Source: the human T2T-CHM13v2.0 reference genome, Homo sapiens. Taken from it: a DNA stretch of 64,000 nucleotides. Shown piece by piece: positions 1-64,000 of the stretch (position 1 is its first letter; the number at the start of each line of letters is the position of its first letter). The translations under genes were made by a program, and so were the position numbers. The stretch lies in NCBI RefSeq assembly GCF_009914755.1, contig NC_060942.1. The stretch is one strand, 5' to 3'. Under the pieces are notes generated by a model. The model was not told the DNA's origin. It saw nothing but the letters and a program-made list of their open reading frames with translations, and searched no databases.

Positions 1-1561
1 TGATAATCACACATCACTTCTTCCTTGGTAGGTTCTGGCCTCTGTAAGTACTGCTTCAATCCCATCCTTGAAGTTGGCTCTGGAAATTCCAACGGCCTGT
101 ATTCCACAACTAATACATCTTGCAAAGTTCATGGAAATACCATCGACAGAGTGTCTCATCTTGAAAGCTGGGCTGCAGACCATTTTTTTTTATTTGCAAT
201 TAATTATCTCCAGCTGTTGGACAGCAAAGAAAGAACACTCTAACTTAAAGCATCAGATGAATATTCCTCATGCCCTGGGGTGCAAAGTTCATTTTGCTCA
301 TGTGAACTCCACAGAATTGGAAGGGAATTGAGCAGCATTTAAGCCAACATTCCCAGCTTTGCAGGAGAAAAGTGAGGCTCAGAGACAGTGAGTTATATGC
401 CCAAAGTTAAACTTCTTTTCATTAGTGGTTGATCCAGAACATACTCTGAGTCTAGAGGGTTCGTATGATCTGTTACATGGTATGTTTCTCTTAATTTTTT
501 TTAAGCTTCTTAATTAGGAATTCCAGATAACCACAACCTACCCTCAGTTGTATATTGCTAAGGATTGAGTGCAGGGTTGTGTCTATGTGTGTGTGGTGGG
601 CAGGCATGGGAGAGTAGGGGATGGAAGAGACGACAACTATGAAGGAGTTACATGTGCAAAGGTGAACCCTGAAGTGCATTTTAGCCAGTGGGTACATGTC
701 CTGTCAAATCATTTCTGAGAGCTACTGAAGAAGAGAACAAAATGGCCATCATGAGTTTTGTTTCATCTCCCTGCTCTTGCCACGACCTCTTCTGAGAATG
801 ATGTAATGCGATGACTCGGACAAAGGGTGAGCCGTTGGAGGGGAAAATAAGAAAGGGAAAGAGACTGGAATCCCTAGAGTACAGCCGCTCATTCCTAAGC
901 ATTGGCTACAAAATTACATTTGGAGAGTATTGAAATGCCATCAAACCTTTAGGTAATACGAGTCAAGAATTAATAACGTAAGCATTTTGCTCAGTCCCAC
1001 AATCATAAGGTACTAGGTAACAACTAACTTTGTTTCAAAAAGCCCTCTAAGGTACTGAGACACACCTGTCATTAGGAATCAAATTCCCCTGGGGACACAC
1101 ATCGATGACCATCAAGCCGCTCATCAAGTGCGCAATGAGAAGCACTGTGTCTTCCGTTTATAGCATCGTCTCTTTCCTCCAGGAGCTTGGCAGCGACACT
1201 GATGAGCAATGAGATTACTTGAAGGGATCAAAGGCGAGTCTGTGTTCCACTCTACAGCACAGAAATGCTGCAAAATTATGGTAAATTATGTCAGTACGTC
1301 TTCGTGCTGTTCCAAGCTCTCATCTGTAAAATGTTAACAGTAATCTGTGAAATGCAAACCACATATTTTCTTGTGTTCTTACAGCATAGAGAGGATTCAT
1401 GAGCTCATGGCCACCAAAAAGCCCACTGTTATTGTGGAGCTACTTGGGGGGGACCCACCATCCCAGCCAGTCATAACCAGGCCTGTGGCTCTCTGGAAGC
1501 TCCCACTGCTACCCTCTGCCATTGCTGCTGAAGACCAGGTAACCCACTACCTGGACATCAT

Positions 1562-2240
1562 GCTCTCTCACACACCTCTTACATGACACACACACACACC
1601 TCACACCTGACAACATACACCTCACACCACACACATGATCACACACACTTCACACCACACACATGCTCACACACACTTCACACTTCACACCACTCACCTC
1701 ACACTACACATATACACACCTCACACATCTCACACCACACACATGCTCACACACTTCACACCTCATATATGGTTACACACACCTTACACCTCACACATCT
1801 CACACCACACTCACACCTCACACCACACACTTTCACACACTCATATACCACACACACATCATACACACACCACACACACATCACACACACCACACACTAC
1901 ACACACAATCACACACACATTCCTCGCACCATACCCACACCACAACCCACACACTCACACACCTCATACCTCACACATATCACACACCCCACACACTATT
2001 GCACAGACTCTTCACACCATACCAGCACCACACCCCACACACTCACACACACCTCACACCACACACACATCACACACACCACACACTACACACATACTAT
2101 CTCACATGCACTCTTCATACCATACCAACACCACACCCCACACACACCTCACACCACACACACCACACACTACACACACTCCTCACACCAGACCCATGTC
2201 ACACACACTCTCACAGGCCACACACACTCCCTCTCCTCAC
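1562..2240. repeat. Degenerate CA-rich simple/tandem repeat (~680 bp)
   Basis: Imperfect (CA)n/CACAC/CTCACAC arrays with almost no G on the + strand; explains the His/Thr-rich ORFs in all three + frames. Confidence 0.95.
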
Positions 2241-2439
2241 GCTCCCCACACTGCGGTTGTGCCCCTGCTGCTATGAGCCGAGCTGCCCTCACCCTGAGGC
2301 ATGGGGGAGCTGCTGCCTTGGCCTGTGTACTCTCTCCTCACCCAGCTCCTGGGTGCCTTTCAGTCATCCTCAGAGCTCCTAGTCACATCCTGCAATCTCC
2401 ATCCAGCTTTGCCTGTTCCCCTGAAGGCCTGAGGCCTTG

Positions 2440-2944
2440 TGAGAGGTGAAGCCAGCTGGACTTCCTGGGTCGAGTGGGGACTTGGATAACTTTTCTGTCT
2501 TACAAGAGGATTGTAAAACCCACCAATCAGCGCTCTGTAGCTAACAAGGGGATAGTAAAATGCACTAATCAGCCCTCTGTAAAAACGTACCAATCAGTGC
2601 CCTGTAGCTAGCAAGAGGATTGTAAAACACACCAATCAGCAGGATCCTAAAAGTAGCCAATCACAAAGAAGATTGAAAACGGGCATTCTAATAGGACAGA
2701 AACAGAACATGGGAGGGGACAAATAAGGGAATAAAACCTGGCCACCCCAGCCAGCAGCAGCAACCTGCTTGGTCCACGCTGTGGAAGCTTTGTTCTTTCG
2801 CTCTTCACAGTAAATCTTGCTGCTGCTCACTCTTTGGGTCCATGCCACCTTTAAGAGCTGTAATACTCACTGTGAAGGTCTGCGGCTTCATTCTTGAAGT
2901 CAGCAAGACCACGAACCCACTGGCAGGAACAAACTCCAGGCTCA
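2440..2944 (+). mobile_element. Solo LTR, ERV9/LTR12 family (LTR12F-like)
   Basis: Begins TGAGAGGTGAAGCCAGCTGGACTTCCTGGGTCGAGTGGGGAC; tandem CACCAATCAGC-type U3 repeats; ends ..AACTCCAGGCTCA; flanks CTTG/CTTC (3/4 TSD). Confidence 0.9.
2523..2661 (+). promoter_or_regulatory. Four CCAAT (NF-Y) boxes in LTR12 U3
   Basis: CCAAT at 2523, 2590, 2632 and 2657, followed by AATAAAA TATA-like element at ~2730; activity not demonstrable from sequence. Confidence 0.6.
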
Positions 2945-4098
2945 CTTCCATAGAACCCTGTGCAGGGGTCTGCAAGAGCCCTTGATTGGCGGGCTGGGGG
3001 CATTGTGTTCTCTTGCCTGTTTTCTTCTCTACATTGTCTTTATCTCCAGAACACAGCACATACTCGGTGTTCAACAAATTAAATCCATGAATGATGATTG
3101 AGTGATTGAGTGAATGATGGAGTGGATTTTGCACAAAGAGAATCACTTGGGGAGAGGCATTCTGTAAACCTGGGATATTCTGCCTTTAACCAGAAAACTC
3201 TCAGAAGTGATCGCTGGAACAATTTATCCATCATCCAGTTAAACCAGAGAGCTTCAGTGAACTCAACACATTTTCACTACCACCAGTGTGAACACCCCAC
3301 TGCACACACATGCACACACACACACATTCTCTCTTTTCTCTCTCTCTCTGTTTCCTGGGAACCTTTGTGGTTATCAGCAAAGTCTTCACTTTTGGACACA
3401 CATTCACGTACCATGGAACACCACGCTATGAAGTGTGTAATACACAGATGGACTTAAACAGCAGAATGAGCGGTGGCACCACTCAAAGGTAGTTGTTGCT
3501 TTTGAGCTGAGATCTGAGGATGGCACCCTATCTCTTTTCACATTGTTGAGACGTCTCTTCATTCCCACATCTCTACCCACCTTCCTTGCCAAGAAAATTG
3601 CCTTTAATTTGAGTTCTTAATTGAGGGTTTTTAAATGCTCCTTTTTTGGCAAATATGCTCATTTTGCAAAATTGTTACTTATCAAGTCCAAGAAACCCTT
3701 TAGCCAAGAATCATAAACCTTCAGTGTTTCTTGGACTCTGACTTTTTGTTAAGCTCTCAGAGCATTCACTTCTGTCACATATTAACTCTCTCCCTCTCCT
3801 GTCATTTCCATGCAGGAAGCTGCCTCCTGTACCTGCTCTCTATCTGCTTCTGGAAATTTCAAATTATGAATCTCTTGCATGTGAGAACATTTAGGAATTC
3901 TCCTTTTTTGTTTCAGTGCGACATGCAATGTAAATGGCAGGCTAAACGGGAAAGAATACAAGCTGCAAGTCACAAGTGGGTGTGCTGATCCCTCCACCTT
4001 CCCATGGGAGTTCACAGACCCACAGCTGCCCTGACTTACCAGCTTGAAGAGCATCTGTGAGGTTGAGAAGATTATATTATTTCGTTTGTTAAAGTAAA

Positions 4099-4590
4099 TG
4101 CATCAGTTAGGACTCTGGTTTTCAAATAATACCGACTCACCTCAAACTCTACAAAGAAAAGCTTATGATGAAGACATTGGGAGGTCAGAGACCGAGGGCA
4201 ATTGGTGGGGCTGGCTCCCAGGCTCAGCTGGCATCAGTATTTTCTCTCTCTCTCCTTCCGTTCAGATGCAGCTGATTCCTCCTCAGGACAGGTAGCTCCC
4301 TCTGCTTCTGGGTGTGCCACACCACCACCTTTTTCTGACCTTTGTATCAGAAGATGGAAGCATCCAGAAAAGACTTATCCTCATTTTTCTGTCTTAAAAT
4401 GTCTAAAGAGGGGGGTTTTTAACCCGCATTGGGTTCAATGCCCACCCCTGGACAAATAACAAATAACCAGGAGGTGAGGTTACCATACTTCTATGGTGGT
4501 TCCCACAGTAGTCACGTGAATAGAGATTGGGCAGAGAAGTTTTAGAAGGGGATGCTGGGTAAATCAGTAGTTATCGATGTATCTAGGACA
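4099..4590 (-). mobile_element. Old MaLR LTR (MLT1-like)
   Basis: TGCATCAGTTAGGACTCTGGTT... and ...GGATGCTGGGTA..ACA termini resemble reverse-complemented old MLT1 LTRs. Confidence 0.5.
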
Positions 4591-5279
4591 AAATAGTGTC
4601 TACCTCTGTGTGTCACAGATATAACCAAGGTGCATCGTTAGTTATACCTTAGCTTCCTCCCTCAACCTAGTTTATACCAACTCCCTACTTCCCCTAACAC
4701 ACACACACACACTGGGCAAAGAACCCATTCCCATATGCAGGCTAGAGAGCATGCCTTGGAAAACACTGGTCTACATCACTAGTGAATTCATAATTTTAAA
4801 AAAATGCTAAACAAATGAAGCTCATTGGGAAATGCTAACCCTTGATCCCTAGACCTATTGGATATTTTGTCTAAAACTTCACTAAATTCTTCTTTTCTTA
4901 CCCAAAACGCTGACTTTATGATTTTTTTTTTGCAAAGTATGCCTGAAATAGAAATAACAGTGTCTGTGATTTCTGGAGTAGTTTTTTCTTTCTCCCATTT
5001 TTCAGTTGCTGAAATAGTTTCCATCAAATCTTCTCTGTGCATAGTTTACCCATCGAAAGATAGAGGTAGGTGAGGCAGAATTTTTATCATGATGGCAGAA
5101 CCATGGTGAATAATACTGTATGTTAAGAGCAGGCTAAATTTGGTGATATATTCCATTATTCTTAAATAAATCATTTGTAAATATAGGAATACAATTTTTA
5201 TTATCAGACTTCGGGTCTTCTCATAAGATCAGTAGTTCACACAATGAAGTACAGAGGATATACGGGGGTCGGAGGGAAC

Positions 5280-6390
5280 TGTGTTAAACAAAATCATGCC
5301 CTTTCAGCCAGGTGTGGGAGAGATGTAGTTCTAAGAAGACATTTAAAGTTATTTTTCCTGCTGTCCCAGTTTTGGCTAAGGACCCAAAGTGTGAGATTTT
5401 ACTAAGGCCCCAAAATCATTACATTACCTGTCAAGTCTGATCACATGATAAGAGAGGCCACTAGACCACCGATGAGTCCCTTGCTAAGAGATTATACAAT
5501 AGGTCCTTATGGTACTAGCCCATCACCCACCTCCAGACTGTAAGAGATAGTAAATCATTCACTGTGGAGCCTGAAAAGAACAGCAATTGGGATTCCATTG
5601 AAAATCAATATTCCTGTGCCCTGTGTTTTTCTGTCTCATAGGCAGAGGGATAGGTATATCCAAGTGAAGGTGGCATCCAGAGAACCACAGCTTGGCACTT
5701 GCTTCCTAGAACACAAAGGACACAATTACTTGTGTCCTGATCATACCAGAGAACTGTAAAGGTAGGTGTTGGCTGGCTGCCTGGGGATGGCAGAGTGAGG
5801 GGAGGTGGAAACTGTAATGGCAGTGTTAAGCAGCAAAGCTTGCAAAAGTTCTGTGGGCCAGAGGCCAACTCCACCGCAGAGTCTGAGTCCTCTTGAGAGA
5901 GACTCCAGCCAAGTAGACTGCTTGGAGGATGAGTTGAATTCAAGAAAGAATAAACCACAAGAAATAAGTCTGACAAAGACATCAAAGGCAGCCAATTAGA
6001 GAAAGAAGGACACACCCAAGAAAGAGAACCCCAGTGATATGGTTGGTCTTCAAAAAAAATTCAGAAGATCCCCTAGGAAAGAAAGAATCAACTTTTAGAA
6101 TCCACAAGACCCAGATAAGTAAGATAGTTCCTCTTCCTTACCTCTCTTCCCAACCTTCAACTAGAATCTTGGACAGATTCCAAAGCAGCAATGAGTAGGA
6201 GAGGAAGTGAGGCCAGAAAGAGAAAAAATATCAACACTGACCTCTTCCTACTGCAGGCTTCCCAGGGTGAGTTGGGCCTCGTGTGCCAATGGAATCAGGA
6301 TGTGAGTGTGGACATTACATTGAACTGGAGTTTAGCAACTTCGAAAACAAAAACTATTTTCCTTTTACCTAATAGTGATTGGAATTCACA
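5280..6390 (+). mobile_element. Possible ancient LTR (Gypsy-type MamGypLTR/LTR85-88-like)
   Basis: 3' part (GGACATTACATTGAACTGGA...TTACCTAATAGTGATTGGA) recalls ancient eutherian Gypsy-type LTRs; boundaries uncertain. Confidence 0.3.
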
Positions 6391-6419
6391 AAACATGTCA
6401 GCATCCACTTAAAATGCTC

Positions 6420-6770
6420 TCAAATATATGTTCTTGTGGGAGACAAAAACCTACGTATAAGATATAGTTCTTACTATCAAGAAACTTGAGTATAGTAGAC
6501 AGGACATAGGAAGTAAATAAACCATGATGTTGCCGAATGAATGAGGACAAGTTCTAGAGCGACGGGGGAGCTAAAATGTTAAAAGAATTCAAAGGAAGGA
6601 GGAAGTACTTTTTGCCTAGATTTTTAGCAAGGCTTCATTGAGGAGGCAGATTTTAGCTGAGCCCTAAACTGTGGGAAAAAGCTGGACACTTAGAGGGGGA
6701 AGGTGCATTCCAGCAAGGGAAGTGTAGGAGCCAAATAATGGGGAAAGATGCGGGGAGCAGAGTCCTATGC
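6420..6770 (-). mobile_element. L2 fragment
   Basis: GGCTTCATTGAGGAGG..TTTTAGCTGAGCCCT..GCATTCCAGCAAGGG motifs typical of antisense L2 3' region. Confidence 0.6.
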
Positions 6771-9381
6771 CTAGTATCTCTGGTCTGACAGGAGCGGCAG
6801 GTAGGGAGGAGGAGTGGTCACGTGGAGGCATCGCTATACTGTTCCTCACAAGGCATAGCTATGCTGCCCCACCGTGCGGGACACTGGCACCATGCCTGCT
6901 GAACCGGAAGCACGCTGCACCGAGCCTTTTATTGAGGTCTGTGCTACAAATCTACATATCAAGAGTACATATTTTAACCAACCCTTGCAATTTGAAGAGG
7001 GAACAATGAACAAAAAGAAGTCTTGAGATCTATACCTTCCCCATCAGAAATGTAACTAGGGCAACCCCACCATAATCTCAGGACCAATGAGAAAAGTCCC
7101 AAGTTTGGAGTCTGTTCCAGAGGGTCTTTAAATGGCAGGTATGATTAGAAGCCCTAATTTTAGACATTATATCATCATGTATTTCAGCATCAGTAGCATT
7201 AACTATCTTGCATATGTTTCATGCTAAATATGAATATTACATTCAACCAGATTTACTGACCTCAAACGAAATCATCTAAAATCCCTAAGATTTCTGAGAA
7301 TGCTAATCCAATTACCTCCAATACCTGTACACTTAATTGAAACTATTGAATAGTTTTTACTTCTATCTATGTAATTTTTAAAAAACTAATCCAAATTCAA
7401 GATCTATAGCAACTATTCAACCATTTTTCTAGAAAACATATTCAGATGGTGACTAACTTGGAATAGACAGTGTTTCATCAAATTTAAGGCACTTCATGGT
7501 TTCAGAGAAAACAAAAGCTGAAAAAAATGTGTTTTAGAATTAATGAGATCTAATATATATTTTCTATGTGTAAGAATGAAAGTAAAATATTTTTCATAAG
7601 GATCTATATCTTGATAGTATCATTTCTAATGGGAAAAACTGAGATAAGTCAATTATTTTATTTAAAAATAATACTATAGCACTGGGCAAGTCCCTCCAAG
7701 TGAACAATCTAATTGAAAAAAATGCTAAAAAACAGTGATAACCAAATTGTTGCCAACAAGGTATATAATGGGGTGCTACAAGGTGAGATTAAATTATCTG
7801 TCTATCTACCCACTCATCCATCCATCTATCTTCCAGAAGTATAGACAGGAGTTGTCATATAAGAGCATCTCTTCACTGTGGGAAAGTTCTCCCATATATA
7901 TGGACAGATAAGCCCTGTAGCCTTTCCTAGCCCTGAAGGAATGTTTGAAGTTGAACTTTATTTTAAATCTGTGCTCTACTAACATCTGTCAGGTGGAACA
8001 AAGGTATTCTTTGCTTGACATGCAGCCCTCTGGAGGGGGTTGAGCTGGTCTGCATAGGAAGGGATTAAAACTCCCCTTCTTTCATACGTTTAATGTTAAG
8101 GCTATCGCAGAATGAATAATGGAAAGTAAGGATGTATCTATACCAAACACAATTTATTGTCCTGCATTCAATACCAAAAGTTCACAGATCAATTTTTTAT
8201 TACTAATGCAGAAATAAGAATATACTTGTCCTCAATATTACTAGTTCAACTTTAAGTGCTTTACCTGAAAAAAGATCTAGGCCGAAAAGTACAATAGGTG
8301 CTTTGAAGGGAAATTCAAAATAAACAAAAGGGTATATGGGCTGTTGGCTGGAGTTCAAGAAAGCCCAGAAGAGGGGGGATTAGCTTGTCCTCATGTGCAT
8401 GTGGGTACATTTGGGGGCGTTGCCTACCCACAACCTCAGAGTCATGCTTGGGAGTGACGGTGAAACTTCTAAAGGGAAATAAGACGTGTTTGTTTAACAT
8501 CAGGCAATGGGTAGAAAATCTGCCTTAGTCTTATTTTGCCCTTGAAGAAAAGAGTGATAAAAGATAAAATAGTAGAAATATACCCCGATCGTGTCTTGAA
8601 GCCAAGGAGAATACCAATATTGTCCCTTTTTAGCACTGTCCCTTAAGCAGAGTTACCTCAATGAGGGAAAGAAAGGGGGTCTGATTTCCTCTTTTATGGG
8701 AGGTTGTGAAACAGAAAAAATACAAAAAACAAATAATAACACTGCAACTCGAAAACTAAGCTAGTAAATGTAAAACAAATATTGTGACATCACCAAAAAC
8801 TAGAGCACCTGTCATAAATGATGTCTGTGTGTGCACAGACACTTGCCCAGTGGCCACAAGAACCAGTTCCTTGAGGACCCCAGGCTATCCAAAAATATTT
8901 AAGTGTTTTGTAAGGATTGTATCATTACAACATTTTAAAAAATAATTAGCACTCATGGAAATGACCATATTTTTATAACTTGTTCCACATTCTTGGATCA
9001 CTCAGAACTGGAAATAATTATGTTAATAAAGGTGCTCAAAGAATAAGATTTTTCTTTTAGAAAAGTGAGGAGTAATATCAAACCCCAGCTGAGTGGCTGC
9101 CATCCATGGATTTCCAGTATGTATTAAAAGTGGTCAAAAAACTCTTTTGATATTAACTTAGCACAAATAAGTATGCATCTCCTCATAAGTAAGGTTTTCA
9201 AAAAATACATATTATAAGAGCCAAATTTTGAGGCATCTGATCAGTAACGCCCTTCTACCAGAAGCATGACCCTGAATACCACCAGCAGATCCCAGTTCTC
9301 CAATTACAGCACCTTTATTTCCTAGCTGAGCCCCAGAGAATCTGAGGCAAGAGCCAGAGGTGATGTAAGTAGTCCAGGACA

Positions 9382-9586
9382 AAATTCACATACAGGGCAC
9401 ATACAGGGATGCCTGTATGTGAATACAGGTGAATACAGGTTAATTACAGGGTAATTAACCCTGTGGGATGTCTTGAATGGTGATAATCATCCCTGTATGT
9501 GAATACAGGTGATTACAGGTTAATTACAGGATAATTAACCCTGTGGGTTCTCTTGAATGGTGATAATTACCCCTTTATGTGAATTT
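9382..9586. repeat. 80-bp tandem repeat (~2.2 copies) with internal palindromes and terminal inverted repeat
   Basis: CCT(G/T)TATGTGAAT at 9412, 9492 and 9572 (period 80); GGTTAATTAC-agg-GTAATTAACC stem; 9382-9397 complementary to 9571-9586. Confidence 0.9.
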
Positions 9587-12500
9587 CCTTTCATAAAGTA
9601 GACACCGACCATCTTCGTGGCATTTCACATCTTAGAATTACATTGGAGAATAAGTCAGTCACAGTGAGAGAGTGACCTATAAATGGTCTGAAGTCTTGAG
9701 CCATGTTAAATTAGATTTATTTTTAAAGCAGTTGGATTTTATCCCATTATGATATACGCCAAATTTATTATAGAAATGTATTCTTGTGATTAAAAGTGTT
9801 CATTTTGTTACAAAAAATCAATTAAAAAACAGTGAAAACGTTTGTGACATCCTAGCCAAGGATGCCAAGGTTGATGAAAGGGAAGCATTATGCTCATCTT
9901 GCCAGATAGACTATTATAGGCCATGTCTTTCAACCTTTTCTGTCTCCTGCCCACACAATTTAAAAGGTCAAGAATGAATTTTGATTCTACACTAGAAAGA
10001 CATTTCTAGAATATAGTTGATTTGTGCCATCCACAAAGTCAAAGAAAGGAAATAAATGAATGTTTTCCAGCTTTTCCTCCACTCTGAGCCTTCTTTCTTT
10101 ACATCCTTGACAACTGAATGCCCAAGCACAATGGCGAAATGAAAAGAAATGAACAGCATCTTCCACCAGCAGGATCCATTTCTTTGAGATACTCTAAGAT
10201 TTTTCTTAGCATTCCTGGCATTTTGAGACTTGGAAAATGGTCATTCCCCTAATTCCAATTGAAGTGGATGAGAGCAAGAGTGAAATATGAACAGTGGGCA
10301 GTGGTTGTGAGTCCTGGAGTGAAACGTGCTGTCGTCATGTCTTCAGGATGTCAGAATAAATGTTTGATATAAAATAGTAAGGTTTTAGTACATATTTGAA
10401 CCTTTCAATTATGCTTCAATATTTTGTATATACCAGAGTGAAAACAAATTATATGGACAGATTTGATAACGAACACAGGATAATATTCTGCTTTGATGAA
10501 TCATTTGATCCTAGTCACTAGTTTCAGTGACAAACTCAGCCCCTGATTTCTGGGTGCCACAGCTTCACATTTCAAGAAAGAAAGCCAAAATCAAATTCAA
10601 TGACAACATGTGAAGGAAGTGCTCACAACATGTCCAGAAATGCATTTTGGCAGACAATAACAGCTATTGCCTTCAAAGTTTTATGCAGTTCTGAAAAATG
10701 AGGTTTGGATTTAAACAAGTCTGATGCTAAGTTAGAAAGAGATAGGTAATCAGATGGTGTCAAAATGCAGCATTATCAATGCAGTGATGAAGTTATTTCA
10801 ACTGAGACCTCTATTCAGAGGTCATGCAACAAGTTCTAAGATAAAGCAAATCAACCACAAAGCATGGTCAGGTAAAAAGGGATGCAGAAGGAGGCATCGC
10901 TGCCTGATAATCTCTCTTCTACCCTAAAGTGGTCCTTGGCTGATGGTCAGGGTGAGCGTGAGTCCATTAACCACTCCTTCAACATATCATTGGTCCAAAC
11001 TGCAAGGATGGCTCCAAAGTGCTAGAAGCACTTTGGGGGAGGGAACAAATCAGAAGGAAGGGCAGTTGGTTACACAAGTGTGGGTTAAGATGCGGAGATT
11101 ATAGAGGAACTTTTATTTCTTATGGCCAATAAGAACACATCTTCAATGAATCACAGTTTTTCCATTCTAATCCTTTACTACATTTTAAAAAGACTCTAAA
11201 ATACTGAGCTTTTCAGTCAGTTGCAGGGCTTTATTTTCCTAATCCATAATTACAATATTAAAAAAGCTTTTGAAATATTGAGAATTACAGCTTTAGAAGT
11301 TATTTTAAGAACTTTTCTTAAAGCTTCTTCATGGTTTCTCAGTATCCATCTTTCCTAGCACACAGGAACCTCACTGTAGGCATTACTAGCACATATGATT
11401 ATTTGTTCACAGGGTAGGACCATGGCTTTTTTAAAGCAGAACTGACAGTGGAAAATACTTTATTATCTTCAAGCATTATTTCTCAGGCATGGAGTCAAAA
11501 AGAGGTGAAACAGGATCAGAAAATTTCTCTTCAGTATCCTTCCGTGCCTTCTATCAGTGCCTGCTCCCCTCCCCTCCTTGATGCCTGCTTGTCTTTGTTC
11601 TCCAGTCTCCCGGTTGGGCAGGCCAAGGCCACCCCACAGTTATTCATGTTTCAAATGCTCAGAGACTTGTATGAAGTCTGTCTCCCTCTCCTTGTGGGAA
11701 GAGATGGTATTGTCCACTGTTATGTGCCCAGCTGGCATCTGGAGCATGTCCACAGTGCATATACCTCTGGGAGACCTAGCAATGAGGTACAGTAGCTGCC
11801 CACTCAGGGTTTGGATAAGACCAAGAGGCCACTATGAGGCTGCCCTCTCTTACACCAGCACTGACTGTGAAGCCCAGACTTCTTGGTTACTGCCAATGCC
11901 CTACTCTGAATTGCTCTTCTCAAGTCCTACCTAGAGTGACCTTTTCTGCTCTCCTTTAATTCTCCTTCTCTCTCCTTTCCACTCATATTGACATATTGAT
12001 TATTTTACCTACAACAGCATCCCTTGTGCAATATGCAAATATATTTAACTCTAAGCCTGCCTTCCCCTTAAAACTTGCAGAAACGACATAAAAGCAAATA
12101 TAATTATCTGCAATGGCATAAAGTGGTAGATATACGCTATACCAAAGAACTTAAAAAAAACCTAACATGTACTAAAAACTTAGCATGATGCAGGAGAGTA
12201 ACTAGAGAAAGAATCTGATGAGTTAAAAAAAAAAGAAACCAAAAGGAGTAGGCATTTCCATTGCAGTTAGATGGGAATTTGATTTTTACAAAGTAGAAAG
12301 AAAACAAGCAACAGAACAGGACTGTATCAGAGAGATAAAATCTCATAAAGAGGAAATCCAGCATGGATGGCTCCTTTCCATTTGGGATTAATTGACTAGT
12401 ACTCTTGAGAAGGCCTAACACTAATTAGAAACAGAGCATGAACTGGAAGATTTTTCATTTCACTCTTTCAGTGTGAGACACATCAAAATTCCAGTTTCCA

Positions 12501-13210
12501 AATGACTGCTTCTGTTCATATTTCTTCACTGTTATGAGTTCATTCCAAGTTTCTAACTGCCACCTCTCCAAACTCTCATTTCAATTCTTCTGCACATTCA
12601 TTTTAACATTTCATTGTTCTCTTGAAAGAGGAAGGAGCAGTATCTGTTTATGCATGCTCTGTTTTAATCGATTTGTCTCAGCAATTATCATTATTATTGC
12701 TCCAGAGGATGCTAAAGAGACTGCTGCTTTGTTGAGAGGAGTGTGCTAGATGCCTGTGGAATGCAGCTCTCTCTCCCACTGTGCCACTCCGAGGGTTCCC
12801 CAGAGATTTCCCTGCATGGGTGAAAAGCTAGGGTCTTATTGGCCTTGGGATTAATTTCCAAGGCCTGTTTTAAGACAAGGCAACCCTTCCTCTAGCAGAC
12901 TTATTTATCATTGACCTAGAGCAACCTAGAAAAGAACCTGAAGGCAGCCTGGTTGCAGTGAACGTGGCCTGGAGGCTTCCTGACATTCCCAACCAAAATT
13001 TACAAGCAGCACTAGCTCTCCAGCCCTACCAGTGAGCCATTGTCACAGCACTTTTGCCGTCCTCTTGAAAGCTATTCTTCAAGATTTGAAAATGATTGTT
13101 GAACGTAACATTGATTGTTTTTACATTGCTACAATCTGGAAATTCATAAATCCAATGTGGAGATAATACGCTAAACAGAAACTGTTGATTCACTGAAAAA
13201 ATATCAGGGA

Positions 13211-13540
<330 letters not shown>

Positions 13541-13629
13541 GGTAATCTTTGGCCAAATTGAACTACCAAGCAAATGATTTTTCTTCCTTTTTTTCCCCTT
13601 TCTTTCTTTTGGATCCCACTAGTCAAAAA

Positions 13630-14010
13630 TCATTAATTCATAAATATTTCCTGAGCATATATTCTGCTGTGGGCACTGCCTAGGCACTAGGGATAAAACA
13701 GGAAGTGAAACCGATTGGGAACAAGTGGACAGACTACGCCCATATCTGGGGAAGAGAAATCCAGGCAGAGGCAACAGCAAATGCAAACGCTGCAGGAAGT
13801 GAGCTGTGCCTGGCGTATACTAGGAACAGGAAAAGAGCCAGGCTTGTCGGGGAGAGGGACAAGGTCAGGGAGGCCGCTGGAAGGACTCTGGTTTTCATTT
13901 CATGTGAAACGGGAAGCCCTCAGCAGGTTTGATGCAGAAGAGTTACAGCATATGACTTTGGTTTTAACGGGATCTCTTAGGCTGCTGTGCGAAGACCAGA
14001 CTTTAGGGAG
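13630..14010 (-). mobile_element. L2 3' fragment
   Basis: CATTAATTCATAAATATTTCCTGAGC...GGCACTGCCTAGGCACTAGGGATA is the antisense L2 3' end. Confidence 0.75.
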
Positions 14011-14270
14011 GCTATGCCTGTTGCATTTTGTAACCATCCTCATTTTTTAAACTTTTAGGACATTGTGTCAAATCACATAGTTGTGTTCTTTGAATATCTG
14101 AAATGATATAAAGTACAGCCAGCCTGAAGTAATCAGTGACTGAAACCCAAACTCTAAAAACAAAAAAGCCACTTTTGTTTTTCAGATTACAGCAAAGATT
14201 TGATTAGTCCTAAGGAACGAAATGTGTTGATTAATTCCCTCTTCTGATTAACTGATGAGTTAATCTGCTG

Positions 14271-14945
<675 letters not shown>

Positions 14946-16399
14946 AAGGGAGGTTTGGGGAGCATGGTCTCAGGAGGGAGGGGAAGAAGCACCACAAGGA
15001 CACTTGAGAAATTTTCTGCTGCAGAATTAACTCTTTTAACTGAGCTAAATCAATGTGATTCTGTGCTACATGGAAATGAGAGAAGACGCTCGCAGAAGGA
15101 AGCATCCAGACATACTCTTCAGTCCGCATCCCAGCGAAAGGCCAACAGGAGCCACTCTCCTTGCTTTGCTTGCAGGCTCCAATGTTCTCAGGTTGGTTCA
15201 TGTGTCAGCCTGTACTGTTTTACCTACGTCAACTCATACCATTTATCTCTGTTATAATTCCTGTTTTCTGGGCACACTCACAAAATAAACTGGTTCTCAG
15301 TGAAATTTTTTAGACCATAGCCAAATTACTCTGCAAACACAGGTTGATCTTTCCCAGAACTCCTGTTATTTTAATAATGTAACTGTCATCAGAGAGCACT
15401 GTCTGACTCTGAAAGCCTTCTAAGTGTTTTCTTTTTTTTCCCAAGTGATTGAGTTGCTTCTTTGTTCTCTGCAATTACCCAGCAGGGAAGGCTGCTGAGC
15501 CCCTGGATTTAGACACTGGGATAAAATTCCTAAGCTTAGGAGCAGCTGCACCAGCCACTAAGCACCACAGTCAACTTATCCTTTTAGCCTTTTAGAAGCC
15601 ATAGGTGCAGTTGCATAAGCTGAGACTAGTGCAGTTTATTAAATGGAAGTGAATATAAATATCTCATGACAAGCTATAAATTCATTTACATACTGTGCAG
15701 TAATAAGCTAACACCTCTCTAAATATCAGTTTAAGACGTCTGGGCAATTGAACTGGATGTATATGCATTAAAACAGGCCTGGATAGGTGGCAAAAACACC
15801 CATGTATTATTCATGGAGTTCCACTTCCCTTGCTGATCTATACCATGGCAGGCAGGCAGAGTGCCGGCTTCTGCTGAGCAGTACAGCAACCTGCAATCTG
15901 TGCAATCTTGGCCAAAATACTGAAAAGCAATTACTTATTCAAGATTATCTTTTGCAGTTTTTCTTACTTTAGAGCTTTGTAATTTTTAGCTAGAAATGAA
16001 AAAATGAAGGATTTTTTTTTTTTCTGGAGAACTATTGGAGACACTTTATTGACTCAATCCCTGACCAATGGAAGACACGCTTCACAATTAACATTGTTGT
16101 CTAAGGCTATTTCAGCCATTCTATCAATGCCTTCATTTTCTTCTCTTGAATGCTCCATATTCAGCTTCTCACTCATCACTATGAATGTCAATTAATAGTA
16201 AATTAACTATCATTTCGGAGTCAAGTAGTGGGGAAAAGAAATTAATGATGAGAATGGATATACACCAAATGGAGTATGATATTACTATTTACTGGCTTTA
16301 TCCTGTCTTTCTAACAGCACAGAAAGGAATTAGTTGATGTTTCATAGGTTGCCTAGACTCTAAAACCAAACTTGAGGCATCAGGTATTGGGCAACCCTG

Positions 16400-16790
16400 T
16401 TCACTGTTGATTTCTCTCCAGTACAATATAAGCACAAGGAGAGTAGGGATTTTTACCTTTTGCATTCTTGTTGATTATCCCAGCCCTGAAAACGGATCCC
16501 TTAGTGAAGAGGCAATGCACAGCAAATATCTGCTGAGTGAATGAAACACCACAGGTATGTTCAGCATGGCAAGGAGCATACCCCAAATCATGACATTGGC
16601 AAGCCTTCCAACCTCTGAGAACCACATAAAGCCCACTGGTTTGTAAAAAGAGCTCTCGGGTTCTCAAGACTGAATCGTTTCCTATGTGACCAAAAACAAG
16701 GTACTTAGTGTCACTAAGGTTTGGTTTCTTCATCTTTCAAATGGGCAGATTGATATCTACTCTATAAAATATATGGCATCATTTTTAGGA
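16400..16790 (+). mobile_element. L2 3' end plus MIR fragments
   Basis: ..CAAATATCTGCTGAGTGAATGAA (L2 end); GGTTTCTTCATCTTTCAAATGGG (MIR core). Confidence 0.55.
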
Positions 16791-16821
16791 TAAAAATTAT
16801 ATATTCTATACATATATAGTG

Positions 16822-17422
<601 letters not shown>

Positions 17423-17943
17423 TAAAATAATATTTTTAAGAAAATAAATTAATATTTGTGAAAATACTCTGAAAAAAACTGGACAAACATAAGGTATTAT
17501 TATTTATAATTATTTTTACTTATAATAATAATTATTATTGAATTAACTATCCCCTCAGTATTAACCATTGCCTCAGCTATAGTAAATAAAGCTCATCTTC
17601 CTTAGTTCTATTTGCTGATTATTTGCCTTCTTAATTCACTTCCTGTTTCTCTTGCATTAATACAAGAGAACAGAAATAAAATACAGTTTATTTCTGTAAC
17701 TGGGAACACCCTGTTCCCAGAAGGCTGGAGAAAATATCTACAGACCAACTCAAAATTACAACATTTTCCACTGTTTATACACCTTCTAAGCTATATGTCT
17801 ACGTGTAAGTGGGCATTCATCTAAAGACACAAGTGATTGATTCCTTCTAATCTGTAGCTAAGGTCTGAGTCCTGGAGATCTTCCTCCAGAGCCTCAGCAA
17901 ATTTACTTAATCTAGATGGGTCTTGGAGCCAGAGGTGGTTACC

Positions 17944-18981
17944 TATCGGGGGAACCCACCCCCAATATTTCAACATAGGTTCTTTCTATTTTCCTTAAGT
18001 GTCAGCTGGTCTAAGAAATAAAGAGAAAGAGTACAAAGAGAAGAATTTTACAGCTGGGCCTCCAGAGATGACATCACATATCGGTAGGACGATGATGCCC
18101 ACCTGAGCCGCAAAATCAGCAAGTTTTTACTAAGGATTTCAAAAGGAGAGGGGGTGTACAAACAGGGAGTAGGTCACATGCTTTAAGAGGCAAAAAGCAG
18201 AGCAAAGATCACATGCTTCTGAGGCCAATAAAGATCACAATGCAAAGGGCAAAGCAAAGATCACAAGGCAAAGGGCAAAATCAAAAACTGATAAGGGTCT
18301 ATGTTCAGCTATGCATGTATTTTCTTGATAAACATCTTAAACAACAGAAAACATGGTTTCAGAACAGAGAATCGGTCTGAACTCAAATTTACCAGGGAAC
18401 ATTTTTTTCCCCACTCCAATAAGCCTGAGGGTACTGCAGGAGACCAGGGCATATTTCAGTCCTTATCTCAACTGCATAAGACAGACACTCCCAGAATGGC
18501 CATTTATAGACCTCCCCCAGGAATGCACTTCTTTTCCTAGGATCTTAATATTCCTTGCTAGGAAAAGAATTTAGTGATATCTCTCCTACTTGCACATCCA
18601 TTTATTGGCTTTCTGCAAGAAGAAAAATATGGCTCTTTTTGCCCGACCCTGCAGGCAGTCAGACCGTATGGTTGTCTTCCCTTGTTCCCTAAAATCGCTG
18701 TTATTCTGTTCTTTTTCAAGGTGCACTGATTTCATATTGTTCAAACACACGTTTTACAATCAATTTGTACAGTTAATGCAATCATCACAGTGGACCTGAG
18801 GTGACATACATCCTCAGCTTACAAAGATAACAGGATTAAGAGATTAAAGTAAGACAGGCGTAAGAAATTATAAGAGTATTATTAGGGAAGTGATAAATGT
18901 CCATGAAATCTTCACAATTTATGTTCCTCTGCCATGGCTCCAGCCGGTCCCTCCGTTTGGGGTCCCTGACTTCCCGCAACA
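17944..18981 (-). mobile_element. MER11 solo LTR (HERV-K HML-8)
   Basis: Minus strand TGTTGCGGGAAGTCAGGGACCCC ... GGTTCCCCCGATA, 1038 bp; degenerate 6-bp TSD GTTACC/ATTATC. Confidence 0.93.
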
Positions 18982-19103
18982 ATTATCCTTATTTTTTCTT
19001 CTGCTAAAGTATGGAGGTCTGGGGAGTTCATTTAGACCCCAATAAAACCTGTTTAATCCTAAATGGGTCCTGGTAGGAGGAATGTGAGAATTCCTTCATT
19101 TCC

Positions 19104-19526
<423 letters not shown>

Positions 19527-19885
19527 TAATATTTAACCTAACCATTCAGTCAGTGCCGAAATTGTTGTTGTGGAGGCCTGCTTTTTCAGCTTTTGTGAGA
19601 CCTGGTTTGCCACAAAAGCAAAATAAAAATTAGCTAAGGGGATATTTTGACATCTGTTCTCATTTTCTTCCTTTGCCATGTGGATCTTCTGCCCTGAATA
19701 ATATTACATTTGCTTCCAAAAGTTAAAAAGATTTTGCCCAGCTCTTGCTGAATGAGTATCTCCATGTTTCAAAATTGCTTGTGGTTAAATAAACTTTAGA
19801 GTTAGAGCAATCATAATACTTGCCCCTGTTGATTAAATATCTTCCACAAGGCAAGAGCTAAAGAAGTATATCTTTATATGCATTA

Positions 19886-20207
19886 CAGTCCTTCCTCATA
19901 TTCTGTGGAGGATTGGTTCCAGGACCACTCAGAATGCCAAAATCCTAGTATGCTCAAGTTCCTGATATCAAATGACACAGTGTTTGCATATAACATAACA
20001 TGCATCCTTCTGTATACTTTAAAGCATCTCTAGATTACTTATAATACCTAATACAATGCAAATTACATGTAAATAGTTGTTATACTGTATTGTTTTTATT
20101 TGTACTTTTATTATTGCACTGTCATTTTTTATTGTTACCTCCCAATATATAAGATCCAAAGTTGGTTGAATCCCTGAATGTGGAAGCTGAGGATACTGAG
20201 GACACTG
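19886..20207 (+). mobile_element. MER2 (TcMar-Tigger MITE)
   Basis: TA|CAGTCCTTCCTCATATTCTGTGGAGGATTGGTTCCAGGACC ... GGATACTGAGGACACTG|TA; TIR remnants and TA TSD. Confidence 0.85.
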
Positions 20208-20229
20208 TACTTTACTTAATAACATAAAG

Positions 20230-20640
20230 GCAGGTAAATATTGTAGCTAATAGCATGGATCTGAGAACAAGCATCAGCTCAGTCACTTACTAGCTTTAAG
20301 ACAATCTCACTATCCCTACTTTCCCCATTTTTAAACTGGAGATTATAACAAAACACCTACCTTAAAGGATTTTTTAAAATATTAAATTAATGAACATATC
20401 AAGCAGTTAAATGCATGAAGTACATTTAAAAAACAGGAAAAAATAAGGATTGTGTAAGGTTAGCTGTCATCATTAATAATCTTCACACCAGATATGTATT
20501 TTTAGTGAGTTTTATAGACTTTTTAGTCTGAAGCCAGAGTTGTTACATTACACAGTGAGTAAGTAATGGCTCACAAATTCAACTCAAGACTGCCTGACTC
20601 CATAGCCCAGATTCATTTAACTATTACTGTCTACATACCC
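20230..20640. mobile_element. MIR fragments (both orientations)
   Basis: CTCAGTCACTTACTAGC..TTTCCCCATTTTTAAACTGGAGAT; then ..GTAAGTAATGG..ACTGCCTGACTCC. Confidence 0.55.
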
Positions 20641-20949
20641 AAAAAACATATTCTTCAACAATAAATTGTTTTCATACTGTTAAAGTCAATTCACCAGACA
20701 TTATTTAACATCTGCCACATAGAATTTTTGTGTTGTTGCAAGGCTATTTCCTCTAAACTTACCCTGTTGAGTTTAGGAATAAGAGGACAAAGTTATGACA
20801 GGGAGGAATTTAGAGGAAGATTGTGGGCTCCCTAAGATTAACAAAGAGGGAATATTCTATGTTATATTCACAGTGCACCTTGAGTTGAATGTGTTAAATT
20901 TAAAAGGTTGATGAAGAAACGATTCTAATCCAATTAGAGTGTGATGAGA

Positions 20950-22350
20950 AGAATCGATGTACAAAAACAGTGCCATCAGACATGATTGGATAGAGAACGC
21001 TTCTGGCACATTTGGATAGAGAACACTTCCTCCCATGCTGCTCCCATCAAGTTCATGTTTTGATGGGGAAAGCAGCAATAAGCCAAATACATATCGGTCT
21101 GGCGTGCCAGGCTAGACGATTCTAGTGCAATGGACATGAAGGAGGAGAGAGGTGAAGGCACAGTCTTCAGTCGGTTGTTCAAGAAAGGCCTCACTGAAGT
21201 GGTGTGGGGAAGGGCTGGAGAATGAACTGGGGTATCCGTTGATAAGATGACATGCGTGCTGGCTTATGAAACTGATATGGTTTTCAGGGACCCACAGAGT
21301 GAGATAAGAGGTGCATAAATGCAGAAAACAATTTGAGTAAAGACCAAGAGGCTGAAAAGCAAAGAAACATCAGGTCTATAAAGGAGTGAAGTGTAGTAGA
21401 AAATAAGGCATAAAAGCTACTTTGGCACAATATTAAAGCAGGTCTTGGCAACAAGGCTGAGTTTAGATTTATTCTCTATGGCTTTTAGGGTTGACGAGAA
21501 GAGACTGATATGTTTGGACCTATGCCTGGGAAAAAGCTCTGATGCCTCTATGGAGACCAGTATGGGGGTGGGAGCAAGCAGGGAAGGAGCACAGGATGGG
21601 TTGGGAGGCCACTGTGAGTCACGCAGGTGAAAAGCAGATCTGTTCTAGGGGGAAATACAGAAGAGAAGATGGGACATACGACTTAGATATAGTAGCAATA
21701 TGATTTAGTGACTGGATGACAGGAATGAAGGAGAGATGGGACTGAAAAATGAATAGAGCTTTAGGTTGAGCACCTAGAAGAAGGCTAGTGCATTTTACTG
21801 AGGAAAGAGGCAGAAGAAAGCAGTCTCTTTTTCCTGGATTTTAGTAGAAACAGAAGTAGGGCCAGAGATAGTCAAGAGCGCCATTCTGGACACACTGAGT
21901 CAAGGTTCTATGCCTGCATCTGAAAGGAGATGCCCACAGGCAGCTGAGAACAGGATGGACTAAAGAAGGCAGGCCAGAGGCCAGTGTTTGGGAGTCACAG
22001 AAGGGTGGCAGTCAACAGAGGGGAGAAGATGAACCCCCAGGGGAGAGGGCCCAGAACAACTGAAGATGGAAACTCTGATTTCAATGTGGAACTGAAGAGG
22101 GAAAACCAGGAAAAGAAACTCAGAAGGAACTATCATGGAGATAATAACAGGAAAAAAGTATCTCAGAAATCAGTGGATCAGAGTTGAGAACAAATACGAA
22201 AAATGAGATTGGGGGTGGGTGGAGAACATGAAGGAAGGATGGATTGGACCCATTACCACAAAGAAGCAGAGAGGAAGAGAAACCTCTAGGATCGTTCAGT
22301 AAAACACTGTGAGGAAAGAACATTGAATTTAAACAATTTCTCCTGTTGCA
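20950..22350 (-). mobile_element. L2 fragments (mostly antisense)
   Basis: Purine-rich decayed L2 3'-region motifs (GGCCTCACTGAAG, TTTAGTGACTGGATG, GAGATGCCCACAGGCAGCTG). Confidence 0.6.
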
Positions 22351-23983
22351 TTAACTCAAGGGAAAAATAGCCCCAAAGAACTTCACGAGTATGCTTTAAT
22401 TGCAAATGAATGTCTTTGAGGGAGATTTAAGTAGTTTTGAATGCCCTATGGCTTAACTCACACAAATCATAGCATGAAATATTTAAAACCATAAATCAAA
22501 ACAGCTGGCTAAGTCATTCTGTTTTTTTCTATTTACCTATCTTCCCCTGTAAAAGCAGGTTAATTTATGTCCTAGGTGTCTATTTACACTTTAATTTAAC
22601 AACAATATATATTTTCTCCACTCTCAGGGTACTCGTTGTTAAAGTACTGCAGCACTGAATGAATAGTCCTTTGTTTTCATTTTTTTCTTATTCTTTGAAA
22701 ACTAATTGTTTATCCCTTTGAATTTTAAAAACATTGAAAGAGTAAAAAAGATGGCAATTTGTCTGAAATAAGAATGTGCTGTAAAAAAAGAAAAGGCTCC
22801 CCAGACAGCGTTTTCGTATTATTGAGCATTTAGTAAGAAAAACATTCAAAAATAACCAACATCCGTGGAACTGTGGACTCTGCAAATCTGTCACTAAATT
22901 CCAAAGGAGAAACAGGCTAAATCCGTTAGACGATGCATTGCTTAATCTTGCCTTCTTAATCAACTACAGCATTGAAAAATGCAGACATGATTATGAATTG
23001 CTGCTGATAGTTGAGTGTTCACAGCAGAGAGTTTGTTCTTAACTGTTTTTCTACTGCCAAGTAGCGCTCAACTGCAGCACTTTAAATTATGTGCTCCATG
23101 ATGAAATTGGATGTTCTGCTTTTTAGGTTTTCATCCAGCTAAGATCATGTTTGGGGAGAAGCCAATTCTAGATGCAGTTTTCTGCCTATGAGTTGGAAAA
23201 TCCGAGTTAACTAAAGTTCAGGAAGTTTAGAAAGACTGATTACAGAGACTAGCCTTGCCTGTTTGGTGGCTCAGGGCATCCACAGGACACCCTAACCTCA
23301 GCTGGGTCAGGTCGGCAGGCGGCAGGATCGTTCGGCATGATTGTCAGCTCCCATCAGTGGGGCGTCATTTCCTTTCTCACAGAAGATCCTTAATAAATAC
23401 AGGTTAATTCGGTTTTGTCTTCTTAAGAAATTCTGTGTTTTAGTTCCAGAGATCCATATTTAGTGAAGATAGTACTAAACTGCACTTTGACTTTTCAAAA
23501 TGAAAATTCCTTTCAAATGTTTATCTCTTGCTTCACTGTAGAAACAATTCCAGGAGGCGCGCCAGGCTTATGGACTTCAATTATTCTACCAGAAAACCGA
23601 AGAGCCGAGCATTCTAATACCTTCACAGTGGTCACACAGCTCACTCGGTCGACACTGGGAGGGAAACCCAGACTTGCTGACTCCCAGGAATGCACTCTCC
23701 CTGACCTGCGGTACAGGCTGCCTTGCATGCAGTGTCTGCACAGCTTGAAATTCCAATTTCAAAATGAAAAGAAACTTACAGTATCTCTAAGCCTAGAAGC
23801 AGTGATGGAAAAAAATCTCAAATATAAACCCTAAATCAAAAAAGGGAAGAAACTAACCTCAAAAATTAAGAATTATAGATAGTGAGAGAACGTTTCCGGC
23901 ATAGAAGCCTATGGCCAGGATGGATGGGTGGAAGTAGAGAAAATGAATCTGCCAACACTTTCGTTCTGTTCACTGGTTTTCTA

Positions 23984-24382
<399 letters not shown>

Positions 24383-26049
24383 TTATGTTCTGCCATTGTT
24401 GTGCAAAAGCAGTCATGAAAAATATGTCAACAAATGAGCCTGGCTTTATTCAGATAAATTTTCTTTACGAGGGCATCACAAGCATCAGGCCTAGTTCCCA
24501 CAACCTCCCTACCTAGTATGTCTATCATTAAATCATTTCCACATGCCTTCAGACACTAATTGTTAGCATCTTTATTATCAACAACATCTTGAATTGAATT
24601 TGGGAGGATCTTTAGACTGGTTCAGCTTCATAAGGCCATGACATTGGGTTAAACCCTTATTGAAAGATCCAAAAGGTTGTGATTTTACAATTTTCCACTC
24701 AAATTTAACTTTTGTCAGAGATCCTTCTACAAAAGATTTTTTTTCCTCAGTTAAAAAAAAAAGGAAATTCAGTCTCAATCAGCAAGGATCAAAGATTTGA
24801 AAGCAAGCTTCCAAGTGTCTGGTTTCAGCCATGCTTCCAGATTTGTTATTCCTACATCTAACTGCTTATTTTAGAATAAGCAACCAAATTACCTCATGGA
24901 TTTCCATAAATATGTATAATTAATTTTCTTATGATATAATAAAGGTCCGAGTTTGTTTACTGTGGACTTCTAGGTTTACACACTTTTCCTATAATTAAAA
25001 GAAAGAGAACTGATGAGCCCTAAAGAATCAGACTTGAGTGGGAGTAGAACCTTTGGTTTTTATTATTTCATAATTTTGTTTTCCTCTACAGTTCAGCTGT
25101 GTGTCAGATTATGTCCTTGACGTAATATATTTCCATATTCCTTCAATCTTACGTTGAGAAAAATTTAAATATCTCTTGCCAGAAAATATAATCCAAAATC
25201 AAGAATAACCTTGAAAGTAAGAATTTAACATTCATAAACAGCTATCTTATGTTGATTTAATCAGCTAAATGCAATTATTATCAGGGACTCACATACACAA
25301 AAGGGAGAGCTGCAAAGCATGAAACAAGGTTCTCAGCATTTCAGAGAGTGCACCTGGTATCAACTCCCACTGTTTCTATGAGAAATTAAACTTATCAACA
25401 AGAATATAAACTTGCTTCCACTTATTTAATCCATATTTGAAAAGTCTCTATTCCTTCAGTTTATAAAGCTAATGAATTGACTTCCCATTCATATCAAATA
25501 TTGCTTTGGAATGTTTTCCAAAGAATATGTATCTTTTAACAAAAACAATTTATGCGAAACATTATATCACTAAATCAAGTATTTTATCTCCAACACATAA
25601 CAGACTCAGACAATTAGAACCATCCTAAGTAAGAGCACTGATCTTTACTGAAACCTTTCAAAAATACAGAAAGAAATGTATTTCTCATAATGTGTTAGTT
25701 TTAACAAAATTTATGGTAAACGTTGTAATTTGATCTTTCTTATAACTTTCAGTTTTTTTTAAGGATTTGAAATATAAAAATATATTTTCAGAAGGTTCAT
25801 TTGTAAAATAATTTGAGGGGGCAATCCTAAAATATGTGTGATCCACCTCAAGTACCTAATTTCAAGCCATGCATCTATATTTCCTGTAGGTAAAACCCCA
25901 TTACTTTGTTGTGTTAACTGATTTCTTCCTATATGAACTTTTCTCCTTTCAGGGATCTTTTCCTACCAATGACAATTGTAAAACAACATGACATGCACGC
26001 CCAACTTTGATCCATGCGGGTCCTCACTGAGATGGAGACATTTAGAGGG

Positions 26050-26450
26050 ATGAGGTGTGGGAGGGGCACGGGCTCCTGGTTCAGGCACCCTGAGTTCTAA
26101 GGGTTCACAGCAGCCCCTTCCTACTTACGTCAACCTGGGCAAGTACAATGTTTTGCACTTTAGTTTGTTTTTTGTCAAATAAAGATCAAAATACCTATCT
26201 GGAAGAATTAGAATTGCAGTCTCTCAAAGAACAATTGATATTTTCTCACTGATGCCCTGACTCTACCACTTCCTTCCTATACTTCCTTAATTTCTCTGTG
26301 TTTAGTTTCCGCATCTGTAAAATAAGAATAGCAGCCACATCTGTCTCTCATTGAGAGAGAGGATTAATGAGAGATGCAGGCAAAGTGTTTCTAGCAGTAC
26401 TTGGCAGATGATGAGGACTCAATAAATATCAAATATTTTTATGATTATTA
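26050..26450 (+). mobile_element. MIR fragments
   Basis: CCTGGGCAAGT..; TTTAGTTTCCGCATCTGTAAAAT; CTCAATAAATAT. Confidence 0.6.
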
Positions 26451-26459
26451 TTTTTAAAG

Positions 26460-27490
26460 TATTCTTAATGGGCCAAGAGGTAACTCTAATTAGGCTTATA
26501 TACTAGCAGGAAAGAGACAAAAAATGTCTATGTTGCTTACTTTATGACTTGAGCTGTCACAGAGAAGATCAGGGGAAGATGGAAGAAAATGGCCTGGGCA
26601 GAGTTGCTGATCTGGAGGAAACCCTCCTGAACTGAAGTCCGGGATGAGCAGGAGCCTGCTAAGCACAGGTGGAGGGCGTGAGGGTGTATCACAGGCACAG
26701 ACAGAACATATCAAACTGTCCGTGGAGCATGAGATGACACAGGAACTGAAAGGCATTTGATATGCTTTGGCTGTGTCCCCACCCAAATCTAATCTTGAAT
26801 TGTAGCTCCCGCAATTCCCACGTGTTGTGACAGGGACTGGTGGGAGGTAATTGAATCACGGGGGCAGATATTTCCTGTGCTATTCTCATTATAGTGACTA
26901 AGTCTCATGAGATCCGATAGGTTTATAAAGGGGAGTTTCTCTGCCCACCTTCTCTTCTCTTGTCTGCTGCCATGTGAGACATGCCTTTCACTTTCCACCA
27001 AGATTGTGAGATCTCCCCAGCCACATGGAACTGTGAGTCCGTTAAAACTTTTTTTTTTTGTAAATTGCCCCGTCTCAGGTATGTCTTTATCAGCAGTGTA
27101 AGAACAAACTGATACAGCATTCATTCAGCGAATTTGAGATGTGATGTACAAGGGTTCAGGGTGATGAAAAATGAAGCTGGAGAGGTTGGTAGAAGCAGCC
27201 TCATAAAAACCTTGTTAAAAGGTTTGATATGTATCCTGACAGCTGTGGAGAGCTAGCAAAGAGATTTAAGCAGGAAACTTGATGCATGTCCTTTGAGGAG
27301 CATCATTCTGTGTGCATGTGAAAGACTCCATTGGAAGGGCAAGCCTGGAGTCCGGGCATGCAGACAGGAGGCAGAGATGTCAGAGATGTATTCCCCTGCA
27401 GCCAGGTAACCAGGCATGGGGAAGAGTAGGTGGATTTGTGAAATATGGAGGTGGTGACTCTACAGGATAGCTACATTTGTTACTGATTGG
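26460..27490 (-). mobile_element. L2 fragment, interrupted by THE1
   Basis: Antisense L2 motifs continue across the THE1 insertion. Confidence 0.6.
26758..27116 (+). mobile_element. THE1 (B/C-like) solo MaLR LTR
   Basis: TGATATGCTTTGGCTGTGTCCCCACCCAAATC ... AACTGATACA; perfect 5-bp TSD GCATT. Confidence 0.95.
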
Positions 27491-27880
27491 AAATGTTTAT
27501 TTATCCAACCCTCTAAATTAGACAGTACTGAAAATGGCCCAGTCGGTGAGGCATGATCTATTAAAGTGTTATGTTACTGATAACAGTAAAGAAGCACAAT
27601 GTTTCATTTAATGCACAGAGAGCCCTGCGAACGATGCAGGTTCCAGTCAGCGACGTCTTTGCTGAGATTTATCTTCACCAAGATGCACCTTGGGCCCCCA
27701 GCAAGGACCTAGGGAGATGTTCGGCATTCAGACCCCAAGAAGAAGGGAGGCCCAAGGCTGGGGACTCTGCCAAGTAAAGGAGGCCGAGGAGGCCCTGAGG
27801 CTTATGATGTCTGAGGGAGTGGGGCATGAAAGAGGGATAAGACAGAAGACCTAGGGATGCTGAATGGAGCCAGGAGGCAG

Positions 27881-28185
27881 TGTATAGAACACCCTTGACA
27901 TAAGTGACTCCATCTTAGAAAAAGACTCCATCTTACATTTCAAAAGGTGTCAAGCCAAAAGGGTCCAAATATTCACCCAACCAATAGAGACCACACCCAA
28001 CCAGATAAGGGCATAACCCTTCACTATCAGTCCTCATTAGAGGACTCAAAGGCTATCAAAAGAGCCAGACTTCACTAGCTAGACGTGGCCATCTCAACAG
28101 GCACCTCTTGCTGTCACTTGTGATCACTCTCCTTGGACTGGTTCATTAATCCTTTTTCCTGCACCCTTTTCTCTTGATGTTAAAT
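27881..28185 (+). mobile_element. Truncated ERV LTR fragment
   Basis: TG start; duplicated GACTCCATCTT motif, CCAATAG and AGATAAG typical of LTR U3. Confidence 0.45.
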
Positions 28186-28340
28186 CAAATTATGTTGACA
28201 AAAAGCTGTACTGGAGATCACATTAACTAGCTCTACAATGTATTTCAACAGGTGAGTTTTGGATTTAAATGAGGCCCATCAATGATTAGCCATCTGATGA
28301 CTGCCATGCATGGCCTGTGACACTGTCGTTCAGTGTGTGC

Positions 28341-28780
28341 TGTGAGATAACTCTCCATGGGTTTCTTGGGTTTCCGCACACCTTACAAATAGAATCGCTG
28401 ACTGCTTTTTTATTCTGAGCTACTTTTCCCAGAATGTTTCTCTAGTGAACAGCCTTTGAAGATTGAGATCGTGTTTTCCTGGAGCAATGGTCAGTCATGA
28501 CTACAGCCCGGGGCCTAAGGTCAAAGTCTCATCCTGGAATGCAACCAGTATGTGTGCTGATGTTACATGGTCCTCTTTGTGTCACCCTAGAAGAACTGGA
28601 ACTCAAGGAACCAGTACAACAAAAGCCGATTCTCTGGGTATTGCTGTTTTTGTGAGTAATAAAGTCTTAGTCTCAGGCCAGGCAGTCTAGTGTCTTTCAC
28701 CAGCATCCATGAACCTGTGACTTGCTAAGCTGTTATCTCACAAATAGGGTAAAATCTCAGACTTTTCACAGTTCTCAACA
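28341..28780 (+). mobile_element. MER54-like ERVL LTR
   Basis: ..CTCTCCATGGGT..; GTGAGTAATAAAGTC poly(A) signal; ends GGGTAAAATCTCAGAC..CACAGTTCTCAACA. Confidence 0.65.
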
Positions 28781-29063
28781 GATACTATGCTTCTCATTTA
28801 GGCAGCCACATATGGTCAGAGAATTTTTTGCCTGCAAAATTAGTGCCTTTCTTGGCAAAATGGTCTGCCTTTTTTAATTCAATGATGAAAATTATGCAAC
28901 CCTCATGATTTTTTTTGTTTGTGTTGGTTATAGAAAGCTCAACAGTAAATTAATGTTTAGTCAAAATAACAATGTGAGCATAAGTATAATTTCACTTGTT
29001 ACATACCATTTTCGTGTTAATATAGCTATTTTCTTCTGGTAAACTGATAAGCAAGGGCAATAA

Positions 29064-29402
<339 letters not shown>

Positions 29403-29488
29403 TGATAGGGATCAAATGAATGACTAGTTCAGAATGTGGCCAACCTGGACTACTACAGTATCTAACTGCTATTTAAATAATCATTTCA

Positions 29489-29791
29489 ACCAGGTATGGT
29501 AGCTTATGCCTATACTCCCAGCACTTTGGGAGGCCAAGGCAGGTGGATCACCTGAGGTCAGGAGTTCGAGACCAGCCTGGCCAACAGGGCAAAACCCCAT
29601 CTCTACTAAAAATACAAAAAAATTAGCTGAGCGTGGTGGTGGGCACCTGTGATCCCTGCTACTCAGGAGGCTGAGGCAGGAGAATCACTTGAACCTGGGA
29701 GATGGAGGTTGCAGTTGAGCTGAGATTGAACCACTGCACTCCAGCTTGGGCAACAGAGTAAAACTCTGTCTCAAAAAATAACAATAAAAAA
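29489..29791 (+). mobile_element. AluSx/Sq-like
   Basis: Full Alu dimer with A-rich tail. Confidence 0.93.
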
Positions 29792-29802
29792 TAGTCTTTT
29801 CT

Positions 29803-30014
29803 ATGGACACAGGAAGGGGAACATCACACACCGGGGACAGTTGTGGGGTGGGGGAAGGGGGGAGGGATAGCATAGGAGATATACCTAATGCTAAATGATG
29901 AGTTAATGGGTGCAGCACACCAACATGGCACTTGTATACATATGTAACAAACCTGCACGTTGTGCACATGTACCCTAAAACTTAAAGTATAATAATAATT
30001 AAACTCTAAAAAAA
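29803..30014 (+). mobile_element. Short 5'-truncated young L1PA 3' UTR (L1PA3/4-like)
   Basis: GGACACAGGAAGGGGAACATCACAC..G-rich tract..GTACCCTAAAACTTAAAGTATAATAA; TSD AGTCTTTT(T)CTAT. Confidence 0.93.
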
Positions 30015-30374
30015 AGTCTTTTCTATTGAAATATCATAAGCTCTCTCCCTTGAGAACAGGAACCTCCAGGGCTGCCAGAGTCTTCAGTGAATCCATGATG
30101 CAGGGTCCAGGGAGAGTCCACACGACGGCAGTGGCCTGTGGTGCACAGGATCACTGATGGCTCTCTGAAGCTCTCCTGGGGTGGAAGGTTACAGATGGTT
30201 CTCAGACAGGTGGGGGTCTGCGACTTCTTCCCTTAATGAAAGGGCTGGGTTCTTGGTGAGGTACTAGACACAGATCCTGATGTAGGAATGATGAGAGTGG
30301 AAGCTCTTGGGGAGGAGAGCATTTAAACATGGACTCCAGCAAGAGCCACAGACGTGGGCAAATGCTGCAGTGGC

Positions 30375-31085
30375 ATCCTCAGTTGGGCTCCCTAGAAGTA
30401 GTGCCTGGGCAGGGTTTCGAGTGTGTCTGAGTTTTGAAGGAAGCCCTGTTTGGGGAACATCCCATGGTGGGTGAAGGAAGCAGGATAGGGCAGAGGGGAA
30501 AGGGCTATTGGCTGGACGCGGTGGCTCACGCCTGTAATCCCAGCACTTTGGGAGGCTGAGGCAGGCAGATCATTTGAGGTCAGGAGTTCAAGACCAGCCT
30601 GGCCAACATGGTGAAACTCCATCTTTACTAAAAATACAAAAATTAACCAGGCGTGGTGGCGGACGCATGTAATCCCAGCTACTCAGGAGGCTGAGGCAGG
30701 AGAATTGCTTGAACCCAGGAGGCGGAGGTTACAGTGAGCCGAAATCATGCCATTGCACTCCAGCCTGCGTGACAGAGTAAGACTCAGTCTAAAAAAAAAA
30801 AAAAGAAAAATGTGTTCTTAGGCCTGATCTTTGGCTCCTTGATGGTGGAAGTGGAGAGGGGAGGTGGTATTACCTGCAGTGAGGCACATGTGCTAACTTT
30901 AGGGGAGATTGGTGCATGCAGGACACATAACACCCTTCCCCTAGCAAATGTGACACCATTGGCTGAGGGACAGTTCTCCAAAGAATCGCAGTAGTAAGCT
31001 GCTAGGAGCCAGCACTCACAGCAGGTGTCAGGTGGTTGCACCATCTCAGTAAAGGAGCCTGGGAGGGTACCAACAGCCTCCACCA
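30375..31085 (-). mobile_element. Old MaLR LTR (MLT1G/H-like), interrupted by Alu
   Basis: GGGCTCCCTAGAAG..GAAGCAGGATAGGGCAGAGGG..GAGCCAGCACTCACAGCAG motifs. Confidence 0.5.
30510..30810 (+). mobile_element. AluSx-like
   Basis: Full Alu dimer with poly(A). Confidence 0.95.
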
Positions 31086-32379
31086 CTGCAGTGCTAACGG
31101 GATGAAGGTGTCAGCCTGCAGGGACTGGCAGGGAACAGACCTGCACAGAGCATGTGGTGCTGTACTACAGTGCTGCCATGTCAGCTTTCCCAGCTGGAGA
31201 CAATGGCAGCTCATTACTAAGCTTGAGGTTGATAGTTTGTGGACTCTCTCTTATGGATTAAAGTCAATTAGCACCTTATCACTTTTTTGAATGCTTTTTA
31301 CAACTCTGGAATTCTACCTTAAATGGCATTGTGCCATTTCCCTTCAAAAGGAACAGAAGTCACTGGTCTCTACAATCCAGGAGAATCTGCAGTAAGATCT
31401 TCTCATCAGGCAGGGCAGTGCCATTCACCACTGAACAGGGAAGGTTGAAAGGTGCCCACCAACTTTCTCCTACTGATGGAAAATAGGGATTAAGAAATGA
31501 AATTACCTGGTTACAAATTCAATACAAATGGAACACATCTGACTAAATTTCTTGACCACCCGGTTTTTATCTTTGAAATTTTGTCCATAATGTAACCACC
31601 ACCATGTCTCCAGAAAGGTCATTTCCTCCTAGTCACAAAGTTGTTTTCTTAGTAAATTCTCAAGTGAAGCTTGATCCTCAATTTATATGCACCAAGACCT
31701 CTGGGAGTCTAAGGGAAGTAGCATTTTGCATGTCACAGGTCAAAAGTTCCATGTGAAGGGGAGTTGAGATTAAGCCCAAACCATACAAGCAAAAACTTGC
31801 TTCTTTATATCCTGACATCCTTAGGCAAGGGACTCTCAAATGAGTCCCATGGGATTGAGTTTCTTATGAGAAGTCACCATTCCCAGTGCACTCCAAGAAG
31901 TCCCTAATAATGGAATTTACTAATAATAAGTTTATATTAATTGCCCACTTGACATTTTATAGTCAAATAAACAACATAACATAATAGAGTAGATAGGCCA
32001 GCAACATTCCCAGCCCACCTGGACCCTTCAAAATTAGACCCAAATAAGGTCCGGTATGCAACTGATCATGTCCACAATACAGGCGGTACCCCTGAGTGGT
32101 AATCGGGAAGAATCACTGGCCTAAAAGGCAGTGAAGGAGATCCCAGATGATCCGGAAATAAAAGATAGTTTTATGTAATTTTGAAATGTTTGGGTCTCAC
32201 ATTGGAAGTTTATCTAATGCCTGCCATGCTTTTGGGTCTACCTGTTCTCTCCCTGACTTTGTATCTCTCTGTCCGCCCAGTAGAAGAGGAGGTAAATCAC
32301 TGGGCAAGTAAAGTTGAACACCTATGTCCTCTACAATAAAAGACAAACTATGCCCTTGAGGGGCCTATTAAAGGAATCA

Positions 32380-33230
32380 AATATTTTGTACAAAAAAAAC
32401 ATAGTCCTTCTTTCTTACACTAGTCCTTACTTTATTTTCTACAAAGAGGCAAACATTAATCATAGAGTCACAAAATCTAAATGGTAAGTGGTGATGGTGA
32501 CCAGAAGGAAAATGTAAGGCACTGTAATTACACTTAACAAGGGCATCAAATCCCATCATGGAGGAGGACAGGGGAGCTTCACTAAGGAATGACCCCCAAC
32601 CCCCAAACCTGGAAGATGAATGGAAGTTAATGACACACAGGGGCCTGTGGAGGAGTTCCGCAAAAGCCCTGAAGCCAGTTGAGAAAATGGAAGCAAGCTC
32701 GCAGGTGGGAGGATGGAGGGAGAGAAGGGCCCCGCTGAGACAGGAAATGTGGCAGTCACATCAGTCCTTGCAGGATTTCATCCTTAACAGTGGGAAGAAA
32801 ATAGAGAATTGTATGCAAGAGGTGCACATCATCGAATTTGCATCCACACAGTGGCCGTTTGGAGACTGGAATGGTGAGGGAAAGAGCAAATACAGAAACT
32901 GCCTAGGGGGTGATTCAGGAACACAGAAAAAAACGATCGGAGTCTAAGGTGGTGGCAATGAAGATGAAACTTAAAAAGCGGGCAGACCCCAGAGCTGTGC
33001 CGAACTGGAGAGACCCTCGATGAGAGAATCGAGTCTTCCTTATCTGTGTAGATGCTTCCATTTTAGGCCCAATGACTCCATAAAGCACTTGCTATTTACA
33101 TGTCTTTCTCTCACTCTTGGACTACAGCTACTGGAGGGCAAGAGTCCTGTCCTTGAAGTCTGTATCCTCCGTCGTTAGCACAGCGTGTGGAACGAAGGGA
33201 GACTGGTGAATCCAGGTGAATACAAATGAA
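32380..33230. mobile_element. L2 fragments (antisense, then short sense 3' end)
   Basis: Decayed L2 3' motifs; GACTACAGCTACTGGAGGGCAAGAG..TTAGCACAGCG. Confidence 0.55.
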
Positions 33231-33978
33231 GGAAGACCTGCTTCACCGGAAGAGCAACACGCAAAGCATCGACACATCGGCGACAGTTGGGCAAAGGTAA
33301 GAGTAAAGCCAGCAGGTGGAGAAGGAGTCCAGATAGAAGAAAGCTTTGAACAACTGGGGAGGCAAAAGTCAAGCTACATTTTTTTCTTAATAATGTTGTT
33401 ATGTGGTACTGTGCCTGGTACCCCAAGTTAATCTGATTATTCCCAGGAATGTTGCCTTTCAATGAATGTTATCTCAGAGCCACCTGCTCACAGAGGTGCA
33501 CGTTCTAATTCTTGGCCCTTGAGCAAAAATTTCAGAAAGAGTCATCATGCCCTCTATGAATGACAAAATAAAAAGCTCTCAAAAGGAGATCCCTTCCTTC
33601 CTCACTTTGGTGTGCTGGACTCCTTGGGCAATATCTGTGCCCATAATTCTCTTTGAATACTTTAGCCAGCATGCAGACTCCTTACCTGCATAGTAACTCC
33701 CAGCTCATTTTCTCTCTCTTCTTGGCCCCTGTGACCTCCTGCGGTTAAGCAGCCCACAGACCCTTGGACCGCAGAGTGCAGGCATCATCAGCTCCACTTG
33801 ACTGCCAATGCCTTCCAGGAACCAAGGTCAGGTCAAGCTTCCTTGGCATACAGCCCACATCTCTGCAGCAGCTGAGAGGCTTGGGCTTTCCTCTCCTGGA
33901 ACTGGGGCCAAGTCTCTTATTGAAGCATCTTGTAGGCAGAACTCCATTAATTGTACGAAGACAGGGAGGGAGATGCTC

Positions 33979-34385
33979 TGATTAGGCCATTCTTACATTG
34001 CTGGAAAGAAACACCTGAGACTGGGTAATTTATAAAGAAAAGAGGTTTAATTGGCTCATGGCTTTTCAGATTTTACAGGAAGCGTGACATTGGCATCTGC
34101 CTGGTCTAGGGAGGCCTCAGGAAGCTTGCAATCATGGCGGAAGATGAAGCGGGAGCAGGCGTGTTACATGATGAAAGCAGAAGCAAGTGAGAGACTGGGA
34201 GGGAGGCACCACACACTTTTAAATGACCAGATCTGGTGAGAAGGCACTCACTGTCGTGAAGACAGCACCAAGCCATGAGGGATCTGCCCCATGATCCAAA
34301 CACCTCCCACCAAGCCCTACCTCCAGCACTGGGGATCACAATTCAACATGAGATTTGGGTGGGGACAAATATCCAAACTATATCA
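33979..34385 (-). mobile_element. MSTA/MSTB solo MaLR LTR
   Basis: CCTGAGACTGGGTAATTTATAAAGAAAAGAGGTTTAATTGGCTC ... GGGACAAATATCCAAACTATATCA. Confidence 0.9.
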
Positions 34386-35329
34386 GAAGGGCTGTGCTAT
34401 CTTGGGAAAGCTACCATCCAGATTTCTTAGCTTTTCTTAATGTCCAGGAAAACCAAACTGGCAGAATCTAGTGAGAGAGACGTGTATAATTGGCTGCACT
34501 GGGCACTTTCTTTATTCATGTGCTGTTTTGGGGGAAGTCAGCTATAAAGAAGAAGCACAGAACTTAATGAAAATAAAGGCATCCATGCTCCTCTCTATGA
34601 CTGTCACAGCAACGTTTCAGCTGCCCTGCGACTCTGTTCCAGGGTCGCCGTGATGGAAGAGCAGGGTGGGGGCCAGTGAGCAGGGTCTCAGTCGCCCCTG
34701 GCCACTCTCATGGCTGCTTCCCCACCCCCACGCAGATGCTTTCTGCCTGACTTTCTTGAGTATGAAAAGCCTTGAGGCTTGGGCCCTTTCGGTTCCTGGC
34801 TTTCCCCCATTCCTGCAGCCTTCAGGTGGATTTGCAGACGGTCCTCTTCACCCTCTACCTACTCCATCATCCTTGCCTCCACACCCTTGATACCAGCACA
34901 TTCCCAGTCCCCAGTGGTGCTGGACACTTCCCTTGTGGGAGTGACTTAGGAGTGGCCTTCCAGAGGGTGGGAGCAATTTTAGGAAAGAGGTCTTAAAACT
35001 GCATCTGCAGAGGAAGTGCAGGGTCTTACATAGAGGGAAGGATGGGTGAGGGTATTGAGGAGGATCTCTGGTCACCCCAGAACAATGCAGCTATCTTTGA
35101 GCTCCCCCTCCTTGCAAACACTCTCACACACTTGGTGAGATGTGGTTCTCACGTGGTCCATATTCCTGTGGGATTCCTGCCTGAACAGCAGGCTGAGGCC
35201 TCTAATTCCTAATGTGTACCCTAATAGCCAGCCCACCCAAATTCCTTCCTGGCCCATCTCCCCAGCTGGGGTGAATCTGGGTCCTGAACCGGTACAGTCA
35301 GCTGAGAGAAGTTTTGATTGATTGCTTTA

Positions 35330-35600
35330 TTCCATTCACTCACTCCCTCAGCAGTAACCTGTTAATTTTTTTCCTTAGGTGAGGTGCTGGGGATACTAAA
35401 ATGAACAGGCAAAATCCTTTCCCTTCCTCGAGGAACCAACAGTGCAACTGAGGAGAGCTAAGTAAACAGTTCTGATGGAGGGAGACACATGCTCTGATAG
35501 AGGTGGTCAGAGGGTGTTGGGGGACCCAAGGGGAGAAGCCAGACTCAGCTTTGGAGACTCGGGGAAGAATTTCCAAAGCTGCTGGTTTTCTGGACAAGGT
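35330..35600 (-). mobile_element. L2 3' fragment
   Basis: CATTCACTCACT..GTGCTGGGGATAC..ATGAACAGGCA. Confidence 0.6.
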
Positions 35601-35702
35601 CCCATTAACTCCCATCCCAAAGGTGGGATCTTTCTTCTAGTACCTCTCAGCGCCCTGCTTCATCTCTTAAGCATCCAATTCTGACATGAAATAGAACATT
35701 GC

Positions 35703-36061
35703 TGCTATTGGCTGAATGTTCGTGACTGCAACATCTATACATTGAAACCCTACACCTTCTGGAGGTGAGGTCTTTGGAAGGTGATTAGGATTAGCTGAGG
35801 TCATGTGAGCTGAGCCCCCATGAATGGGATCAGTGCCCTTATAAGCATCCTGAGAGAGCTTGCTTCACTCCGCTCTCCATCATGTGAGGACACTGGGACA
35901 GGGCAGCCACCTGCAACTCGGAAAAGGGCCACACAGAACCCACCATGCAGGTACTCTGGTCTCAGACTTCCAGCCTCCAGAACTGTCAGAAATGAATTTG
36001 TGCTATTTATAAGCCACCCAGGCAATGGTAATTTACTATAGTGCCCAAACTGACTGGGACA
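35703..36061 (+). mobile_element. MLT1A/A0-like MaLR LTR
   Basis: GCTATTGGCTGAATGTT..CAGACTTCCAGCCTCCAGAACTGTCAGAAAT..TAAGCCACCCAG..ACTGACTGGGACA. Confidence 0.8.
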
Positions 36062-36487
36062 CTGGCCATAGAAAACGATGCTTGCTGTGGTCAGATCACG
36101 GTCCATGGTCATCTTATTGTTAGACGAGGGTTCTCCAACAGGTGCACGTGTTTCCCCAGGGTGTGCAACCTGGAGAGCTGAATGAAAGTATTCGAATTTC
36201 CCTGACTGTTCATGTCTATCTTTACCTAAGAATAGAAGTTGGTTAAGCTCTCCTCACACTGGGTGTGCGCCATTCACTTCCACACTACTGAAAGGTGGCA
36301 GGGCGCATCCCTCCTAACTGGGTGCACCACACATAATGCACTGCAGGCTGCATACGTGTGACCACAGCTTACTGATTATCTTATCCACATTTAACCTATC
36401 CAAAATCCAAAATAAACCATAGATCCAAGAAAATTCTCATCATACGAGCTCAAGAGAACAAGAAAATGAAGGTGCTAACACGTCTAA

Positions 36488-37360
<873 letters not shown>

Positions 37361-40177
37361 GTGCATGCACCCACCACAGGGGGACCTTTGTACAAGATTG
37401 CTCAGTCCAGCTCTGCCTAGGTTTGCCCCCCCACCTCCAAGACACAGCATAGGATCCGGGCTCCTGGGGGTCCCATGTCCCACAACCTTTATACATTTCT
37501 ATTCTATTTAAAATGCAGAGTGTACAAAACATGCCTGTACAAGAGAATATTCACAAATGTATAAATAAATACATAAATTCACAAAATGCTTAGAAATATT
37601 TCAGTAGTGTTTTTTTTCATTTAAAAATGCATCTAGATCATGGATTTAGATTGCAAGGCTCCACCTTAAGGGAGGCAGCTCGTCCATGTCAGGCAGCTCC
37701 TCTCGTCCTGTCCAGCTGGCTTTTGCTCACTTCTCTTCGACACCAGACCTCTGGCATGTCCATATTCTGACTGCAGCCACACTCGCAATGGAACAAGGGG
37801 ACAAAAACAATGTTTACTTAAGTACATTGTGAAAGTCCAGAGGAACGCTTCTGTTTTCTGGCTGAAATCTCACACGGGAATAAAAGCGACAGAAAACTCT
37901 ACCCTTTCCTGCACGTGGCCAGCCCCTGTGGACCCTGGTGACAGGCACTCTGCTCACCTTCTGCCTGGAAGTTTTGCCAAGCCCATGATGGTTTTATGAA
38001 ATCCTTTCTTTGATTTGGCTCCTGGCAGTTTGCAGTTTGAAGTCGTACCTTGTCCTGGATGGAAACCATGTGAAACTATCACATTCTATATTGTTCCCAT
38101 TCTAGACTATGAATTCACTGGGCTTCATCCAACCCAAACCTCAGCACTGATTTCCTCAATGTTTGGCCCACATTTATAAACCTCAAAGAACCTCCCAGCA
38201 AACCTGGCTTGAATCTAAAGTCTCTTTACCCGCATTTACACAGGCCTGCTTTCAAACCGGTAAGCCTGCAATAGACTGCCCTAAAACTCCATAGCTTCCT
38301 TCCAGCCATGTTATATATAACTTCAGTATAATTTGTTTAAAAAAAGCACAAGAAAGATTATTTGGAGATTCAAATTGAGTACACTTAATAGAACTATAAT
38401 GATTCTGGCAATCATTTTCGAAGCTGCAATAACTAATCATTGTAGATCTAACTATATATCCTGGCAGACACATGGAGAATATTAGCAGAAATCTTCCCAC
38501 AAGGCTGCTTTTAGAGCTTAGCACTGCAATTTGCTGAACATTCTCCATCACTTTCTATAGAAAAACCTATGGTTCCTTTTTAAATAAATAATGCTTTCTG
38601 CATATTGCATTTGTAAAAAAATACATACATGTGTGCAATATCGTAAACGGGAGCAATATTTGTATGCAACAATGTGTAACATGATTTGCATCCTGACATT
38701 GCAGAGTTAACACTGCCTGTGAAAACTGTTGACTCTCCAATGAATGCTTATATTGTATGTACAGTAGAAATATGTCATGTGTATTACACCCTATAAATGT
38801 AATACAGGAAATTAACATAAAGGCATTTGCAAAGTAAAAGTTTATATATCTTTATCTCACAGACGGTCACAAGACTTGCCCCCATCCCCCAAACGCCGGG
38901 GAGGGCTGCTTTATAAACTCACATGTAGACTCTTCATCAGTATTAGGAGGGTGGGAGCTGTATGCACCCCAAACATGTGCAGAGAAAAAGGCTCCATTTG
39001 TTTTCCTTTCATAATATTTATTATAGCACCTGGTGCCCATAAGCAGAAGATGCTGGTGGTCAGACCTCTGGCCAGATTCAGAGACTGGGCCACAGGGAAG
39101 CATGTGTTGCCACCACTCCCTCCGTGCCAAGCCTAATAGAAGAAAGTGAGAGCAGTTCCACTGGGGATTCTTGTGCTTGTACAGCTTCCTGTGACACATT
39201 TGTAACTAATTCTTGCAGTCGAGTTTAGTCTGCAGTTTAGATATACACGGACGGGATAAACAGAAAGCAGCAATGTGGTGGTAATTTTAGGTATCAGTGC
39301 CCACCAGGACACAAGGCCAAAGAAGGTGGGACTTAAACCACATCCATGAAAAATAAGGGTAAGGCAAAATAATATATGTATATTACAGGCTAAAAGCAAA
39401 CACCTCTCTAAAATGAAGTTTAAAACACAGAGTGAGAGCGGGTGCATGTCTTAAAATACCCAGGTTATTTATATAAATGCCATCTTTTTCACTGCAAGTT
39501 GCACAGTCTTCCATCTCACTTTCTGATGTAGACCATAGACATAGACATCTGTCTGTTCCTCTGTGTGAAGTTCTCATGAGACCTTTGTCCAAGGCCTTTG
39601 TCTAATTTGAACCTGATGTTCTTATTCACAAATCAGACATCAAATTGAAATGCTGATTCCTAAATGTAACGAGAGATCATTGAAGGGTTTCATCTCCTGG
39701 AAGATGAATTGGCATGTCTCATGGTTGATTCAGGGCCTTACCTCAAAATCTTCATTTATTTAACAACTGTGGTTGTTCATCACCTCTAAGACATCATTGC
39801 CGGCTGGGTGTGCACTGATTTTATGTATATCTAAGAGAAAAACATGCTACCAGTTACGACAGTAAGAGCCATCAGTTGAAAGATTGACCCTGATTTCAGG
39901 GCATGAAATGTGAAATTGCACACAACTTGGAATTGATGAAATAGTGTGGTCACTGTGTGCCTGCTAGGCACCAGATACTGTAGGTTTTTTTTTTTCCTTT
40001 ATTCATGGAATTTACTGCCCAGTCAGGTGGGGCAAACTATGCCTGTAAGGCCTTCCATTCTTCCACAGGACTGGCTGCAAGGAAGGCAGACTCTCTCTCT
40101 CTCAGGTGTTTCATTTCAGAACGACAAGTTAGTCCCATCCACGCACTAGGTTTAAATATGAGAGAGCAAGTAAACTA

Positions 40178-40648
<471 letters not shown>

Positions 40649-42019
40649 TCATTTCTAGAAAAATAAATATATTCTCATAGAAGGCAGTACACTGTGGATG
40701 GAAAAGACAAGGGTGCGTATTGAGCAGAGTCCAGATGAGGTCACACACTTTGAAGTAAGGTTTTGAAACTAGATAATAAATCACCTACCTTCCTCAGAGA
40801 GAGGCCTAACCCACCCTGTTTTACAGATAGTGCCTGGAGCAAAGTTTTGTTTCAACTGGATTTAGTTATCCTTTTTACCCTGAAACCCACATCTTAAAGT
40901 AGTTAGAATAGCTCTTTAAAATAGAACAAATTCTGGCTAGAGACTAAGCGGTTGGTGCGCACACCCTGGAACGGGTGCCTGGGTACACTTAGGCCTCCAA
41001 TTCCGAGTCCCCAAAGGCTCCACATGGCGCCATTTACTTTAGTCCCTGTTATGGCTTCTTAGTCTTTGAAACCCAAACTATTGTCAAGCCATCCAATGAA
41101 AAACAGTCAATTTCTTTATTCCACTCCTCTCTGTCTGGAATACTTTTCTCATACACACAGATTTTAGCTTGATTTAATTCTTTGAAATTAATTTTCTTCA
41201 TTAAGACTTTATAAAAGCCTTCAAGCTAAAAATGTCTCCTTAAAAATGATGTAACTGACTGCTGCCATGCCCCACCTTTACGAAAATAACTCTTTTGGAA
41301 AGGTTGTTTGCAGTATTTTGAGTAGTAAAATGCTCTGTAAAGTTAATATATAATGTAAACTTGAGATGTCATGTCAACCTCCCTACTGCAATCAAGGTAT
41401 TGGTCGGAATAGCTCCTTTTTACTTGAATCCTAAGAATCCTAAGCTATGTATTTTTTATTTAGATTATTTCATTAGCTTTAAAAAAACACATTCAATGAT
41501 ACTGACATTGCAAAGTCAGAAGCTTAATGGATCTGTCTTTCCATAAAAGTAGTTCATTTGGTATTTAGCCCCAGTGCTGATATCCTTACTTCTCAAGATC
41601 AAGACTGGCTACCTTATTTTAGTCTTTTTCTTTCTCATTACAATATATATGACTAATAGTAAGTCTTACTTTTTTTTATGCTTTGCAGTTCCCAAGATAT
41701 TCTCTCATATAATATCATATTTGAAATTCACAAAAATCTCTGTTAAGTAACCCACCAAAGACTTTTAGGCATAAAACTTTTTATTTTATATTTATCCTTA
41801 GGTAAGGCAAGGTAATATAGGTTTATTAGTTGCCATTCCAGTTTATCTTCAATTTTAACATGAAAAAACAGAGACTTAAATTTTATATATCCATATGTAC
41901 ATCATATAAACATTATGGTCATGACACATTATAACATAAAGTTTCTTGTCCTCCAACTATGTAAATGACTGGAATTAATTAAATTCCATTCAAATGTCAA
42001 AAAAGCAAAATACCAAAAT

Positions 42020-43490
42020 ATAAAGTGATACTTAGAGTTTGAGTGTGGTAGCATGAAGTTGAAATTTACGTCTTCTTGATTAGAAACTACTTAATAATCA
42101 AGAGATTAAAACACAGAAATGCAAATTCCATTTCCAACGAAACTCAGAGGCACCTGGAATCTCAAACCGTAACCTGGACACAGGACTTTCCAGCGGGATC
42201 AGGTGGAGGAGGTGCCCATGTGGAGGATGCAGAGCTCAGAAAGAGCCGGGCTTCAGAGACGAGGGGCCCTCAGGCAGCTGGCAAAAAATATCAAACCATT
42301 TATAGACTTTTCGATAAGAACTACCACCAGCAAAATCTTAAAGGAAAGGAAGTTCAATTTAATAAAATAATAAGAAATGATAAAATAAAAATGACCACAG
42401 ACATAATTTAAATAAATAATTAAAATAAGCATAAGAAATGATTTTCCTTTATTCTTTGTAAATAAATTTAAAACTTAAATGAAATTTATACTTCTTTAAG
42501 AAACGTAACATACCAAAATGAACTCTAATGAATGTAATTAGGCCAATTACAAATATATAAAGTTTTTCTTTTTCATAAAACATAGCCAGGCCAATGGCTT
42601 TCATAGGAGATTTCTACATGCCTGTAAAGATCAGATAACTATGATGCTATTACAGAGCATAGAAAAGAAAAATAACTCTCCAATTATTTTGATGAAGTAG
42701 CATAAGATTGAGCCTAAAACCTGTCAAAAGACCACACACAGTAAATTTCTCACTATGCAGAAATTCTAAATCAGATATTAACAAACAGAAACCAGCAGCT
42801 CATTAAAAGTTGACATCCTATGACCAAGAGGAGTTAATTTCAGGAATGACGTGATCCTTCAATATCAGAAAGCATATTAATATAATTAACCATTTTAATA
42901 GACCTAAGGTGAAAAATCATAGGGTAATTCATAGGTTCAGTAAACATTTTAGTATAATTGAATTTAACTACTTCTAATAGAAATAGGAGGAATTTTTTGT
43001 ACGTACTAAAATAATTAGTCTCACCCCAAATACTGACTTCATGCTTAGTAGGGAAAAAAAATTCTATGGAATTTATTAGTATCATGACAATACATCAACA
43101 CCATAATCTTATTATTCTGGAGGTCCTCACTGATACAATTAAATGACATAAAGACAGCGTTATTATAATAATTAGAAAGGAGATGGTAAATTATCACATT
43201 TGCATTTTAAAAGTTGTGTACCTGGAAAATCCAATGATACAATATTTATTACAATGATACCATAATACAGTAAGATACACAGGTACAAAGTTAATATACA
43301 GAAAACAATAGCATTCATGTATTCCAACAGGAATGGATAGTAAACACAATAGGAATAACCACCCCATTTATGACATTAGCAGTTAAAATATCAAGAAATA
43401 AACTGAACAAAAACATCAATATTCACATAAGGACAAGAGTTAAATGTTTCTGAGGGAAACAAAGGAAAGCTTGAAAAAATGGAAATGCAT
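42020..43490 (+). mobile_element. Old L1M (L1MC/ME-like) fragments: putative 5' piece fused to decayed ORF2
   Basis: A-rich ORF2-like tracts (GATGAAGTAGCATAA, GGTACAAAGTTAATATACAGAAAAC, GTGTACCTGGAAAATCC). Confidence 0.65.
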
Positions 43491-43562
43491 GAAATGTGCA
43501 TTTCATAATTCATTCAACCACACTTGAGGTTTGTTATTGCAGCATAACCTAACCTCTCCTGA

Positions 43563-44011
<449 letters not shown>

Positions 44012-44054
44012 TGAAGTTCAGAACTTGCTCACTTTCCCCCAACATGAACTTCCG

Positions 44055-44887
44055 TTGTTGAAAAAACAAACCCAATTTCTCCCACTATACTCTCACAACT
44101 GGCGTCTGACACCAGATAGGAGGGGACTTCTCCCCAGCAGCAAGCAAGCAAGCAAGCAAGCAAGCAATTCTACAGCAGATAGCAGCTGGATGTCCTCTAA
44201 TTAAACCCAATTCTGACACTAGCTACCTGGGGATAGCATCAGATCCCACATATTGAGGGCTCAGTCCCCAAAACTGTCCCCTCTGCCACTTTCAATGCCA
44301 GTTGAAAGCACCACGGTTGTTTTACCTGTGCTTCTGGCCAAATAGCTTTAAACTGGGTTCCCATGACCTCCTCCTTAGATTTGACTAATTTGCTAGAGTG
44401 GCTCACAGAACTCAGGGAAACACTAAAGTTTACTGCTTTATTGAAAGGATATCACAAAGGATATAAATGAGGAGATGCATAAGGCAAGGTATGAAGGAAG
44501 GGCATAGAGCTGCCATTCCTGCCCCAGCACACCACCTTCCAGGAACCTCTACATGTTTGGCATCTGGAAGCTCTCAGAACCCAGTCCTGTTTTTTTTTAT
44601 TGAAGCTTCATTACATAGGCATAATTCATGAAATCACTGGCCATTGGTCATCATCTTAACCTTCAGCATTTCTTCTCTCCCTAGAGGTTGGTGTGAGGTT
44701 GGAATTCCCAACTCTTTAATCATGCCTTGGTCTTTTCTTGTGACCACCCCCATCATGAAGCTACCTAGGAGCTACCCGCAGTTAGCTCATTAGCATACTA
44801 AATTAGCATAGAGATTCTAAGGATTTTAAGAGTTGTATGCTAGGGAATGTGGTCAAAGACCAAATATATATTTTATAATATCCCACA
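44055..44887 (-). mobile_element. MER21-like LTR
   Basis: Minus strand starts TGTGGGATATTATAAAATATATATTTGGTCTTTGACC; internal GCATCAGATCCCACA..GGGCTCAGTCCC; (GCAA)n at ~44138-44167. Confidence 0.8.
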
Positions 44888-45589
44888 TGTACAGCTGGTG
44901 CTTTTATGGCCACAGCATTGAATTTATTCACCTAGAGAAAAAATGACATCTGTGTTATATTAAGTTTTCTCTATCACAAAGGAATGAATTTTCAATTGAA
45001 TTTATATAACTCAGAAGTCTTACCGGGTACTAAGCTTTCTAACGATTAACCAAAGAAGCAGTAGAAATGCATGACACATTGATGTCTAGGAAGTCCCCAT
45101 CCCACCCCACACATCGGAATGAATTTTGGATTTGAAGTGAATAGCTCTCAGTGTGCAGCATAAATCAGTCACTTAATTTTAATGTCTCTCAAGGACATTA
45201 GTGGTTCAGAAAGTCATTAATTGTGGGTTTTTTAAAACAAAAGATCATGTATATCCTGCTAAAAGGATGTTTTAGACAAGCAGTCATTACAAGGGATTCC
45301 CTGGAACACCCTCATTTATCCTGAAGTCATTAAATTCTATTAGTATGTTCCCAGGGGGATCTAGTTGAAGTCAAAACTAGGAGACAGGAACAGAGTTGCA
45401 AATCTACTATTAATTACTAATTACTATTTGTAATTATTATTTACTTCCCAGAATCTAAAACTTCAAAATTTTCTCTATTTTGAGAATATTAGATGCTGAC
45501 TTGCTTATTATTTCAATGAGAAAATAGCACAATCAGAAGTAAAGTTTCTTGTCTTCCCACCATCAAGTCTACTAAACTCCCCGAAATTC

Positions 45590-46750
45590 TACTTTCATTT
45601 CTTATAATGTCCTTATCTGGTATTGGTATGAGATTACACTTATAAAATAAAATTGAAAACTCAAAATAAATTTGGAAGTATTCCCTCTATGTCTAGTCTC
45701 TGAGAAAGTTTTTATAAGATTGGAATTATCTCTTCCTTGAAAATTTTTGGAATTTACCCTGAAAGTTGGCTGGGATATTGCTTTCTTATGATAAGGTCTT
45801 AAATTGCTGATCCAAATGCTTTAGTGGTTATAGGACTACTTAATATTTGTTTCTTCTTGAGGGATTTTTGATAAAATATCTTCCTAAGTGTGGAAAAAAA
45901 GAGGAAAATAAACTTCTCATCTGAGTAATGCAAGCCCCTTTAAATTATCAGGCCCAGAAGGCATTGGAATGAGACAGCAGTCCTGTCACTCCCCCTTGAG
46001 TTAAATAATTAGCTCTTGAAGCAACTGGCTAGGTGGACTCTAGATTCACTAACACCAAGAAGCCATGTGCTGAACACCATAACTCATACCCTGAAGTTCA
46101 ACAATCACTAATCAACGTTACCTCGGTAAACCATGAGAATTCCTGAAGACAATTTATATCAGCCCACTCCTTGCTCCCTTTTGCCTTTAAAAACCTGCTT
46201 GTAACAAAGGCTGACAGAGCATTCCCTGAGGCAACTTGGAAGTGTCTTGGGCAGCTGTCCTCACTTAGGCTTATAAGAACTCTTTAAACTATATTTTCCT
46301 CAGTAGGCTTATAAGAACTCTTTAAACTATATTTTCCTCAGTCTCTTCCTTTTAGGTTGACATAAGAATTCACTCATTTTATCAAAGGCTTCAAGTTTAT
46401 TGGTATAAATTTGTCAATTGAATTTATTTCTTATTTTTTAGTCTTTCATACATCTCTGGTTATGTCTCATTTTCGTATTTAGTGTTTATTCAAGCCTTCT
46501 CTGTTTTTCTCTCTCTCTCTTTTTCTATACCAGTCTAGCTGGAGCTATGTCTCTTGTATTAGTCTTCAAATACCCAACTTTTGTTTTTATTCTTATTTTT
46601 CCCTATCTTTGATTGCTTTTTCTCTTTTCTGATTTGTGTTATTTCATTTCTTCTTATGTCTTTGGATGTATCTATTTCTCTTTTTCTAACCTGTGAAGCT
46701 GAATGCTCATAAAAGAATAACAATATGATGATTAATTTCAAAAAATTATT
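45590..46750 (-). mobile_element. Old L1M ORF2 fragment, interrupted by a solo LTR
   Basis: T-rich antisense ORF2 (TTTGGAAGTATTCCCTC, GATTGGAATTATCTCTTCCTTGAA). Confidence 0.65.
45889..46362 (+). mobile_element. Solo ERV1 (MER4-group-like) LTR
   Basis: TG...TTTTAGGTTGACA with perfect 4-bp TSD TAAG; exact 38-bp duplication at 46266-46341. Confidence 0.85.
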
Positions 46751-46856
46751 AATAGTTGCTTTGTTTGAAATCTTTATACCTAGAGCAAATCTATTCAGCA
46801 CAGTCACTACTATGACTTAGTAGTTAACCAAAATTCTCAGTTATTTAGATTATAAT

Positions 46857-47406
46857 TGTAAAAAAAACCCATAAAATTCCAGAACCCTCTAAATGTATTA
46901 TGCCAAGGAAGAAGTGAAGCCCTGGAAACTGAGTCACACAGCAAGTTTGCAATTTCTGCTTCTTATAGATTAACTCTCCTCCGCATTGGTCTTGTTCTAT
47001 AAATGATGAGGAGAGACCAGACCTCCTTTCTTTCTAATCACTGGCCTTTGTTATAGATTAACTCCTTCCTTTATTGTTCTATACCTAATTAAGGCCAGAT
47101 GGCCAAAAGACCCTGTGACTAGTATATCTTCAGGGTAGGATGTTAAATATACCTTTCCCAAAAGAAAAAGATCACCTCAACAAATCAGATTATTGTAACT
47201 GTGCCTTAAACCTTCTGCAGAAAGATGTTGAAATTCTGTTAAGCTTCCCTGAACTTTTCCTGTATAAAGGAACCCGAACTTTTACACTTCCAAACACTAC
47301 CTTTCGTTCTTTGGAATCTGCTTCCTGGGCAGTCTCCTCAAACTTTGCACTTGAATAAACTAGCTTTAAACTAGATTCTGACCCTTTTAATTATTTTAGA
47401 TTGACA
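46857..47406 (+). mobile_element. 5' LTR of class I provirus (MER4-group-like, 550 bp)
   Basis: TGTAAAA...TTTTAGATTGACA; TATAAA ~47263; AATAAA ~47354; PBS follows. Confidence 0.9.
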
Positions 47407-47409
47407 TTT

Positions 47410-47427
47410 TGGTAACTCAGATGGGAC
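47410..47427 (+). other. Primer binding site, tRNA-Arg type
   Basis: TGGTAACTCAGATGGGAC vs TGGCGACCCAGATGGGAC (complement of tRNA-Arg-CCG 3' end as recalled), 15/18; 3 nt after LTR end. Confidence 0.75.
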
Positions 47428-47660
47428 CTAAAGTGAGCAGCCAGTGATCCCTGCCATTTTTCCAACAATCCGGGCCTTGGTACCGGCAAAACAACTTCTG
47501 CTCACCCAGCCTTGCTGGAGCTGGCAGGGGTCTATGATGAGGCTCCTCTTGAGTTTCAAATCTCCCTAATTTTGGTTGAGATTCAGACTTCGTTCAAGTG
47601 AACAAATTCCACAGTTGATGGAGCTGGAATTGAAGTTCTGCTTTAAAAGATGTGAGTTTC

Positions 47661-47994
<334 letters not shown>

Positions 47995-48571
47995 TCATGT
48001 CTGCAAATGTGTGAATTTTCACTTTTATTTGAGATGAATGGTTGTTTGTGGAACTTAACTACTTGTTATAATTTGTCCAGCCTTTTCTCTTGTTCAGACT
48101 TTGGTCAGGGAAGGAAACAGTCTCTCTTTCTGAATGTCTAAACTCTGAAGCTTGGTTAATTTGGTATATCTAAAGTCCCCTTTTCAGTGACTAATACCAA
48201 TGAAAAGCTTTCTACAAGGACAAAGATAAATACTGAAGACAAAAGACACTGTTCCTTAGAACCAAAGGCACCTTAGGTGACTAAGGTCTTGCAAGAGTTT
48301 TTGAGCTCATTGCTCATCATGTACAATGGCCTGAGAGGGAATCCCCAAATAGGAACATAGAGGGACTCTTTCTTAACCCAGTGGGCACATATGAAGGGCT
48401 GATCTCTAATTGCCTTAAATGCCTGTGATTCCTGAGTTTCTCTGAGACACATAAGAGGGGAGAAGTGACTTGTGGGTGACATACCAAGAAGTAAAACCCA
48501 TTAAGTAGTACACCAACTCCAAAACACCGTTACCTCTCAGTCTTTGTTTACTTAAAAAGATAGCCCAAATT

Positions 48572-49896
48572 ATGAACAGTTGCTCACCTAAAACAGAGTC
48601 TTCCCTTAAGGAGAGATCTACATTTAGAAATTCTAGCTGGATTCCTGTGTAATACTGAGGCACCACCTCCTATTAATGGCTAGAAAAATAGTTTTATTTC
48701 ACCTGTGAAGACTCCAAACTACAATGGCCAAAATGGGTTATCTTTGAAGTACCTAAATTAATTTATTTGTGTGCACAATTAGACAAATCCAAATCTAAAA
48801 TTAAACAAAATACTTGGGAGAGTTACTTCCAATGATACTTAGAAGCATCCAAAAGAGGCTCTGAAGAAGTTGTTTCTCTATAGGAAGAAAATAGAAAGCT
48901 CTCTAAGGCCACTTATGAATTAAGGAAAACTGCTGAAGCTTATTCTCTTCCTTCAGCTTCCCCATGTCTTTAAAGCCCCTTGTCTGAACTACCTTACCCA
49001 GACTTGCCTTCTTTTCCTCCTCTTTCCCTTCTTCCGACTCCTGCTGTTTTAACTCCGTTTTGTGACAGCCAGTATCTGGTAGTGAATAACCTGTTTTAGT
49101 TTATCAAGCATGGTCAAAAGTAGAACTTAAAGGCATAATTTTAAAATTTCCTCATTCCCCACCATGACCCTATCGGATTTTCCAGGGAATTTGAACAAAA
49201 CATTCAAGCTATGACCCTGATTTTTCTAATTTGTATCAACTAGTTTACATATTTGTGTCAAAAAGTAAAGCTAAAAATTAGGTAACTAAGGCAAATTGGA
49301 GGAACCCTTTGAAGGGCTTTCATACATTTTCAGAAGAAGACTGCAGACATACTCATGAGGTTGCAAAGGCTTTGCTCCAAACCATCCATTTAGCTTTCCA
49401 AAGAGTGGTTAGCTGGAATAAAATAAACAATTTCAACAAAGTTGATATATTTTGCAGGATTTGAAAACATCTTTAAATAATATTCAAGATCATCTAAAGA
49501 CATGTGTGCTAATCATCCAAGTGACACATACCTCAATTTTTAATGTCTTAAATGAGTTAAATGAAGAATTGGCACTAATAGTAAAAAGACAATGCCCTAA
49601 CTGGGCTACTTCTCAGACTTCTTATTTGGTTAATCTGGTTGATCCATTATCTTGTACCTTAACTAAAGAAGAGAGACAGAGAGAAGCAAAACAAAAGGAT
49701 ACAACTAATAAGACTATGAATTTGCAATCGAAACAACTATCCACCCAGTTTGGACCTCCAGAATACTCCAGTAAACTTCAGAAAGGACCTCACCCTGTGG
49801 AGTGTATTTATTGCAAGAAACCTCGTCACTTTAAGAAAAACTGCCAGAAACTAAAACAGAGGTAAAAAATGGGCAAAAGAAGAGAAGAAAGAATAG
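48572..49896 (+). pseudogene. gag: ERV gag, disrupted
   Basis: WPKW-type MA motif, Pro-rich linker, CCHC knuckle CIYCKKPRHFKKNC (49803-49844), TAG GGA stop context at 49894; many stops and frameshifts. Confidence 0.85.
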
Positions 49897-52800
49897 GGAT
49901 GCTCCGAGGAACTTAAACGCACCTTGTTTTTCCCTCCTTACCTATACTCTGGGAGAAATAGAAATTATTCTAAATAGAACAAATACAAGTGCTTGTTGAA
50001 ACTGGAGCTACATTAGCTACAATAAACCCAATCTTACCACAAGGCATCCTTCCTCAGAGCAGGCAAACAATTCAAATCGCATGTGAATCTCAGCCTGTAG
50101 CTTTTCAGCCTAGTTCTTTACAAGATACCCATGTTTTTCTCTTATTTCCCTCAGCTTCAATCCATTAGATAGGAAAAAATTTATTCTTTTCCCAAAAGGG
50201 GAAAATGTGCTGAGAATTAGAAGACAAAATGGAATTATTAGATACAATAAATTTTTCAGAATCTGATCCTCTTAATTCAAAAATTGCAATTTATATTGCC
50301 ATAGAGGACATTGAATTATTGAGTGATGAAGAATTACAAAAACTGCTAAAGACAGAACCTGATCAACTGTGGTCAAAGTCTTCCACAGATATTGGAAAAA
50401 CTATCTAACTTACCTCAATCAAAATTCAAATAGACTCATTAAAACCCCTTCCAAACCTTAAACAAGACTCTAAAACCAGAAGCTTTAGAAAGAATAAGAC
50501 CTATAATTAGAATGTAATTATTATAGACTAAGTCTATAATTCTAGACTATGTAAAAAGAGATCTGATTATTCCCTGTACAAGCCCATGTAATACTGCAAT
50601 CTTTCCCATAAGAAAACCAAGTGATAGAGAATAGATGTTTGTAGAGGATCTGAGAGAAATTAACAACATGGACATTTCTCATCATCTAGTAGTGCCAAAC
50701 CTCCATATAACTTTGATTACCATCCTTACCAAAAGTGAGTTCTTTACTATAATAGGCCTATGTAGTGCATTCTTTAGTATTTACGTGGATCAAGACATTC
50801 AATTTATCTTCACCTTCACTTAGGAAGACAGACAATACGTATGGACAGTCATGCCTCAGGGATACACTGAGAGCTCAACTTACTTTACACAAATATTAAA
50901 AGCAGATCTCTCAGATATTGACTATATTAAGAAATATATTTTAATGCAATGTGTAGATAATTTGCTTGTCTGTTCAGAGGGTAGGCAAGCCTCCATGGAA
51001 GATGGGATTAACTTATTACTACAATTAGCCTTAAAGAAACACAAGGTCTCAAAAAAAAAACATTCACTTTTGTCAAAAACAAGTAAGATTTTTGAGTAAT
51101 CTAACATCAAAGGAAGATATTTTTATCCACCTGGATAGGATAAAAGAAATCTTGGCATTCCTTACTCCCAAAAGTAAGAAACAACTCAGAGGATTTGGGG
51201 GACTGGCAGGATACTGTTGAAATTGGATTCCAAACTTTTTTTTAAACTAAAACTTTCTATACTTTTATAAAACAAGACAAGCCAGGCCCCTTGGAATGGA
51301 CAGAGGAAAATCAGTCAATATTGGAAGAAATTTAAAAAGAACTTTATAGATGCTGCATCTTTGGGATATCCAAATTATAATATTCCATTTTCATTGTTTG
51401 TTCATGAAAATCAAGGAAACGCCTTAAACATTCTGAAACAAAAACATGGAGACCAAAATAGGCCTGTAGGATACTAGTCAGCAACTACACCTTGTGGCTA
51501 AAGGATTGCCACCTTGCATGAAGGCAATAACTGCCACTGCTCTGTTAGTAAGAGCAACCGAAGAAAGAGTGATGGATCTCCCCTCTTGGTTTTCATGCCA
51601 AATTCTTTGCAAGTATTTCTAAATTCATAGCACACTCAACATTATTCTGTCAGCAGATTAGCTTCTTAGGAAGTTCTTTTTCTTTCTGTAGCTCATATTA
51701 CAATATCTAGGTGCAAAAATCTAAACCCCCTGCTCCTCTGTCTCTGCCTTCAGATGAGATACCACACAATTGCATAATCTCAACTCACCAGGTTCTCTCT
51801 CCTAGAACAGACCTACAAGAAGCTTGCCTTACTCTTACTTAAAAGATGAACCTGGGACTTACTTTTCGGATTATGCTATATTATCTTTAATTAAAGAAAG
51901 TGCTTACCTTCCAGAAGCCACCTCAGCTTATCAAGCAGAATTGATAACATTAATCAGAGCCTACCAGTTGGCAACTACAAATATTCATATAGATAGCAGA
52001 TATGCTTTCAGAGGAGCTCATGATTTTGGAATGCTATGGAAACGAAGAGGTTTTTTTTAACTTCTTGTGGTCAGTCCATAAAAAATGAACACCTTATTTC
52101 ACCATCACTAGAAGCCATATTAAAATTCACTGGCCATTATTAAAATTCCGAGTCATTCCAAATCAGATACTGCAGAAAATAAAAGAAACAAGTTAGCTGA
52201 TAAGGTAGCAAAAATGGCTGCTCTAAATGTATCTGAACAAGAAAAGGAATCTACATTAAGTCTCAAAGAAGCACCTGAATTTGGAATAAAATTAGCTCAA
52301 TCCAGAGCTCCAAAATCCAAACAGAAAATTAGAAGACAAAAGGAGGAACATATTCTCCCAAAGATGAAGTATGGTATGGACCAAACAACTTATCTATACT
52401 TCCTACTGGAGATCATCATTTTTAACCTATGTACATGATTTAACTCATTGGAGCCCTGAAAAAATAGTTGCTTGAGAAAATGTTTTTCTCCAACTATAGT
52501 TCATAAGGTATACAATTGCTGCCATATCTGCCGAAAAGATAATCCAGGAAAACCTTTACATGGCTCCTAAGGACATTTTGCTTTACCTGATGGTGTTTTG
52601 AAGCATGGCAGTTACATTTTTTAAAAAACTTTTTAATTTTTCCTAATAGGTTTTTGGGGAACAGGTGGTGTTTGATTACATGAATATGTTCTTTAGTGCT
52701 GATTTCTGAGATTTTGGTGCATCTATCATCACCCAAGCAGTGTACACTGTACCCAATGTGTAGTCTTTTACCCCTAATCACCCCCACCCTTTCCCCAAAG

Positions 52801-53383
52801 TCCAACGTATCATTCTTATGGATGGCAGTTAGATTTTATTCAGCTGCCTTCATCACAAGGATACAAGTATGTTCCAGTCATTATTTGCATGTTTTCTCTT
52901 TGGCTAAAAGCATTTTCATGCTGAAGAGTGACTGTTTAGCAGCAAGTAAAATTATTTTAGAAAAGATTATTCCAACTTGGAATGTTCCAAAGGAACTCCA
53001 CAATAATGAAAGTACTCATTTTACTGGACAGAAAATTCAATCAGTATGTAAAATTTGGCCATTCCTCCAACACTGCCATTGTGCATATTATCCCCAATCA
53101 CCTGGATTGGAGATGCACACAAATGGAATAATTAAGAATCAATTGGCAAAAATAACAAAAGTTTTTAGATTCCATCATTGAAGACTCTTCCATTGACTGT
53201 GCTTAACCTTAGGTTACCCCTTTTAGGAAACCTCAGTTTTCCTCATTTGAAATAATAACTGACAGACCTATGAATCTCTCCCCAGGAAACTAAAACTCCT
53301 TAACTGTAAGTGGAGACATATTCCTTTATTTTTCTAATCTTATGAAACAATTAACTAAAAATTATTATCTAGTGAAAGTTTCT
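49897..53383 (+). pseudogene. pol: ERV pro-pol, disrupted (protease, RT, RNase H, integrase)
   Basis: LVETGA (from LVDTGA) ~49992-50009; SPCNT, DLREIN, MPQGYTES, QCVDN (from QYVDD) 50947-50961; GLAGYC; SAYQAELI, IDSRYAF; WQLDFI, AYYPQSPG. Confidence 0.9.
52621..52821 (-). mobile_element. Short L1PB-type 3' end inserted in integrase
   Basis: GGTTTTTGGGGAACAGGTGGTGTTTGATTACATG; 16-bp TSD ATGGCAGTTA(C/G)ATTTT at 52605-52620 and 52822-52837. Confidence 0.88.
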
Positions 53384-54702
53384 TATTTATTTTTAATTTT
53401 TGTAGGTACATAGTAGGTGCATATATTTATGGGGTACATGAGATATCCAAATACAGGTATATAATTTGTAATAATCACATCATGGAAAATGGAGTATTCA
53501 TCCCCCCACACATTTATCTTTGTGTTATAATCCAATTATACTTTTTTAGTTACTTTAAAATGTACAAGTAAATTATTATTAACTACAGTCTTATTTTGTA
53601 CCCATTACTATCCCCAGTTGGGGAACTATCCCCAATTCCCACCCATCTGCTATCCCCACTACCCTTTCCAGCTTCTGATAACCATGCTTCCACTCTCTAT
53701 CTCCATGGGTTCAACTGTTTTGATTTTTAGCTCCCACAAATAAATGACAATATGTGAAGTTTGTCTTTCTATGCCTAATTTATTTCACTTCACATAATGG
53801 CCTTCAGTTCTATCCATGTTGTTGCAAATGACAAGATCTTATTCCCTTTTATGGCTGCATAGTACTCCATTGTGTATATATACCACATTTTCTTTATCCA
53901 ATAGTCTGTTGAAGGACACTTAAATTGCTTCCAAATATTGACTACTGTGAACAGTGGTACAACAAACATGGCAGTGCAGATAACTCTTTGATATGCTGAT
54001 TTCCTTTCTTTGGGCTATATACACAGCAGTGGGACTGCTGGATTTTATGGTAGCTCTATGTTTAGTTTCTTGAGAAACCTCCAAACTGTTCTTCATACTG
54101 GTTGTACTAATTTGCATTCCCACCAACAGTGTCTGAGGGTTCCCTTTTCTCCATATTCTCACCAGCATTTGTTATTGCTTCTCTTTTGAATAACTGACAT
54201 TTTAACTGGGAGAAGATGGTATCTCATTATAGTTTTGATTTGCATATCTCTGATGAGCAGTGATGTTGAGCACCTTTTCATATGCCTGTTTACCATTTGT
54301 ATATTTTCTTTTAAGAAATGTCTATTCAAATATTTTGACCATTTTTTAATCAGACCAGATTTTTTCCTATAGAGTTGTTTGAGCTCCTCACTATTCTGGT
54401 TACTAATCCATTGTCAGATGGATAGTTTGCACATATTTTCTCCCATCCTGTGGGTTGTCCTTTCCCTTTGTTGATTGTTTCCATCGCTGTGTAGAAGCTT
54501 TTTAACTTGACTTGATTCCATTTGTCCATTTTTGCTTTGGTTGCCAGTGCTTGTGGTGTATTACTCAAGAAATTTTTGCCCAGACCAATGACCTGGAGAG
54601 TTTCCCTAAGGCTTTATTGCAGTGGTTTCATAGTTTAAGGCCTTAGATTTAAGTCTTTAAATGATTTTTATTTGATTTTTTTATATGGCAAGCCATAGGG
54701 GT

Positions 54703-55029
54703 TGCCATGTCCATAATCCCCACTTGTCCTCCACTTACTGCGAGTTGGAGGTAATTGAATCATGGGGGCGATTTCTCCCATGCTGTTCTCATGATAGCAA
54801 GTAAGCTCTCACCATATATGGTGGTTTTATAAGGGGCTCTTCCCCCTTCCCTCACCACTCTCTCTTGCCTGCTGCCATGTAAGAAGTGCCTCTTCTGCTT
54901 CTACCATGATTGTAAGTTCCCCAAGGCCTCCCAAGCCCTGCAGAACTGAGAGTCAATTAAACCTCTTTTCTTTATAAATTACCCAATCTTGGGTATGTCT
55001 TTATAGCAGTATGAAAATGGACTAATACA
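54703..55029 (+). mobile_element. THE1D/MSTA-like MaLR LTR, 5'-truncated, inside L1
   Basis: GGAGGTAATTGAATCATGGGGGCG ... AAACCTCTTTTCTTTATAAATTACCC ... GGACTAATACA. Confidence 0.88.
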
Positions 55030-56919
55030 GGGGAGAAGTTTCATTCTCTTTCATTCTTCATTCATTCATCCATTCTTGCATATGGGTATCCAGTTTTCTT
55101 AGCACCATTTATCGAAGAGGCTGTCTTTCCCCAGTGTATGTTCTAGGAACCTTTGTCAAAAATGGGTTCACTGTAGATTTATGGATTTTTTTCCGTGTTC
55201 TCTATTCTGTTTCATTCATCTATGTGTCTGTTTTTATGTCAGTACCATGCTGTTTTGGTTACTATAGCTCTGCAGTATAATTGGAAGTCAGGTAAAGTGA
55301 TTCCTCCTGTTTTGTTCTTTTTGCTCAGGATAGGTTTGGCTATTCGGGATCTTTTGTGGTTCCATATAAATTTTAGGATTGTTTTTTCTATTTCTGTGAA
55401 GAATGTCATTGGTATTCTGATAGAGAGTGTATTGATTTTGTAGATTGCTTTGGGTAGTATGGACATTTTAAAAATATTTGTTCTTCCAATCAATGAACAT
55501 GGAATATCTTTTCATTTTTTGGTGTCCTCTTCAATTTATTTTATCAGTGTTTTATAGTTTTTTTTGTAGAGATCTTTCCTTTCTTTGGTTAACTTATTTC
55601 TTAGGTATTTAATTTTATTTGTGTCTATTGTAAATGGAATTACTTCTTTTATTTCTTTTTCAGATTGTTCACTCTTGGTGTCTAGACATGCTACTGATTG
55701 TTGTATGTTGATTTGGTATCCTGCAACTTACTGAATTTATTTATGAGTTCTAATAGTTTTCTTGGTGTAGTCTTTAGGTTTTCTCAAATATGAGATTATG
55801 TCATCTGCAAACAAGGATAACTTGACTTCTTCCTTTCCAGTGCAGATATCCTTTATTTCTTTCTTTCTCTTGTCTGATTGCTCTAGCTATGATTTCCAGT
55901 ACCATGTTGAATTAACAGTGGTGAAAGTGGGCATCCTTGTCATGTTACAGATCTTAGAGGAAAGGCTTTCGGTTTTTCCCCATTCAATATGATACTAGCT
56001 GTGGGTCTGTAAAGTATGGCTTTTATTAAGTTGAGGTATGTTCCTTCTATAACCAGTTTTTTGTGGATTTTTATCATAATGTGATGGTGGATTTTCTCAA
56101 TTGCTTTTTCAGCATCAGTTGAAATGATCATTTTTTTTGTCATTTATTCTGTTGATGTGATGTATCACATTGACTGAATTAGATATGTTGAACCATCCAT
56201 CCTTGGATCCCAGGGATAAATCCCACTTGTCATGATGAATGATCATTATAATGTATTTTTGAATTTAGTTTGCTAGTATTTTATTGTGGATTTTTGCACC
56301 AATATTCATCAGAGGAATTGGCCTATAGTTTTTTATTTTAATATGTCTTTGTCTGGCTTTGGTATCAGGTAATACTGGCCTCATAGAATGAGTTTGAAAG
56401 TATTCCCTCCTCCTCTGTTTTTAAGAATAGTTTGAGTAGGATTGGTGTCAATACTTCTTTAAAAGTTTGATAGAATTCAGCAGGGAAGCCACTGGGTCCC
56501 AAGCTTTTCTTAACTGGGAGAATTTTTATTATAGCTTCTATCTCGTTACTTGTTATTGGTATGTCCAAGTTTGGATTTCTTCATGTTTCAGTCTCGGTAG
56601 GTTATACATGTCTAGGAATTTATTTCCTCTACATTTTCCAACTTGTTGCTCATAGTAGCTACTAATGATCCTTCAAATTTCTGTGGTGTCAGTTGTAATG
56701 TCTCCTTTTTCATCTCTGATTTTATTTATTTAGGTCTTGTCTCCTTTTTTCACTAGTCTGGCTAAATGTTTGTCAACTGTCTTTTCAAACTCAAACATTT
56801 TGTTTTATTACTCTTTGATATTGTTTTATTTCATATTCATTTATTTCTCCTCTAATCTTTATTATTTCTTTAATTCTACTAATTTGGGATTTAGTTTGCT
56901 CTTGCTTTTCTAGTTCTTT

Positions 56920-57602
56920 CTTTTTTTTTTTTTTTTTTTGAGACAGGGTTTTCCTCTGTGGCCTAGGCTGCACTGTCATGATGTAATTACAGCCCACTGC
57001 AGCCTTGCGCTTCTGAGCTCAAGAAACCTTCCCATGGCAGCCTAGGCAGACACGCATTCTGGGTGCAAGCCAGGGACTCCAGGACACCCCGGGGCCCAGC
57101 ACAGGGGCTGCCCGGAAGGCACTGGCCTCCACAGGAAAACCCCAGCCCCCTCCTCGGCCTCACTGCTTTTATCCTGGGCTGCCTCAATGACCCCCTGCAA
57201 GCCTGGCTTCCTGTCCCTGTGCCCCTGGGGAGTTCTTGCCCCTTTGGGGTGCCTCCCATTGGGGAGACACGCACCCTGCGTGCAAGCCAGGACTCCACAA
57301 CACCCCCGGGCAGGCACAGGGGCTGCCAAGGAGGCACTGACCTCCACGGGACGACCCCAGCCTCCTCCTCGGCCTCACCGCTTTTTTTCCCCGGCTGCCT
57401 CAATGTCCCCTTGCAAGCCTGGCCTCCTGTCTCTGTGCCCCTGGGGACTTCTTGCCGCTTTGGGGTGCCCCCTGTGGGGGAGACACGCACCCTGGGTCCA
57501 AGCTAGGGCATTTTTTGTAGAGATGGGGTTTCGCCATGTTGCCCAGGCTGGTCTCAAACTCTTCGACTCAAGCAATCTACCTGCCTTAGCCTCCCAGAGT
57601 GA
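56920..57602 (-). mobile_element. Composite insertion: AluJ-like left arm + gamma-satellite-like monomers + AluJ-like right arm + poly(A)
   Basis: T19 at 56921-56939; right arm 56940-57043; repeat 57048-57509; left arm 57510-57601; 15-bp TSD CTTTTCTAGTTCTTT (56905-56919) / CTTCTCCAGTTCTTT (57603-57617). Confidence 0.88.
57048..57509. repeat. GC-rich gamma satellite (GSATII/GSAT-like), ~2.1 monomers
   Basis: AGACACGCA at 57048, 57265 and 57481 (periods 217, 216); minus strand GGCTTGCACCCAG..GCGTGTCTC..GGCACCCCAAAGCGGCAAGAAG..GAGGCAGCCGGGGAAAAAAAGCGG matches recalled gamma-satellite consensus. Confidence 0.82.
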
Positions 57603-59349
57603 CTTCTCCAGTTCTTTAAGATGCATCATTAGGTTATTTATTTGAATTTTTCTTTTTTTTCGATGTAGGTACTTAATGCTATAAATTTCCCTTTTAGTAC
57701 AGCTTTCACTGTATCCCATAAGTTTTGGTATGTTGTGTTTTCATCATCATTTGTTTCAAGAAAATTGTCAGTTTCCTTCTTAATATCTTCATTGATACAA
57801 TGGTCATTCAGAAGCATGTTGTTTAATTTTCATGTGTTTGTATAGGTTCCAAAATTTCTTATTGATTTCTAGTTTCATTCCATTGTGGTTGGAGAAGATG
57901 CTTGATATTATTTTAATTTTTTTAATGTTTTAAGTCTTGTTTTGTGACCGAACGTGTGGTCTATCCTTGAGAATGATTCATGTGCTGAGGAGACAAATTT
58001 GTATTCTGTAACCATTGGATTAAATGTTCTTTAAATATTTAATTAGGTCAATTTGATCTGTGTTGCAAATTAAGTCCAATGTTTCTTTGTTGCTTTTCTG
58101 TCTTAAAGATCTGTCCAATGCTGAAAGTGAGCTGTTGAAATCTCCAGCTACTATTATTGTATTGGGGCCTATCTCTCTCTTTAGCTCTAATAATATTTCC
58201 CTTATATATCTGGGTGCTCCAGTGTTGGGTGCATATATATTAACAATTGTTATATCCTCTTGCTGAATCAACCCCTTTATCATTATATAATGACCTTCTT
58301 TGTCTCTTCTTACAGCTTTTATCTTGAAATCTATTTTGTCTAAGAATAGCTATTCTTGCTCTTTTTTTGGTTTCAGTTGACATGAAATATCTATTTTCAT
58401 CCCTTTATTTCCAGTCTTTGTGTATTTTTACAGGTGAAATGTGTTTCTTACAGGTAACAGATCACTGGTTCTTGCTTTTTTATCCACTCAGCTACTCTGT
58501 GTCTTTTGATTGGAGAGTTTAGTCTTTTTACATTCAACGTTACTATTGATAAGTAAGGACTTACTCTTGCCATTTGGTTATTTGCCTTCTGATTTTTTTT
58601 TTTTTTTGGTGATTTTTTTCTCTTCTTTCTTACTTTCTGTCTTCATTTTAGTGAAAGTGATTTTCTCTGGCAGTATAATTTAATTTATTGCTTTTTAAAA
58701 TTGTATTTTGTGTGTATCCATTGTATGTTTCCCAATTTCAGGTTACCACAAGGTTTGTAAATACTATCGTATAATCCATTATTTTAAACCTGTGACTGCT
58801 TAACCCTAACTGCATAAACAAACAAATGAACAACGAAAAGAAAACTAACAAAAATTCTACACTTTAACTCCATCTTCCTGCTTTTTAATTTTTTGTTGTT
58901 ATTGTGTCTTATTGTACTGTCTATGTCTTGAAGTTGTAGTTATGTTTTTGATTGATTCATCATTTAAGTGAAGAGCAGTTTACACTCCACAATTGCAATG
59001 TTATACTATTCTGTGTTTTTCTGCGTGCTTACTATTACTAGTGAGTTTTGGACCTTCAGATAATTTCTTCTTGCTCATTAACATCATTTTGTTTCAGATT
59101 AAAGAACGTCCTTTAGCATTTCTTATACAACAAGCCTCACAACTCTACCCAGTGTTCCTACTGTGGATAAGCTGGTATCCAAGATACAAGACAAAGCCGT
59201 CTTTATTCTTTGCTCCCCTCTCCTCAAGTAGAAGGAAGGAGTCACTTTTGTTGCTGTGAGTTGTGCTGTCTGGGGTTGGGGGAGGGGTGGGTTAAGCATT
59301 TCCTTAGCAACCCCACTGGTGTCTTTCTAGGTCACATGCCACCTTAGTC

Positions 59350-60075
59350 TACTGGCTCTAAGCCCTATCCAGTGCTAGCGGTTGCCTTAGAACTGCAGTT
59401 GTGTCCTAGACTGCCTTTCAAATTTACCTAGGACCCTAGAGCACTTGGCCCATGGTGGCGAGGTTTGCTGAGAAACTCAAGTTGTGACCACTGTGATAGG
59501 CAATTCTCCTCGGGTTAGTCTGGTCCAAATGTTCCCTCTGTGTTCAGGCAGTAGCTGAGCCCAGCGTGGTTTTGCTCTCTGCTATAACGGGGCAGCACTG
59601 AGTTCAATATAAAGTCTCACAATTGCTGTGCTCCGCGTCTCCCAAGCACACCGGTTTCTCCATGCTGTGTGGTTGCTGCCAGGGGCTGGGGGAGGAGTGG
59701 CACAAGCACTCCCTTAGCCATCTCAGCTGGTGTCTTAGTATGTTGCATGCCCCCTCCCCCACCCCAGTTTACTAACTGATCCCAGCTCAGCCCTAGGGCT
59801 TGCCTAGGAATTGCAGTCCTCATGGCCTAGCTTGCCCCTCAAGTTTACATAGGGCCCTAGAGCACTCTTGCCCACAGTGGTGAGGCTTGCTGGAACTCAA
59901 GGTCTGACCATGGGATGGGTGATCACCCTCTGGCCTGGGCCGGTCTAAGTGCTCCCTCTGTGGGTGGGCGTCAGCTGGGTACAGCCCAGTTCTTCTTTCT
60001 GCTGTGACAGGGCAGTGCTGAGTTCAATGTAAAGTCCCCCAGTTGCTGTGCTCTCCCTCTCCCAAAAATACAGAT
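59350..60075 (-). repeat. Two diverged ~300-bp blocks (period ~420 bp) in L1MA 5' UTR
   Basis: CCCTAGAGCACT at ~59434 and ~59855; GCA(C/G)TGAGTTCAAT-like at ~59595 and ~60015. Confidence 0.8.
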
Positions 60076-60322
60076 TATCTGCACTACTTGGCAACTACCA
60101 AGAGATCGGGGAGAGTTGGCTTTGAAAATTCAAGACTATCTCTCTTACTCCCTTTCAGTGTCTCTTTCAGCAACATGAAGTTAAAACCAGATACTGTTTG
60201 CTCACCTAATTTTGAGTTCATTAAATGGTGCTTTTTGTCTGTAATTAGTTGTTAAAATTTGGTGTTCTTGCAGGGGGAATGAATGGTGTAGGCTTCTATT
60301 TGGTCATCTTGCTCTAACCCTC

Positions 60323-60500
60323 AAAAGATTATTTTCTTAATGGGCTCCGCAGAAACAAAGAATTCAAGACCCACAATCTTCAACCAGAAGATTTTGTTAA
60401 CTGGAAACATTTTAAAAAAGACTTTCTCCAACCAAAGTGGAAGGTCCCTTATCAAGTGCTTCTTACTAACCCTCGTGTTATTAAATTAGAAGAAAAAGAC
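60323..60500 (+). pseudogene. pol: ERV integrase C-terminal remnant
   Basis: HNLQPEDFVNWK..LQPKW..GPYQVLLTNP (GPY/F motif, frameshifted). Confidence 0.82.
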
Positions 60501-60865
60501 AAGTTAAGAGTTAAAATTAAAATATTACTGTGGCAGGTGTAGCTTTAAATTGAAAATGTAAAGGTAAAAATTCAGGTAAAAAGTGTGAATAAAGTTCGAG
60601 CCAAGCAGTATGTTAACATAGAGGTGTTTGCAAAAATCCCCTAGGTAGAAGATTTGGTTTCAAATAAGGTTAGATAATAGACTTTTACTCATAGTCATAT
60701 TCTCAGCTCACACTTTACATGGGCTTATATGCCCATGCTTCTTAAACCATGAAGACACACAATGGGAACAAGGATATTTGAAACAAGGACTGTCCTGAAA
60801 ACTTTGAGACACAAAACCCCAGACATCTGCCTTCGATAGTTGATACATGCACACAGTTCCACTGA

Positions 60866-61198
<333 letters not shown>

Positions 61199-61206
61199 AA
61201 AAGTCC

Positions 61207-61513
61207 TTTTTATTTTATTTTATTTTGAGACTGGGTCTCACTCTGTTGACCGGATTGAAATGCAGTGGCACAAACATGGCTCACTGCAGCCCTGACCTCC
61301 TGGCTTCAAGCAATCTTCCTGCCTCAGTCTCCCATGCAGCTGGGACCACAGGCATGTGCCACCATGCTCAGTTAATTTTTATCTTTTATTTTTTACAAAG
61401 ACAGGGTCTCACCATATTTCCCAAGGTAGTGTCTAACTCCTGGGCTCAAGTGATCCACCCATCTTGGCCTCCCAAAGTGCTTGGATTACAGGCAGGAGCC
61501 ACTATGAACAGCT
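61207..61513 (-). mobile_element. AluJ (Jo-like)
   Basis: Reverse Alu with J-type GGGTCTCAC, CTGCAGCC, GGGCTCAAGTGATCC. Confidence 0.9.
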
Positions 61514-62000
61514 TAACTTTTATTTCTTGGAAGTCATATTTATCTTTTCTTTCCAGGATCCTGATGACTCTGTAGTGGAACACATACTTCATCCTTTTAC
61601 ATAAGAAAGTCTGTGTTCTCCATTTTAGAATGTAGCCACCCCAACATTCACATGGGAGATTCTCCATCAACACCATTCCCTGGGATCAGCCATCCCCCTC
61701 CCACCCCCAGCTCAGAACACAAAATGTGTAAACACTGGTTTCCAGATTGTTATTTTTATTAACAAAGGTATGGGTCTTGCTGGAAGAGAGCTAGTGGTGT
61801 GACTAAACTTGTGAACTTTAGAAATGATGACACCTTCGAAGTTGAAATAAAACCTTCTGAAAAAGTAAGATTTTTTTCCCCAAATTTGGTTCTATCCACT
61901 TTCAATAAACAGAAAGTAACAAAAACTCTGAATATGAACAAATAGCTGAAGAGGTGAAACTTTCTAATGGTGCCAGATGGAACCAAAATCACTTTGTCAA

Positions 62001-62556
62001 TGAGATAAGAAACCAGCAGGACTTGTTTTCTGAGCACTGGTCACTACCCTAGTTGTGACCCTGCTGATCAGAGCAGGATCTGGTTGAAACAGAGTGCAGT
62101 ATAGAAGCCAGCCAGAACCAGCGGATAGCTACAAAAGTGGCTTCTAGTTGCCCTCACTGCTCATTAGAAGAAAGGTACTCCCACTGACACCATGACAATT
62201 TATAAATGCCATGGCAACGGGCCATGGCAATGGCCCAGAAGTTACCTTATATGGTTCTGAAAACTCCCTGCCCCCTTTCCAGATAGTTTTAAATAACCTG
62301 CCTCTTAATTGGCATATAGTTAAAATTGGGTATAAATACAACTAGCCCACAGCCAATACGTTGCTCTTTGGGGCACACTGCCTATGGGATAGCATGGCTC
62401 TGCAAGGAGCAGTACCTCTGCTTCTGCTGTACGCTGCCACTTCAATAAACAAGTTGCTATCTAACACCACCAGCTTGTCCTTGAATTTTTTCCTGGGCAA
62501 AGCCAAGAACCCTCCCCGGCTAAGCCCCAGTTTGAGGGCTTGCTTGCCCTGCATCA
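62001..62556 (+). mobile_element. Solo ERV1 LTR (MER66/MER41-like)
   Basis: TGAGATAAGAAACCAGCAGGACTTGTTTTC ... CCCTGCATCA; TATAAATA and AATAAA; perfect TSD TCAA. Confidence 0.88.
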
Positions 62557-62569
62557 TCAACATAAAAAA

Positions 62570-63100
62570 ATAGAGATAAATGTATAAGTACAAAGGTTTT
62601 ATATGAGAATAATACACAAAAAGTAGGATTGCAATTCAGGACCTAAAGACTCACCAGAGTGGCCTCTGGAACAAAGGAAAAGGCAAGAGTTTATTGGGGA
62701 AAGAGGAGATTACGCAAGTTGTTTTGAAAGAAAGCTTATTGGTGCTGGCGGCATCCTGCAAGAGCTGGTGACTCTGATGGGCCAGTGTCAGTCATTGCAA
62801 GGTAGGACTTCTGATCTTGGGGTTTTAGTTAGGCCCTTGTAGTTTTGGATTGGGTTGGTGAGACGGTATTGAAACCGGCAACTATTCTGTATTGTGCTGC
62901 TAGCTGTCCTTGTGTGACTCATGTGGTAAGCTGTGGTTTGGAAAAAGATTGTGATAGTTCCTGTTATCAGACAAATCTTGAGTGATTTGCCAGCTCTGTC
63001 TGCCAGGGTCTGACACAAGGGACGCTATTCCTGATTGTTCTTGAAGTGCATTCTAATTGTATCTCTCACAATGACAGAGTAATGGCCATTTTGCTTCATA
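62570..63100 (-). mobile_element. Probable older ERV1 LTR fragment
   Basis: LTR-like U3/R motifs (TTTATT, CTTATTGG, TGTGACTCAT) on the reverse strand; family unassigned. Confidence 0.4.
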
Positions 63101-63125
63101 GAAATTAGTAGGCAAAAGAAAGAAC

Positions 63126-63648
63126 TGAGGCAGGCAAACCCCAGAATTGCATCTCAGCCTGGAAGTGTTTTTGGCTTCACTCAGAATTCAACAGCGAGCT
63201 AGCCATGAAGGAAAGCAAGTTTATTAGAGCAACAGTGGGCAACAAAATGGCCACTCCACAGACAGAGCAGGGCCATCCCATAGGCAGAGCATCCTGGAGC
63301 AGCAGCAGCCAGGGTAGCAGCCCAGAGCAGCAGTCCCCACGGATTGCTGGCGAGCCATATTCATACCCAATCTCAATTATATAATAATTAAAGGGCAAAT
63401 TATTAGGAATTTTCTAGAAAAGGGGCAGAGGAGTTCCCAGAACTACATAAGGTAACTTCCAGGTCATTGCCATGGCATTTGTAAACTGTCATGGCGCTGG
63501 TGGGAGTGCCTTTTTGCTAATGAGCAGTGAGGACAACCAGAGGTTGCTTTTGTTGCCATCTGCTGGTTTCTGCCAGTTTCTCTGCTACATCCTGTTTAGA
63601 TCAGCAAGGTTGTGATCAGAAAACAAGTCCTGCTGATCTCCTACCTCA
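63126..63648 (-). mobile_element. Solo ERV1 LTR (MER66-like)
   Basis: Minus strand TGAGGTAGGAGATCAGCAGGACTTGTTTTC ... CCTGCCTCA; perfect TSD GAAC. Confidence 0.88.
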
Positions 63649-64000
63649 GAACTATTTCTGTGGCTAGTATTTTGCTGTGATGAAGTTTTTCTGAACTTAT
63701 TTTGACCCAGTAACCTTTTCATCTGGCTGACCTTTCTGTGGTCTCTGGACACCTAATGGAGATGCATAGTAACAAAGGCACGAAACCCTGAGCAGGTACA
63801 CAAGAAGGGCTTTTCAGGAGAGTTCCACTGTGTTGATGTCTTTATTATTTTCTTCTCAGGTGTTGCTATAATCACCTGAGAAAGCCCAAAGAAAAGGTGG
63901 AATGAACAGTTCCACTAAGTGATGTGAGAAGTCTGTCAGTCCCATTGCAAGCCAGGCCAGATATACAAAAAATTCTGCATTATCTGTTCTTCCTCATTGT

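What the first reader, a model, noticed from the sequence alone, without database searches (positions are those of the whole stretch)
56905..57617. Alu-gamma-satellite-Alu composite bracketed as one retroposition: candidate satellite-carrying SINE family
Seen, reading the minus strand: AluJ-like left arm (5'-truncated by ~33 nt, ending ..CTACAAAAAAT), ~2.1 copies of a 216/217-bp GC-rich monomer, the 3' ~100 nt of an Alu right arm, then A19. The whole is enclosed by one 15-bp TSD (13/15) at a TCTTT/AA L1-endonuclease-like site inside L1MA ORF2. The monomers replace ~60 nt of Alu linker and right-arm start. Established: gamma satellites (GSAT/GSATII/GSATX, ~216-220 bp) are pericentromeric tandem arrays, and known Alu-containing composites (SVA, LAVA, PVA/FVA) carry a VNTR rather than gamma satellite. 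Inference: a chimeric Alu RNA carrying satellite monomers between its arms was mobilised by L1 ORF2p, giving a route to disperse or seed gamma satellite. I do not know of a described family with this structure but cannot verify novelty.
Basis: partly seen in the sequence, partly recalled or inferred. Interest (0 to 1): 0.9.

Follow-up and report, generated by a model that had tools for sequence, protein, structure and literature searches.

The report
Gamma-satellite patch inside one old Alu
An old Alu element sitting in an L1 on human chromosome 18p has about 50 bases of its middle replaced by two gamma-satellite repeat units; it appears to be a one-off repair or recombination scar, not a new family of mobile elements.

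Summary
On the minus strand lie a 15-bp target-site duplication (13/15), an AluJ-like left arm lacking about 34 nt at its 5' end, 2.1 monomers of a 216/217-bp, 66% GC repeat, the last 104 nt of an Alu right arm, and A19. Eleven paralogous L1 copies show the 683-bp block sits at one ORF2 site. The monomers match pericentromeric gamma-satellite arrays, best on chr13 (81%).

The family interpretation is not supported. Both junctions are unique in T2T-CHM13 by mismatch-tolerant patterns, junction-spanning BLAST queries and gapped motif patterns. None of the other dispersed gamma-satellite pieces I found abuts an Alu arm.

The satellite lies at most 5.5% (non-CpG) from its array consensus. The host L1 is at 11.3% and the two Alu arms together at 15.9%. 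The satellite piece has no duplication or A-tail of its own, and about 52 Alu positions are missing.

Best reading (0.55): satellite DNA or cDNA was captured at a break inside an existing Alu. The main rival (0.25) is a tripartite chimera formed during L1 reverse transcription.

One result is unexplained. The right arm is far more decayed than the left, beyond all 41 control Alus. Primate orthologues would decide; they are not available here.

The parts
57603..57617 (-). 5' copy of the 15-bp target-site duplication (AAAGAACTGGAGAAG on the minus strand)
   Evidence: family D6 (13/15 with 56905-56919); the flanks overlap by 15 bp in 6 of 11 L1 paralogs.
57510..57602 (-). Alu left arm, AluJ-like, lacking about 34 nt at its 5' end and ending in the A-rich linker (..CTACAAAAAAT)
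   Evidence: Alu profile positions 40-133, E 1.2e-21; 89-93% identity to other genomic Alu left arms. It carries J-type bases at the two left-arm positions used.
57044..57509 (-). Gamma-satellite insert: monomer 1 (57507-57292), monomer 2 (57291-57075) and a partial third monomer (57074-57048). GC at 57508-57509 and GCCT at 57044-57047 are of ambiguous origin.
   Evidence: period 216, 2.1 copies, 85%. (best arrays chr13 81%, chrX 77%). (90.3% and 88.0% to the chr13 array consensus). (GC 66.5%, CpG observed/expected 0.28).
56940..57043 (-). 3' 104 nt of an Alu right arm, starting at AGGCTG and unusually decayed
   Evidence: profile positions 184-313, E 6.6e-15; mean identity 0.636 to 51 Alus, lower than any of 41 control right arms.
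56920..56939 (-). A19 tail followed by one G
   Evidence: T run on the + strand.
56905..56919 (-). 3' copy of the target-site duplication (AAAGAACTAGAAAAG)
57618..58100 (-). Host L1 ORF2, upstream flank
   Evidence: 83-87% identity to 39 other L1 copies. (51/489 non-CpG differences from the consensus of 11 paralogs).
56401..56904 (-). Host L1 ORF2, downstream flank
   Evidence: 60/489 non-CpG differences.

Best explanation
An AluJ element inserted by ordinary L1-mediated target-primed reverse transcription into an L1 ORF2. That event left the 15-bp duplication and the A-tail. Later, a double-strand break in or near the Alu's A-rich linker was repaired by end joining. The repair lost about 52 Alu positions and captured a 462-bp piece of gamma-satellite DNA, or cDNA of a satellite transcript, as filler. 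This corresponds to a 'class 2' templated insertion.

Shown here: the anatomy, the single insertion site, the satellite identity, the uniqueness of the junctions, and the lower divergence of the satellite. Inferred: the order of events and the repair route.

One sub-variant would also explain the odd right arm. In it, repair copied the satellite together with an adjoining old Alu right arm from a pericentromeric donor, and resolved through Alu or poly-A homology.
For: (1) The satellite piece has no duplication and no A-tail of its own. Its borders instead show a loss of about 52 Alu positions with 0-2 nt of possible microhomology. Passages of PMC5110952 give microdeletion, microhomology and absence of a duplication or poly(A) as the marks of class 2 insertions.

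(2) The two Alu pieces are co-oriented and nearly collinear, as expected for one interrupted Alu.

(3) Dating. The monomers differ from the chr13 array consensus at 20/363 non-CpG sites (5.5%) and keep 8/34 CpGs. This is an upper bound on time since capture. The Alu arms together differ at 26/164 (15.9%) and keep 1/16 CpGs. The host L1 differs at 111/978 (11.3%). Fisher tests: satellite vs Alu p=0.0002; satellite vs L1 p=0.0012.

(4) No second copy was found. The junction 30-mer and 32-mer are unique at up to 3 mismatches. In junction-spanning queries, none of the 43, 41, 7 or 14 matches other than the locus itself crosses a junction. The gapped motif patterns hit only this locus.

(5) Short gamma-satellite fragments of 83-100 bp without Alu arms exist at three other euchromatic sites, so satellite pieces reach chromosome arms without an Alu vehicle.

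(6) Satellite repeats are captured at Cas9-induced breaks in mouse cells (PMC6368560, passages).
Against: The right arm is much more decayed than the left. Non-CpG differences are 20/84 against 6/80, p=0.005. Without using any consensus, the left-minus-right identity difference is 0.15, against 0.014 +/- 0.031 (maximum 0.071) in 41 control Alus. All three right-arm sub-windows are outliers, z -3.2 to -5.2. One Alu decaying in place should not show this.

The left arm alone (7.5%) cannot be told apart from the satellite (5.5%), p=0.44. The 'satellite is younger' argument therefore leans on the anomalous right arm and on typical AluJ ages.

The A19 tail is uninterrupted, which is somewhat unusual for a very old Alu.

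My AluJ consensus rests on only 9 copies and my chr13 satellite consensus on only 7 monomers.

No donor locus was identified; the best single-monomer identity is 82%.
Confidence: 0.55

Rival explanations
1. This is a tripartite chimera made in a single L1 retroposition. ORF2p began on the A-tail of an RNA carrying an old Alu, jumped to a gamma-satellite transcript after about 104 nt, and jumped again to an Alu RNA. The product was 5'-truncated and is flanked by one duplication.
For: One duplication, one A-tail and an L1 endonuclease-type site bracket the block. The very different decay of the two Alu pieces fits two different templates. The left arm (7.5%), the satellite (at most 5.5%), the duplication (2 changes in 30 sites) and the intact A19 are all compatible with one event younger than the host L1 (11.3%). 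Double template jumps by a LINE reverse transcriptase are reported (PMC2104539, title and abstract seen in the listings). Hundreds of L1 chimeras, including Alu/L1, are catalogued (PMC13174262, passages).
Against: It needs two switches that happen to land back on an Alu only about 52 positions upstream of where the first Alu was left, in the same orientation. It also needs a first template that was already more decayed than any of 41 control Alus. No genomic source resembling the right arm was found; the best hit is 82% over 84 nt among 40 scored of 317 candidates. An AluJ-type left arm would have to be active at the time of the event. The L1 chimera catalogue does not contain the word 'satellite' in its main text; its supplements were not read. 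There is no sense-strand G>A excess that would suggest cDNA editing (15 G>A vs 9 C>T at non-CpG sites).
Confidence: 0.25
2. A master Alu carrying gamma-satellite monomers between its arms was transcribed and retroposed, and this locus is one daughter. The family would be small and old, or its source has since been lost.
For: The single bracket of duplication and A-tail is compatible with it. My searches have low power for copies that differ by about 30% pairwise. Only 40 candidates are scored per BLAST-type search, and only 100 of 217 motif hits were listed.
Against: No second locus shares either junction. Of the 5 other dispersed gamma-satellite places, 0 has Alu arms. A source that was itself one interrupted Alu would give equally decayed arms, which is not what is seen. 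This copy has a TTTT run inside monomer 2 on the sense strand, which could stop RNA polymerase III, although it may be a later mutation. This reading needs the capture event of the best explanation plus a retroposition plus loss or non-detection of the source.
Confidence: 0.1
3. The structure is an assembly artefact or a chance juxtaposition.
For: None was found. It is listed for completeness.
Against: The block sits precisely between two copies of a 15-bp duplication at one L1 site. The monomers are 15% apart and about 19% from any array, so they are not a recent mis-join of array reads.
Confidence: 0.02

Closest known systems
Class 2 templated sequence insertions and filler-DNA patches at repaired double-strand breaks (Onozawa and Aplan, PMC5110952; NUMT-type patches, PMC2567098, abstract only; satellite capture at Cas9 breaks, PMC6368560)
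   Same: A foreign segment of a few hundred bp has no duplication or poly(A) of its own, is accompanied by a small deletion of the recipient, and has little or no junction microhomology. Satellite sequence is a documented kind of captured DNA.
   Different: Here the recipient is the interior of an Alu and the donor is human gamma satellite. The event is an old, apparently fixed germ-line event. No donor locus is identifiable, and one flank (the right arm) is abnormally diverged.
L1-mediated chimeric retrocopies made by template switching or RNA ligation (U6/L1, Alu/L1, tripartite chimeras; PMC13174262, PMC2104539)
   Same: Several unrelated RNA-derived parts lie between one duplication, with one A-tail and an endonuclease-type target site.
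   Different: The known partners are small RNAs, mRNAs, Alu and L1. No satellite partner is mentioned in the main text of PMC13174262. Here both outer parts are Alu pieces in near-collinear register, which is not expected from independent jumps.
Composite non-autonomous retroposons SVA, LAVA, PVA and FVA (recalled; SVA is described in PMC13174262)
   Same: Alu-derived sequence is joined to a GC-rich tandem repeat and ends in poly(A) with L1-type duplications.
   Different: Those are families with many copies sharing their junctions, and they carry a VNTR of short units and a non-Alu 3' module. This is a single locus with 216-bp gamma-satellite monomers between the two arms of one Alu-like frame.
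Composite repeats of T2T-CHM13 (Hoyt et al., bioRxiv 10.1101/2021.07.12.451456, passages)
   Same: Transposable-element and satellite pieces occur together.
   Different: Those 19 composites are units repeated in tandem arrays, not a single unit bounded by a target-site duplication.

Membership tests
Gamma satellite (GSAT/GSATII/GSATX) | GC-rich monomer of about 220 bp repeated head to tail (PMC8125562, passages) | tested here: met
   Period 216/217, 2.1 copies; GC 66.5%.
Gamma satellite (GSAT/GSATII/GSATX) | Sequence homology to the pericentromeric arrays of chr8, X and others | tested here: met
   246 matches (150 listed), E down to 7e-113, in arrays on chr13, X, 21, 12, 8 and Y; 90.3% and 88.0% to the chr13 array consensus.
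Gamma satellite (GSAT/GSATII/GSATX) | Pericentromeric location in clusters of about 2-10 kb | tested here: not met
   The piece is 462 bp at chr18:11.46 Mb, inside an Alu inside an L1. It is a displaced fragment, not an array.
Gamma satellite (GSAT/GSATII/GSATX) | Assignment to one Dfam/Repbase subfamily | not testable with these tools
   No Dfam or RepeatMasker is available. The nearest arrays are chr13:18.14 Mb and chrX:57.57 Mb.
Alu (AluJ) | Homology to both Alu arms, in order and orientation, ending in an A-tail | tested here: met
   left E 1.2e-21, right E 6.6e-15. A19 seen.
Alu (AluJ) | Complete dimer with linker | tested here: not met
   About 34 nt are missing at the 5' end and about 52 profile positions (linker and start of the right arm) are replaced.
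Alu (AluJ) | J-type diagnostic bases | tested here: met
   All 3 positions used are J-type (GGGCAAC, TACAAAAAAT, ACCCTGTCTC). That these positions are diagnostic is recalled, not taken from a library.
L1-mediated retroposition (target-primed reverse transcription) | Target-site duplication, 3' A-tail and a T-rich/A cleavage site | tested here: met
   A 15-bp duplication was checked against 11 empty paralogous sites. A19 is present, and the site reads TTCTTT/AAG on the primed strand. The endonuclease consensus is taken from PMC5110952 and PMC13174262.
Composite SINE family (SVA/LAVA-like) | Several loci with the same internal junctions and different target-site duplications | tested here: not met
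   only this locus is hit; no match other than the locus itself crosses a junction. Power is low for copies about 30% apart.
Class 2 templated insertion (break-repair patch) | No duplication or poly(A) at the borders of the patch; microdeletion of the recipient | tested here: met
   about 52 Alu positions are lost, there is no repeat flanking the satellite, and no A-run at its 3' border.
Class 2 templated insertion (break-repair patch) | Recipient existed uninterrupted before the event (orthologous or ancestral state) | not testable with these tools
   No primate genomes are held. There is only indirect dating.
Template-switch chimeric retrocopy | All parts inserted at the same time | tested here: inconclusive
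   The left arm (7.5%) and the satellite (at most 5.5%) are compatible. The right arm (23.8%) is not, unless its template was already old.

The most novel reading that the evidence does not exclude
The block really is a daughter of a low-copy, ancient 'satellite-carrying Alu' whose master and siblings are lost, or too diverged for the searches possible here. L1 would then have dispersed gamma-satellite monomers through an Alu vehicle. A weaker version is that gamma-satellite RNA was reverse-transcribed by L1 ORF2p in a single tripartite germ-line event.
Probability: 0.07. Interest if true: 0.75.

Novelty: new member of a known kind. Interest (0 to 1): 0.3.

Why it matters
As a single scar it matters little for genome function. 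No gene or annotated element is nearby. It is a clean natural example of pericentromeric satellite sequence moved into a chromosome arm, and such pieces could in principle seed new arrays.

If the retroposition readings were right, it would show that satellite transcripts can enter the L1 pathway in the germ line.

The sharp difference in decay between the two Alu arms is a small puzzle. Primate orthologues could turn it into a dated, stepwise history of a complex repair or recombination event.

Tried and rejected
- **Rfam scan of 56500-58000.** It gave only three sub-threshold chance hits, and none is informative.
- **cDNA editing as the cause of the right-arm decay.** Sense-strand non-CpG G>A vs C>T is 15 vs 9 over all parts, with more G than C sites, so there is no clear asymmetry. 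Rejected.
- **The satellite as a separate L1-primed insertion at the Alu linker.** The A-run lies 5' of the satellite on the Alu sense strand and the T-run lies 3' of it on the other strand. Neither matches a tail at the 3' end of an insert, and there is no duplication. Rejected.
- **Candidate donors.**
  - The chr13 array has no Alu within the fetched flanks.
  - Arrays at chr12:34.089 Mb and chr14:13.47/13.55 Mb do abut truncated Alu right arms, but in the opposite relative orientation and with other junctions.
- **Dating the retroposition from the duplication.** Two changes in 30 sites is too few to separate the models.
- **Literature on gamma satellite.** Kim et al. 2009 (PMC2665773) is not held.
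- **Literature searches for a described Alu/gamma-satellite composite.** Searches returned nothing relevant, judged by title or abstract. Supplements of the papers cited were not read.
Full report
**What is there**

I read the minus strand of the window. The 683-bp block 57602-56920 lies between two copies of a 15-bp repeat, 57617-57603 and 56919-56905, which agree at 13 of 15 positions (family D6). The block contains, in order:
- an Alu left-arm piece, 57602-57510;
- a GC-rich tandem repeat;
- an Alu right-arm piece, 57043-56940;
- A19 followed by one G.

Tandem Repeats Finder reports the repeat at 57048-57507 with period 216, 2.1 copies and 85% matches. An Alu profile built from 13 Alus of the same window matches the left piece at profile positions 40-133 (E 1.2e-21). 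It matches the right piece at positions 184-313 (E 6.6e-15). About 34 nt are therefore missing at the Alu 5' end. About 52 profile positions, covering the linker and the start of the right arm, are replaced by the repeat. Two bases at one junction (GC) and four at the other (GCCT) cannot be assigned to either side.

**Is the bracket real?**

I fetched L1 copies that match the upstream flank (40 of 7836 candidates scored, 83-87% identity). I aligned both flanks of the block to 11 of them.
- In 6 of 11 the upstream flank ends and the downstream flank starts so that they overlap by exactly 15 bp.
- In 2 of 11 they overlap by 14 bp.
- In 3 of 11 the alignment ends are ragged.

The block therefore sits at one site of an L1 ORF2, with a genuine 15-bp target-site duplication. 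The primed strand reads TTCTTT/AAG, an L1-endonuclease-type site.

**What the repeat is**

The 462-bp repeat gives 246 matches in the window's own genome, T2T-CHM13, of which 150 are listed. Apart from the locus itself, all listed matches lie in arrays:
- chr13:18.14 Mb (81%);
- chrX:57.57-57.59 Mb (77%);
- chr21:12.4 Mb;
- chr12:38.1 and 34.09 Mb;
- chr8:43.8 and 46.4 Mb;
- chrY.

Passages of a review (PMC8125562) describe gamma satellite as GC-rich, strongly diverged 220-bp monomers. They occur in pericentromeric clusters of 2-10 kb and were first found on chr8 and X. The insert has 66.5% GC. The satellite class is therefore supported. The subfamily could not be assigned because Dfam is not available.

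**Is there a family?**

Several searches looked for a second copy of either junction.
- The 30-nt and 32-nt junction strings occur once each in the genome at up to 3 mismatches, with reversed-pattern controls at 0.
- Four BLAST-type queries spanning a junction returned 43, 41, 7 and 14 matches. None other than the locus itself crosses a junction. In the two short queries all candidates were scored (7 of 7, 14 of 14). In the two long ones only 40 of 317 and 40 of 1773 were scored.
- Two gapped patterns, each pairing a conserved Alu motif with a conserved satellite motif at the observed spacing +/-15, hit only this locus.

To find displaced satellite pieces in general, I scanned two conserved monomer motifs. 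The first gave 217 hits at up to 2 mismatches, of which only 100 were listed. The second gave 93 hits at up to 1 mismatch, all listed. Outside pericentromeres these scans showed:
- chr6:106.23 Mb (83 bp);
- chr5:168.32 Mb (90 bp);
- chr5:178.85 Mb (100 bp);
- a 1.35-kb array present twice in inverted copies at chr1:12.61 and 12.65 Mb.

None of these 5 places has an Alu arm abutting the satellite. The nearest Alu is at least 650 bp away.

These tests would find a young or large family. They would probably miss a handful of copies that differ by about 30% from this one.

**Relative ages**

I built a CpG-aware consensus from the 7 distinct monomers of the chr13 array, which is the nearest relative.
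- The two full monomers of the insert are 90.3% and 88.0% identical to it.
- They differ at 10/182 and 10/181 non-CpG sites (5.5%) and keep 8 of 34 consensus CpGs.
- The distance to an array ancestor includes any time before the capture, so this is an upper bound on the age of the capture.

The other parts were measured in the same way.
- Against a rough AluJ consensus (9 J-type copies among 41 full-length Alus from the window and fetched loci), the left arm differs at 6/80 non-CpG sites.
- The right arm differs at 20/84, and together the arms keep 1 of 16 CpGs.
- The host L1 flanks differ from the consensus of their 11 paralogs at 51/489 and 60/489 sites, 11.3% overall.

| Comparison (Fisher test) | p |
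|---|---|
| Satellite vs both Alu arms | 0.0002 |
| Satellite vs host L1 | 0.0012 |
| Satellite vs left arm alone | 0.44 |
| Left arm vs right arm | 0.005 |
| Right arm vs host L1 | 0.003 |

The satellite therefore looks younger than the host L1 and younger than the Alu taken as a whole. That conclusion depends on the right arm.

**The odd right arm**

I made a comparison that needs no consensus.
- The left arm's mean identity to 47 other Alu copies is 0.786. This is ordinary: controls average 0.804.
- The right arm's mean identity to 51 copies is 0.636.
- The left-minus-right difference is 0.15. In 41 control Alus it is 0.014 +/- 0.031, with a maximum of 0.071.
- The lowest control right arm scores 0.704.

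All three sub-windows of the right arm are outliers, with z = -5.2, -3.8 and -3.2. The two left-arm sub-windows give z = -2.0 and +0.75. The best genomic hit to the right arm is only 82% over 84 nt, against 93% for the left arm. The substitution spectrum shows no clear strand bias: non-CpG G>A 15 against C>T 9 over all parts. Editing of a cDNA therefore does not explain it. I have no satisfactory explanation, and every model needs an extra assumption here.

**Mechanism**

The satellite piece carries none of the marks of an independent L1-driven insertion.
- It has no duplication around it and no A-tail at its 3' end in either orientation.
- It comes with a loss of recipient sequence.
- It has 0-2 nt of possible overlap at the junctions.

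These are the marks given for class 2 templated insertions, meaning patches at repaired double-strand breaks (PMC5110952, passages). Satellite repeats are among the sequences captured at induced breaks in cultured mouse cells (PMC6368560, passages).

Three further points fit this reading: the near-collinear register of the two Alu pieces, the younger look of the satellite, and the absence of any sibling copy. The most economical history is an ordinary AluJ insertion followed by capture of a satellite fragment at a break in its linker region (confidence 0.55). One variant would also account for the right arm. In it, repair copied satellite plus an adjacent old Alu right arm from a pericentromeric donor and resolved through Alu or poly-A homology. 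No such donor junction exists in CHM13.

The main rival (0.25) is a tripartite chimera made during one retroposition by two template jumps. It fits the single bracket, the intact A19 and the unequal arms. It requires an unlikely return to an Alu template almost in register, and a first template that was already heavily decayed.

It also predicts equally decayed arms, which is not what is seen.

**Comparison with what is known, and novelty**

The locus works like a break-repair patch or, less likely, like an L1 chimeric retrocopy. Both are described kinds. It fails the defining test of a composite SINE family such as SVA or LAVA, because there are no further copies sharing the junctions.

I found no description of an Alu/gamma-satellite/Alu structure.
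- Four full-text searches returned nothing relevant, judged from titles and abstracts.
- The main text of the L1 chimera catalogue PMC13174262 does not contain the word 'satellite'.
- The passages read of the T2T repeat paper define its composites as tandemly repeated units.
- Supplements were not read and might list this locus under another name.

I rate it a new member of a known kind and of modest interest. The one real curiosity is the asymmetric decay of the two arms.

Noticed in passing
L033:1300-2192 (G000:C12:34088800-34089692): An 800-bp gamma-satellite block with about 205-bp units ends directly against the last ~50 nt of an Alu followed by a pure A30. The satellite is in the opposite relative orientation to the window's composite. 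No flanking direct repeat was evident that would mark a common insertion.
   Followed up: partly
L078:2445-2940 and L079:1350-4357 (G000:C14:13.47 Mb and 13.55 Mb): Two inverted copies of a gamma-satellite array each abut a 5'-truncated Alu right arm (profile positions 171-312). In the copy whose sequence I read (L078), an A-run of about 30 lies just inside the array edge. This shows that satellite/Alu-right-arm junctions exist in pericentromeres, though not the junction seen in the window.
   Followed up: partly
L071:1998-2080 (chr6:106.23 Mb), L074:1971-2061 (chr5:168.32 Mb), L076:2459-2560 (chr5:178.85 Mb): Isolated gamma-satellite fragments of 83-100 bp lie in otherwise non-satellite euchromatic DNA, without adjacent Alu. 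They may be further captured patches. Their borders were not analysed.
   Followed up: partly
L072:1728-3082 and L073:1461-2815 (chr1:12.61 and 12.65 Mb): A 1.35-kb array of about 6.5 gamma-satellite monomers is present twice in inverted orientation on the chr1 short arm, far from the centromere. It is presumably carried by a segmental duplication.
   Followed up: no
window 56401-56904 versus 57618-58100: The downstream L1 flank aligns to the same paralogs at 71-79% identity but the upstream flank at 81-84%. The difference from the paralog consensus is much smaller (12.3% vs 10.4%), so this is probably a more variable stretch of ORF2 rather than local hypermutation.
   Followed up: partly
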